A stretch of DNA of 62,906 nucleotides, filler included, from Perkinsus chesapeaki ATCC PRA-425 (Eukaryota > Protista > Perkinsozoa): the NCBI GenBank assembly GCA_013115145.1. It is 3 parts of 3 records of this genome, joined end to end, with 100 filler letters (N's around TTAATTAATTAA, not from the genome) between each part and the next. Parts side by side here need not be neighbours in the genome. Positions count along the whole stretch, not along the records: positions 37,122 to 62,906 come from JAAPAO010000519.1; 2 more parts are not named here. One strand, written 5' to 3'. The notes beneath the pieces were generated by a model. It ran no database searches and was not told where the DNA came from. It worked only from the letters and a program-made list of their open reading frames with translations. The first letter of the stretch is position 1. Every line of letters starts with the position of its first letter. This document shows positions 1 through 62,906 of the stretch, piece by piece. A program made the position numbers and the translations under genes.

Positions 1-169
1 ATCTTAGAACCGTTACAGATATGACAGTTTCAGGCGAGCGATATAGAAGTAGCGCTGTCCCTCGGACGGCACACTACCCCTGCGCGCAAAATTGATGAGA
101 GCGAAACAGAGTTACAACCACCCAGCTTAGACCCAGCTAAGACCCTCCTTAGGGCGTCCGAAGTAGAAT

Positions 170-242
170 TGTCGCAACGTGGGATCGAACCAACAACCAT
201 GTGAATGACAACACGACCTTCTATCGGCTAGGCCACAAGACC
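170..242 (-). pseudogene. Degenerate tRNA-like element (tRNA pseudogene or SINE head)
   Basis: Minus strand reads GGTCTTGTGGCCTAGCCGATAGAAGGTC...GTTGGTTCGATCCCACGTTGCGACA. It has A-box-like TGGCCTAGCCG, B-box GGTTCGATCC and D-stem GCCT/AGGT, but acceptor and anticodon stems pair poorly. Confidence 0.35.
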
Positions 243-290
243 GGAAGCCCCGAAATTTTTGATATACAGGCTTGGCATTCAATGATACGT

Positions 291-336
291 TGTAGAGTAG
301 AGTAGTGTAGAGAGTAGAGTATGTATGTAGAGTAGC
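291..336. repeat. Degenerate (GTAGA)n microsatellite
   Basis: tgtagagtagagtagtgtagagagtagagtatgtatgtagagtagc. Confidence 0.5.
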
Positions 337-2708
337 ACAATATCCCGGTTCGTGCGACATGATTTCTAGTATAAATTTTCTACTCAAACCCGCACCGATT
401 GATTGAACGCAACACATGAACACCACTTAAACACACATGACCATAATATGCAATGTGCAAATTCGAGACTTGCTTGCACTCGAGGAGGCGACGGATGAGG
501 AGTTCGTTCAAACTGAATTGGTCGCCGTTTATGATGATGCTGTCAGGGCTGATGCACGGCAAATATATATTAATCGTTAAAATTTTGCATAATCATTTTT
601 TCTGTTAACTCACTAACTCGCGTAGAGTACATCCCGTATTCAGTGGTTGGTGAAGAAAAAAAGAAAAGTAGAAGTCGTATATCGACTAGGATGGCGTGCG
701 CTTAGCTCATGAATTGAGGGCGCGCCTGCTGAGGGAGGTAAGGGCTCACTACTTGAAGGAAGGACCCCTCCCTCCTCCTTAGGAAAAATGTGTTATAAGG
801 TACGGCGCCTTAAGGGAGGAGTGTAAGTAGCTAAGTAGCTGTAAGTAGTTCCTTGAAGGAGCTACTTAAGGAGCTGCTACTATGTTATAGGCCCACTGAT
901 AGGGAGCTCTGGGGATTCCTTACAAGGAGCTCGGCTAATAGCGATTCACCATTTGTTGAATACACGAGTTGGTATCAGGCAGCTTCTGCGCCTTCTTGCA
1001 TACACTCCTTGGCACCGCGAGGAATAGTTGAGCTCATTGAGTATAGGGATTATGGGCTAAGTTGGGACACAATTATTGGATACCCCACTGATCGTTACTC
1101 GTTTATCTAATAATTTCTAATCCTCAATTGTGGATAATGATCATTGCCTCGGTTCAAGACATATCCCAGGTTCGTCCCATTCCGGGTATTAGTAGAAAAA
1201 TCACCTTGAACCGTCGGTCTTTCTTAGGCCGCTCAAGTTAGATTCTCAAGCACAGAAATTCTGTGACAGAATCTTAGGTATTTTCCTCCTTTTTGAATGC
1301 AGTTATGACGACCCGTCACTTGCAAAATAGACTTTATCCTCTACATCGAGTACAGAACGACTGAGTGAAATCTCAAGAGTATCATTTTGGATTTCTACAT
1401 GTATCACGGTGATTCATGGTGATACTATCACCATGACCGACAACGGAAATTGTCAGAAATTTTAGATGATTATGCAGATTGCGCTTACTCGCCGCCTTCC
1501 ACGTCGATGAGTATAGTCATTCCAGTTCTGTCTGTTATGCCGTGAATATGTACACATCATCGACTGCCCGCAACTCAGCAGGGTTCATTATCCTAGCGAG
1601 TGCGCTCTGTCCCCGGAGCCATTTATCGTCACGATTCTTAGAATGATACGCACTGGTTAAGGTCGACAAGATTCTGTACGACGTCCCACTTTGTGAGAGC
1701 GTTCATATGACGCAATAATCGTCATCGCCCGAAACGGAGCCGTTTCGGATTCTCTCTCTCATTCAGTACATCTATTGTATCATCGTATTGATATACATCT
1801 CATCACTACTAATATCACTATCTGCACTATTCTATATCATGGCTGCATCGAGTTCCTCCGGTAACACAGAAGCATTCCTTAGCAAGGCCGCCAGTCATCG
1901 GATCCAACGGAACACAGCAATGACCCGACACTTTCCGACAATTCGAACGCTTCGAGCGTGATCGTTTCATTTGATCCTTTCTAGGTTTCAATTAACTCTG
2001 ATTTCATCAACACAAGAATATGTATAGATTCAACGGACTTCAACTTAGCTGAATTGATAACTGAGTGATTTATCGTGCATCAGTAATGAGGTGACATTCT
2101 TCGACGGCTACACAAATGAACCTTCTCATTTCCCCTCCGCGACCTGCCGTAGTCCCTGGTCGCGACTAGCATACCTGTAACTTGACCATTGACTTGATTT
2201 TTCTCTGGCTTGGAAGGCATGATCATTTGCAGTATAGACTTCCCAGACTCTACACAACACAGTCTATCTCCAACGCTTCGTTTAGCATCTCATGTGGTCA
2301 TCCAAACATGAAATCGTTAAAGTAATGATTGATGTAATAACAACGTCAAATGATATCTACTTATATAATAATAATCACCATCAATCATATGCCATACTTT
2401 ATATAGGCCCATTTTAGCAGGCAAGTTTACTCTGAAAGGGACACTGCATAACTACAGTACCGAAGAATTGCCGGCGGCAGGACACTCATTATTACACTTG
2501 TGAAATCGACCGGAATTCTCCACAAATTCTCTGGAAACGGTGGTAATAAATTTATACCATTCATGTAAAACAAATGTGGAAAAACCGAAACCGGAAAAAT
2601 GAAGTTTCCGAGCACAGCTCGTCACAGGAAAATACAGTATAGCATTATTAATAGCTCTTACAGAGGACTACTATGGCCAGCCTGGCTAAGCCAGGAGTCA
2701 CGACCCGC

Positions 2709-5700
2709 CTACCAGAGAGATTGTCTATGACTTCGTTTGCCCCCTCCATTAGAGCTTTCATCTTCCCCAAGCCAGACAACAATCACAGTAATATCATCAA
2801 CAACATTTCCCTCTTCCTGAATCCATCGCTTCCAAGCTTCCTGAGCCAGCGCCTCCGCGGCAGCCTGGACGCTCTCCGCGGTGTACCGGGCTGAGCCAAG
2901 ATTTCGAAACGCGAAAACTCGAGCCATGATTACAGAGAATATCGACCGCTTTCTGGCTGGTAATAAATTCCCAGACGCCATCGCTGCATAACACGACGAA
3001 TCGATCGCGCGTCCGATCGATACGCCTAAACAACTCATTCTGTGAGTTCGAAAAATGGCCCTACCTGGTCCGAATTTCTGGCTCGTACGAGACGCCAGCG
3101 CTGACGCCCACAGTATCACCCAGAGACCGTGACATTGCCAGACCAGGATAAAGCTTGCCTGTCACGAACTCCTACGCAGTAACTAATTTGTAATTTACCT
3201 TTCAAGAAGACCCTGTAGGGAATGTCTCCTTCGAGCTTGCGAACCTGACAGCGAGGATGCTCGGAGATAATCGGATTCCGTGTTAGGAGCCCAAAGAACT
3301 GAATGTATATTTCTACATTTATATTTTTTCCAGGCTTTCCGAGAGCAGCTCTTGGCTCATATCCATTCCAAGAGTTTTGACATGACGGACCGAGTCTCAC
3401 AATTCTTACAATTACGATTACAATTTTTCCCAAAACATTTATAATTTCCCCCTATTCCAACCCAGATGTAGTTTGTCAACAAAACCAATCTTCATCGACC
3501 CCCACCTGTCCTCCTTGGGCAACAATTCGTTTTTTCTCGTCCTCACGTTCGGGCTTGTGATCTCGCGAAAGATCTTCAGCCACGACCTTTCCATCGCTCT
3601 GAAGTGGCACTCATCGAGAATTTCGTGAAAACAGTAGGCACCGAGACGGATACTTGTAATTGTTCTTCAATTCAATAATTACTCAGGCTACAATCTTTCT
3701 CGATGAACCCTACAGTGAGAGCCGCGTTTTCATTGTCGGTGCTGTACCAGCAATATACTGCGATTTAATTACAGTATAGGTATTAAAACCTCTCAGTTCG
3801 AGCTGCACATAGCATGGATGGTCTAACCAAGTCCTATTTGAAGTTGAACTATGAACCCTTACACATTGTTATAACTGCCAGTTGGACATTCAAGGCTTGA
3901 ATGTCCAAGAGCTTGAATTTTCAAGCACAGTCTGGTCAGGACAGAAAAGCTCGAAATTGGCCCAAGTTACCTGTGAGTTAGAATTTCTCTCCTATCAATT
4001 ATGGCTTCAGATTTCTCATCAATCGTGTACAAAACTCAATACGAAGTATATCTCTTCGAAAATGATAGAAAAATATTTCTAGAAATTTATAAAGTTGAGA
4101 AGGTATAAAACAGTCCAAGACGGAATCCGTTTATCCAGGAAGACACGCATTGAAAAAATGCACAACTTCCGATCCGTGTTTTCTTAATTTTTCCTATCCC
4201 CAACCACCAAGCCCAACGGTCGTCGAAAAGTGCCTCCTGGCGAGTAGTGCCTCACACTCATGGGTGCTTACTTGCCGCAAATAAACATAAAATCAAAGCG
4301 TGATGATCAACATAATAAAAAATAAAAAATATAAATAACATTTCAGAGTCTGAATTTCTTAATTTATTGGTCTGAAATTCAGACCATTTATATACCCGGT
4401 TATACACAGGTTTACCCTGACGATCTAAATTATATAATTTCACCAGACTCACTTTTGTCGTGCCAATAACGGCTCGGGAATCTCCAACCCATGCACAGTA
4501 TATTGTACCATTTCTGGTCATAACAACCGTTGCTGTGGTCCCAGATAAGGAACAGTCGAACTTCCCTTTGGCATTGGCTTGCTCACAGAGCACTGAAAAA
4601 AGAAGAGACAACTAGTTGGAGTTTTCAAGGAAAATTGTCAATTTAGTAACAGAAGACAGCTAAGAATGTAGTAAACATCATAATAGGAAAAATATTTTTC
4701 CGAAATTATTTTAAAATAAATTAAGCATCGCATTATCGGGGGAAGGTCCCCCTTAGCTCCACGTGCGAGAGTAATAGCAGCACATTGATGCTAGTTCTGA
4801 ATATTGGATCGTATAACCTAAATTCGCGCTATCCAGAAGCCTCTCGTAACTAGTGGACTCCTAACACACTCCCAAAGAGAGTTAATTAGAAAAAATTACT
4901 TATAAATAAGCTATACTATACCTATCAGTCCGATTTCTTCAATTTTTTTCTATCTGATAACATCAGATAGAGGAAAAAATTCTTCTTATTATATCGTATT
5001 ATTTCAAGTCTCAATTTCATGTCATGTTACAGTATATTGCCTTAGCCCAACACTTCTGGATTTCCACCTTGTTGTCATGAGACTTCCTAGCTCCATTGAG
5101 TTCTATATTGCATACTGTGTATATATCAGATGATTGAAACATGAATTCAGCGTCATAGGAATCAAGAGAATTCTACTCAGCTATTTGAAAGACTTCAGAC
5201 GCGTCACAAAAATCAACCCTCTTCAATCGAAAATTGTACATTTGAGAGGCGGTCGACGAGCGTACGAAAGCGTTCCTTATTTACAGAAGGGGCAACTTCG
5301 CCACACACCAACCCATAAGGCAAGAGCTCGAAATGAATCCACGTGAAGCAGCAGCTTACTATGTGTGTCTTGAAACGCTCGAGTGAATGCCTTCTCCGGT
5401 TGGGTGTAGAAGGCGTCATCTTTAACCAGTAACTGAACCAGTAACTGAACATGATAATCGAGAAGCACTCCTAGCAAACTGATAAGCCGTACGAACTAAT
5501 ATCACAACAGATCGGTACGAATATAATAACTTATATCATTTGTATATAAACCTAGACCAACTAATTTCATGATACCACGATTAATAGGCCAACTGTAAGG
5601 TAACCCATACGGGTTAGATAATGTACACACTCTCACACACGTCGACGACAGTCCCAACGCATCACCGGGTTCAGAGCGATAATAAGACTCGTATCAGAAA

Positions 5701-6538
5701 GACGAGGGCACCTCGACGCCCAATGCGAACCTTGCCCATGTTACACCAGGCAGAGCGTCATGGCAGAAACTTGATATATCGTGACCGTAGGGGCCGTGAC
5801 CATCGAACACACCAAACCTGAGCAAAGAAAATGCAAGCCATCGATGACATTCGGTGGACTACACGCCCCAGTCATCAATGCCTATGACGAAGAAATCGTC
5901 TTGATTCGGGCTTTCCGGCTTAAGGCCCTTCTTACAGGCGTAACCAACCCGATACTCCTTTATATCGGAGCCACCCAAAGCTTCAATGTTCTTATTCTGA
6001 AAAAGAAAAAGATATTATTCAAAAAATGCTAAGTGCTGATGGGAATACGTCAAAGCCTTTCTGGTTGGTGTCGGCCGGCTTGCCACTCAGAGAGAATCTT
6101 CGGGTCGAGTCGGGGAACAAGTCGATGATGTTACTTCTGGTAGCTTGTCGAACCAAACCTGAAGAGGAAAGAGCTTCCAAAAAGATAAACAGGTTCAACT
6201 GTGTTGGAATAATTAATAAAATAGTAAGCACGCTACATTATCGGATCTGCAGGTAGTGTCTGCCTGCTTATTATCATTTGCACTGTTACAGTGCAAATGA
6301 TTGTTTTCTGGCTTATATTAATCCTCTTAATGTAAACGATATATCGATTATAGATATCATATATACATTTATACATAATTAGTAGTAACATTAGATCCTT
6401 CACCGTACCTCGTCGAGCGCTCGATGCCTCCGGATTCACTACAGCGTCAGACTGGCTCAGTGAAAGTCTCCGTCTCTGCGAGTTAACGCTTTTACTGCCA
6501 CTCGGGCCGCCGCCAGATGAAGAGAAGCAAACACCCAT
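2709..6538 (-). CDS. PP2C/PPM-family Ser/Thr protein phosphatase, multi-exon, N-terminal MGVCFS acylation motif
   Basis: Spliced exons give GYACKKGLKPESPNQDDF, FGVFDGHGPYGHDIS, CSLSGTTATVV, AWVGDSRAV, LSRDHKPE, GLAMSRSLGD, VLCSDGVWEF and VDDITVIVV, i.e. all PP2C metal-binding motifs. ATG at 6538. Confidence 0.92.
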
Positions 6539-6646
6539 AATGTACTTGGACGAATTAAATGCTGAATTATTCTGGGTGCCCCTGAAATCATCACTAAATA
6601 TCTGACAATGGAACTACGTAGTATACATGCAACTGCATGAATAGCT

Positions 6647-6746
6647 NNNNNNNNNNNNNNNNNNNNNNNNNNNNNNNNNNNNNNNNNNNNTTAATTAATT
6701 AANNNNNNNNNNNNNNNNNNNNNNNNNNNNNNNNNNNNNNNNNNNN
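6647..6746. other. Artificial assembly spacer N44-TTAATTAATTAA-N44
   Basis: Exactly 100 nt; the core has stop codons in all six frames; identical copy at 37022-37121. Confidence 0.95.
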
Positions 6747-7049
6747 TTGTCCCGGTTGGGCCAGGGTTGCTTCCACAACCGCTGAACAGCATCACGGTTA
6801 AGGCCATAAAGCCAACACACATGGACAAGCTTATCATGACTAGGGGGAAACTGGAAAGTTATACACTACGAGATATGAGGATAGAGCGTCCAAGGAGGAT
6901 TAGGCGTACAACTACTAGATCCGCGAAGATGGATCTCATGAGATTTCCAGGGCCCTTGTAGCAGCGTGCTAAGAAATACCTCCGTCAGTAGCTTCCCACA
7001 GGCGTAGAGGCTCCTTATGGAAGACTCTTCGATGCAACGTGACAAGTCC

Positions 7050-7108
7050 CATGCGTTGAGTACAAAACCAAAGCATTGCGGGTGGGTAAACTCCATAGAG
7101 CCCTTCGT
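7050..7108. repeat. Dispersed repeat, copy 1
   Basis: catgcgttgagtacaaaaccaaagcattgcgggtgggtaaactccatagagcccttcgt aligns with 8353-8456. Confidence 0.6.
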
Positions 7109-8352
7109 ATTGGAGCTTTGAATCGAAAAATAGAATCTGTGCGGGTCACGTTATGGACAATGTCGATTGGAAATCTGAAATGAACGCATCCATTTCATTT
7201 TCCAACTCCACAAGAATTGTATATGCGAGACACGACGTGTATTGGAACAAAATATGAAGCTTAGATTGCAAACAAGTCTGCCCTCGGTCAAACACGCATG
7301 CGCATCTTGGCTGTCACGTAATTTTATCGATTTTGTGTCTCCTGCAGGAGCACGCAAACGATACGCCGTTCTTCAACATCTCAGATTTACATCTGGAATC
7401 TCACATAGGCTATGTGACATAGCCAGCTTTTGATGCTCTCTAATGGTTGCCATCACAAACCCAAGGCGCTTTCCCGCGAAGACATTGACCGGAAAGCATT
7501 GCATCCAGAGCGTCCATAGCACAGACAAATCTCCCCCTGTTCAAAGGGACTCCGGCCTCAAGTTGAGGCCCTCTCATTTCTGCCTTGATCGAGGAGTTCC
7601 GGACTCGTTTCCCCCTCCGCTATTCCAACATGTGTCTCGAGATTCGATAATCGCCATGTGACAGAGATATGAAGCTACAGATGAGGCCGACCCAAGTTAG
7701 TCTATACCCCCTAACATAACGTGTCACCAAGCGAAAGTGACCATAGCGATTCTCTATTATGACTCCTAATCGAGAAATTTCCGCGGGAACAAAGATTCGA
7801 TTCCGGTTAAATTCACGATCCTGTTACTTTTTATCGATTGTACGGCCCGAAAACTTGTGGCAGCAGGATACCACGGAGTGTATGGTGTCATCGAACGAAA
7901 TCTACCATCGCTGAGTGATGGTAAGCAGAGAGCAAAGAGGAATGGGGCCCGTAGAGGCTTAATCATTCACTAAACACTCCCAAACCCGAAGACTGAAGCA
8001 CCGGAAGACAATGCCCACAGAACGCGCAATATATCATTCTACACACAAGCCACGCCCAAATTTATATCCGACATATATACTGTCATATGAGAGTAGTAAT
8101 AAGGCGTCACTGCCAGTAACGCAGTGGAATCTCCCCTTCATCTAGGAGAGCTTTCGAATCCGGTTTTGCACAACTTTTAGGGACGCCAAGATTGGCGCGT
8201 GGCGCCAATATAGTAGCTGGCGGCTACAGCGATAGCGACAAAGTAGTCGCGAAGGCGAATCTCGTGATATTTTCCGGTTACTACGAGACGCCACTGTCGG
8301 TAGTTCCTTCGAATTAAAGGAACTTCGAATTAAACGTAAGCTCGACGAAACT

Positions 8353-8456
8353 CATGCGTCAAGTACCAACACAAAGCATTGTAGGTGGTAACACAGTTCA
8401 CGACTGGCGGCGTAAGAGCAATCCCGAGCTGCTTGAAACTCCATAAAGCCCTTCGT
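8353..8456. repeat. Dispersed repeat, copy 2, with ~45-nt internal insertion
   Basis: catgcgtcaagtaccaacacaaagcattgtaggtggtaa-[insert]-aactccataaagcccttcgt. Confidence 0.6.
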
Positions 8457-9080
8457 CACGAATTATCTTCAGTACCTAAGGAGGTTGAATGGGAGCTCAT
8501 ATTATACGCCCTGAGATCATGGCTGTGTCCCTGCTGCTCTACGACCTGATTATACCAAGTCAATGATAGGGAACTTTAAAGTTCAAAGGCATATGCCATT
8601 GAGAGCTCATGGTAGCAGAGCCTCCTCACCCGCATTGGGCCACTTCCCTCGTAACTAGTGACCTGTGTTACTCCATATCGGGCCGCGAAATGGGGAAGTT
8701 TCGCTTCGAGGTGACCAACTTACATTTCGAGCTTGACCGCGTCGGACTTCGAGTTGAATTATCCTCCAGAGAGGATGGTTGGAAAAACCATTGATGACTG
8801 GTTTGTACTGGTAACTTGCCACTTGCAAGTTTTGGCAGAGAGTCTCACACTTTCTTCCGTTAACTCGTGCTCTTCTACTAGTGTGGGTAGCTCTGTTTTG
8901 TGACATCTGCACCCTTATCAGTGCCACCCCGACAAAGTTTTAGTGCCCCTGTATCGCACTGCATGCCACGGATAGTCAGAGCCTCTGACTCAGACGCCGG
9001 CACGACAGATGATGTGCACATCATCCGGCTGGTGCGTCTTGGTGCAACGCACAGTTCCCAACATTCCCTGTATTGCCTAC

Positions 9081-9840
9081 CTCTTTAGGGACGATAGACG
9101 CCGCCCCAAGCCAGCCCAGTTCTTTCAATCGATTGCGCGCCGCGGTGCTGCTGATGTCAGTTGTTAGGAGCGGCTTGTGAACTGTTACATGGTCAGCGAC
9201 CCGCATGTATTTCAATCCAGCCGGCCACTCACATTCAGGATTAGAGTCCGGCCTAAAGACCACATAAATCAATAACCGTCCGCCTCGGCGGCATCCACTC
9301 ACCGCGGGAGCACGATGAACTCGTTCTCCGCTATAAGCTCATCACCGTGGTCCCAGTCCGGCAACGTAGGGGGTAGATCACTGCCAATGACAAATCGGAA
9401 TTTGATGCCCGGGTATGCTTCGCGGAGGCGGCGCATGAGAAAAACAGTGGGAATGAAGGAACCATTGGACACCTGCAAATTGGACACCTCCAACCAGGCT
9501 ACCCGTTTCCGCCGATCACCTCGATGTCGCAGCACTTGACTGGGAACTCATCTGGCAGTACGGCTCGTATGGCGATCTCGGTCATCCTGAGACGAGTGGG
9601 CGCGTCGACTCGTGTGTTCTTATCGGGCCTGTTGCCGCATGGGACCACCCACGCCTCATCCGCGCAACCAAGTTGGACGACCTATCCAACAAAGTAAACA
9701 GGAAAAGCCTACCGATAACGTACTTGTGAGGCGACCATGATGTGGGCTAAAGTGGGAGGGTCGAAGGAGCCTCCAATTATCGCTACGATCTTATGGCCGT
9801 CCGACGGTCCCGCTTCGCCTGGGTTCCCAGAGGGAGGCAT
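9081..9840 (-). CDS. nadD: Nicotinate/nicotinamide mononucleotide adenylyltransferase (NadD-like); 3' end unresolved
   Basis: Exons 9840-9724, 9681-9520, 9472-9303, 9252-9081 give VAIIGGSFDPPTLAHIMV, EAWVVPCGNRPDK, FRFVIGSDL..LPDWDHGDEL, FIVLPR and DISSTAARNRL, the cytidylyltransferase-like fold motifs. Confidence 0.85.
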
Positions 9841-10160
9841 GTTACGTGACGAAGGTGGTCTAGATCCTACACGCTCCGAAAATTTGAACGCTCCATGGTA
9901 AGTTGAGATTACGCAATGCCTTCGTAAATATGAAACGCTAAATAGAAATGATTTGAGATACCATCCACTCGATTATAGATCAGACCAGGCAGGATATCTC
10001 ATGAAGCAGCACCCCAACAAACCTGGTTGATTCGCATACATGGCAACAAGCTGATCGAAATTATAACGACTATTATCATTAGGATGCTTCATGAACAAAG
10101 CGTCTTCAAAAGATAACCAATAAAAATGTTAACAACTAGAGGCTGTGTTCTTACTCCATG

Positions 10161-12337
10161 TTAGCCCTGAACTGTGGGGCCACCGCCACGCACGGTGGAA
10201 CAGAGAACGACCCAGGCAAAAAACGTAATGGTTAAAGTTACCAGAACAGCTGTGAAAATGGCCCTAGTAGGTGCACTGTATCGACTGCTCGAAACGGCTA
10301 AACCGTCCTGAGGCATTGTGGTAGCTGGGACCGGCGTGATGCCGAAGACCCATCTCGTGAGCAGGCGTCCCACGCCATCCCGAATCCACTGGAGGAAAGA
10401 ACACTCATTACGCTAAGAAGGCCTATTCACCTCCGGAAAGAAGCTCATCAAATACAATAGCTTGCAGTCCAGCCCCACACGGTAACGGTACCTGCCAGCG
10501 CACTGCAAGACGATCGCGGCGAACGCTCAGAGATCACTTTGGATGAGGGTTTAAAAGAGCATGCTCCATCGCTATCGGAACCATCGAGCGGTCCCTGTTG
10601 GCCAGAACGCCGTTTAAACCTTCAGTTAGAATTTCCTCCACCGACTTCATATACCCCTCCCCTGACAATCAGTGCACTTTGCCTCGACAGGAGTACATAT
10701 CCTCAGCGCATACCGTAGGCGTCCCGGATTTCTTTCGGCAATTCCTCGTACTTCTTCGTTATAGCCTCTTTGAAAATCGCCCCGTCTGTGTACAGCCCTG
10801 TCGTAGGGAAGATCCTACAAACACAGTCCAATCCATGGCGGCAAAGTGGACCCTCTGTGCGTGGTCATAGGCACTCGGTGTCACCAAAGAGACCCAAATT
10901 TCACAGAATCTGCCGTGATTCCCACCCTCCCTCCAGTCCCACGCGGCGAATTTACCAATACGATTTGGAATAATTCATCCCAAGCTCATCCCAAGCAAAT
11001 CCCAAGCTCATCCCAAGCAAATCCCAAGCAAATCCCAAGCAAATCCCAAGCAAATCCCAAGCAAATCCCAAGCAAATCTCAAGCTCCGGAAGCCCAGCAG
11101 GGATTGCTATGCACCAATGATAGTTACCCAGGCTCAATGACATGGACCGTGATGCCCCACGGTGCAAGATCCTGCCTTATAGAATCACTGTAGCCCTCAA
11201 CGGCATGCTTGGTGGCGACATACGTTCCAACTGATACAGAGGGACTGGAAGCCCGTAAGCCTTCTGGACACTCACCAAGGGGGAACGCGAAGTGTCCAAC
11301 GACACTGGCAACGTTGACGATTCGGCCTCTAGCCGGCCTCAACAAACATAGAACCGACTTCGTCACGCTCGACATGCCGACCACATTCACATCCAGCATC
11401 TTGCGGAACAGCGCCGTTGAACTCTAGAGAGGTCATTTCGCGTCGGTCGAAGGTCCAAAGCACTACCCATTCCGCAGGGCCCGCATCAAGCAATATGCCT
11501 GCGTTGTTAACAACTCCATCCAGACGATCGGTGGCCGCTTCAATCGCCTCCGCCGCCTTACGGACACTTTCTTCATCGGTGACATCCAGCTGCACCGCTA
11601 CCACACAACCCTTCTCAGAACCTTAACGACACAGCTCGGACTACTAGAGCAACACGGAAATAAAAAAAGGAAAGGCTACAAGTGGCCCTACGAGAATGAA
11701 AATAGGGAGATGGGCTGCAGGGGGAGATTAAGTTGCTGCAGTAGCTCAATTCCGGCTGTCAAGTTTCGGGTACTCCTTCCCCGTAGCAAGTGGGCAATCT
11801 GTGGGGCTTTCGCTTCCGTGACTGACTGTCAGACTTTCATTCACATTTTCTTAGGAGACATAGTCGAAGAGGAGCCACTTGGAGTGAACTCCCAATCTCC
11901 CGCCCCGATTCCGAGGGCGCGCGGGAAATCCTTCCATGGATACTACTTTTGGGAAATTCCTCATTCATCTCCGCTACGGTCTTCTCTAGCAGGCAGCCGG
12001 CGAAGACGCGATGTCCTCTCCCGTATAGTCTGGCGACTAAATCTCGCCCAAACCCACTGTCGCACCTGCCCGGACAGTTCCACTACTTTGCACAGGCTAC
12101 TGTAGTGGTACCCTGTCACATAGAAGTTGAGCATTTGGCAATAGGAAATGGACACTAAAACAGGAACGATCGCCGAATATGAAAGTGCTCTATGGTAGCA
12201 AAAGCTGCTATCCAATGCACTCTGACACAATCTCGTTGGCTTTCACTAAACTGGACGGAATTCAAACGAGTGATCTCAGCTGCGACTAAGAATGCTATAT
12301 AGACATATAAAGGTGTAATGATGCCATGTTTGTACAT
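10161..12337 (-). CDS. Short-chain dehydrogenase/reductase (retinol/BDH1-like) with C-terminal TM helix; start approximate
   Basis: Spliced exons: FYVTG|CDSGFGRDL (TGxxxGxG), QLDVT, VNNAGI, GRIVNVAS, YVATKHAVEGYSD (YxxxK), VHVIEPG, and hydrophobic tail AIFTAVLVTLTITFFAWVVL. Confidence 0.85.
10977..11086. repeat. Minisatellite, 10 x 11-bp unit ATCCCAAGC(AA/TC), inside SDR intron 10815-11127
   Basis: Direct reading of the tandem units. Confidence 0.9.
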
Positions 12338-15129
12338 CTTACAACTTCAAGTGCCACTCCCAATTACCAACTGAAATAGTACTGTTTTGACGCCTATTTC
12401 CTCAGCCGCCGACTGCCATCCCAATACAACTCGAATCATTCCGATTCCAAGACGTCACTGCTCGGTAATCTTTCAAGATAGGTTATTTCCTCCGCATCTT
12501 ATAACTCCGACATCTTCCACAAAATGCCCATCAGTTCACCAATAATATGTCGACCTCGACACCGAATCAACCTCCACGGCCTCTACTCAACTCAACGCAA
12601 CAGGCGACAGTTGGACAGCATGAGGGAACATCACAGTAAATTATCGGGCTCCATGTACAGCCTGGCGGTCCTTCTATAAATAGCATTGAAAGCCACCACT
12701 GCTCTCGGCAACCGCGGATGCCTGAATACTGCTAGCCGCCCAGCCCGGCGATCACAAGCTTACTCCAGGAGATTCGCTGGTATTATTTCTAGCGTGGTTT
12801 TCATCGACAACAACGTATCCACGAGCTGGTCGAAACTACGCAGAAGCCCCCCCGTCAACCGCTCGGCTCGACGAATCTGAAACGCTCTGATCAAGGAAGC
12901 GGGGCGACTGTGCTTGGCACTCCATCGGAGGTCCGGGGTGGCATCTCGAGCTTGTCGGTGGTCCCTCGACGCCTGACCGGCCCGATAACCTTGAAGGCGT
13001 ACTCCTGAACGCGGACTCTTGAAATCGCTCACTGCAGAGAAGTAGCAGAAATTTCAACAGTGAACGTTCCTAGTGAAGTGACACGGATCCCATCGCCGAC
13101 TAGGATCACCCCATACGTGCATCACATTTGTTATTATCCTATTCATTCACCCCCTCCTAATCGAGTGGCCTACCTGAAGCGCCCCGGTCTTCTGACAGCA
13201 ACCCATAAGACTCACCCCACCGGAGCGAAGGAGGGTGAGGTCAGCCCCAGACAGACCCGCCAGAAGCGTCACAAAGCCCTGCACAGTGAGCGCTCAATTC
13301 CCTTCCCTTTTCTATAATACCTGCTCCCCCATACTGCAGCTCATCCTCCTGCGTGCGGCACCATTGATCGGCTTCCCTAGACCACTCCAGACTGATCCAG
13401 TGGAATCCGGGCGCTCAGGCGGCATCGCGGCCGTTGTACAGCATTCCTCCGCGATGCTTTGCGCCAGGCCTGGAGGACATAGAGCCAGAAGAGCGGCTCC
13501 TTCCACTACTTCTTTCATCGCTATCTTCGTGGCTGATGGTTCCGTGGAGAGCATTCTGCACATACCTGAGGCAAGCATGCCTCCCTCCGTCAAGAGTGAG
13601 CTTACTCGGCAACAAGTAGCAATACAGGATCGAAGAACAGGCATCTGTCGACCACCGGCACCAGGACCGCTGTCAATGCCGGCAACGCACTGCAGATACC
13701 CTGCCAGATACCTCCTGTTCGATGCTAGTTTCCGGGCCCACCTCGAGCAGCATAACCGAATTCACCTTCTGCTTCTCACACCGTGGAAACGGCAGAAGCC
13801 TCTCCCGCTCTGTAGAGACCCTATAGGCATCGCAGTGTAGAATTGCTACCTCTAGATCGAACAAATGGTTCCACGGCAAGCATGATGTTCACTAATGGCT
13901 GGAAGGACGTTACCACGTGCGACTCCTTCTCGTGCCTAGTGAAGCCTCCAACGCCAGACCGACGGCGTGCCTCACAGCCAAGCTCTTTCGAAATCCACCC
14001 ATGCCTGCCATGTGTCTGATATGTACTTGATGCCTATCTTTGCAGAGCTACCGCTCGCATAGGCAGCGAGCCGTTGTCTGAGATCGTTGTATCTGCACCA
14101 CGCCTTCGGACGGGTTTTACGCGTTTTTGATTACGCCAGGAGAAGCCGGTCTCGTAGTCGCAGTAATTGCTCCGAATGCGGCAGAACAAAGCCGTTGAGC
14201 ACCTGCTCGGACCCGTGTAATCGCCTGCGCGCTTTCCGACAGACCTCGGAGTCCTCCAGTGAAATGGCCGCCCGTATGACTTCAGGAATAAAGATCCTCT
14301 GCTGGTCGGTTGTACTGTCGGTCGAGGAGAAGAGAAACTGCTAATATGATTCCAAAAGAGGTCGCTTGTGAGCGTCCATTCGGCAATTAAGGAAAGTTCC
14401 CCGTCCGAAGCCATCCGCGCTATACAATGTGGCGATGAGCATTCTCGTGGGGATTGGAAACGCCGAAAGCCGGCCAATGAAGTCTTACCTGATCCCGCCT
14501 CGGTACGCAGTCTCGACCAGTGAACCCAGGTGAGTTATCCAGCGGCACGTGCCGATCGATAACGTACCTGCGGGAAGGCCGTTGCCTGCCGAGAAGGGAT
14601 CTTTTACGCTTCAAGCTCTCGTAGGTTGTTGTCAAGGATGTCTAGATGCTCGGAGCCTCCGAGCTCCCGTCTTAACGCCGAGCAGGAGAGCTCAGTCGAC
14701 AGGCTGGACAAGGAGGACGCGGATGGCATGCTAATGGACCCTAGCTGAGCTCAAATGAATCTTGTACATTCGGAAGGTAGATTCCTTTCCATGTTACACA
14801 ATGCGGCAACGGTGCTATCAAGGCGTTGGAACAGCGAGTGCTTTAAGCCACTAGGATCATTATTCTATCAATCGTTACCCATAGCGGTGAGTATCCTTTT
14901 GCACTAAAGTGAGTGAGATCAATCTCGTACATGCTTACGGTGCAACGCATTGGGGCTTCGAGATTGAACAGTTACGCACGGCTTATACTAACGAGTGCTG
15001 GTTCGAGAAGCATCTCCACTGTAATTGAGCGGTTGCAATCTCGCTCGCCCTCGTAATCGATAGCTAATCTCATGCCCGTGCGTCGGACCTTAAGACCACG
15101 AGTGAAGACAACATCACCCTGTCGACACC

Positions 15130-15972
15130 ATGAGCAAGCTCTCTATCGACAACCTGAAGACTGCTATTGCCGCCATCCTGGAGGCCTCTCAGGAGAAGCC
15201 CAGGAACTTCTTGGAGACTGTTGAGCTCCAGGTAACTATGGGCCGCCGCTTTGGGGGGGATCAATCAGAATTGTGAGTGCGGATGATGGTTATCAGAAAC
15301 TTGAATTCCAACGCTTGCCTTTGGCTTTGCGAATGCTGGACAAATTTCACTGACGCCTCGACTACTTCTCTTTCGCCAAGTTACTTTTCTTTATTTGGCC
15401 AATATGGTGATTGTTTTCAGGTCGGACTCAAGGATTACGATACCCAGCGCGATAAGCGTTTCTCCGGTACCGTGAAGCTCCCCCACGTCCCCCGCCCTAA
15501 CATGAAGATCTGCGTCTTGGGTGACGCCGTCCACTGTGACGAGGCCTCCAAGATCGGTGTTGACTTCATGAGCGTTGATGACCTTAAGAAGCTTAACAAG
15601 AACAAGAAGCTCGTCAAGAAGCTCGCCAACAAGTACGATGCCTTCTTGGCCTCCCAGGTCCTCATCCCCCAGATCCCCCGTTTATTGGGACCTGGTCTCA
15701 ACAAGGCCGGTAAGTTCCCTACCCTCATTACCCATAACGATGACATGTCCAAGAAGATCCTTGACATGAAGTCCCAGGTCAAATTCCAGCTTAAGAAGGT
15801 CCTTTGCATGGGCGTTGCCATCGGTAACGTCGGCATGACCGCTGATGAGCTCAAGCAGAACTCTTTGATGAGCATCAACTTCCTCGTCTCCCTGCTTAAG
15901 AAGAACTGGAACAATGTGAAGACCCTTCACATCAAGTCTACTATGGGCCCCGTCCAGCGTATCTACGGTTAA
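15130..15972 (+). CDS. RPL10A: 60S ribosomal protein L10a (uL1), 2 exons (15130-15231, 15421-15972)
   Basis: [10 protein letters not shown]...[10 protein letters not shown]|[21 protein letters not shown]...[15 protein letters not shown]...[18 protein letters not shown]; strongly biased codon usage. Confidence 0.98.
15275..15359 (+). ncRNA. Candidate intronic box C/D snoRNA in the RPL10A intron
   Basis: C box ATGATGG at 15283, D box CTGA at 15350-15353, terminal stem GAG(T)GCG/CGCCTC in K-turn register, D'-like TTGA at 15301, C'-like ATGCTGG at 15333. Confidence 0.6.
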
Positions 15973-16507
15973 GCTGTGTTCGGATGTCTCGTAAGGGTGA
16001 ATAAGACAACGGGTTGTTTTAGCAGCAGTCTTCGGTGCACCAGTCACTGAGGCCTCGGCCCTATACTGGGAGATGTTTGTTCGTCACCAACCGAAGGACT
16101 AGATGATTTGCGTTGTTAAACTTGTACCTCGGGAAATGTACCATCGTCAAAGTCGATCGGGACGGCGGATATGAGGACAACCAATACACCACTCTGTCTG
16201 ACTAACGGTCCTAGGACCAAAAGTGAAGACAAAAATCTGTCATGCATCACCAACTGATCCGTCTAATTAGTGATTACTATCAGGAGAACACCGTGCCGTA
16301 ATAGAGTATTCGTCCAAGGAATACCTCAGGCATCGTCGGCGTCGTTCGAATGGCTTAAGTGATTGCTTGCTCTTCATGTATGGGACGGCCCAGTGGGAAG
16401 GCGGTTCTCTAGAGTCTCATGTCCTGATGTCATTGTATCCTCGCTAATCCTCTGGGTTGGGTTGTGTGATTGTACGGGACCTGTGTGGCAGCCATGCTGA
16501 TTAAGAT

Positions 16508-18636
16508 ATGTCAATGACAACAGTTGAGAGTGTTCACCAGGACAGGCAGCTCCACGGTACGTCCCGCCGGGCTGGGAATCGTCCCACGTTCGATCAGGTT
16601 CCTCTGTATCAGATGGTTCGGAGCACCACGAATGGCGCACCTTCGTCGATCATAGTTCGGAGCTGAGCGGCATTCACACGGAGCCATCCCTGGACAAGAT
16701 GCAGGCGACACGAGAGGCTAGGACTATGTCTACCTCCGGGGGCTTTGAGCCGACGAAGCCAAGCTCCTTCGCTTGGGGAGAAAACAATTTCCCTTCGGAA
16801 AGGCCTTATGAGACTAGCGGTGGCTTTGATAATATGGGGGACCTCAGGGACACTAGGAACAGCCTCCACAGCGCCGATGGCATCTCCCGCACTAGGAAGG
16901 ATTTGTTGGCGGCGGGCTCGCCTGTGGGAGGGTTCAGGGCCACTAACAGCGCCAATGAACTGAGGAGGATGTCCTTGATGGGTAGGGGGTTCGATTCGGC
17001 TCGGCATGGAACGCCGGCGAGGGCACCGTCGAGGTCTCTACTGGAGGAGTCCCCAGGTGGGGGGCACGGCGCTGCTACGTTCAGCCATGGGCCAAGGGAC
17101 ATCCGGTTTGACTATGTCTTTGAAAATCAAACAAATGAACAGCCGAAAAAGGGATTTGAATTCGAGAAAGGTGAAATAGGATTTAGCGGAGCGAAGCAGA
17201 TGGACAGTCGGGCGCTGTCGTTTGATGACGAGAACACACTGGATTGGGGCAACCAGTCCACTCCTCCGACACCAGCGTCTTTTGTAAGTCTGGATACGAC
17301 TGCCCACCATACAGCGTGGGAATCGGGCCGCACGGAGATCAGGGCTCCGGCAGCATCAGTGGATTCAACGGAGCTGAGCGGCTGGGCTGTCGCGGTCGAT
17401 GAGGAGTCTGTAATTGCTGAGACGGAAGCGAACGGTTTGCGGGAGTGGTCGAGGGCAACCGACAATTTTAGCCGAGCAGGGAGCACCAGGAGCTTGGCCA
17501 CGAGGGACAACGGTGTTGCTTGCGACAGCCCCTGGCGGGGATCGGTGACGGGACGCTCGAGCGTGGTGCCAGAGCCTAGCCTCGATGATGTTCAGGAGTG
17601 GCCTCGAGCCCCGTTTGATACCCCGATGAGCTCCTCAGCGTGGGGAGACAGCTCGGTTGAGGGATGGCCGGGGACCACTGTGGCGAGGAGTCTGGACTTC
17701 AGCAATGCTGAGGATATGTCGACAACGAATGGGGGGACACATCGGCATCGTCGTCATCACCATCACAGTAAGCACCATAAAAAGGCAAGTCCCCCGCCTA
17801 TGGCGAATCTGGAATCGGACGACCGGGCTTTGGCGAGCAGCGCTGTGGAGGCGTGGAAGCCTCCCCAGCCCGGGGCGGCTCAGCGGTCGCCGTACAAGCG
17901 GTCCTTGTCGGCGCAGTGCTCCCAGCACTTGAAGAAGGTGTCGACGTCTTTGGCTGGGCAATGGGACGCCTTCAAGATTGGAGTGCTCGGGAGGAGATCT
18001 TCCAGGGTTGCGGACGAGTCGCTTCGGCGAAGCTTCGACTCCGAGCTGGAGAATTATTTGTATTTAATGGAAATGACGGAGCATATACCGTCGGTGAGGG
18101 AAATGGTCATTGAGCCGTGGGCCAAGTACTTTGCTTTGAGAATGCAGCAGGGATCTGAAGCGGCAGAGGAGGAGGAGGAAGTAGGGGAGGGGGAGGACTC
18201 CTTGGGAGCTCTTCTGACAGAGGAGCCCAGACCGGTGCGGACGGAGCGAAGAATTTTCGTCAGTATATTGTCCTTCCCGGCGGGCCTACCCCGGCCGGAC
18301 TCCCTGGAGATGAGGCTCTACACGAGCGACAGGTCTGAGATCCTGGCCATGGCCTACGCCGCTCGAGGAGAGCCCCTGTCGCTCGAAGTGCCACAGGACA
18401 TCCCTCCGAATCCATTAATCGAGCTCATCTTCGGCGGCTGCGAGCTGGTTGCGCGGTATGAGTGGGCGGCGGCAATCTGCTGTCCAGGCGCGCCATTGGA
18501 GGCGGGACTGGAAGAGAGGGGGAGGCGGAAGGATGAGTTTGGAGTTGGCGAGGAGCCCAAGAGTATACTTGCCTCGTTCAAGATTGCTTATGTCACCAAA
18601 GAGAGCTTTCGACAGTCAGTTTCTTCACTTATGTAG
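16508..18636 (+). CDS. Hypothetical protein (~700 aa), long Ser/Gly-rich disordered N-terminus and a folded-looking C-terminal region
   Basis: The 645-codon ORF from 16699 extends upstream in frame across a 41-nt GT-AG intron (16557-16597) to ATG 16508. No family recognised. Confidence 0.7.
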
Positions 18637-18759
18637 ACGCCGATTGCCTTTGCGTTTATTGGTATGCGGAGAGATTCAGGAACTCAATAAGCAGCAACAG
18701 CAGCTAACAACAAAGATACTATAAGCGGTCACTCCAATCCCTGTCAGTTTCCCTGTAGT

Positions 18760-21700
18760 ATGGAGCTCTCGACGGAGGTCATCAACTTTGGGATAGTGCC
18801 GACAGATCGACCGTCGTATCAGGAGGTCCTTATCAAGAATGGTAATGCCAGTGGGGGGGAAGCGTCTGTTTTCGGGAGCCTCTGGGACCTCTGATTTTGT
18901 GTGGGGTGACTTATTACGGTCTTTGTAGGCTCTAAAGAAGAGCAACAGTTTACGTTTTCTAAGAGGGAGGAGAAAGGCGCGGGAAGCGTGGATGTGCGGA
19001 TACAGCCGGAGACAGCTGAGGTTGCCCCAGGTGATACTCGGGCGGCCCGTTTGTGACCGCTGATTTGGGGCCATCGCCTGGAGCAAAAGGGCACGTTGTT
19101 TATGGCGTAGACTTAAGTGGCTAAATTCCAAGCACTGAAGATGACTCAGGATTGCTACTTCTTCAAGCGCTATCTGTATTGGAGACAGCAGGTATCGCCT
19201 CCATCTCCAAAGCCAGTTGGAAATTTCCCTTATCAACAAGCAATAAGCCATCGTTAGCAAACCATACTTCTTTCGTGTCGGTTTGCATCTGCCTACGGTA
19301 TCTCTCCGTAGTAAGTTACAATGTTCTTTGTTGTCGGTATTGGTGGGAATGATGCACGCTTCAGGGACCGTGGAAAGCGTATCTTTCGAACTCTAAACTA
19401 TTGCTCACAGCAAAGCTGTTCGCAGCGGCCATCCTGCGGGTCCCTTGTATTACAGTTACTTGCCTTCCAGGTGCCACCTTACGAGCCGTAATTGAACTTC
19501 GTATGACGGATCCGTCCAGCACAGGAGGCCCCTTTGAGATTATTTATGACGCTGATCTCGGCGGTCGCAGCACTCGCTCGCAGCTACAACTGATGGGTAA
19601 GTCTCTCTCCAGCCAGCTTAGTGCCGTAAGTCGCCCAGGTACCTTTGTCAAACCGAGCTTGGAAATGGTGGTTGAAGGCGCCGATCCGGAGACGGTGGAT
19701 TTCGGGCAGGTAACTATACTATTGGGCTCGCATCAGTTGTGAAACTTTCGAGAATGCACATCAATTGGCAAAGGGGAGTTTAGGAGGTCAAATATCGACT
19801 TCACGATATCTTTGTGTTTACGGCAACGGAGTTTGATCCATATTGCCGTATTGAGGCACATTTAATAGGCGAGGTGTCCATAAGCATTGTGCTGGCAGAA
19901 CCTATCTAATTCGGCTGGGTAGTATTTACGGTGTCTCTCAGGTGTACTTTGGGTTGCGAAAGACAGTTAAAGTGCGGCTTATTAACGAAGGGCCACTAAG
20001 CCTGCCGTTCTCATCGTCGATCGAGGAGGCTGATGACATCCCTGCTGGGGTCATCGAGGTCTCGCCTCTTGGCGGGGTGGTGAAGGTGAGTGGGTAGCCT
20101 TTCGACCATCGGTATTGTTGTCTATCAGGCGTTCGACACGACGACCATTCACGTAACATTCCGGCCTCCAAAGTAAGTACGTAGACTGCAGTAATGTTGT
20201 GACCCCATTGAACTTGACATTTGAATGATAAAGTTGAAGCCATTTATCCCACTGTATCACCTATCGCCCGCGAGCGCCAGTCTATATTGCTGATAGCTAA
20301 ACTCTGTGATTGATCATTGATCTCCGTAATGATCTACGATGCGAGCTTTTCAAAGGAAATTGTGTTTCTCTGTAGTGCGATCAGCGGCCTCCTGTGATCA
20401 GGTATATAGATCAGAAGGGCTTCCAGTGCACCAGGGCGGCCCAGGAGGTCCACACGGAGTACAAGTGCGTGGTAAAGGTCGAGTGTGAGGAGCTTCAGGA
20501 CTTGGAGCTTGTTCGGCCTGTTATTGGCAGTGGAATAGTAATAGGCGGCGGTGCTGTCACCACGAAAGCCTGTTGCTGTAGGTTCCAACGCTGTCGGCGT
20601 CACCGGCTTCCTTGGACTTTGGCGGATGTCCGATGTAAAGTGTCTCTGTATCTCCCTCCCATCACCGCTGTTGTTCAGGGGCGATCGGAGGGACATTGTC
20701 GTGACTCTCCGTAATGAGCATGCATCTCTCCCGGTGGATTGGACGGTACCAAATGTGTCCCACATTACCGTCATGCCAGCAAGCGGGAAAATTGTAATAA
20801 CTCTGGGGGGGGGTTTTCATGTCGTTTTAATGCGTATAAGGTTATGCGTTTCTACTTGTATGATACAAATAAGATCGATAAATAATAAAGCAATAAATAC
20901 AAATTGTGTTTATTGCGAGATGCGATAAGAAGACGTGAAAATAATCTTCAGGATGCCGGCAGCGTGCTCCATTGGCTTGGAGAGCCATAAATTTCAATAG
21001 GGAATCCTCTCGGGTTTTGTGGGAAATCCCCGCGGCAAGCTAGGATACTATTCCGGCAAGTGGGAGTTGGCAACGATCGGAGTCAATTTCAGGGCCCTCT
21101 GTCGACGCAGGAAGTGGTGGTGACCTTCTCGCCCAAGTCCATAGGGCATCATCAGCGCAACGTCCGCGTTATGTACTGCAAGAGCCTCTACTCGCTGCTG
21201 GTGTATGCAATCGGCTGGGGGGAGGTCGCCACGGTCCCACGAGAGAAGAGGCGGAAAGGCCTCGAGGCCAACGTGGATGATTTCGCACCGCAGTACAAGT
21301 TCGTGGATCAAGAGAACGTGAAGGCGCAGAGAGCGGCGGCTGCTGCTGCAGCTAGGGAGGATGGGAGACCGATAACGCTTACTCGAATAATGAAGAGCAA
21401 ATCTACCAGTAGGCGGGCTAGGTACACTTGTCATTGGTTAGGGGTCTATTGTTCCGTAGGGTACACAGTAGAAACTTTAGTACTGTGCACAGAGTATAAT
21501 TTTACATTGGGCTGTTACCACAGCTTTATTTAGTTTTGATACTTTACTACTAAGCTTGAAATATGGAGATATTGAAATATTCATTGATATATTCATGATA
21601 ATATTCATATATTGATATATGATATGAAATATTCAATAGAAAGGGAATTAGCTCGAAATCGGGGGTTGAGATACCTATGATCATCACAGTACTGATTATT

Positions 21701-24700
21701 TAATTTCTATACAAAGCTCTATGTGAATAATCAGTATGGAGACTTCAGTAGAAAAGATATCAGCTCGTAATTGGCAAGATTTTACCAGTCTACTGCCGGA
21801 TTTCTGGGACTGTGCGCACGGTTCAATTAGTGTGTCGCGGTAGACTTTGCTAGTTTCCTAGGTCATGCAGCCTATTGGGTAGGTATGGACCACGCCGAAT
21901 CATCGATGCTGCTGCGAAGTGTCTTGCTGGAGCGCACTGGGGAGACGACCGAGTACGCCCTCTCTCCGAGCGGCATGCAGGAATATATACGAAACAAGCA
22001 AGTGTATAACGACTACATAAGGAAGGCTGGGCGGGAGGGGAATAAAACTAAGGGAAGCAAGAAGGATGTGGATATCTTTGGGACTGATGACGTCGAGCTG
22101 GGACTCTATAGGAAGCTCAAAAGTCCACGCCTGTCGGTGGACGAGATAGTCCATGATAGGCTATATGAGCTCAGACCTGCTGAAGCAGACGATGGAGGGC
22201 CTCGAGGAGTCACGGGGATAAGGTCAGTGTCACTGGCACTGTGTCAGCGCTCACGGATATGTCTTATTATTACAATCACATGTTACGTATAATTGCTATT
22301 AGTGCGACGCGAAGCTGATTAATTATTCTGAACTTCAGTCATCTCGCTACGAGAAGTCGGATTTCGAATGATGCCTCCGTTTTTAAATGAGGTTGCCATC
22401 TTTGGTGCCCTTAAGGTACTCTCATGACGAGACAAAGTTGATGCGAAAGAAGCACAAGGCCGCTCCGTTGACTCAAGCGGAAACTAGAGACTGCGGGCGA
22501 GCTCTGGAGGCCTGGCAATTGGGGCTTGTCAGCTGTGGCCCTATGCGGCTCGACTTCGGAACTATGTTTGTAAGTAGAGATCGCTGTTGAGCTCAGTAAG
22601 GGTTTTTAAGCATTAAAAACCTGAGGGTTGGAGGGAATCAATTTTAGAGCTTCTTCCCTCCAATCACTCGATACCAGTGTTCAACGCAACTGGCTTTGGC
22701 CAACGTTGTGCGACTGTCAGATCAATACTGTGGAGTGTGCAGAATCAATTCGCCTGGTCTTCCAGCGTGAACTGTTCCTTCGACTCGGGATAAATTTTCG
22801 CGACCTACTCATGCGCATGAATAAGTCTCCAATGTCGACTTCAAGACGATATCTATTTTCAGGTGCGGTCATCGGCAACTCGAAGCTTCTCTGTCTTTAA
22901 CGACTTACCATCATCGATATTGGTCACTGTGTCTACATCGGATATTGACGAACTAAAGCGGAGTATTCCTTCCTCGCAGGTACGTAGGAAATACCGTCTC
23001 TCGCTAATTTTTTCGTTTCTCGAAATTTCGTTATCGCTTACGGGTCCTAATTACAGCGGCTTCACGGTGTAGTAATGGAATGCCTCGACGAACTGCAATT
23101 GATAAAGCCCTTCACGGATAATACTGGGCTTGTTCCGTTTGTGAATTTCAACTGCACGATTTCCTGAAAAAGTGCAAAAGTAGCTCTTTCCAAGTAAACG
23201 TCAACTTGATACTCGTTAGGTTATTCCTTCTGCGAAGGCTGCGGGCTTCGACATCGTCCTGAGCTCGGCCACGCCCCAGCAGTTTCAGCGCCATGTTAAT
23301 GTGGTGATCAACGGACGGCATCAAAGGAAGTTTATAGTGAAGGCAAACATAGTACCTGTTAAGGTGGGCCGAACCGGGGCTGCTCGCTTCCCTCTTACTG
23401 GCTCCGCAGCTAAATCTGTCCGAGTCCGAGGTGAACTTCCGTATTGCCAGTGATGACCTCAACCAGACTTTCGTGGAGCGCATCACTCTTTCGAACGAGG
23501 TAGGCACATCGGAGAATCGGTTTTTGATTCGCCTGTCAGGGTAACGCACCTGCGAGCTATGCTTGGGACATTTCCGATCCGGAATGCTTATCGATACGCG
23601 CATGCGATAGTTCGAATGTCAGCAGTGTCCACCCGAAGTAGAACTCCCTTCGCTTCTCTATCTGGCGTATCACATTATAGGTGCAACTCCGTGCAAGAAA
23701 TAGTGTTCACGCCACCGCCGAACGGCCAGCCTATTGAGGGTCTCCTGACTTTGCACGTCAGAGATGGTAACTTCTGGGAGCTTGCAGAATTCCCACTGCT
23801 GTGGTGCCTCAGGCCCGGACCAGACCGTTCGGGTATTCGCCCACTGCCCGCCAGCCTCGTGTCAATTCCTAACGCGCAAGTGCGATTTCGGCACCGTGGC
23901 TTGTGGTATGGCGCAAGAACGCTCTATTTTGGTCGGAAACAATGGCAACTACGCTGCAGCCTATCAAGTAGCCTCGGAGACCGAAGGCGAGCTGGAAGTT
24001 GGTGCTTCAGGTGCTGGACGTGCCCGATGGTGTTACTGTAAAGCCAAACCGTGGTGTGGTGCCCGTCGACGGGCGTGTGGAACTTACAGCGTCTTTGACG
24101 GTTCACAAGCCGGCTCACATTGATTCCTACATTATCCTTAAGATACGTGCTGGAAAGAGCATACGGTAGGCCCTTGCATACGGCGGTTTAGCCCCTGACT
24201 GGTCGCAGGATCCCCGTCCAAGCTATGGTTATGTTGCCTGACATCAGAATTGTCGAAGAGGAGATTAGCTTCGGGGCGCTAACGCTCGGAGGAGTAGCCA
24301 CCACCTCGTAAGGGCCGCTGCTGCTGCTGCTGCTGTTTTGCAGTCGCCATATAGGTGCACGTTCCTAAACGCCGGTGCGGTGGAAGGCACTGTGTTCGTG
24401 AACTGCACGCCACATCCCGAGTTTTCGCTGCGTATGCAGCATGTACTGGACTCTAAGGGCCAGGTAGCCAAACGGCAATCTCTAAGAGAGAGCTGACGGT
24501 TTCAGGAACTTGGAGTATCTGAGGTCGACCCGCAGACTATGGTGGCCATCAGCAGCGACGAGCTTGCCGCGGAGACGACGGGGCAGAAGAAGACAGGTCG
24601 GCAATATCACAATGGGAAAGTCGATGCTACTTTTGCCATTCTCAGACGGAGATATCAAGATTACATCGCCGTGCCTTACAGCAACGCACAACACTCCACT

Positions 24701-27700
24701 AGATGATGATGAGGAGAGTGAGGCGAAGCTCCGAGCCTACAAGCTGGTCCTTCCACCGGGGTACACTGTCAAGACAGAGCTCACGTACAATCCACAGGAA
24801 CTCGGTCAACAGGTGAGGGCCTTGCTTTGCCTGCTGCTGCGAGGTAGACGTTTTTGCTGTATCAGGTTTTCGAGTTTCCTATTGTTGCCTCTGGCGGTGG
24901 CTCGGTTCCGGATAACCTACGGAAGGTTGTCAGTGCGGAAGCGTTGCGCCCGAGGATGATCTTGTCGACTAGCGTTGTAGACTTCAAGAGCAGGGTGGTG
25001 TCGAAAGGTAGGCGGCATTTAGGAGATAAATCGAAGTAAACCCCCACAGATTCTGTGGTGCCAGCAAGTTCAGAGTTCTCATTTGAGAACGTGGACGAAT
25101 GCCCGACACGATGGCAGATAGACACAGCCGCCCTGGCCCGGCACGCGGGTGTGTTCCATTTGGAACCATCGGAAGGGGTGCTTCAGCCTAATCAGGCCGC
25201 AGTCGTTAGGATGACCTTCAAGCCTAAAGAGGCCATGAAATACTCGGTGGACCTGCCAGTGTATATTTCCTCCCCTCACAGCGGCACTAGCTCGGGCGCT
25301 TCAGAGGCGCTGCCTGTGGATATGAGCCAACCGTATTTGAATATCCAAGTCCTCGGCGAAGGTAGCATACCGAAGCTGTCCTTCGATCGTGCGGAGCTGA
25401 TAGTGCCGGTGGCTGCACTGAACGAGAGGACTGTGGCCACTTTCGATATACTCAATGAAGGCTACGACAACAAGGAAGTCTTCCAAACCGCGTCCACTGA
25501 CTGCTACGGCATAGTCGTAGAATTCCCCGAAGGAGGACAACTGTCCGGCTCTCGCGGAAAGGTCCCAGTTGAAGTAGTCTTTTCTTCACCCAAGGCTGTT
25601 AGCATCGTCACCAAACTTGAATTCGGTGTCAAGAGCCTCTACAACGATTCGCAAGAGCAGACTGTGTATTCTATCCGGGTGTGCGCCATCGCCGATAACA
25701 GCATGTTTACCCTCCCGGCTGGAGCAAGGCCCCAGTCCGAAGCTCAACCTCTGGAACCAGAGTTCCTTGTACGTTGGCTCAATAGCAATGCGCTTCGGGT
25801 CCCGATCGATCGGTTTCCGGAGGATTGTATTGCACAGAATGGTCGGCATTTAATAGACGCCATCGAGGCACTGAGCGGAAAGCCTGTGAAACTGGCAGGC
25901 CCTGGGACACCGAGAGCGGGAAAAGGGCAGGTAACGGATGGGCCCAGAAGCCGCGACTTGCACCGAGCCGAGCAATTGGTGAAGACATACGAGCAGATCA
26001 TGCAATATCTACTCCTATGCGGAGCTCGCCTGGCTCATGTTCGGCCAGAATATTTCCTCTCTAGTGAACACTTTGTGAAGTACTGCATGGCCAAGTATGA
26101 GCCCGGTACATTTAGCAGGCGCCAGCTGGAGAGACTTTTCCCCATGTTCACTTATCATGCTTGGTCATCGACTTTCCTCCAAATAATAAAGCTGTTCTTT
26201 GTGAGCAGGGTTACTGTTAAAAAGTGGCGAGGACTCATCGCAACGGAGACTAAAAGTATCCAAGAGACTAAAGGCGAAGGTGCGCAGCTTCCGCTGGAGC
26301 TGCAAGCTCTCGCTGACACACGCACCCTTCAAGAGACTGACAGTCTGTCTCTACCGGAGAACGTTCTCTTGAGGTGGCTTAACTACTGCTTTATAAAGTC
26401 CAACAAGGGGCGTTTCACCGCGCGGAAGATAGAAAACTTTGCTGAGCATGTGAAGGATTGCCTGCCCTTTTCACTCGCCATCGAAGCCTATCATCCGGTC
26501 TGCCAGATCGCCTACCGTCTCTCGGTTCCAGCCGCTACTGCAGAAGATATTCAAGCTAATGCACAACAGCTGATGCAGTGCTTCACAACTATCGGTTTGG
26601 AGTTTCCTTTGACATTGTCGGACTTTACAGAAGGCGAAGTGGCGCCGAGGGACATGGTGTTGCTCACCCAGTTCCTTTTCGAGACATTGCCGTCGTTCTC
26701 TCCCAAGGCCACGGTATTGTTCCCAACTCCTCTTGGTGTGCCTTCCATCAAGATCATCGAAATAACCAATCCGGCCAAGGGACAGATCCGCTACAGCTGC
26801 GCCATACAAGGTAGCAAGGAGTTCGTCCTCTCCACCGACCACAAGTCGATCGTCATTCCTGGGGGACGCGGAAAGATAGACTTACCAGTTGAATTCAAAA
26901 GTCACTTCTCGAGACCGGCCGAGGCTGTTCTGACACTTACTTCTCAAAGAGAGAATAACCTTTATGCAGCCCCAATGGTTTTCAAACTCATCAGCAGTTG
27001 TACTGGAAAAAGCCCGCGAAAGTCGTTTGACGTATCCGCCACCTTGTATGAAGTTGCGGTCTTGGAGGTGGAAGTTGACTCACCCTTTGGCGTGGATTCT
27101 GAGTTCCAGATATCCATGAACTTTCATTTGGCCACAAGTGCGTCGAATAAAGCGCCACGGAAAAGTAAACTGGCTTCCCCGATTGGCGCATTCCATATCG
27201 ACTCGACCAAGGTTCGGGTTAAAAAAGGGAATACAAGCCGAGTCGTGCTGCATTTCCTTCCATTTGAAGTTGGCCACTTCGTCGCAACCTTGGCGTTCTT
27301 CGATCCTAATGCTGGAGAGTTCATCTACGAGGTTACCGGTGCGAGCAAGCTGCCTCAGCCTAATGAAACCCAGGCGAACTTCTTGACCGTCAAAAGCGGC
27401 GAAGTTGGATCGAAAGAACTGTTGATCCCTACTAAGAACGCCCCGCTCGAGAAGGCTCTGCAATGGCTTCAAAAACGAGGAAAGAAACCACCGACTATGC
27501 CGGAAAGCGTGATCTATAGTGTGCATTTGGGAAGCCGTTATATGACGGCGCCCAAGGAGTTTACTACAGGCAATAAGCAGGGCGATGGTAAACTTGAAAT
27601 CAAGTTCAAACCTCGCGAGCCTGGTATCTATCCTTGTACCGTGATTCTGTCCTCGACGTACGACTATCGAGTGTACAAGATCGAAGCCAAAGGCACCGCG

Positions 27701-30048
27701 CCCAACACTCTGGCAAGCCTTTCATTTGAAACCTTCGCCCGACGGCCCATCGTGCAAGATATTCCTGTTGTTAATGCAACAGATCAGGATTGGACCATCA
27801 AAGCCACGCTTCGTGGGGATTCTGGTGGGGTTTTCGGAGGTCCTCGGGAATTTGTAGCGAAGCGGGCATCCAACGGTCAGAAGAAGGTCACGACATACCC
27901 GTTGAAGTTCAGTCCTGATTGGGCATGCCAAGTGACAGATCATCTTATTTTGCAGAATGTGTCGACTAATGATGTCTACGAGTATGAGTTGAGGGGCGAA
28001 GCTAAGAAACCTCTGGCCGAGGATCATATAGTGGTTGAGTGTACCGCGAGAGAACAGACCAGCGTAACATTGACAGTGCCCAATTACTCTGTAAAGGATG
28101 TCATTTATGAGGTGGAGAGCGACCTTTTGGATATCTTCGGCGATCCAACGCTCGCTGTCCCCAGCAGTGGGAAGGCAGATTATATCGTTAACGCCCGGCC
28201 GCTGCAAGCTAGAACTGTTACGGGTAGCGTTAAGTTCGCAGAGCCGGGAACAGGTCGTTTCGTTTGGTATACCATCGAGCTCAGAGTGTCGCCGCCTAAG
28301 CCCGAAGATGTGGTTAAACTTTCCTGCGTGGTTCGACAGGCGGTTTCGCTCAGCATTGATTTGGCCAATCCGCTAAACACCGAGGCATCCTTCTTTGTAA
28401 CCGTTGTGGGAGACGGTCTTGTGGGCGAGGATGAATTTGTCTTACCACCCAAGGAAAGTGGCAAGTATGAACTCATGTACTCCCCGCTCAAGCCGACGGC
28501 TCTGGAAAGAGGATCAGTGGTGTTCCTTAATGAGCAGCTAGGAGAATTCTGGTATCAGCTTGAACTTGTTGCTGATCAACCTCCACCGGAAGAGTTGGAG
28601 CTTCTGGAGTGCGACCTTGGTAAGTCGGTGAAGACTTCGTTCGCAATCGAGAACCCTACGAGCAAGGAAGCCGTCCTGCGAGTTCGTAACACTAACAAAG
28701 TGAACTTCAGGATGCTCACGAAACGTCTGGTCTTACCGCCGCTCGGGTTGTGCTCAATAGAAATGGAGTACATGCCATCAGCACTGGAGTCGGATCAACG
28801 AGCAGAGCTCACACTGACCAATTCCAACGCTGGCACCTGGGAATTCATTCTGGTCGGTAGAGGACTTCAGCCCAGTCAGGTTGCCGAGCTATCAGCTATC
28901 GCACAAGTTAACAAGACCGTTTCGGAGTCTGTATCGTTCCGCAATCCTTTGCTTGAAAGGCTCGAAGTCGAAGTGTCTCTTGACAATGCTCCTGGCTCCT
29001 CAGGAGCCTTCAAACTGCTCGGGAAGAAGCGGTCGCTGGTCGTGCGCCCGCTGGAGACCGTGCAAGTTGCGTACTCGTTCACCCCGTCGACCATGTCAGC
29101 GCAGACCACTACCTTGATAGTGAAAAGCGCGAAGGAACCGGCGCTTTCATGGAAGTACAGGATCACCGGCATCGCAGAGGCTCCCACAGATGCTGCTCCA
29201 ATCTGCTTCACAGTTGAAGCTAGACAAGCACTGGACACGTTCTACACCTTGACGCTCCTTGGCCTAGACTTAGAAGAAGGGGAGAAACCTTCGGACGCTC
29301 TGTTCTGTGAGCTCGAGGTGCCTGATGCTCAGAAGACTGTTGTGAGGAAGAGCTTCCAAGTTGATTTAGCACAGCAGGCGATTGAAGGCATTGCACGGGA
29401 GAAGAATCAGGTCGCGCTGTCCGTTAAATTCTCACCTCTCCGGCCTTTCGTCGGGCTCGGCTCCCTTGTGGTTTCCAAGAGGGACGGCGGAGGTCGGTGG
29501 CGATTCGACATTCGTTTGGAAGCCACCTACCCTCCTGTTGATGATGTTATTACTATCGAGAGTCCCCTCAATAAGGCTACCAGTGTGGCTTTCCATTTGT
29601 GTAACTTCACGGAGACCTACGCGGAGTTCGAAGCCTTCTTCGAAGCGGACAGCGCCTTTGAGTTCTCTGTAACGCCCACCAGTGGAGTTCTCGAGCCAGC
29701 CTCGGCACCACCTGATGAGACAGGGCAGCGCGGCACTGCCTTTATCGTTACCTATAAGCCTACAGAGTACGGCAAGCCAGTGATGGGTAAACTTATAATT
29801 AGAACAGACGACGTACGTTTGAGCTGTTTATAGACCTCGTGGTGACTGTCTTGCATTGCTGTTAGGTCTTGTGGAGTTATCTTGTCAAGGGCACGCATCC
29901 GGCATACACCGCTCCGACAACTGTGAAGTCCAAGGTTGTTACTCACTTGAGTCCCGAAATCGAGGAAGAGATTGCGAGGAGGAGGCAGATTCAGGGTCGG
30001 AAGAACTTCGTCAAATCTAACACGCTGGCGATGATGCATCGTGGCTGA
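18760..30048 (+). CDS. CFAP47: Cilia/flagella-associated protein 47-like (ASH/Ig-like repeats plus calponin-homology domain)
   Basis: Starts MELSTEVINFGIV; repeated ASH-type motifs (e.g. LEPSEGVLQP); CH domain ENVLLRWLNY...IENFAEHVKDCL; 4.76-kb exon 25050-29812; last exon VLWSYLVKGTHP...HRG stop. The 5' start may extend further. Confidence 0.82.
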
Positions 30049-31065
30049 CCAAGCATGAATCCTGTTGCGGTGTGCCGAGATCGACTGTGCTGAGTTTCAC
30101 CGATCCTCAAGTTTTAAGGCAGGCTTTTGCCACTGTGATTCATGAAGTCAGGGCCGTCAGAGGCATCACAGCTGTTCGAGCAATGGCTCAAGCAGCGGAC
30201 GATGAGCACTATTCACCCGCCTAGTTGCCACCTAGAATGGGTCCACCGAAAGGAAATCTTTGGTGAAGGAATCAAACGCGTACATGCGTGCTCGGATATG
30301 ATGCGAGTCCATAGTCTCGGCTGCAGGTGAACAACATAGCCCTTTTCCATAAGTACCCCCACTTACTTCAACAACAACAACAACAACCTCTACCAGAAGA
30401 GCCGGTCAAGCAGAGCAGCCGGAAAAGGTCAGTCAGCTTTGACGCTAGGACAACAGAAGGGTAGGGCACTGGCTGTGGTATTTTGTAGCTCCCTTGCCGA
30501 CGCAGGGATAAACAGGCCAAGTTACAGCCTGTATGGATGCCTAGCCCGATGACCGAGCGAGAACAAAACCTGCTGAAGCTCATGTGCACGCATGTGCGTA
30601 TCCTCAAGCCGCTCGTCTTATCGCCTATCTGCATCCAATTCGGCTCGGTTTTTTCTTCAGTACCTACCAAAGGAATCTCCCACTTTGACGCCATCCGTCC
30701 GACTTAAAGTGCGACGCTACCTGCAGTACCTGATGTTCGTGGATCCTGGTTTCAAGGACTACGTCTTGTGCAATTCTGATAATGCTTCCAAATTGCTCCA
30801 AAGCATCGGTACACCACACCGCCTAGCAGCTGGTGTTGCAGGTTTGATTAGGTACGCTCTTGGAGGCGAAGAACTACAAAAGACTGCCGGTACACAAGGC
30901 AGTAAGTGCTCAGTCGTTCACGTGTGATATTACTGATCCCGCAGGTTCAGATGGCGACGTCGAGATGTGTGGACATTCCAGCGATTCTCCAGAAAGCTTC
31001 GGCGAGCTGACTTCTAACCACCTTACTATTCCCATCATGCTATTCACGAAGTTGTTGTTCCACAT

Positions 31066-32868
31066 TTGTGTGCTCGCCAGCCCGTTGCGTTCAAAGTGAC
31101 GTTTCCGTTCTCTGTACTCCAAGGCCCCCTCACTCCCCCTTTGCCAGCTTTGTTACCCGAACATGTACCCCCTATGAGGAACTTACAACGTAAGCTCACT
31201 CTTCGTCACTTGTTGCATTGGGCTGCTGTTTCTCTTGCTGGCTTGGACATTGTCATCCAGGCTCTGTCCGTAAAGGATACCTCTGATCCGACTATCCCCG
31301 AAATTCTGATATGTCTTGCATGTTATACCATACAGTACAAGTTCCAAGTGGGGTCGGATTTATTTGCCACACAACTGCTCCCGACGATGCTTCTGTTCCC
31401 TGGACCATACTGGTGCAAAGTAGCGGCCGGTGTCATCCACGCGCTCCATATCGCTGTGACCATGGATCCGCCGACTCGCCTACGAGAAGCCCTAGTTCTG
31501 AGAATGATTGAGGTAGCGCTGAGTCTTCACATCATCTATGTTCTACGCGTGTATCGACCGTGGCCTTTGTTGGGCCTCTTTGGAGTTGCTCTTGCCGCCC
31601 ACTGGGAGGACGCAGACATCCTCTGTGATCTGCGACAGCTGCTTGTTTGTTTTGGTGCCACATGTTGCGATTTGACCTTATTTATGAATGCCTTCGGAGT
31701 GGCAGCATCTGCTCGACGTGTTCGCGCGGTGTACATAGTCTCCCGCCTGGTCATTGGTATGCTTTTACTCCTGTTGTTCCCTCAGCACGTTATAACTTCT
31801 GCTGTGCTAATGGCTCTCTATTTCACGTGCCAGGGGTGGATTGTGGTAGTTAGGCCTATCAGTGTGCCGCTGAGTGAGATCAAAGTGTCGGACAACAAAG
31901 CCCATCCAAGCGACCGGTGCTTGCTTACGTTCTTCGAGTACGACCTTCGAAAGCGTCTAGCTGATGAAGTTGAGGAAATAGAAACGGGTCTCGATGCCGA
32001 GTCGGAGGATGAGTTCGAGGACTGCGCAGATGCTTCCGTGCCTTTCTGTATTGAGCGCTTTCGAGAGCGCGCCGAGCTGGGCAAAGGCGAGTTCGGCCGC
32101 TGCGTTTGGGTGTTTGATGTGTCGAGTGGGAGGGAGTATGCTGTGAAGTATTTGAATAAAAGTATTTATCGGCGAAGAGGACTAACGTCGAAGGCGGCCG
32201 AAGAACTGAGAATAGTTAGTGGAATTAGCCATCAGAATGTTGTTACATTTTATGGGGCTTACGAGACTGCGGATACTTGGGCGTTCGTTTTTGAGTACTG
32301 CAACAACGGCGACCTGGCGGCCTACATGTCCCGGAATAACCCCGTGGATCCCGTTGTCGCGCTGGGCATGGCTTCTAGGATTTTACAAGCACTTAACTAT
32401 TTGCATCAGCTGTGGATCGTCTACAGGGACTTGAAGCCGGCCAATGTGGTGCTGGATTATGCATACAACCCAAAACTCTGTGACTTTGGTCTGGCCATTT
32501 GGCGGCACAGTCCCGATGCAACTTGTCGGACTTTCTGCGGAAGCGCTGGCTACTGTGCGCCGGAGGTTCGAACAGGCCCCGAATATGATGACAAGTGTGA
32601 TATCTTCAGCTGGGGCGCTCTGACCTGGGCACTTGTAACGGGGATGCAAGCGCACCTTCACAGATCCTGGGCGTCGACCTTATCTGGTAATGACCCTTGG
32701 TTTGAGAATCACTTGGCAAGATTCTCACCAATAGATCGCGAAGGACTCAGAGAAGTTCTGACCATGACAGCTCAGACCAACCCTATAGAGCGGCCAGACT
32801 CGGCGTACCTATGCTTTGGCAACTCACACGTCCTAAGATGGCAAACTTATCCTTGCGAGCTGAACTGA
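31066..32868 (+). CDS. Ser/Thr protein kinase with N-terminal multi-pass membrane region; first ATG at 31174
   Basis: Several hydrophobic segments, an acidic linker, then LGKGEFG, AVK, E(alphaC), YRDLKPAN, DFG, GSAGYCAPE and DIFSWG. Single exon. Confidence 0.88.
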   Translation: MCARQPVAFKVTFPFSVLQGPLTPPLPALLPEHVPPMRNLQRKLTLRHLLHWAAVSLAGLDIVIQALSVKDTSDPTIPEILICLACYTIQYKFQVGSDLFATQLLPTMLLFPGPYWCKVAAGVIHALHIAVTMDPPTRLREALVLRMIEVALSLHIIYVLRVYRPWPLLGLFGVALAAHWEDADILCDLRQLLVCFGATCCDLTLFMNAFGVAASARRVRAVYIVSRLVIGMLLLLLFPQHVITSAVLMALYFTCQGWIVVVRPISVPLSEIKVSDNKAHPSDRCLLTFFEYDLRKRLADEVEEIETGLDAESEDEFEDCADASVPFCIERFRERAELGKGEFGRCVWVFDVSSGREYAVKYLNKSIYRRRGLTSKAAEELRIVSGISHQNVVTFYGAYETADTWAFVFEYCNNGDLAAYMSRNNPVDPVVALGMASRILQALNYLHQLWIVYRDLKPANVVLDYAYNPKLCDFGLAIWRHSPDATCRTFCGSAGYCAPEVRTGPEYDDKCDIFSWGALTWALVTGMQAHLHRSWASTLSGNDPWFENHLARFSPIDREGLREVLTMTAQTNPIERPDSAYLCFGNSHVLRWQTYPCELN

Positions 32869-32991
32869 CTGTAAATCATAATATCAATATTGTCTACGTT
32901 TGTATTATGTGTTTCATTCCTTTATATACATTATTCGTGTTAGTCATTCCAGTGGTTGAGCCGGACAATGGGCGTCACATTCAGGTTGTAG

Positions 32992-33760
32992 ATGCCCCCT
33001 TGTCGGAAAGTCGTATGGCTCAAGGCTCTGCGTCCTAATGCAGTGATATGGCGGAGGTTCTCTTCAACTGTGGCTGCAGCAGATAAGCACTATCGAGACC
33101 TAGGCGAACCGCCTCTCCCGAACACCCACAGAGTGTGAGTATGACGTCTTTTCGCTTCAAGCAGTTTTCAGTGGCACGATCATTCCGACCTTTCATGGAC
33201 TGTGCTTTCTGTTGGGCGAGTTTTCTGGTCTACCCCCCTGCACACTTTATTCGCCTTCAGCATTCGCTCTTCGAGGCCAGGTTCACTAGAGCAGGAAGTC
33301 GGGCGTTCGATGCGCAGATCGATTATCCTTTGGAGGAGGTGCCGGGAATTCTTGCGGCTGGGAGAAAAATCCTAGCTGATCACCGAATACGCCTTAGCGA
33401 CGACGAGCTTGCCAACCTCCCAAAAGCAGAGATCAACGACAGCGTTTTTGTAAGCCGAATGTCTGTCTGGCTACGTTTCTCGTGGCTAGCGCTTCTACAG
33501 CTAGAGAACGCACGCATTCAAGGAGATAACTGGTCGCCTGCTCTTAGTGGATGATGCGATGCCTCCAACGAGCTCGACTCTCTTCGACAATCGTGAATGG
33601 ATTAGTTCATCGGATATACGAGAGAGTAGAGTACCCAAAACTCGGTTTCCCGAGTACTTTAGATCGCAAAATAAAAATCCAGACGACCCTACACTGGAAA
33701 GATGTAAGCTTCCAGCCTTGCGAGCCTCACTAAAGAGAGGTGTCAGGTACCGGATGAAGG
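32992..33760 (+). CDS. Hypothetical multi-exon protein, possible mitochondrial targeting peptide; structure unresolved
   Basis: MPPCRKVVWLKALRPNAVIWRRFSSTVAAA is Arg-rich, acid-free and ends RRFSS; a short GT-AG intron follows. Downstream frame uncertain. Confidence 0.3.
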
Positions 33761-36341
33761 AGAGTATTGCAAGATCATCCCCCTTGCTTATTGGACAGGG
33801 CTAAATCTGTGGTTGGTGTTCCAGCGGGTGTCAGTTGATGGGTATCCTTTCGGCAGCTGGTTGGCAAGTGAGAATCTGCTACTCTTGGTGTATGAGAAAT
33901 TGTCTGCCTCAGATGATCTCCTAGAGTGGCAGTACATGCTGCTTGACCAATGGATACGCATGGCCGCTGTGCCGACGCCCAGCGTTGGTATGGAAACCCA
34001 TGTAGGAATCTCAACAAGTTGTCGTCCGCACAGTGTACCTTGTCCAGCGAATGGAGCGCCTGCTGGTGGGCATGTCCCAAACCTTGGACGAAGCCTGCTT
34101 TGCTCTGCCCCATCACTTTGAGGACGCCCACCCAACCAGCCAGAACTCCCCCGAAGTAACTCTATATACTCTTCAGTGCGATATCCTTCTGCGTCTCAGG
34201 AAATGCCAATATCAGTGGCAGGCACGCCGGAAGTCGGGCCGGTGACGCACAGTGATGATGTTCCTTTGGCAATGAGATTGGGGATGCTCTACCATAGTGT
34301 ATGGAAAACTGTTTTTACTGGAGCTGCTGATTTGACTGCATTCGAGAAAAGGAGGTGTTGTCATTACCGTTGAGTGTTTACGTCACTTTTTCCGCCCTTA
34401 GGCTTTACTTGACCACCATCTACCTTCTCCGAAATCGATCAATGCTGTGGCATATGTCACCCCAACAGGCAAACGGATACAGCAGCCTTAACAACCCGAA
34501 CTGTTGAGCTCCTTTCAGGTGTGCATGGCAAAGTGGAGCTGGGCCGATATATGACAGAAGTGAGCGCTTCGTAGTCTCCACATGCTTCCTATGTTGTTTC
34601 AACTTGTTTCTCTATCTTGAGTGCGTAATACTTCCCAATGCTTCATGGCTGGCATTGATTATGTACCTCAAAAATTGCCCCTTTTTGGGCTACTGTCATG
34701 GGCATTGGAAATCGGAACTGTGAAAGATCTATGCTGCGTGCATATAATAACTTCAGCAGTCTCTCCAGCATAAAATGACTCTTTTCTCCAGTAGACAAGA
34801 AGTGAGGTCCGTCATACAGTATCCGATATAGGGTGGGATAGAAGTTCTATCATAGAACACCAGTAAATTTAGTTGGGATATACGCAGAAATTCGGAACTT
34901 TCGTCTTTTTTGCTTTCGTCCTCACTGTCGTGAATTCCGACCCTATACTGATAAAGCTATTCAAGCTTGTAGTTTATTTCGGCAACATAACTACTGGATA
35001 ACTATGTTCGCCTGTGACAACACAACTTCGGAGGTTCAGCCCGAAGCAGTCCTTATTTGATAACTTTATGGCCTTAGGCCATTGGCCTATGAACTCGAGA
35101 CATCGGAAGTATGGATGTACAAGCCCAGGCTAACCTTACGGCACCAACTAACACATGAGATATCGGCCACCGACCTCCAAGGAACCTAACTACTCACTCA
35201 TCGGCGAGCTACCGATGACTTTCGGTCGACGTACGCGCGCCATTAAGTGTCGCGGTATCAGTTGATGAACTGTGAAGAATAACCCAACAAAGGAGCTTGA
35301 GCAATGTTGTGACTTGTGCGAGTGATTCTCATGAACGCAACAGGCTGGGGTGCGTTAGTTGGCACTATCAGATAATGCGGCTCCGATAAGAGCAACTATG
35401 GGCAGATATCCCCAATATGCGCCTGGGTGCTCACAGCTAATATCGATTCAGCTAAGATCACGCGCAGAACGATTAACATCGATCACTCCACTACACGCCA
35501 GAATACCAATACTACGACCCTGGAACAATAGGTATAAGCCCACTAACTGCACCTAATTTCTACCCCAATCTATGCGTATGCAAACACAATTACTCTGCGC
35601 AACTAATCGATTGGGCTCGATAGCTATAAAGGGAATGGCGAAGGTTTAATCCATCAGACAACCCTTCAGGATATAGTAATACCCCTCGGGGAATGACAAG
35701 TTGTGGGAGAACGAGTAGACTAGTAGTCAAGAGAGCAAGATAGTCGTCAAATTGGAGTCCAGATTCTGGACCCACAACATAAGTTGACGGTCCGGCAGTG
35801 ATCGTACGCATTCACATAGATAGTATTTATGCAACGTGCGCGGAGAGGAGAGAAATTGGTTTCTGAGCTCAACATGAGTATAAGTGCTACTGTATAACTA
35901 GTAATCCCTTGAAAAGTTCTGATCGTTCAGTTATCTGTCATGAGCCTCATTAACTAAGGCTTTGAAGGACGCAGGGCTGAGGTGGCTGTGGGAATTACAT
36001 TACATACAATCTCACAATGAGATTCTCATACGAGTCACTTAGCGTTGAACGAGAGCTATGATCTGAAGGCCAAGCTGCGCTCGCGTTTTCGTAGCAGTAA
36101 ACTCTTTACCGTCGGCTCTTTCTCTTTTCTTGTATCAAATTACACGGGAATAACACTGAAGTCGAATCCAATAATGTTATGGTTCGGCCTGTGTGCGCAA
36201 AAATCCTCTCCCCCCCGATGCGCACGTAGACGCGGTACGCACTGCGTACTACGCAGATGGTCGCACAGGATCGAATCAGTTTGGCTGTAGTGCTGCAGCG
36301 CGAAGAAAGCTTTTATCGTTATTTCTTCTGTATTAAAAATA

Positions 36342-36935
36342 ATGACAATAACACCAACTCGATATCTTATGCTGGTTGTAGCAACTGCCGAGGTCTTCGG
36401 AGGGTATGGGATTTATCAGTATAAACATGAAGGGATAAGCTCTCTTATTTCTCTCGGCTACCCAGCAGCCCCTGATGAAATCTTCGCCTTTTTTCGAACC
36501 GAGAGCATGACGTACACGGCATTCGTTCCATATCGTGTGGCCGGCCTCAACATCGAGATGAACCACTTAACACTCCTCAGCCATTTCCCTTATATTGAAC
36601 CGGGCTTTACGCTGAAGCATGCCGATAACACATTGAATGAGATCGTCCTTTAGCATGCTCAACAACCATCCTACATTTTCAAGAGAGATTCTGGGCGTCT
36701 CCGACGTGGCTTGAGCCAGCCGGACTTGCTTCAGCCGAATATGTCTGTTGATCGTAGTGTAGAAGGTTGCTACTCGGTTCGCGGATCTGAACTCGACGCC
36801 AACCTTACGCTCTTCGCTAACGGTGAGTTCGATCTCAACGTGATTGGTGTTATCCAGAGAAGTCCTTGGAGAACTAGCTTCCATCATGTAAAATCCCAAC
36901 GAACACGGGAGTGCGGGAGGAAACCACAAACCTGA
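36342..36935 (+). CDS. Hypothetical secreted protein (signal-peptide-like start), lineage-specific; exon structure uncertain
   Basis: MTITPTRYLMLVVATAEVFG hydrophobic leader, followed by aromatic beta-rich-looking ORF segments. Confidence 0.35.
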
Positions 36936-37021
36936 AACCCGAACACCCAAAGGTTGAGGTGTATTTCGGGCTTCGGTTTGGGTATCCATGTCAATACAGT
37001 GCAAGACTCGAGACACGTTAA

Positions 37022-37121
37022 NNNNNNNNNNNNNNNNNNNNNNNNNNNNNNNNNNNNNNNNNNNNTTAATTAATTAANNNNNNNNNNNNNNNNNNNNNNN
37101 NNNNNNNNNNNNNNNNNNNNN
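37022..37121. other. Artificial assembly spacer N44-TTAATTAATTAA-N44
   Basis: Identical to 6647-6746. Confidence 0.95.
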
Positions 37122-37380
37122 CCGTGTGTGTGAGTATTTATCGCAATAACCGTTTTTGGTCCAATAGTGGATTGGTCCAAAAGTGGATTCCCCCTTGTAC
37201 ATTATCAGCGCAAGATGACGGTTGTCATACAAGGTAAAGTGGACCTGTGGCTTCGAGGGCATTCCTGGCATCTCAGTTCCCCAACTGGCCGAGTACGTGC
37301 TCTCCAACCCGAAGTTCTTTCCTGGCCTGCACAATGCATCACAGCCTCGGACATCAAAAGGTGCAAAATAGGTTGATTGG

Positions 37381-38654
37381 ATGCCCTCTATCGGCCATTC
37401 AGGCTTACAGAACTTGGATCCACAGCGGCAGCTGGAAGCCATCTGGCATGCTATGTCTGCTTACATTCAGGAGGTAAAGCTCTTCCTATTCCATATTAAT
37501 GCTCATCTTCTATAATTTAGATTCTCGAGGCCGGCAGGGGCGTCAGAATAGACCACTTTGGTGCCTTCACCTTCGAGCCAATTGTTGCACCGTACGACCC
37601 ACTATGGAGCTCCTCCAGTACTAGTGTGACCGCAGATACGGCAACCCGAAGAACTTCCGGTCATCAGCTCTCCGGTTAAGGCCATGTTTCGTCCCCGATG
37701 AGAAGTTCAAGACCACACTGCGCCGGTAGGCTTCACTACAAAGGTATCAATGACGGTGCTTGCTAGATACGCCGGCAAAGAGGAGACTCCAACTCGCCAG
37801 GGATCTATCTACCAGCAAGGCATCAATGTAATGTACCTCAATAAGGTTCCAATTGCCGCTGGTAAGCTTCAAAGTTGATATAGTGAGTACCTCTGCTATG
37901 CAGGCTTGTTCTTAAAGACGCCAGTGGTTGCCGACGGTGTGAAGGCTTTATTCAAAGCAGTTCAGGATTTGAGCTCAAGAGACTACAACCTCGATTTGGA
38001 TTTCAAATTTTGTCGAATCCAAGTGCTGGATGGCGACCTCAAGGTGATGGTCACCTATTGGCAGTGATGAGATTCATCGTTCGTTTGGTCAGGCCAAGTT
38101 CAGCCCAGGTTTGGTCCTGGAAGCCCAGAAGGGTGCTCAGAACTGGCCTACCCGAGAAGCCTCTTCGAATCCTTTGCCCACCCTTGCCCAGGCCATGAGC
38201 ACCGTGCCTTGCGAAGAACCAGGTGAGACCTCCGTTGCCGCTCCTTAATAGCGGCAGCGATCTTGGTGAACAGATGCTGAACGAGCGAAACTTCCGCATC
38301 GCATTTCGGAGACATGGAAGAATCCGAATGTCTCAAAGGCAATGAGTGAGCTCATCAAGGTAGGCTGCGAAACACTGTGTCCTTTGCTGAGCGTTTGTGT
38401 AGAAGCCCGACTCTCCGAGGACCGCAGCCATTCGGCAGCGTACGGTCCAGCTTGGTATTATGAGCCTTGACCTCAATAGTTGTCAACCGAAGAAGCAGTC
38501 TAAGGCAGCTGCCAAGTGCGAAAACAATGATAGTTGCAATAAAGCTGAGGTGAGATGCCGGATTCGATCTTGATAGTGGTGATGTATTCGTCTTTAGGCC
38601 GGTGGAAATAAGGCTGATGATGAAGTCGTGGAGGCCACCAATATCGGCGCCTAA
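37381..38654 (+). CDS. CCDC81: CCDC81-like protein with N-terminal HU-like domains
   Basis: Spliced: EAIWHAMSAYIQE|ILEAGRGVRIDHFGAFTFE...RPCFVPDEKF...LNKVPIAAG|LFLKTPVVADGVKALFKAV...NLDLDFKFCRIQV, matching the recalled CCDC81 HU-domain pattern. Confidence 0.65.
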
Positions 38655-39311
38655 TAGCTAATTCACTTGGAAGTTAGACTGCATAATGCATCGCTGCTGT
38701 GCGCAAAGTTGTTATTGTGCAAATAAGCATGTGTGGTGTTGATCATTAATAATGCTGGTTACACCAGCTATAGGCTACGCGACAAAATCCTCCTTAGCGC
38801 AAACAAGGAAGGACTTCCCATGGGGCATGTGGGTACAAGGTGTCACCTATAAACCGAAAGGGGGTAGGAGAAGCGCCATACCACGCACAAGAGGTTTGTA
38901 CGCTCGTAGCGGCGCAGCATTGGTAGAAGAGGTTAATTGTTATGCATCATTAATAGGGTCTCATGAATGAGCGACACGAGGCGAAAGGTGCAAACTAGAG
39001 CACAACAGGAAAAGGATGATTCACTAGAAACAAAAAGGATGTCAAATTCAAGTTGTCTTATATTCTGATAGACCAATTACTGTAGCTGCTCCTGCTGGCA
39101 CTACCTACGGCTTGTGTCTCACTGAAAGGAGGACAGTGGAAGCAGCAGTGACCACAGTACGATTGACTAGTACAACTTAATTCCTATAACGAGGGAAAGA
39201 CAGCTTCAATTTTAACAATAGGAGAAATAAATGCAACAACTCATTAATAACGTCTACCCGATCGAGGGGCTACTTTTCTGACGGGAAAGCACGTTCCCAT
39301 GTCAAGGGAAG

Positions 39312-42300
39312 TTATCCGGGTCTTGAGATGGAGGTACACATGCTCAGCCGCCCAGGACATACCTGAGGAAAACAGTAAGGCGGCTTGGGGGCTCCCTTAC
39401 CCTCACGACTCTCAACAGGTAAATCCCTTCCGGGACCGACCATGCAGGTCTCGCAGACACAGTCTTTGGTGATGAATCTGGATAATAGCAATACTGGGCC
39501 GCGGAGGTAACAGACGGACTTAGGTGGGAAAGCTCCATATATCTTGATACATTGTTGGGTGACAAAGTGGAACCGATCATGTCCGCCGATCTTCCTGGAG
39601 CTTGACTCGTGTTCACGATACCCACTGGAGCCCTGAGACATATAATAAGGACCCAGCAGGTCATGTGGCATTCCCTACCCAAGGTTCAAGGGGAGTATAA
39701 GGCTCCGCGTAACGGTCCCTTCTCCTCTCCCTACTGTCAGAACTGCGCACCTCCATATCATAGCCAGTATCATAGTCCCTAGAGGGGTAGGAGCCTTCAT
39801 GTCGATAGGTCTCATAGTAGGCATGAGTGGGGGAAGGCCTTTCGTTGTAGACCTCCGGTGCCAAACGATGATTGCTGCTGCTGCGATAATCTGGACTCTG
39901 ATACGAGGAGGCTCCTCCTCTTCTATAGTCATCATGAGGGGCGTCGTTACGGAAGGATCGGGATGCATACCCTGGATTGAAGGTGACCTGAGATGCAGGT
40001 TGAAACAGAGAAAAGATACGCGAGCCCAGCTCACCCCATGCTCATAGCTTTCACGTGACATGGCGTATCTTGGATCGACGGACGAATCGGCTGGACTGGT
40101 GACCTCGATAGGGGGCGGAGGTGGTGGTGGAGGCGGAGGAGGCGGCGGATGATCCAGGGATGTCTGAGATCACAGTGAAGAAAATTAACAGTGCGCAACG
40201 AGGGTATCTTTCGCGGCGAGCGAGATATCATTTTTCTCATTGCTGCAGCTGGAACTGCTGTGCGCAACTTTCACATTCCTACTCCTCGGCCCTCAAAGTC
40301 CATTACAGCGCTCTCCAAAGCTGCTGTCCTGCGTGGCGACCGAGATGGGCGTCTTGGCCGCGGTGGCATGGCTGGCCTCAGAGGCCTTAACGGTTTCTTA
40401 ACTGACATGAGCGTGAGTGTTGGTGATGATGCCGAGGGCCATGGCGGCTACCAGTTAACTTTGATACGGGAGAGTCAGGCGGCGGGCAGGAGGGGAGTAC
40501 AGGCGGTTGAGATGGAGGTGGGGGTATGTCCTCATCCTCGTACTCCATGTATGCCTCGGCTTTCTTATGCCTCTTGCCTGGAAAGTGGAGTAAGGTTGTG
40601 GAAATATCGGCAGTGTTGTTGTTGTTACCAATGAGATGGTTATTGACATGCCACGGGGTGCCTAGCACTGCATCACACCAAGCACATTCCCACCCGTATT
40701 CGCTATCCTCGATGCAACTTGGCCAATTCGGATCTAAAACTCATACCGCTCCTCTGTAAAGTTAGCATAGAGTATACCCCTCTCATATTCGCCGCTGTTG
40801 TCATCCTCGTTAACGAAAGTTCTGGTAGTAGTAGCAGCAGCGCTGCGTAGCCTGCCTACCACAACACCTTCATCATCTATGATAGGTGTAGCGTTCCAAG
40901 ACCAACCAATACGCCGGTCGGGCGACTTCTCAGCCAGCATTGCGTCCCTAATCACACATCTTGCCGCGCAGCCAAGGCCCAGCAGCATGCAGCCTACTGA
41001 CCTGTGCTCAACACTGTCGACATGTCTATGAAGTGGAGTTACGCCCTCCATGCGAGCATCACAGGCCGCACAGTAGACCCATAGGGGAGAATCTTGGTAC
41101 CGAATGGTGACCATGCAATTCTCGCTCATTATCTGAAAACACCATGTCCACCAGGATGCCATATGGCTTACTTCTGCATTGCGCTCGCCGACCAAGGTTG
41201 CAGAGTCCTCGTCAAAATCTCGGAAGGCCTCGATCCCTAGAGCCAGGCACTCGGAGTTATGCTGATCACCTGACCTATGGATACGCCACCGTGCACGCAC
41301 CGAACTACCTACTGTTGAGGTGCATATGCATTAGATCCGAGCTGGGTAGGACAGCCCCAGGGTGGCTGCCACAGCACACCGTACACACCAAGCCGTGTGG
41401 TACGGCCTAGAAGATGGGCAGTATCGAGCGTCGTGTATAGGCATTCCCTACGTTGACGTATTCGGGCATATCATATGATAAGCCCGCCGCCATATCGGCC
41501 TTGCTCGTCCTGTCCGCTGGCGTCCTCGGAGAAGGCTTCGACCAGGTGTCCTGAGCACGAAGACCTGAATGTGCGACAAGGCAATAGGGGCGCACCCCAC
41601 GGAAGGCCTCAATGCGCCTCTGGTGGTGGCCTGAATTTATGTGTAGCTTGGCTGATCCGAAGTCGTAGAACTTCTTTGAGCACAGCAGACAGTATACCCA
41701 GTCCTGAGGCAGCAGCAGACACTACCGGCAGTGGGGCTCCAAGAGCTTACCTTCCCAACACCAGGGACGTTCGTGTCATCCGTGACGACCTAACAACACC
41801 GATCTGGCCTGAAGTTATTCGAACAACCTACCATTTCATTAGCCTTCATTAGTTCATACCACTGGCTGCCCTTCTTAATACCCCAATGGTCCAGGAGCGA
41901 CGGAGACATGTGACAAGTGTCAAAGGTAAGACAACACTCCTCATCCTGGACAGGGGAAGTCATCTTGTTTGTCGGAGATGTCTCTGGTTGACGGGAGCTT
42001 GACAGCCTCGGAGGGGCAGTAGGCCTTGGTGGCGGAGGGGGAGGAAGTGGGACTTTCTTACCTGACCGCAGCCGACATTACGCCAGACACCGCAGCAATG
42101 GTAGACTTACCAGCCACGTCGTTATTCTCTTTGGTATTCTCATCAATGCCATCCCTTCTGAACATACCACCATCTGAATTACTATCGACCAGCGGCACTG
42201 CTGTAGAGGATGCGCCATCTGTGTGGTCAAGCCCCTCCGAAGGGTAGTCGGCCCAGCTGTTCCTTCTCTCGGGCTTCATCCTATTAGGGCGGCCGGGTGG

Positions 42301-42330
42301 CAGGGGAGGGCCTTTGTTAGGGACCGACAT
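39312..42330 (-). CDS. Multi-exon protein with three matrin/U1-type C2H2 zinc fingers, poly-Pro and Arg/Asp/Ser-rich tail; ends approximate
   Basis: Fingers WVYCLLCSKKFYDFGSAKLHINSGHH, LVCTVCCGSHPG...MHLNSSDQH and WVYCAACDARMEGVTPLHRHVDSVEH; PPPPPPPPP; RERRRDR. Confidence 0.6.
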
Positions 42331-42426
42331 CTCAAATAAAAAATATCCCTGATAGCTCTCCTTGACCGCCGCTCCACACGAACGCAAAACACTCGAGCGG
42401 CAACACTCCAGCGTAGTAGGCATGAA

Positions 42427-43591
42427 CTATTCCATCATTTCGACCAGCTCCCCAAGCTCCTCAATCACTTCGACCAGCTCCGAGCCCCTATACCGTGCCC
42501 AGGCCCACCACTCCTCGCAGTACCGCCTGATGCCAGTGTAGATGTTACTCATTGGAGAAGGAGGCTCTGGCTCAGCAACAGCTGTCCCCTGCTCTCGCTT
42601 GGGCAGGTCTTCCGCGGCGGATTTCCACCATGGCCAGGAGCATGACCGCTTGGTCGAGCTACCGTCAGCACTGCTGCATCGCGTAAGATAGTCTATCACA
42701 CTGCTCTGAATAGCGGAGGGGTTACTCAACGGTTGAACGGCAGGATAGTTACGCTAATGGTGGCCGAGGACGATGTCTGGGCGGTGGCATCGGCGGCAGG
42801 CATCACAGAGGCATGCTTCACCGAGAGAGAGGGCCCGAGGAGGATATCGTTACTGAGGGTCTGCGGTGGCATTACTGACACTCCGACCTATGCGACCCTA
42901 GGGTGCCTTATCATGAGATAGCATCACCTGATGCTCACCCAATTGCCGTGCCACTTGGGCGGCTGGGGAATCATAGACTCCAGGGGAGTTACCACCACCG
43001 GGGATAACAAATACATCCCTCTCTGGTCGATGATAATAATGCTTGCCGTGTCTAAAGGGCAAGTGACTGGTAGCGGTAGCATAGGAGCCTTACCGCCGAG
43101 TAACTCTCCCTCGGAAGGATGATGAGGCCACACTATCTGGGCCATGACCAACACCACTAGGGCAAGGTCCTAGAACAGAAAAACGACCGGCTGCGGCTGC
43201 TGGAGGGGCATATTACCTTCATCAGGGCCTACCTTGGCAACGTGATGGCTCATGGGGGCCTGTAAAAAATCACAGCATGCGTATTGAAGCGACTCATTAC
43301 GCAAAATCAGCAACGTGAGTAAGAAACGTTGAATTAAGATCAGCAGCAGCACTCACGACGGGGCACGTTGGTCTTCTAGGCCAGGGCTACTCGACTGCCC
43401 GGCAAGCCACGGCCATTGCTTGGGCCAGATACGCTATCTAATGGTGATGAAGGGAGGTGATGATGATGGTAAGGATCATCAGTGTCGTTATCATCCTGGC
43501 CCTGACCTTTTCTTCGGTAGGCCGCAAACTGGGCCATGTACTTCTTGAGGACGCTGGTGGGGGCCGACGGGCTTTGGTGAGCGACTGACAC
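42427..43591 (-). CDS. Hypothetical multi-exon protein
   Basis: Consecutive minus-strand ORF segments separated by short GT-AG intervals; no recognised domain. Confidence 0.3.
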
Positions 43592-43600
43592 AAAACAGCT

Positions 43601-46414
43601 CTATGAAACTATAGCAGATCCCTCTGCTGCGTTACATGCTTCTTTTAGCGCTTCCCATCCATCCTGGCAGCCGTCCTCATCAATGCTCAGCTGCGCTGTG
43701 GCCAAGGCCGCTCTGATATCGGCTCCTGTGAATCCAACCTCACCAGAGAGCAACGCTACGAGCTCGCCTGACCAACCAGATGGGGCTGTGGCTAACACTG
43801 ACTCAAGGTCCTCGAAGCCATGGACAGCATGCTCGAGGACATCCATCAGATCTGCCTTTCCGGAAGGTAGGTCGCAGAGCAGACTGATATCAAGTCGACC
43901 GGGCCTGGAGAGTGCAGGGTCCACCATATCGGGCCGACTAGTAGCTGCCACTACAAACACAGGGCTATCAGATACCTCAACACCGTCTAGGTAGGTGAGC
44001 ATTTGATTAACGACACGGTCAGTTACTCCAGTAGAGTCAGCCCCTCTTACAGGGCACAAGGCATCGACCTCATCGAAGAAGAGGACGCAGGGTGCTCTAG
44101 ACCGTGCCTTGGCGAATGTCTCCCTTACTCTGGCCTCACTACCACCGATGTACTTAGACAGGAGCTCTGGCCCTCTTACGGCAACTACTGGGAGGCCACA
44201 CTCCTTCGCAACCGCCATCGCCAGGGCTGTCTTGCCGCAACCTGGAGGTCCGACAAGCATTGCTCCTTTTGGGACAAGGACACCTCCGCACAGTGAAGGA
44301 TACTTCAACGGCAGCTGGATAGCATCCATAAGCTTATCAGTGGCCTGCCGAATGCTCCTCCCTCCTAGATGGCTCAGCTGGTACTCGGCCGTGGTGGTCC
44401 TGTCTTGGTCCTCGTTACGGCGGCGCTCTCGGAGATCCACACCAGTCCTGGCCAGAACCGATACCTCTCTGAGAGTGTAGCCCTCTCCTTTGTCTGAGCC
44501 CAGTATGGCCAGACGGTCCTTCACACTGAGAGTCGCCGGGAGATTGATGCAGCTACAACTAAGGCCTTCCAAGCCGGTGGCCGACTCCGCGGTGCTCAAG
44601 ATAACCATGGACCGAGTGGGGCGCAAATGGAGCTCTAGTGCATCCCGGAAGATGCTCGCGAGGACCTTACTCCGGTTCTGTGGGACAGAAGTAGCGCCGC
44701 TGCCCTGCTGAGGCCGAAGACCTAGTAATACGTCAACACCGTCAAGTAGGAGGACACTGGGCGGGTCGTAGGTGGAGGCGAATTTAAGGGCACCAAAGAG
44801 AGCCTTCTTAACCACGGTGAACTTGAACCTTTCAGCAGAGGCCAGCTGAGCACAGTCAACATCAACAACAGTGTAGCCTAGGTCTCTCACAGCATAATGT
44901 GCTACTGTGCTCTTACCACATCCAGAGGGGCCAGTCACCATTATACTGGGCACCGGCAAGGAGGCGGGAATTCGACCGGAGACGGCAGCCGAGATAAAAG
45001 AGGATACCTCGTTTGATACCTTCTCCAAGGACAGTGGTGGCCTCTCGAATGCCCGGCATGCCCGATAGGTCTTCACCACACTTAAGGCTTCGACAGGTAC
45101 GAACGACCGTATAGGATTGCGAGGCTCCACGGCAACGGCAACAGCGCTGTCGACTTTGGCGTTGAGACCGACACTCCCCCCGGCACCATTAGAGAGCATT
45201 TGTGGCATAACCAAGCATAAGTCGGATGCGGCCTGGTCGGGAAAGGTAACCTTCACGTCGACCCAATCCGACTGGTGACATGTCTCCGCCGCACCCTCCT
45301 CCTCATCTGGGTACTCTAGTTCCGGTAACGTGCCTTCGCCATCCAACAGCATGGGGCTGGCAGCAGCTTGAACAGCTGGGCCGTGGTGGTCAAGGCTTTT
45401 ACCGTTTATAAGGGTCTCTGTCCCAGGCGGACGTCTGAGCCTAATCCAACCGCCATTCTGAAGGACTAGGCACTTGAGCCTCCGTAGAGTGTCCGTAAAT
45501 ACACTACGGATATCACCGGGATAGGTAGCGGTGACCAAGGTGATCTCGGATGGCAGGACAGGCTCCTTGGTGTAGGCCTTCACCAACACTGGGGCTGCCT
45601 CCTGTACAACATCCGGGTAATGGGCCGCCAACAGTGGATGCAGGAGAGCGTATCCAGGGTCGACGAGATCGTTATTGACCACACAAGGCGCTATTATGGC
45701 GTCGCCGAGCTGGACAACTCCGGTGGTTACCCCAGCGCTCCGGTGAAGAACGCAGGTGACCGCGAATTTGTCGTACAAATCCATCGGAAAAACATCGCCA
45801 TCGCAGACTATTCGGCAGAGGCGCTTGACCTCAGCGCTGGAGTCCGGCACCAGCAGCTTCCTGGGCCGAGCCTCGATCGCCAGCTCATCCGAGTCGGACA
45901 GTAACCGGAAGGGCACGCTATTCTGCTGACCGTCAGACGCGTCCCAAACAGCCTCCATGAAGATGGGCTTCCCGCCGCCCTCCGGCCATAAGGGGAACTT
46001 GAGCCCAGGATAGAGTACTGCTATCTGGGAAAGCAACGCTGATTCCAGATACTGAGCTTGTAGCTCTACTACTTCCCAGTCATCGCTGCTACATGGCCGG
46101 ATAACTATTGGTTCGGTATTCTTAGCAACTTTATCCACCCCCGAGAGCTCAAGCAGTTGCCCCTCCACCCATCCCAGCGCCGATGCAAAGGGCTTAGATA
46201 CCTCCACAGTACCTTTATTAGTTGCCGAGTGTCCGGCCCAGCCAACATACTGATCGCTGCCGGCCGTAGACGGTTTCACTTTGACTACACGGCAGAAGTG
46301 ACCGGTGCTGGCAAGGCCGTGGAAGAGGGAATGACTGTCATCTGGATGTAGCGATATGAAGTCGCCAGTAGTGACGGTCTTTATGGATACTTTGAGTTTA
46401 ACCAGGGATGACAT
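43601..46414 (-). CDS. PEX1: Peroxisome biogenesis AAA ATPase PEX1, single exon, 937 aa
   Basis: PEX1-N motif IRPCSSDDWEVVELQAQYLESALLSQI; D1 Walker A GPSGCGKS; D2 GPPGCGKT, VRGPELLSKYIGGSE, FFDEVD, DRVVNQMLTYLDGVE, DPALSRPGRLD. Confidence 0.92.
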   Translation of the reverse strand: MSSLVKLKVSIKTVTTGDFISLHPDDSHSLFHGLASTGHFCRVVKVKPSTAGSDQYVGWAGHSATNKGTVEVSKPFASALGWVEGQLLELSGVDKVAKNTEPIVIRPCSSDDWEVVELQAQYLESALLSQIAVLYPGLKFPLWPEGGGKPIFMEAVWDASDGQQNSVPFRLLSDSDELAIEARPRKLLVPDSSAEVKRLCRIVCDGDVFPMDLYDKFAVTCVLHRSAGVTTGVVQLGDAIIAPCVVNNDLVDPGYALLHPLLAAHYPDVVQEAAPVLVKAYTKEPVLPSEITLVTATYPGDIRSVFTDTLRRLKCLVLQNGGWIRLRRPPGTETLINGKSLDHHGPAVQAAASPMLLDGEGTLPELEYPDEEEGAAETCHQSDWVDVKVTFPDQAASDLCLVMPQMLSNGAGGSVGLNAKVDSAVAVAVEPRNPIRSFVPVEALSVVKTYRACRAFERPPLSLEKVSNEVSSFISAAVSGRIPASLPVPSIMVTGPSGCGKSTVAHYAVRDLGYTVVDVDCAQLASAERFKFTVVKKALFGALKFASTYDPPSVLLLDGVDVLLGLRPQQGSGATSVPQNRSKVLASIFRDALELHLRPTRSMVILSTAESATGLEGLSCSCINLPATLSVKDRLAILGSDKGEGYTLREVSVLARTGVDLRERRRNEDQDRTTTAEYQLSHLGGRSIRQATDKLMDAIQLPLKYPSLCGGVLVPKGAMLVGPPGCGKTALAMAVAKECGLPVVAVRGPELLSKYIGGSEARVRETFAKARSRAPCVLFFDEVDALCPVRGADSTGVTDRVVNQMLTYLDGVEVSDSPVFVVAATSRPDMVDPALSRPGRLDISLLCDLPSGKADLMDVLEHAVHGFEDLESVLATAPSGWSGELVALLSGEVGFTGADIRAALATAQLSIDEDGCQDGWEALKEACNAAEGSAIVS

Positions 46415-47034
46415 ATAACAAAAAATGAACCTGAGGGAAAGTGATGCAGACAGCAGGGAGGAGCCTCGAATGTTGACAGGATAACGGAGAGCCGTTTAGG
46501 AATCAAATCAGATGCTCTACGGGCTGACACGCCCTCTGAAATTTCACGGATATGCAATCAGGTTAAGAAGGCCTTTATTTCCATGCTTGAGCCGCCGTCG
46601 CGCCGATATTTGCGGCGCGCGTGCCAATCTGCACGCATGCACATGCCTTCACCCTGACTTACAAAATATCTTTCCTTTGTAGTGAAAGTCACTGCGTTCA
46701 CGGCGCAGATTAATGGCAGAGGTCTAGGCTTCGCTAGATTCCGGGTTCAGTCGGGTGTCTCGTTTAATGCTCCGATCAGGCTCAGGGAACCGTTTGGGCG
46801 TCAAATGGTAGCAGTTTCGAAGAGGTGGAGTTCGTTGGATAAGATTCCAAAAAGGTTACTAAATAGACCTTCCCCATTAAGATGCGTTGAGTGGCGCAGT
46901 TAAAGCGCAATGTAATGAACACAATTGTCCCATTATTGCCATCTTTCTGTGTTCTGGCTAGCAACTCCTCCTCCATTGTTCCTCTTCAACTTCATCTTGT
47001 AGTGTTATTTGATTTAAAGCAGTTAAAGCAAACA
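46415..47034. promoter_or_regulatory. Putative bidirectional promoter region between PEX1 and the GPx-Grx gene
   Basis: Head-to-head ATGs 620 bp apart; positional inference only. Confidence 0.35.
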
Positions 47035-48426
47035 ATGGGAGGAGTGCAGAGCGCGATCGGCTTTGGTGCCACCAAGCCACGCGTCACTGTCGACAGCTTC
47101 TACAAGCTATCAGCCCCGCTGATCAACGGCGAGGTTCTTAACTTCGAGAAGCTTCGTGGTAAGTCGTCGGTGGTCTCAGTATCGATATCCATTTATCTTT
47201 TCAGGTGATGTTGTCCTTGTGGCCAATGTCGCATCCAAATGAGGCTTAACTCAGGCCCAATACAAGCTCTTCGGGGAGCTGGGCCAGAAATTCGGGGACA
47301 GGGGTTTCAAAATCGTCGGTTTCCCCAGCCGGTAAGAAGAGCATCTTGTGAAGGCTCAACAACACTGTTATTTCAGACAATTCCTCAACCAGGAGATGAA
47401 GACTAACAAGGAGATCGATGACTTTGTCACAGATATCCTTAAGCCTTATCCAGATGTTAAGGATAAGGTCTTCCTTTTAGCGGAGCCTTGTGATGTTAAT
47501 GGTGATAATGCTTCACCAGTCTTTGAGTAAGTCACCTGCCCATCTATGGCTCTCGTTGGTATTATTTCTTTCCTCTCTGATATGTTTAACGAAATTATGT
47601 AATACAGCAGTCTATGCCAGTCGTTACATTCAGTGTACTCCTCGGTATTTACCCATACACAATCTTAATGCCGTCACATTACATTTTATAGCAGTCATTA
47701 TTGAACTCTTCGACTGCTTTTGCCCTCAACATTTCCTATCGTTTTGTGTACAGGTTCCTTAAGTATCACTCTGGACTGTATGACCCTAAGTCAGGCAAGT
47801 CCAAGCCTATTCCCTGGAACTTTGGCAAGTTCCTTGTCGATCAGAAGTAAGAAACTCAAGTCACCAAATGATAGTATATTGCATCTTTTCAGTGGTGAAG
47901 TAGTATGCTTCTGGAGCCCTAAGGAGTCGTCTATCGCTGATGATATCGAGGCGTGCTTAGATGGCAAACTTAAGGACAAGAAGATCGCTACTGAGGCTGA
48001 TGACGAAAAGAAGGCTTCTACTATGACACCTGAACAGGTAAGATATCTGACTGCCTAGTGGCAGCGAATGTTGTGCTTGCTAGGCTAAGAAGTTCGTTGA
48101 GGATAAAATAAATGGCCCAAGCACCGCCGTAGACTTCACACTATCTTATTGCCCACATTGCAAGGCATCGATTGCTAGTCTAAAGGATGTAAGTCACTCT
48201 ATTAACCTCTAAAGCATCTTACGGTTTCGTTTGTTAGCTCACCGACTCTTTGGATATCGTCGAGGTTGACACCATGGAGAACGGTGATGCTGTTAAAGAG
48301 GCTGTGAAGGCTATCACCGGCCAGAAGACCTTCCCTCAAGTATTTCTCAAAGGCAAATTCATCGGTGGCAACAGCGAGCTTCAAGGCTTGATTTCTGATG
48401 GAAAAGCCAAAGAAATGATTCAGTAA
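47035..48426 (+). CDS. Selenocysteine glutathione peroxidase-glutaredoxin fusion, 310 aa, Sec54
   Basis: Exons 47035-47158, 47205-47331, 47377-47526, 47754-47846, 47893-48037, 48084-48188, 48238-48426 sum to 933 nt in frame. Motifs VLVANVASK-U(TGA 47240-47242)-GLT, GFPSRQFLNQE, DVNG, IPWNFGKFLVD, then Grx SYCPHC, TGQKTFPQVF, FIGGNSEL. Confidence 0.93.
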
Positions 48427-48474
48427 ACTCTCAGTAGTCGCCGAGACCCGAGCGGCCTCTTTGAGGGCCAGTAA

Positions 48475-48543
48475 GGGACGAATGAAGGTTCCATGGCAAA
48501 CTATATAGTCCGTTGAGCCTGATATATAACCGTCACTGTCCCC
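48475..48543 (+). promoter_or_regulatory. Eukaryotic SECIS element (form 2-like) in the 3' UTR of the GPx-Grx gene
   Basis: ATGA at 48482, 12 nt to apical AAA (48498-48500), mini-stem CTATATAG, helix II GGTTC.ATGG/CCGT.GAGCC, 3' TGAT at 48520, basal helix GACG/CGTC or GGGAC/GTCCC. Confidence 0.88.
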
Positions 48544-48699
48544 GAAGATGGTTGTTCATTGCTGGCTTAATAAGAGTGCCCGCGAAGGTTGAGGGCTGCA
48601 CTTGAGGTTTTACAGGATTTGTCCTGTTAGCTCTGGGAGTTTCGTTAGTATCAATTCAATAGAAGGCCTTCACTGAAGGGCTTGTTGGTGGTGGAGTTA

Positions 48700-50904
48700 A
48701 TGCCAATTAGCTGCTTCGGCGGGGTATGTGGTAGTAAGGACCGGCGGCGGGGGCGGAGGTCTAGTGAGAATCACTACAGTCAAACTGAAAGAGGCTTCGA
48801 GGGAGGAGGGTCTTCGGATAGGCAAGGCTCTTACTCTGAATGCTGCCATTCAATTGATAATATTGATACCTTATCAAATAGAAGCTCTGGCCGCCTCAGC
48901 TTAGATGGGGACCTCTTCATCACCGGTCATACCATTTGTGTAGATTATCAGAAATGCAATGAGCAGCCTGTTCTAGGGCAGGGGGGAGGATGTGCCGTGG
49001 TGGAGGTATGGAAGTGTCTTAAGGACGGCACACTAGTAGGTGGACAGTAGACCCTTGGGCGATGAGGATAGGGTTAATAGGTTGCGGTGAAGAGCATTGA
49101 CAAGAGTAGACCAGAATGGCGAATTGAAGTTGGTATGCTTAAAAGGGTCTGTCCTCATCCCAATATATGTTCAATAAAAGCAGTTTACATTGATAACACT
49201 ATGGTGAGATTGGTCATGGACTTCTGTGATTCAGGCACCCTCCTGTCCAGGGTCCTACAGGTAGTATCTTCTAGTTCGTATTAGGGCCTACCTGGGGCAG
49301 GTCACTTCTGGGACCACTCGTCGACACACCTCACCGGGGTTCCATCCAGCTAGACGCTCCCCTAGTTTTGGCAATACCCTCTTACCGCCGACAACATCAG
49401 TTGGTGGATCAGACGGCCCGGCCCTCCCCCCCAGTGAGACCGTCACTCGGTAGCCCAAACAGGCACGAAGCTCGCTTCTCAGTTAGAGACTCTCGTCCAG
49501 CGTCTCCTAGTGGCTCCCCGAGCCCAATTTCTCGATCACCATTGAGCTTAGCATTACGACTACTATCCAATTCCAGTGGTGGCTCGCCGTCCCCAACGGC
49601 CTCCGAGAGAGTTAGGGCGTGTCCTATGGAGGAGACGGAGGCCAAGAAATTTATGCGACATCTTTTCCAGGCACTCCAACAGTAAGTGATACGAGTTTAT
49701 ATTCCCCCTTGGTGTGCATGTCGCAACGTTCGGCTGGGTTGCGGTAGCGTGACGTTTGAGGGGTACGTTGATACATCTAGAGACATACTAGGGCGGTGTT
49801 ATAGACAGCAGCTGAAGGGAACTGACTACAATTGTTATTGAGACGTTGTGTGGAGTAGCACTCCCTGTCCTAGCTCATTAAGGCATGTACTATAGAAGTG
49901 CACCCAGCCTACTATACGACTCGGCACGTTCTGCAAAATTTTGATAATGTGTTGAGGATCTTGCGCTGGTTGCCGCTGCCGTCCTTCTTCTGTGAATGAT
50001 ATGTCGCCGTATCTTTATTTTAGGTGTCATTCCTGTGGTGTAATACACCGAGATGTTAAACTAGAGAATATAGTTATACAGGAGGATGAGCACGGCGATG
50101 ATGAAGTTGCCAAGCTTATAGACTTTGGTTTATCTCTGAGAGCTCGAAGCAAGCAAGGAGTTGTCGATAAGCACATTGCTGGGTCCGTACATTATTTAGC
50201 ACCGGAGTGTATCAGGAAAGGAAGGTACTACCCGTCGGCGGGGCATGGCATAGGGAGATAACCATCTTAAGATACTCCTTCGCCTCCGACATGTGGGCAG
50301 CGGGGGTAGTGCTCCACCTGCTCCTACGGCCATCAGTGCCCCCAGCAGCGGCTGCCGACAATAAGGCTATCATGAAGAGGATAAGTCTGATGGATCTCGA
50401 AGGTCTCGGCCAGAATGTGTCGAAGGAGGCCAGGGACCTTAGGAGCAGACTACTGTCGCTGTATCCGGATAGCAGGTAAGAGATGGAGCAGCATGCCTTA
50501 GAGTCCACCAAGTGAGTAGGTTAACTGCCGATGAAGCTCTACGGCATCCTTGGATCACACAATGCTTTGATGATGATGATCTCACTAGTGGGAGTAATCT
50601 ACCTAGGCTCGAGGGAAGCGACGATGAAACTGCCTATCGGTTACAGGCGGCGTCATCGACGGCCTCGTGGGATCCTGAGGACCGCCCTCAAAGGCAACCG
50701 CTACGTCGATGCACATCACCTGGGTTTGGCATGTCTCATAGGGCAATGTCCAGTCCTATGAATCGTAATGTAGAGTGTCGGTCGGCTGTACAAAGGCCTC
50801 TCGGTGATGGTGACCCTGTTATTATTGTCACACCGGTGTCGTCCTCTAGCTCTCCCAACTCGCCTCCTATGAAGAAGAACTCCGCCAATACCAGATCTAC
50901 TTGA
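48700..50904 (+). CDS. CAMK-like Ser/Thr protein kinase, multi-exon
   Basis: LGQGGGCAVV, VAVKSIDK, HPNIC, LVMDFC, IHRDVKLENI, LIDFGLS, GSVHYLAPE, SDMWAAGVV, RLTADEALRHPW. Confidence 0.88.
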
Positions 50905-51096
50905 CTTGGTTGTTGCCTTCGGCTTTGGAGTCATTTTGTAGCTGTACGATACTGAGCGATTGACGTACCGTCCACTGAATGTGTAACCGCAGCAGCAGCA
51001 GCCATCCAGGCTAGTATAGTTTGATGTCCTTTCTGATCTGTTATCTGAGTTGCTTTAGTTCATCCTCATACATCGTCCTTGCCAGTGACCTTACCA

Positions 51097-53846
51097 ATGA
51101 GCGGCAAAGCATGTCCAACAGTCGATAATGCTGTAGCTGCTGCTGAAGCCATGAGTGATGATCCACCCAACCCGTTCCTTATCCCGCCAGATGATGAGAT
51201 ATTCCTTATGCGTGACAGAGAGAAGAAGATCAGACAGCAAGAACGCGATGATACGAAAAGGTTAAAAGTAAGCCGAAGGATGGCCAACGAGGAGGCACGG
51301 AACTGTTAAGGTTTGGCAGAAGACAACAGCTTCGTCACGAATGGGAAGAGTTGACAAGCCTTTGATGTCCCAGATGGCCAGGGAGTCGAATCCGAAAACT
51401 ATACGGAGTCGAATTCAGACCTACAGTGGGCGTCGGTGAAGTATTAGGAGTTGAGGTCACGGTCTTTTAGGCGAGCCACCTAGGCGGGAGCGGGAGAATG
51501 TTTCCGATTATCTGTCCAAGAAGCGCGAGATGTTCTTGGTGAGTGCAAACTGGGTATCGATGCTGCTGCGATGGAATCTGAAGTCGACCAAAGGGAACGT
51601 GATGGCTTCACCCTAGGATTATATTTCAAGCTGAGGCGCTGATCAGGGATCTCAGAGGACACCGTATCACTAGCTTGGCGAGCTGGCGATTTGCCCTTCA
51701 CCATCGCACGAAGGCGTCCTTTTCAGCCTGACTCGGGGCTCGTCCTAGTTTTGGGCAGGTCCAAATGTCACTGGACGTCAAGAGGAATGAGATAAGGAAA
51801 CTGGAGGAAAAGGCGAAAAGGCGAAATGAGGCGCTTGAGAAGAGCAAACAAGTGCTAGAGGAGGACATAACCAGGTAGTGCATAACTGGACACCAGAGAG
51901 TATGACAATGACAAGGCCAAGTAGGTTCGATAAATTCCTCCAAGCGAACGACGCCTTGGCGCATAAGGCCATGAAAGCTGCTGATGATTTGAGCAAGAAA
52001 AAGCAGGGAAAGACGGTGAAAGTGAAACAGCTGAAGGCGCAGGTGTGCCGGCGGTCACTTTGGGGATTGGTCTAACAAATGACATCAGTTATCGGTAATT
52101 GAAAGTGAAATCACGAAGTTGAGAGAGCAGATGGAAGAATGTCTGAAGTAGGCCTGCAGATGGGAGGGGACCATAGGGAGTAGGCGTGCCTTGGAAAGAT
52201 ACAAGACCTTCCTGGACAAGCTAACACCGGCTGAATGGACGGCGCAGCAAGAGGAAATTAAGAGGCAGAGGAAACGACAGAGACGAAAAGTATGTAAGCA
52301 GTGGGGATCGAACCCGTGACCACCGCAGAAGGTCGGGAGTTACAGTACGCGAGGCCGAATTCAGGCTTACATTGAAAAGCGATGTGGAGAAATCGACGAG
52401 GCTGTTGCTGCTTCGGTGGCTGAAGAGGAACCAGAAGTAGCTCTGGCCCCCCCGTCGACTAACGAATCGGGCGGTATATCTGTCACAGGTGGACAAAGAG
52501 AACGACGGAGGTACTGGAAGAATAGGGACTGTCATTACTGCCATCTAGACGTGGAACGAACCGACGAAGTGATAACCCCACACAGGAGGACATCGCAGTG
52601 ATGAAGGCAAAGGAGATGGAGGTCTTACGGGAGTTGCAAGCTTTCCTTGACGTCTGTCGGAAGGCTCGGAGAAGACGGCATCGTGCCCGGCATCCAGATG
52701 AGCGACAAATAGCAGCTTACTACGACCAAGAAGTGGCGGAGTCCAGCGGGGAGGACCTGCCACTGTAGGGGCCTCGTGAACGACTGCTGGCAGTGCTGAC
52801 GTGGCAGTTGGCAGGTACTTTGAGAAGCCAAAGCAACTGCTGGAGATGTTCTCTACTTTGGAGGAACAAAACCTATTCCTAATACAGAACGGACAGGTGG
52901 GGTTAGTAGCGAGTGCCACCGACGCACACTGGAGCCATTAGGAGACTCAGCAGCAGTTGGAGGACATGGAGCAGCGCTTACAAGAGGCACAGGGCACGCT
53001 GGGGATTAAAGCGAGGCAATTGGAAAGAGAGAATCAGTTGGGCCACACTTCTGGCCACAATTGGGGAAGGAATCCTCGCTTAGGGATGCAGTCGGACGAA
53101 TTGATAGCAAACAACGAGATTGCGAGAAGCTGAAGGGCAGGATTTCTGGGCGGAGCGAAAGCCGTGACATTAAAGGCCTTCTGAAGGTTAGGCAACGATA
53201 AGCCACTTTGAGGGGTTGATGCAGGAGCTCGCTGTTGGAGTTGCCGCTATGTTCGCCACCTGTGGCTTCGATGCCGATCGTGACGCGGACCCGCTTATGA
53301 TGCTCAACGCGGCTGAGGCCAAGCTTGAGGAGCTGCTTGAGACACTGGCCTGTGAGCCGTCTTTACTAGGCTGAAGACTTACGCTTGTACCAGTTGCCGA
53401 GGCTGCTGGAGGGGTCCTGGCAGAGACGGTGGGCAGGATGGAGCGGGAGAAGGAGAAGGAGAGACGTGACCGTGTGAGGGAAGAGAAGATTGAAGCCCAG
53501 AACAAAAAGAACGAGGACCGTTTGAGGAACTCATTACTCCGCAGCCAAGCGCCGGTAGCCGTGGCTTAGCCGTCATCGATGTCAGTGGATTCCCACAGAT
53601 ATTTAAGAAGTGTGGAAAACAGATCATGTTTCGGTCTGCCCCATCACGGGAGGAGGCGAAGGAAGTGGCAGACACAGCGGCGGAGGAACACGTCGAGGTG
53701 GCTCTGGTCGAACAATACTACTTCCTTTGATCGTTCTGTTCCAGGCTATAAGCAAACTCTTCGGTTCCCGGCCTCCTCCTGGGGTCGACCTTCTTCCTCC
53801 CGGAAAGAAGAGCCCAAGGGCAGCAGCAAAGAGAAAAGGAAAATGA
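51097..53846 (+). CDS. CFAP100: Cilia/flagella-associated coiled-coil protein CFAP100/CCDC37-38-like (DUF4200)
   Basis: NPFLIPPDDEIFLMRDREK; KKREMFL; LDVKRNEIRKLEEKAKRRNEALEKSKQVLEEDI; FDKFLQAND; C-terminal GKQIMFRSAP. Confidence 0.78.
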
Positions 53847-54133
53847 TCATGGAAGCTAGTGTGACTTTGTCTGTGGTTTGTGCAAGGTGTTTGTTTTACG
53901 CAGTAGTAACAAACTTCAACAAACAACATCTGTGCTCCGTTCCTCAACAGTAGTGGGAGTTGGGACGCGGCGTCGCCCTTCAGCTCTCCGCTCACAGGAG
54001 CGGAACATCTTTGTCAACGCTGCCACACCAGGATTCCGCGACACGTCAGTTTGGAATATCATTTTTACCACTCCAGCAAATCAAATGCATCAAGTCAAGG
54101 AACGAAACGTGTTACAGTAGTATTACTGGACAG

Positions 54134-56320
54134 CTACTTATTTACGTAGAATCGGGCCAATGCGCCGTGCTCAGCTCGAGCAGCCTCGAGGCTCTTCTCT
54201 TCAACATCCACCTTACTCTCACCAGCTCTTCTCGCCCTCTTCTTCCTTTCCGCATCCCCCCGCATCTTATTCATCCTTTGCTGCCGTTTGCCTGCCTTCG
54301 ACTTCCCCCTCATCTTGTGCTTGGCGTTGAACGACTCCTCGTCATCCTCATCACTCTCGTCGCTCTCCCAGGCCGGTTTGGCGGCCTTCTTCTGGGGGGG
54401 CGCCACTCGACCAATAAAGTTGGCATCGAGGGCGATCATATCAGGCTGGAGCTTCTCGAGCAGGCTGCGGACTTGAGTCTCCCGACGCTGCTTAGTAGTC
54501 TCGAAGGGATTGGCCACATAGGAGTCGAACTGCGTGTATCCAGCACCAGGGACTAACATTGAACCAAAGCCCCCGCTGGTCCCGACCAAGAGAAGGTCCT
54601 CGTAGGGCACAAAGCGGACACTTGACACCTGATTGACAGACTTCTTTTTATCAGACCGCCTGTCAATTGCGAACTCACCAGCTGGCCAGAGTAACTGTTC
54701 TTCAAATATGTACTGGGGGCCTTGCCGCTCCTGAACACATCAGCACCTCGGAAGACCGAAACGCTGGAGCCGAAGCCGAAGGCTAAGTCGGCATCCCCGA
54801 ACGAAATGTCCATCGACGTGGGAGCTCGACCAGAAAAGCTGCACCGTTGGAGCTCCTCAGAGGGCTTTCGTAAATCATACCTATGTGTCGATTACCGACT
54901 GCTACACCCAAGCTCCTAGTATTACACTTTCCATTTACTGTCGCTGCCACACGTTACAAGATACTTTCCATCGCTCGTGACATCCAGAGCTGTTACCTGC
55001 CATACCACTCTTTCCCTAAATCAGTCTACCGTTACTACCTGTCCGAAGTGTGCCAGCATCTTCATTGCCGGCTCCTTCATGTTCGGTGTCCACATACATA
55101 CATGCCCTCTGGTATGCCCTGTTGCTATAACAGCATTCGACGGGTTCTGTCGCATAGACTGTATCGGTCCTTGCCTCGTAACAATCTTAGCCACATGTTG
55201 CCCAGTGGACTGAAATGCACCACCACTCCCCTCCACCCATCATCCACCATCATTAGTACCACGTCCCTATACCGGATCTCCCCTGTCTCCGAGGCGCTGA
55301 CCAACAGATAGTGCTTCGGTAGGAACTCCAAGTGAGTGCTGTTCATATGGTCCTTTAAGCAGTGTACTTCTGCTCCTGTTGCCGAGTCGTAGATGTACCT
55401 GCCAGCCCCGTCTCGTATCCCCTATCGGGCGTCCTCATGCTGGCTTACGTATATTTCCGTTGGGCCGCCGCAAACAAGGTTTGGTCATGGAGGAATGTGA
55501 CGTCGATAATAGGCTCATCAAGCTGCTCCGAACAGAGAGGGTTCATACTGTGACGGTCCAGAACCTGTAGAGCGTGCACTAGGGATACCCCCAAGACTCC
55601 ACTTACAGTGAACTGGCCTCCGCGGGAGCCCACGACCATATACCGGCCGTTGGTGCTGGTATTGACGGTGAACGGGCCACCAGGGAGATTGAAATCGAAG
55701 AGCTTTCGCTTCGTGCCGATGTCAACCTACAACAGCACGTCATGGTAACGTGGCCAAAGCACTTGGTTAGACCTGTGATGCCAGCTCCTTCTGAGTGAGG
55801 TTGTAGGTTTTACGAACACCGTCATCCATCTCGATGCCACCCGCATCCTCGTTCCTCTGAAATATCTCCGTGGCAACAAGCTGGGCCTCATCAGCTTCCT
55901 GTATCATAGATTTCTGACGAAGTTCCCTCCTCTGTTTCAATGACTTTGCCATCTTTTTAACACCTATCATAGACAACAAGATAGCCCTTCCAGAATACGG
56001 ACGAGCCCGATGCACAATCATAGCAAGTTCATGCTGCCTTAGGCTGGAATGAGGCAGACAATACCAAACCAGTTCGATACTGGTCAGTTCCAGCGGCCGA
56101 CACCCCGACTGGGATTAAATAGAAACGCCGCGGCGTTGGCCCCACCGTAACTACTACCCTTCTTCCCTAAATGATCCACCTTCCTATATTTCTTGGCAAT
56201 GTCTCTAAAGGTCTTATTATCCAGCTTAACTCTGCCATCATCATTCACAGCCACATGGACCTCCTGTGCCTCTAGACGCTGCCGTTTTGGTGGCTCGGCT
56301 GCTGTGGCCTCAGTGGACAT
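54134..56320 (-). CDS. WDR46: WD40-repeat rRNA processing factor WDR46/Utp7 (BING4 C-terminal domain)
   Basis: DVTFLHDQTLFAAAQRKY, HLEFLPKHYLLVS, MRQNPSNAVIATGHTRG, VRFVPYEDLLLVG, SMLVPGAG, NPFETTKQRRETQVRSLLEKLQPDMI. Confidence 0.92.
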
Positions 56321-57056
56321 TAAAGGTAACACTACAAGGGCTGAAGAGGGTCAACGCAGGGAGTAGAATTGTCCATAGATGGATTCCTGGCTGTCCGAGG
56401 GGCCACACGGCCGACGCAACGAAGTGAATAAATGGTGGAAGGAGCTGGGAAGTGTCCTAGTCAAACTAGATAACTGTTGGTTAGGAACCATACAGAAGCC
56501 ATGGCATAGTATAGTCTACTATCAGGAACACACTAGTCAATTACCGGCTGAAACAGCTTATATGCAAGTTCAAGAACAAGTAGTTTTGCCGCCGTCGTCG
56601 CGCGCCCCAGATTCTTTGTGACGACTCGTCGTAATACCAGTTATCCCATCTGGGTTACCTTCTTGTGTATAGTGTAACGACATTCCTCTATTTCGTTGTT
56701 ATCAGCTGCTCATCATCTTGATCGATAACTTAGGGCGTGTCACGACGACGGTGACGCAGAAGAAGGACGAACCCACTTAAAACCGTTTCGTTGCACCCTT
56801 ACTTCCGTACAACACAGTAAGGTGGCTGTGGACTTCAGTAATCAGGAAGTCGCAGTTTAAGGGATTGCACTTAACTTATTCGAATTCTAAGCTCAACTTT
56901 GCCGGTGTCAGAACCTGAAGCACAGACCTCCCATTAGGAAGTGACATCATAAGGGACGATCATCTTCTGGCTCAATGAAATGGTATTATTCCACGGCGTC
57001 ATCGGTGTTACTGTTTTATCTCCACATTGTAACTAACCCAGCATTTACCCCATTAA

Positions 57057-58529
57057 ATGATAACAGAAGTGTCGTTGCCATACTGTGATGACCTTCATGT
57101 CCATCTTAGACAGGATGGCATGCTTAAGGCTACAGTACCAGCTATACGGCAGGGTGGGGTTAATAGGTGTATCGTAATGCCTAATACCAACCCACCGATA
57201 ACTACATCTGCAATGGCCAAAAGGTGAGAAGAAGCACTTGCGTCTTTTGATGAATTAAAATATCGTAATATGAACTTTGCCTCTGTCATTTCAACTATTC
57301 TTGTCGACTTAATAAAATTAATAAATTTGTTCGAATAGTTCGACTTGATAAAAGCCACTACTTGGTCCCTATCCGTGATGACTGAATGGTGGTCAGGTAC
57401 AAGGAAGAGCTTGAGGCCATAGACCCTGAAGTAACCTATCTTATGATGCTTTATCTCTCCCCTAATATCGATGTTAATGACTTGGTAGCTGCCCAGCGCA
57501 ATGGTGTTATCGGGGTTAAAAGCTATCCAAAAGGGGTGCGTCCAGAAGTAGGCTGTAAGCTACCACTAGTACTACTCAGGTTACAACAGGCTCCGAGCAT
57601 GGTGTTGAATCATACGATGTTTATGACCCTATATTCACCAAGATGCAGGAGCTTGGCCTGTCCCTCCATCTACATGGAGAAGTGGGTCACCACTAGGGCC
57701 TATTACACAGTATGGAGCAGGTCCCCGGTGCTAGTGTTATGGAGGCTGAAGAAATGTTTCTCGATCAACTACATAAGCTACATAAAACCTATCCCAAGCT
57801 CAAGATAGTTTTGGAGCATTGCTCGACCAAGGCGGCAGTTGAAGCTGTGAAGGCTTGTGGGGATAACGTCGCTGCCACTATTACAGCGCATCATTTGGAC
57901 TTGACAATATCTGAGGCTAGTGACGCATTGATATTGCTTTATCAAGGCTAAGTGCTAGGTTGTCGGCTGCAACCATAACTTCTGCAAACCTGTTCCAAAG
58001 TTACCGTCGGACAGAGTGGCTCTTAGAGATGTCGTGGCCTCCGGCAACCCGAAGTTCTTTCTTGGTAGTGATTCTGCCCCACATCCCCGCTCCCGGAAGG
58101 AGGTCAGCAAACGCCACTGTTGAGAATAACGATGTCGCCCTAGGTTGGCCTTGGAGCTGCTGCGGGGGTCTACACTCAGGCCCATCTGCTGCCCTATCTG
58201 GCTGAGACCTTTGATGGCATGGGGTGCATTGACAAACTCAGGGACTTCGCATGTTCGACACCGCCTTCCTTGTTGAGGGTATCTTTGCTGACCAGGTGTT
58301 TTCGGCGCTAAGTTTTTCGGTTTGGAAGTGAAATCGAAGGACTCCATAAGGTTGGTGAAAACTCCTTCCATCATCCCCGAATTCGTAAGACGTCCTCCCC
58401 CTCATTTCGTTTGCCTACTGATACCCCGCTCAGGTCGGCAATGAAAGCTCTCTAGGCTCTGACACCGGCCAATGGATAGTACCGTACCGTGCTGGTCAAT
58501 CATGTGAATGGTCTATTAAGTTGGCTTAA
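57057..58529 (+). CDS. pyrC: Dihydroorotase, class II monofunctional (PyrC/Ura4 type)
   Basis: DDLHVHLRQ, IVMPNTNPP, GVKSYPKG (carbamylated-Lys position), HLHGE, VLEHCST, ITAHHL, CKPVPK, FFLGSDSAPH. Confidence 0.93.
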
Positions 58530-58903
58530 GTTTCCTTATCAACAGTAGACTTGCGCTACGGACAGTAGTTATACAATAATGCAATGCAGGCCTGTTTTTG
58601 GGAAGTATTCGGCGTCGGTTCCTCACTTGTCTGTGTTGCTGCACACTCTTAATTGTGCATTTGAAACGTCGTGAAAATCGATTCGTTATAGATTTGATTG
58701 TCTCCTAACTGTTGTAAGGTGGCCGAAAGAAATAACGTCACCATCACGGGGAATAACGCCATGAAACATTTTAATATTCCTTCCATTATTTCCGAAAGTT
58801 GGAGGGTCCCGTGTTCAGTGAGGGTGTTTGAGAACGCACTAACAAAAGCAAAGGATGGTGGAAAATGATGTCCAAAAAGTACAGGAATGGTAAGCTATTA
58901 ACG

Positions 58904-61789
58904 TTAAAATGCACATTTACACCGGCAGTTCAGAACTGGGCATCTTTTCCCAGGCTCATCGAACCATTCACTAATATGCCCAACATGCCCACCATGACCA
59001 CAGGCATTGCAGATCTGAGAACATACATAACACAACGACCAAGACTGCCAATGGTTGCCATACTGTTGCCAACCCCTTCACATCTTCATGGCATACCGCA
59101 CATTTGGTTACAGTTGGTCGGATGTCCACTGCGGACTCCTCGCTAAATGATACCTGCGAACCTATCACCACTTAGCAGCGCCTCAGTTGGTTACATCATC
59201 TTCTATATTATCAACCAATAAGCCTGAGCTGTCGGACGGGAATTGTGCAGTGAGGTCTGGCCATGACCCTAAGAGCTCAAGTCTGACCATTAGAGCAGGG
59301 CGAGACCTACCTCCTGTGGCGTGCCAATTGCCTTCAGGATCAGACACCCTCATCAACATAGTCGATGATGCTGCCGCGACCGGCCCTCGCCGAGACGGCG
59401 TTCGTCGTATCCTTTCTCCCGCCACTATGATGAAATCAGTGGAGCTTGTACACCGACAGTTGCTCCCTTCAAGTGTGTGCATGAAACATCGCAGCATCGC
59501 CGCGTTATTGAATCGCTAAGGTGGACTATTTCGACCAATTAAGAGTTATTACTGTTGATCTGTCCGACACTATCTCCACTTTCTTCGCGACCCGTTGGAT
59601 CTCCGGTACACTGATGAATGTCCTGACGGTTGAGCCAAGACTGGTATCGGCACTCAACAGGCGCTGCGGTACGTATATCTGAATCAATATGGATAAAACG
59701 TTAGGGAGTAAGGCGGCCCTACCACGGGGGAGGCAGGACGATCGTAGGCGACAACCGATGGTGGCTGGGAAAGCGAATCACTGGTAAGGGGAGGGGTGCA
59801 GTAGCCGGGGTATCTGGCTTATAACTAGCCCAAGTAGAGCCAGGGTCAGCTGCAGCTTACGCAGGGGAGCCAGAGGCGGGCGTCGGGGACTCCATCGTTT
59901 TACTCTTGCTGATCTGGTTATCTAACACCTCCAAAGTAGCCTATGCTTGCCATGCCGCAGTATTACAATTCCATTCATTACAAAAACTAGCCGAGGCGCC
60001 GATGTCGGTCCAGTCGGGGCCGAAACAATCCTCTTGGTGATCTCCATGGAGGGGTGGCGCTGTGGCCTCGGAAATGGACGATGTAGAGGATGTGAGTCTG
60101 AAGCTACGTCATGTAAAGAGGTCGAGCAATCTTACCGCATGTCAGTCGAAGCGGCTCCTGTCGACCTCGGCACTCTCAGCCATGGGCTTCCTGGTGCCCC
60201 GCCGGATAAACAAAGATCGCTGTGAATCTTACGCAGAGACTGACGATAGTGATCTCATCGAATGCTGAAAAAGGCAACCGCTTACAACTGGCCGTTTGCA
60301 CATATAAAGGAAACCAGGCCCAGTGTAGCCCGGAGTCGTCGTCGTCGTTCCGCCCCTACTGTAGCGCAACGATTGGCTTGACTAAAGAGAAGATTAAGTC
60401 CATCGCAGAACTATCCATTTATTACAGCGTTCTTCGGTATTCCCAAAGTCGGTGGCGGCATCCCCTTGCCAGTTGGCGCTCCAGTCGGGCAGAAGCCGAT
60501 GGCGATCTGAAGGTACACCACTTGATCGGGAAATGCCTAACTGCCTGCCTCACCCCGGGGAACCAGTCGCCTTGTTGACTGATCTCTGTGCTGCCACCAT
60601 CGTAATAGTCCCCCTCATTAGCCAGATTAATAGGGGGCAGCGGCGCTATGGACTTGGAGCCACGTGGACGTCTAGTAGTTGTAGAGGGATCCGAAAACAT
60701 AAGTATCAGGGCCGATAGCAGGGCATACCTAGAACCAGGTCATCAAGCTAACAGTTGCTATGTACATCAGGCGCAATTAAGCATCCATTATAGGACCTCC
60801 ACGGCTGGGGAGCGCAATCCCATTAACAATTAACAGGACTCCATTAACAGTACTTTCAAAAGTCCTGACAGCTCCCTCTCCTCCTCCCCAACCCACGAGA
60901 CCGTGAGCTTAAGTTCCGCCGAGAATGCATGGTAAAAAGACGACTAGCTCATACATAGACAGAGCTGAGCCAAGAGCCCAGGAGCCTGTATTAAACGGCA
61001 CTACGGTCATTGACTACTTGGTCATTGAATAGTCGATATGGACGATACAGGTAAATATAGTCTCAAGATAATACGGAAAAGGAAGCTCTCATCCCTGTTG
61101 CCCATAAACCCCACGGCCCTATAGTACGGATCATCCCTGAGATCTCCAATCACAAACGGCAGTAGTGCCTCCGCTAACACTGTGGCCTCGGCGAACTGCC
61201 TGTCGCTGCGAAGAACTGTCCCAAGAAGCTCAAGGGCCTGACATGCACTCAATTGACCGGGAAGTATATAGCTGTAGCTCACCTGCTTAGACTTTGTATT
61301 TTCACAGCGAGCCACGAGCCTATCGCACTCCCCACAAAGTCCATCAGTACCCTCGCCGACCCGGACCTCCGGTAACGGTGCGCTGATGGCAGCAAACCAC
61401 GGGGGAGAAGTGGCCACTAAAGCCTCCGGAACTTTGCCTTCAATTGTTGTAGGTGACTTGCCTTTCAACGTCCATAAACGACCCCTACAGGCAGTATCGA
61501 CTTGAGTAAAATCAGAACCTTACCCAGGGCCCCAGACAAGCACTCCCCGGTGATACTTGGTTGCCGAAAATTCCCCGTCTCTTTGAGCAGCATCATCCTC
61601 AAAGCCGTCGGAGACCTCACTGGCCTCCGAGTCCTGCTGGCCTCCACCAAAGGTGGACATTGCCATATAGCCGAACTGACCACTGCCCAGGATTGAACTC
61701 GGAACGCGAAACAGTATGCAGGTGAAACACAGAGTTGGTGATGGATAACTACTAAGGAGCTGCTGAAGGCCGAGACCGCCGAGCGACAT
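58904..61789 (-). CDS. Protein with C-terminal RING of the GATOR2/SEA (WDR59/WDR24/MIOS) type; 5' structure tentative
   Basis: Last exons splice to KCAVCHEDVKGLAT|ICNACGHGGHVGHISEWFDEPGKRCPVLNCRCKCAF stop, the characteristic CGHGGH...W...CP..C.C.C pattern. Confidence 0.6.
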
Positions 61790-62094
61790 TGTGAATGGAA
61801 TACCTTCTGTTCAAGGCAAGCGTATGACGATGACACTACTGTCAGTAACAGTAGGCAGCAGCAGCAGCAGCAGCCTGTGAGTTATACAAATGAAGGAACG
61901 ATTGTACTGATGAGGACGTACGATAGATATTAGCTTAGACAACTGGTGGTGAAATAGACCACGAGGAGGAGAGAAAAGATACAGATGGCATTTTTGGTCC
62001 TCTGACTAGAAGGTCTAATAGAGACAACAGATATCAGTTCATTTACAATGAATGATAGTAGACCAGTAGACATCATCATAATAAAATTATACGG

Positions 62095-62784
62095 TTAGGG
62101 GACGCCTGAGGTCCCTGCTGCTGTTCCATCACTAGTGGAGGCCGTTGAGTCCGAGGATATTGATCTCTGGTACATGGAGGACTTGTAGTCGCACAAAACG
62201 AAAGTAGTGTGTCGACGGACCGTCATGATACGCTCTAGGTTATCGAAAACGGTACGAAGCTGAGGGGCCAACATTCCACGATGGAGCCCTCGGGAAAATC
62301 TAACACACTTGACAAAGCCTTCGGGAACGTACTTACTGAGGACCTTGGCATTGTTTAGCACCGACGTCCTCCAGCTCATAAGGACTACGTGAATAGAGGG
62401 ATCTCCGAGGCTTACAACGGCCTCTTTTAGGGACGAGCCACATGTTGACTTCGACGTGTGAATGAACTGAAATCTTCTTCTTAATACGTTGGCAATGTCC
62501 ACGGGAAGATAGTTCCGTATAGAGTTGGCGAACAATCCGGGCTCGTGCTCTGACAATATAAACAGACCGTCATTACGGCACTTCAAGAGAAGCTCAGTGA
62601 GTAGACTGGATAATGTTGCTGTATAGTCCTTGGAGAGGCTCTGACCAGGCGGCACTTCATTGCTTTGGATGGCAGAGGTGGGAAAAAGGACATCATCCCA
62701 CTCGATAAAGACGCAACAGTTAGCTGGTGGCAAGACTGCTGATTGCAACATGGATTCGGTATCCGAATCAATAGGAGGTATCAT
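62095..62784 (-). CDS. HAD-like protein of the DWDDTL family, motif I degenerate (EWDDVL)
   Basis: VFIEWDDVLFPTS near the N-terminus, an alpha/beta pattern, and C-terminal VKCVRF...LAPQLRTVFDNLERI. Single exon. Confidence 0.5.
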   Translation of the reverse strand: MIPPIDSDTESMLQSAVLPPANCCVFIEWDDVLFPTSAIQSNEVPPGQSLSKDYTATLSSLLTELLLKCRNDGLFILSEHEPGLFANSIRNYLPVDIANVLRRRFQFIHTSKSTCGSSLKEAVVSLGDPSIHVVLMSWRTSVLNNAKVLSKYVPEGFVKCVRFSRGLHRGMLAPQLRTVFDNLERIMTVRRHTTFVLCDYKSSMYQRSISSDSTASTSDGTAAGTSGVP

Positions 62785-62906
62785 AGGAAATGTAAATACA
62801 ACTGGCAAGCTTAGTGCTGCAAATGAATCTATTTTGTTAAGATGTTCCGTTCATTCTCTTGACGCAACTCGTTGATGGATGCAGGCATAATGAATGAGTG
62901 AGTAGG

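Follow-up and report, generated by a model that had tools for sequence, protein, structure and literature searches.

A mis-annotated Perkinsus selenoprotein gene predicted to fuse a selenocysteine glutathione peroxidase to a dithiol glutaredoxin

A gene of a Perkinsus-type alveolate, located in the 62,906-nucleotide stretch of DNA that was analysed (the window), is predicted to encode a selenocysteine (Sec)-containing glutathione peroxidase (GPx) and a glutaredoxin (Grx) on a single chain. Judged from its sequence, the locus is a real selenoprotein gene that has been mis-annotated, and it is highly likely that the Sec-GPx–Grx fusion is genuine. We propose that this one nuclear gene gives rise to a ∼34 kDa protein of 310 residues, in which an N-terminal GPx4-like (monomer-type) GPx domain with Sec at the peroxidatic position (U54) would be followed by a linker and a C-terminal class I dithiol Grx domain. 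The UGA codon would be recoded as Sec through a SECIS element in the 3′ UTR, probably with the help of a hairpin 11 nt downstream. U54 would reduce a hydroperoxide, and the resulting selenenic acid or Se–SG species would be resolved by the tethered Grx, either within the chain or between subunits. With its Grx re-reduced by glutathione (GSH), the protein would then work as a GSH-dependent peroxidase that needs no separate partner, an analogue of the bacterial peroxiredoxin–Grx (Prx–Grx) hybrids. The recycling of the peroxidase by Grx within the fusion is argued by analogy and we regard it as evenly balanced, while the explanation as a whole, graded as a compromise between gene and mechanism, is probable.

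Splicing of the seven exons (47035–48426, plus strand) yields 933 nt, or 310 codons plus a TAA stop, with all six introns running from GT to AG (46, 45, 227, 46, 46 and 49 nt for introns 1–6), in agreement with the original prediction of seven exons joined in frame to 310 amino acids. The only internal stop in the joined frame is the TGA at codon 54, within the motif NVASK-U-GLT, where it had been placed originally. The ATG of exon 1 is fixed as the start by an in-frame TAA at −9 in two orthologous loci (L001 and L002), which also rules out the longer N terminus offered by an upstream in-frame ORF (46891). The coordinates of all features are collected in Table 1.

Table 1. Features of the GPx–Grx gene and its 3′ UTR (positions in the window)
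Feature	Position	Strand	Remark
Exon 1	47035–47158	+	start codon, conserved MGG[V/M/L]QSA N terminus, first GPx strand
Exon 2 (Sec exon)	47205–47331	+	NVASK-U-GLT...GFPS; 94–96% nucleotide identity with orthologues
Synonymous-constraint zone	47228–47389	+	codons 50–88; runs from late exon 2 into early exon 3, the intervening intron 2 being removed by splicing
In-frame TGA	47240–47242	+	codon 54; predicted to be read as Sec, peroxidatic position
Invariant mRNA hairpin	47254–47285	+	stems of 6 and 5 bp separated by an internal loop and capped by a tetraloop; begins 11 nt past the TGA
Exon 3	47377–47526	+	GPx core, catalytic Gln (NQE, Q89)
NQE, Q89	47387–47395	+	catalytic Gln of GPx tetrad
Exon 4	47754–47846	+	GPx WNF motif (W155, N156); short GPx4-like loop
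WNF, W155/N156	47815–47823	+	Trp and Asn of GPx tetrad
Exon 5	47893–48037	+	last GPx strand and helix, charged linker, conserved Met209 at Grx start
Charged linker	47972–48037	+	within exon 5
Exon 6	48084–48188	+	first Grx helix, CPHC active site
CPHC active site	48150–48161	+	exon 6
Exon 7	48238–48426	+	GSH-binding half of Grx (GQKTFP, GGNSE), TAA stop
TFP motif	48328–48336	+	exon 7
GG motif	48364–48378	+	exon 7
SECIS-like stem-loop, type II	48474–48537	+	3′ UTR, 48 nt past the stop
SECIS helix I	48474–48480 / 48531–48537	+	MFE fold
SECIS ATGA	48482–48485	+	core motif
SECIS helix II	48486–48496 / 48510–48520	+	MFE fold
SECIS unpaired AA(A)	48498–48500	+	mini-stem then follows (type II)
SECIS TGAT	48520–48523	+	core motif

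Four orthologous loci (L001–L004) were available, three from Perkinsus olseni assemblies and one from a further lineage (a Logan assembly of another run), and all of them share the Pex1, gene and kinase neighbourhood. None of the four has lost any of the seven exons, the TGA at codon 54, the SECIS-like element or the uninterrupted frame across the linker. Exon lengths preserve the frame and all indels are in-frame and limited to the linker and C terminus, while the introns have diverged and changed in length. That the exon structure, TGA and frame should be shared by four independent orthologues goes beyond chance. Comparison of the window with the other lineages gave dN/dS values of 0.06–0.22 before the TGA, 0.03–0.04 after it and 0.07–0.08 in the Grx domain, at a dS between lineages of ∼0.8–1.3, and by these measures the gene is under strong purifying selection in three Perkinsus lineages. 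As in known selenoprotein genes, the in-frame UGA occupies the Sec/Cys position of homologues and coding conservation extends on both sides of it. The adjoining Pex1 ORF (937 codons) contains no in-frame TGA, versus 12 and 26 in the other two frames, and since TGA is absent from this ORF it is not a general sense codon here.

In an exon-by-exon Pfam search, positions 34–60 of the GSHPx profile match exon 2 after the TGA and positions 63–104 match exon 3. The two matches are collinear (E values of 1.2e-3 and 2e-4), each alone being below the gathering score, and the best GPx match in the PDB has an E value of 2.5e-8. No Pfam match of the N-terminal domain to the Prx family (AhpC-TSA/Redoxin) was reported, GSHPx being matched instead. 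The catalytic tetrad, composed of U54, Q89, W155 and N156, is invariant in five loci. In the alignment to bovine GPx1 (chain 1gp1), Q89 falls on position 80, the catalytic Gln80, and the numbering of human GPx4 agrees; the assignment of the NQE glutamine to the tetrad in the original prediction is therefore retained. The glutamine of the RQF motif was considered as the catalytic residue and dropped, as bovine position 80 aligns to NQE. A GPx1-like insertion, LKPYPDVKDK, precedes the EPCDVNG segment.

The C-terminal half of the GPx domain has its nearest relatives among enzymes of the GPx4 type and monomeric enzymes of plants, and the oligomerisation loop is absent, its place being taken by a short, GPx4-like loop. 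At the position of the resolving cysteine all lineages have threonine (DFVTDI), where poplar Gpx5 has DFVCTRF, and the 2-Cys feature of the thioredoxin-dependent GPx subgroup, a resolving cysteine in the helix that follows the Gln loop, is not present. Since this cysteine is replaced by threonine, a resolving mechanism of the thioredoxin type is not expected. The protein resembles the GPx4/PHGPx-type enzymes (PF00255) in its NVAS-x-U-G-x-T motif with Sec, in the Gln of xQE and the Trp and Asn of WNF, in its short loop and lack of a resolving cysteine, and in having a 3′-UTR SECIS (SECIS-like here). Unlike them, it has a C-terminal Grx domain, a myristoylation-type N terminus, the GPx1-like insertion and an overall divergent sequence. 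The conserved MGGxQS N terminus suggests N-myristoylation, and hence action at the membrane on lipid hydroperoxides.

The Glutaredoxin profile is matched collinearly by exon 6 (positions 4–20) and exon 7 (positions 27–60; E value of 2.3e-7), and the charged linker and complete Grx domain with CPHC, TFP and GG lie where they were first described. The domain has the features of a class I dithiol glutaredoxin (PF00462), namely the profile match, CxxC, a TVP-type cis-proline and GG, with conserved motifs, although CPHC deviates from the usual CPYC or CPFC. The closest solved relative of the Grx half encoded by exon 7 is the dithiol yeast Grx2 (E value of 1.5e-12), and exon 7 also matches the Grx domains of the Prx–Grx hybrid 1nm3 and of thioredoxin glutathione reductase (TGR). 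Constraint is lowest in the charged linker of ∼22 residues between the domains (dN/dS ∼0.4–0.5), whose length varies among lineages through in-frame indels. In a predicted P. olseni chain (P0158) both domains exceed their Pfam gathering scores (Grx, 52.0 versus 22.9 bits; GSHPx, 28.4 versus 27), the GSHPx score being reached despite the gap left by exon 2, which this prediction lacks. The check for both profiles on one chain, suggested with the original prediction, is thereby answered in its favour for this predicted chain.

Downstream of the stop codon, the MFE fold of the 3′-UTR element has the shape of a type II SECIS. The Rfam SECIS_1 model matches positions 48473–48534 with ATGA, AAA and TGAT all placed, at 19.3 bits, which is below the gathering score of 35; its E value is 1.2 over 4227 families, or ∼3e-4 for one family by our own arithmetic. 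This match surfaced only when the search was narrowed to 48380–49700, and a Rfam search of the whole 25.8-kb piece that contains the gene gave no SECIS at E ≤ 10. A search for the SECIS pattern folding at −12 kcal/mol or below gave this element as the sole site in both strands of the piece (2 × 25.8 kb), with 0.05 expected per strand. Its pairing is kept in four loci, where 92.5% of cells are paired versus 21–40% when the pairing is slid, and the helices include two compensatory pairs among only four sequences from three lineages. When the four SECIS copies were turned into a covariance model, a search of the window and the loci gave no further site, although such a model mostly captures sequence and the test is hence weak. 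A tRNA scan of the 25.8-kb piece detected no tRNA genes. Very probably, the gene carries the SECIS expected of a eukaryotic selenoprotein gene, and the central claim of the original prediction, a Sec-GPx fused to a dithiol Grx, is supported by this element, by conservation in three lineages and by the two Pfam domains of P0158.

A further feature is the near absence of synonymous change around the UGA. In codons 50–88 only 4 of 38 informative codons vary at synonymous sites, versus 123 of 215 elsewhere (Fisher p = 3.8e-8; 0 of 20000 permutations in a scan). The zone contains an mRNA hairpin that is invariant in sequence and hence devoid of covariation support, with a modest folding z-score of ∼−2.2, and the three substitutions of the zone that are nearest the TGA (CDS nt 168, 171 and 207) all lie outside it. 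Elements beside the UGA are placed likewise in some animal selenoprotein mRNAs, and we propose the hairpin, from its position and conservation, as a candidate Sec-redefinition-type element that may help recoding. The likeness to the animal SRE consists of a conserved stem-loop a few nucleotides past the UGA, overlap with coding sequence and synonymous constraint; the spacing of 11 nt, the unrelated sequence and the protist host set it apart, and it remains a candidate only. It is also conceivable, though unlikely, that these codons are frozen by splicing signals for the short introns, by an overlapping ORF or by some other role of the RNA. The zone does reach the exon 2/exon 3 boundary, a mechanical ORF begins at 47239 in another frame with its ATG overlapping the TGA, and the hairpin has no covariation and a modest folding z-score. 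However, the other six exons have no such zone despite having the same kind of short introns, and the constraint is centred on the UGA, with the hairpin starting just beyond it. The overlapping ORF at 47239 was ruled out as the cause, in that the three substitutions are synonymous in the GPx frame and, by our own codon reading, all non-synonymous in the alternative frame.

The gene is already present in public P. olseni annotations under the name 'Glutathione peroxidase 7', in three different and incorrect models, whose faults are a start downstream of the TGA, omission of the exon that contains it or premature termination, and Sec is absent from all of them; one is a 224-residue protein that runs from Met91 onward. 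The GPx–Grx architecture is therefore already public as mis-predicted proteins but is uncharacterised. The 'hidden' selenoprotein of the original prediction is hidden only in part, the Sec having been missed by the annotations but not the domain architecture. Outside Perkinsus, searches for the fusion, which cannot exclude distant cases, were uniformly negative. HMMER with exon 7 against 1.84 billion representatives gave 785 matches, and among the best 150 of these GPx motifs were present only in the P. olseni orthologue. Word-index searches with the whole of P0003, its GPx half and the Grx half of P0158 returned only the P. olseni cluster or plain small Grxs, and one with the C-terminal half of the GPx domain returned no relative outside Perkinsus. 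A GSHPx plus Glutaredoxin cluster was not found in the Atlas, where the nearest fused proteins are bacterial AhpC-TSA plus Glutaredoxin, and twenty metagenomic GPx loci had no Grx similarity. The fusion seems confined to the one genus. In the literature, no paper on a GPx–Grx fusion or on the Perkinsus selenoproteome was found, nor anything specific for Perkinsus on the Sec machinery, and these literature and database searches agree with the original prediction, for which no characterised Sec-GPx–Grx fusion was known.

Several other readings of the locus were weighed against a Sec-containing fusion. One is that TGC or TGT, a Cys codon, was misread as TGA during sequencing or assembly, in which case Grx would be joined to a conventional Cys-GPx; a change of one base would be enough to give the picture seen. 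Nothing was found in favour of this reading and its probability is negligible, as four other loci, each assembled independently (three P. olseni, one Logan), share the TGA with the window at this very codon. The sequencing error named with the original prediction as a refuting condition is, in practice, refuted. The TGA might instead be a true stop, either in a decaying or truncated gene or in one translated only from Met91 to give Grx and a dead half-GPx, in line with public predictions that begin at Met91 or omit exon 2 and with a Rfam score under the curated cut-off. This is very improbable, however, as codons 1–53 are under purifying selection and encode the canonical N-terminal GPx strands up to NVASK, the TGA, which falls exactly at the catalytic Cys/Sec position, has persisted in three lineages at a dS of ∼1, the exon that bears it is the best conserved of the seven at the nucleotide level relative to the orthologous loci, and a conserved, unique SECIS-like element lies past the TAA stop. 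A less extreme alternative is that the fusion is partly an artefact of the gene model and that the locus yields, instead of or besides the fused protein, two products, a stand-alone GPx through retention of intron 5 and a stand-alone Grx from an internal start at Met209 or from an internal trans-splice or transcription start. Met209, at the boundary of linker and Grx, is conserved in all lineages and leaves room for a separate Grx, the linker between the domains is the part under least constraint, and retention of intron 5 would lead to a stop after 6–16 extra codons, soon past the GPx domain. No RNA run was found to match the stretch, two small runs of the same species included. Against this, none of the five loci has lost the open linker frame, although indels (all in-frame) have occurred and dS is near saturation, the GPx domain is not followed by a stop, and intron 5 is a GT–AG intron at the same position in all lineages, with a length that is not a multiple of three and an unconserved sequence (59–62% identity). 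In three P. olseni assemblies, independent gene callers also predicted a single chain from the GPx and Grx exons. We consider separate products improbable and a single fused selenoprotein the better reading.

A known system of comparable design is PGdx (Haemophilus influenzae HI0572, PDB 1nm3), which likewise joins an N-terminal thiol-type peroxidase and a C-terminal Grx in one chain. In PGdx the Grx regenerates the peroxidase with GSH, and our proposed mechanism is patterned on this. The peroxidase of such bacterial hybrids is, however, a Cys peroxiredoxin made without UGA recoding, whereas that of the Perkinsus gene is predicted to be a Sec-GPx, and by its sequence the Perkinsus gene is an analogue of PGdx and not a member of its family. 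TGR is also a eukaryotic selenoenzyme fused to a class I Grx domain, but there the Grx precedes a flavoprotein reductase in the chain and Sec is the penultimate residue at the C terminus; its chemistry is different, and electrons flow in another direction. Possibly, although on balance we doubt it, the gene represents a new class of GPx in perkinsids, an N-myristoylated membrane selenoenzyme with its own Grx reductant whose UGA is decoded by a hairpin together with a SECIS.

Each component of the gene is well known and the fusion itself is the uncharacterised part. A Sec-GPx tethered to Grx would be a compact GSH-driven peroxidase, for which a characterised counterpart was not found, and would bring the 'peroxidase plus own reductant' design of bacterial Prx–Grx hybrids into the GPx family and among selenoproteins. 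The locus also illustrates clearly how a selenoprotein comes to be mis-annotated, in that public gene predictions read the predicted Sec codon as a stop, and it offers a putative protist SECIS together with a candidate recoding element close to the UGA. Oysters and clams are hosts to Perkinsus species, which are major pathogens of these animals, and the parasite assumed in the original prediction fits the source, a Perkinsus-like organism. Perkinsus has been reported to lack catalase (PMC6642578), and peroxide defence would therefore rest on ascorbate and on thiol or selenol peroxidases. Were the reading as a new class of GPx correct, the gene would be the first example of a Sec-GPx coupled to Grx and would carry the first SRE-like element to be described from a protist, both in a parasite devoid of catalase that has to withstand oxidative bursts from the haemocytes of its host.

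The gene at 47035-48426 comprises seven exons joined by canonical GT..AG splicing, as read across 46700-48900. Its spliced coding sequence of 933 nt consists of 310 codons plus TAA, with one internal stop, a TGA at codon 54 within NVASK-U-GLT. This matches exactly the original prediction of seven in-frame exons encoding 310 amino acids with a TGA at the catalytic site of a glutathione peroxidase (GPx). TGA does not serve as a general sense codon in this sequence: the neighbouring Pex1 ORF of 937 codons contains no in-frame TGA, compared with 12 and 26 when it is read in the other two frames.

The gene model was compared with loci from three P. olseni assemblies (L001, L003 and L004) and a Logan assembly of another run (L002, a further lineage), giving five loci and three lineages with the window. 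The SECIS-like element and all seven exons are present in every locus, and the splice sites are canonical and shared in position. Where exons differ in length they do so by multiples of three, reflecting in-frame linker indels and a C-terminus three residues longer in the orthologues. Exons are 71–96% identical, and forced global alignment of the introns, which vary in length by lineage, gives 53–67% identity for most of them. For intron 3 the figure drops to about 20%, owing to a lineage-specific insertion that makes it 227 nt long in the window versus 48–49 nt in the other loci; the introns of this gene are otherwise uniformly short. The N-terminus, MGG[V/M/L]QSA, is kept across loci, and a TAA at −9 in L001 and L002 identifies the MGG ATG as the start codon. 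Gly2 and Ser6 agree with the N-myristoylation consensus, which suggests a myristoylated, membrane-associated protein.

All five loci have TGA as codon 54, with an unbroken frame from GPx to glutaredoxin (Grx). Between the window and the other lineages (overall dS 0.8–1.3), dN/dS is 0.06–0.22 for codons 1–53, 0.03–0.04 for the rest of the GPx domain, 0.07–0.08 for Grx and about 0.4–0.5 for the linker. Purifying selection on both sides of this conserved codon rules out that the TGA is a genuine stop or was introduced by a sequencing error. The linker is open and indel-tolerant, which argues for a single predicted polypeptide containing both domains. Pex1 lies upstream on the opposite strand in every locus, the window included, and a protein kinase, annotated in the three P. 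olseni loci, lies downstream there and in the window. The shared neighbours indicate a Perkinsus-like source for the window, which by dS lies closer to P. olseni than L002 does.

Rfam reported no SECIS over the whole 25.8-kb piece. In a search restricted to 48380-49700, the best plus-strand match was to SECIS_1, with a score of 19.3 bits (below the gathering score of 35; E=1.2 over 4227 families) and with the ATGA core, AAA and TGAT each in register with the consensus. The unconstrained minimum free energy fold of 48466-48548 has the SECIS shape (type II), with helix I, an internal loop, helix II of ∼11 pairs, an unpaired AA and a mini-stem. In a pattern-plus-duplex scan of both strands of the 25.8-kb piece, no other site reached −12 kcal/mol or lower (0.05 per strand in shuffles). 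The element starts 48 nt past the stop codon, and in the mRNA ∼0.8 kb separates it from the UGA. ATGA, AAA and TGAT show no variation among the four aligned sequences, and 92.5% of cells are paired in the proposed structure versus 21–40% with partners slid. Two-sided pair changes occur once in helix I (G-C/U-A) and once in the mini-stem (C-G/U-A), and three pairs of helix II are altered on one side only. These changes are consistent with the SECIS structure, although with three lineages the support is statistically weak.

Exon 2 has the highest nucleotide conservation of all exons (94–96%). Among codons with a conserved, degenerate amino acid in the three lineages, 4 of 38 are variable in codons 50–88 versus 123 of 215 elsewhere (Fisher p=3.8e-8), and none of 20000 permutations gave a stretch equally poor in changes. 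The zone folds into conserved hairpins in the spliced mRNA. The first (CDS nt 174–205) begins 11 nt past the UGA, and the three substitutions closest to the TGA all fall outside it. Also within the zone is a 7-bp hairpin (GUCGGUU/AGCCGAC) that can form only after removal of intron 2, because its 3′ arm spans the exon 2/exon 3 junction. The Sec TGA shares bases with an ATG (A-ATG-A), from which an alternative-frame ORF runs for 40 codons once the mRNA is spliced. It does not account for the constraint, since the three substitutions nearest the TGA are non-synonymous in its frame, and it is probably non-coding. UGA-proximal recoding elements known as Sec redefinition elements occur in some animal selenoprotein mRNAs, and we interpret the constrained zone as a candidate element of similar kind, its hairpin being invariant and so without covariation support.

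Domain searches against Pfam and solved structures were run exon by exon rather than on the full chain read through the TGA. The GSHPx and Glutaredoxin matches are collinear along the exons, in agreement with the two domains first proposed. The C-terminal half of the GPx domain is nearest to plant Gpx5 and to monomeric enzymes of the GPx4 type. The catalytic tetrad is complete (U54, Q89, W155 and N156), as had been predicted; the Gln of NQE aligns to position 80 of the bovine GPx1 chain. Thioredoxin-dependent GPxs such as that of poplar have a resolving cysteine in DFVCTRF, whereas the present protein has DFVTDI at the aligned position, and the absence of this cysteine favours a presumptive reductant of the GSH or Grx type. 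Among solved structures, exon 7 is nearest to yeast dithiol Grx2 (E=1.5e-12) and is also similar to the Grx domains of thioredoxin glutathione reductase and the H. influenzae Prx-Grx hybrid (1nm3). The active site of the Grx domain is CPHC, unusual in that Grx proteins usually have CPYC or CPFC. Met209, at the linker/Grx boundary, is kept across loci and may be a relic start codon of a once-separate Grx gene, or an internal start.

Features of the gene and of the 25.8-kb piece, with orthologous models
Feature	Position	Strand	Remarks
Exons 1-7	47035-47158, 47205-47331, 47377-47526, 47754-47846, 47893-48037, 48084-48188, 48238-48426	+	
Introns 1-6			46, 45, 227, 46, 46, 49 nt
Intron 3	47527-47753	+	
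Sec TGA	47240-47242	+	
Alternative-frame ORF	47239-47406	+	
First hairpin	47254-47285	+	
7-bp hairpin	47315-47378	+	spliced
SECIS_1 match	48473-48534	+	
GSHPx (Pfam)			profile 34-60, exon 2 after TGA; 63-104, exon 3
Glutaredoxin (Pfam)			profile 4-20, exon 6; 27-60, exon 7 (E 2.3e-7)
Pex1 peroxisome-biogenesis ATPase	43601-46414	-	intronless 937-aa ORF, PEX-1N and two AAA domains; immediately upstream
Protein-kinase exons	about 49600-50900	+	HRDVKLENI and DFG segments near 50040-50230; match P. olseni Pkinase gene
BING4CT (NUC141) ORF	54134-54628	-	E 2.9e-29
Fluoride-riboswitch-like match	62060-62124	-	
Wrong public models, P. olseni	L001 5964-6841; L003 3001-4253		P0003, P0158, P0159

With exon 7 as query, an exhaustive HMMER search found one close relative, P0003, a 224-residue P. 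olseni protein (82% identical) annotated as 'Glutathione peroxidase 7' that starts at a Met downstream of the TGA and covers the rest of the GPx exons, the linker and Grx. Its cluster holds two further mis-predictions, a 288-residue model that enters intron 1 and omits the Sec exon and a 164-residue model that ends early. The P. olseni orthologue is thus represented by three differing wrong models, all bearing the same name. No protein of the window's own genome surfaced in the homologue searches, so the gene seems to be unannotated or fragmented there. On the comparative evidence, it is a real, conserved and mis-annotated gene for a predicted selenoprotein.

Among the best 150 of 785 Grx matches to exon 7, GPx motifs were present only in the Perkinsus orthologue. 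Word-index protein searches returned no other GPx-Grx fusion, no Atlas cluster among those with at least 50 members combined GSHPx and Glutaredoxin on one chain (the nearest fused clusters being bacterial AhpC-TSA+Grx), and 20 metagenomic GPx loci had no Grx similarity. The literature searched contained no description of a GPx-Grx fusion or of a Perkinsus selenoproteome. The earlier claim that no characterised Sec-GPx-Grx fusion is known stands, with no counterpart outside Perkinsus in these searches; the architecture is uncharacterised and its components are of known kinds.

Elsewhere in the 25.8-kb piece, the BING4CT ORF probably represents one exon of a gene for a U3 snoRNP protein. The fluoride-riboswitch-like Rfam match is weak (20.3 bits versus a gathering score of 34, E=0.15) and, in a eukaryotic sequence, most likely due to chance.

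We propose that U54 would reduce H2O2 or lipid hydroperoxides, yielding a selenenic acid that, because the resolving cysteine is absent, would need resolution by GSH or Grx. Either GSH would give Se-SG, to be deglutathionylated by the tethered Grx, or Cys236 of Grx would attack directly; GSH would then re-reduce Grx. Glutaredoxin can reportedly serve as electron donor for a mammalian Sec-GPx. In the present protein, a flow of electrons from the Grx domain to Sec is inferred on the model of the Prx-Grx hybrids. Perkinsus reportedly has no catalase and depends on ascorbate peroxidase (PMC6642578), which makes a role for a thiol or selenol peroxidase plausible.
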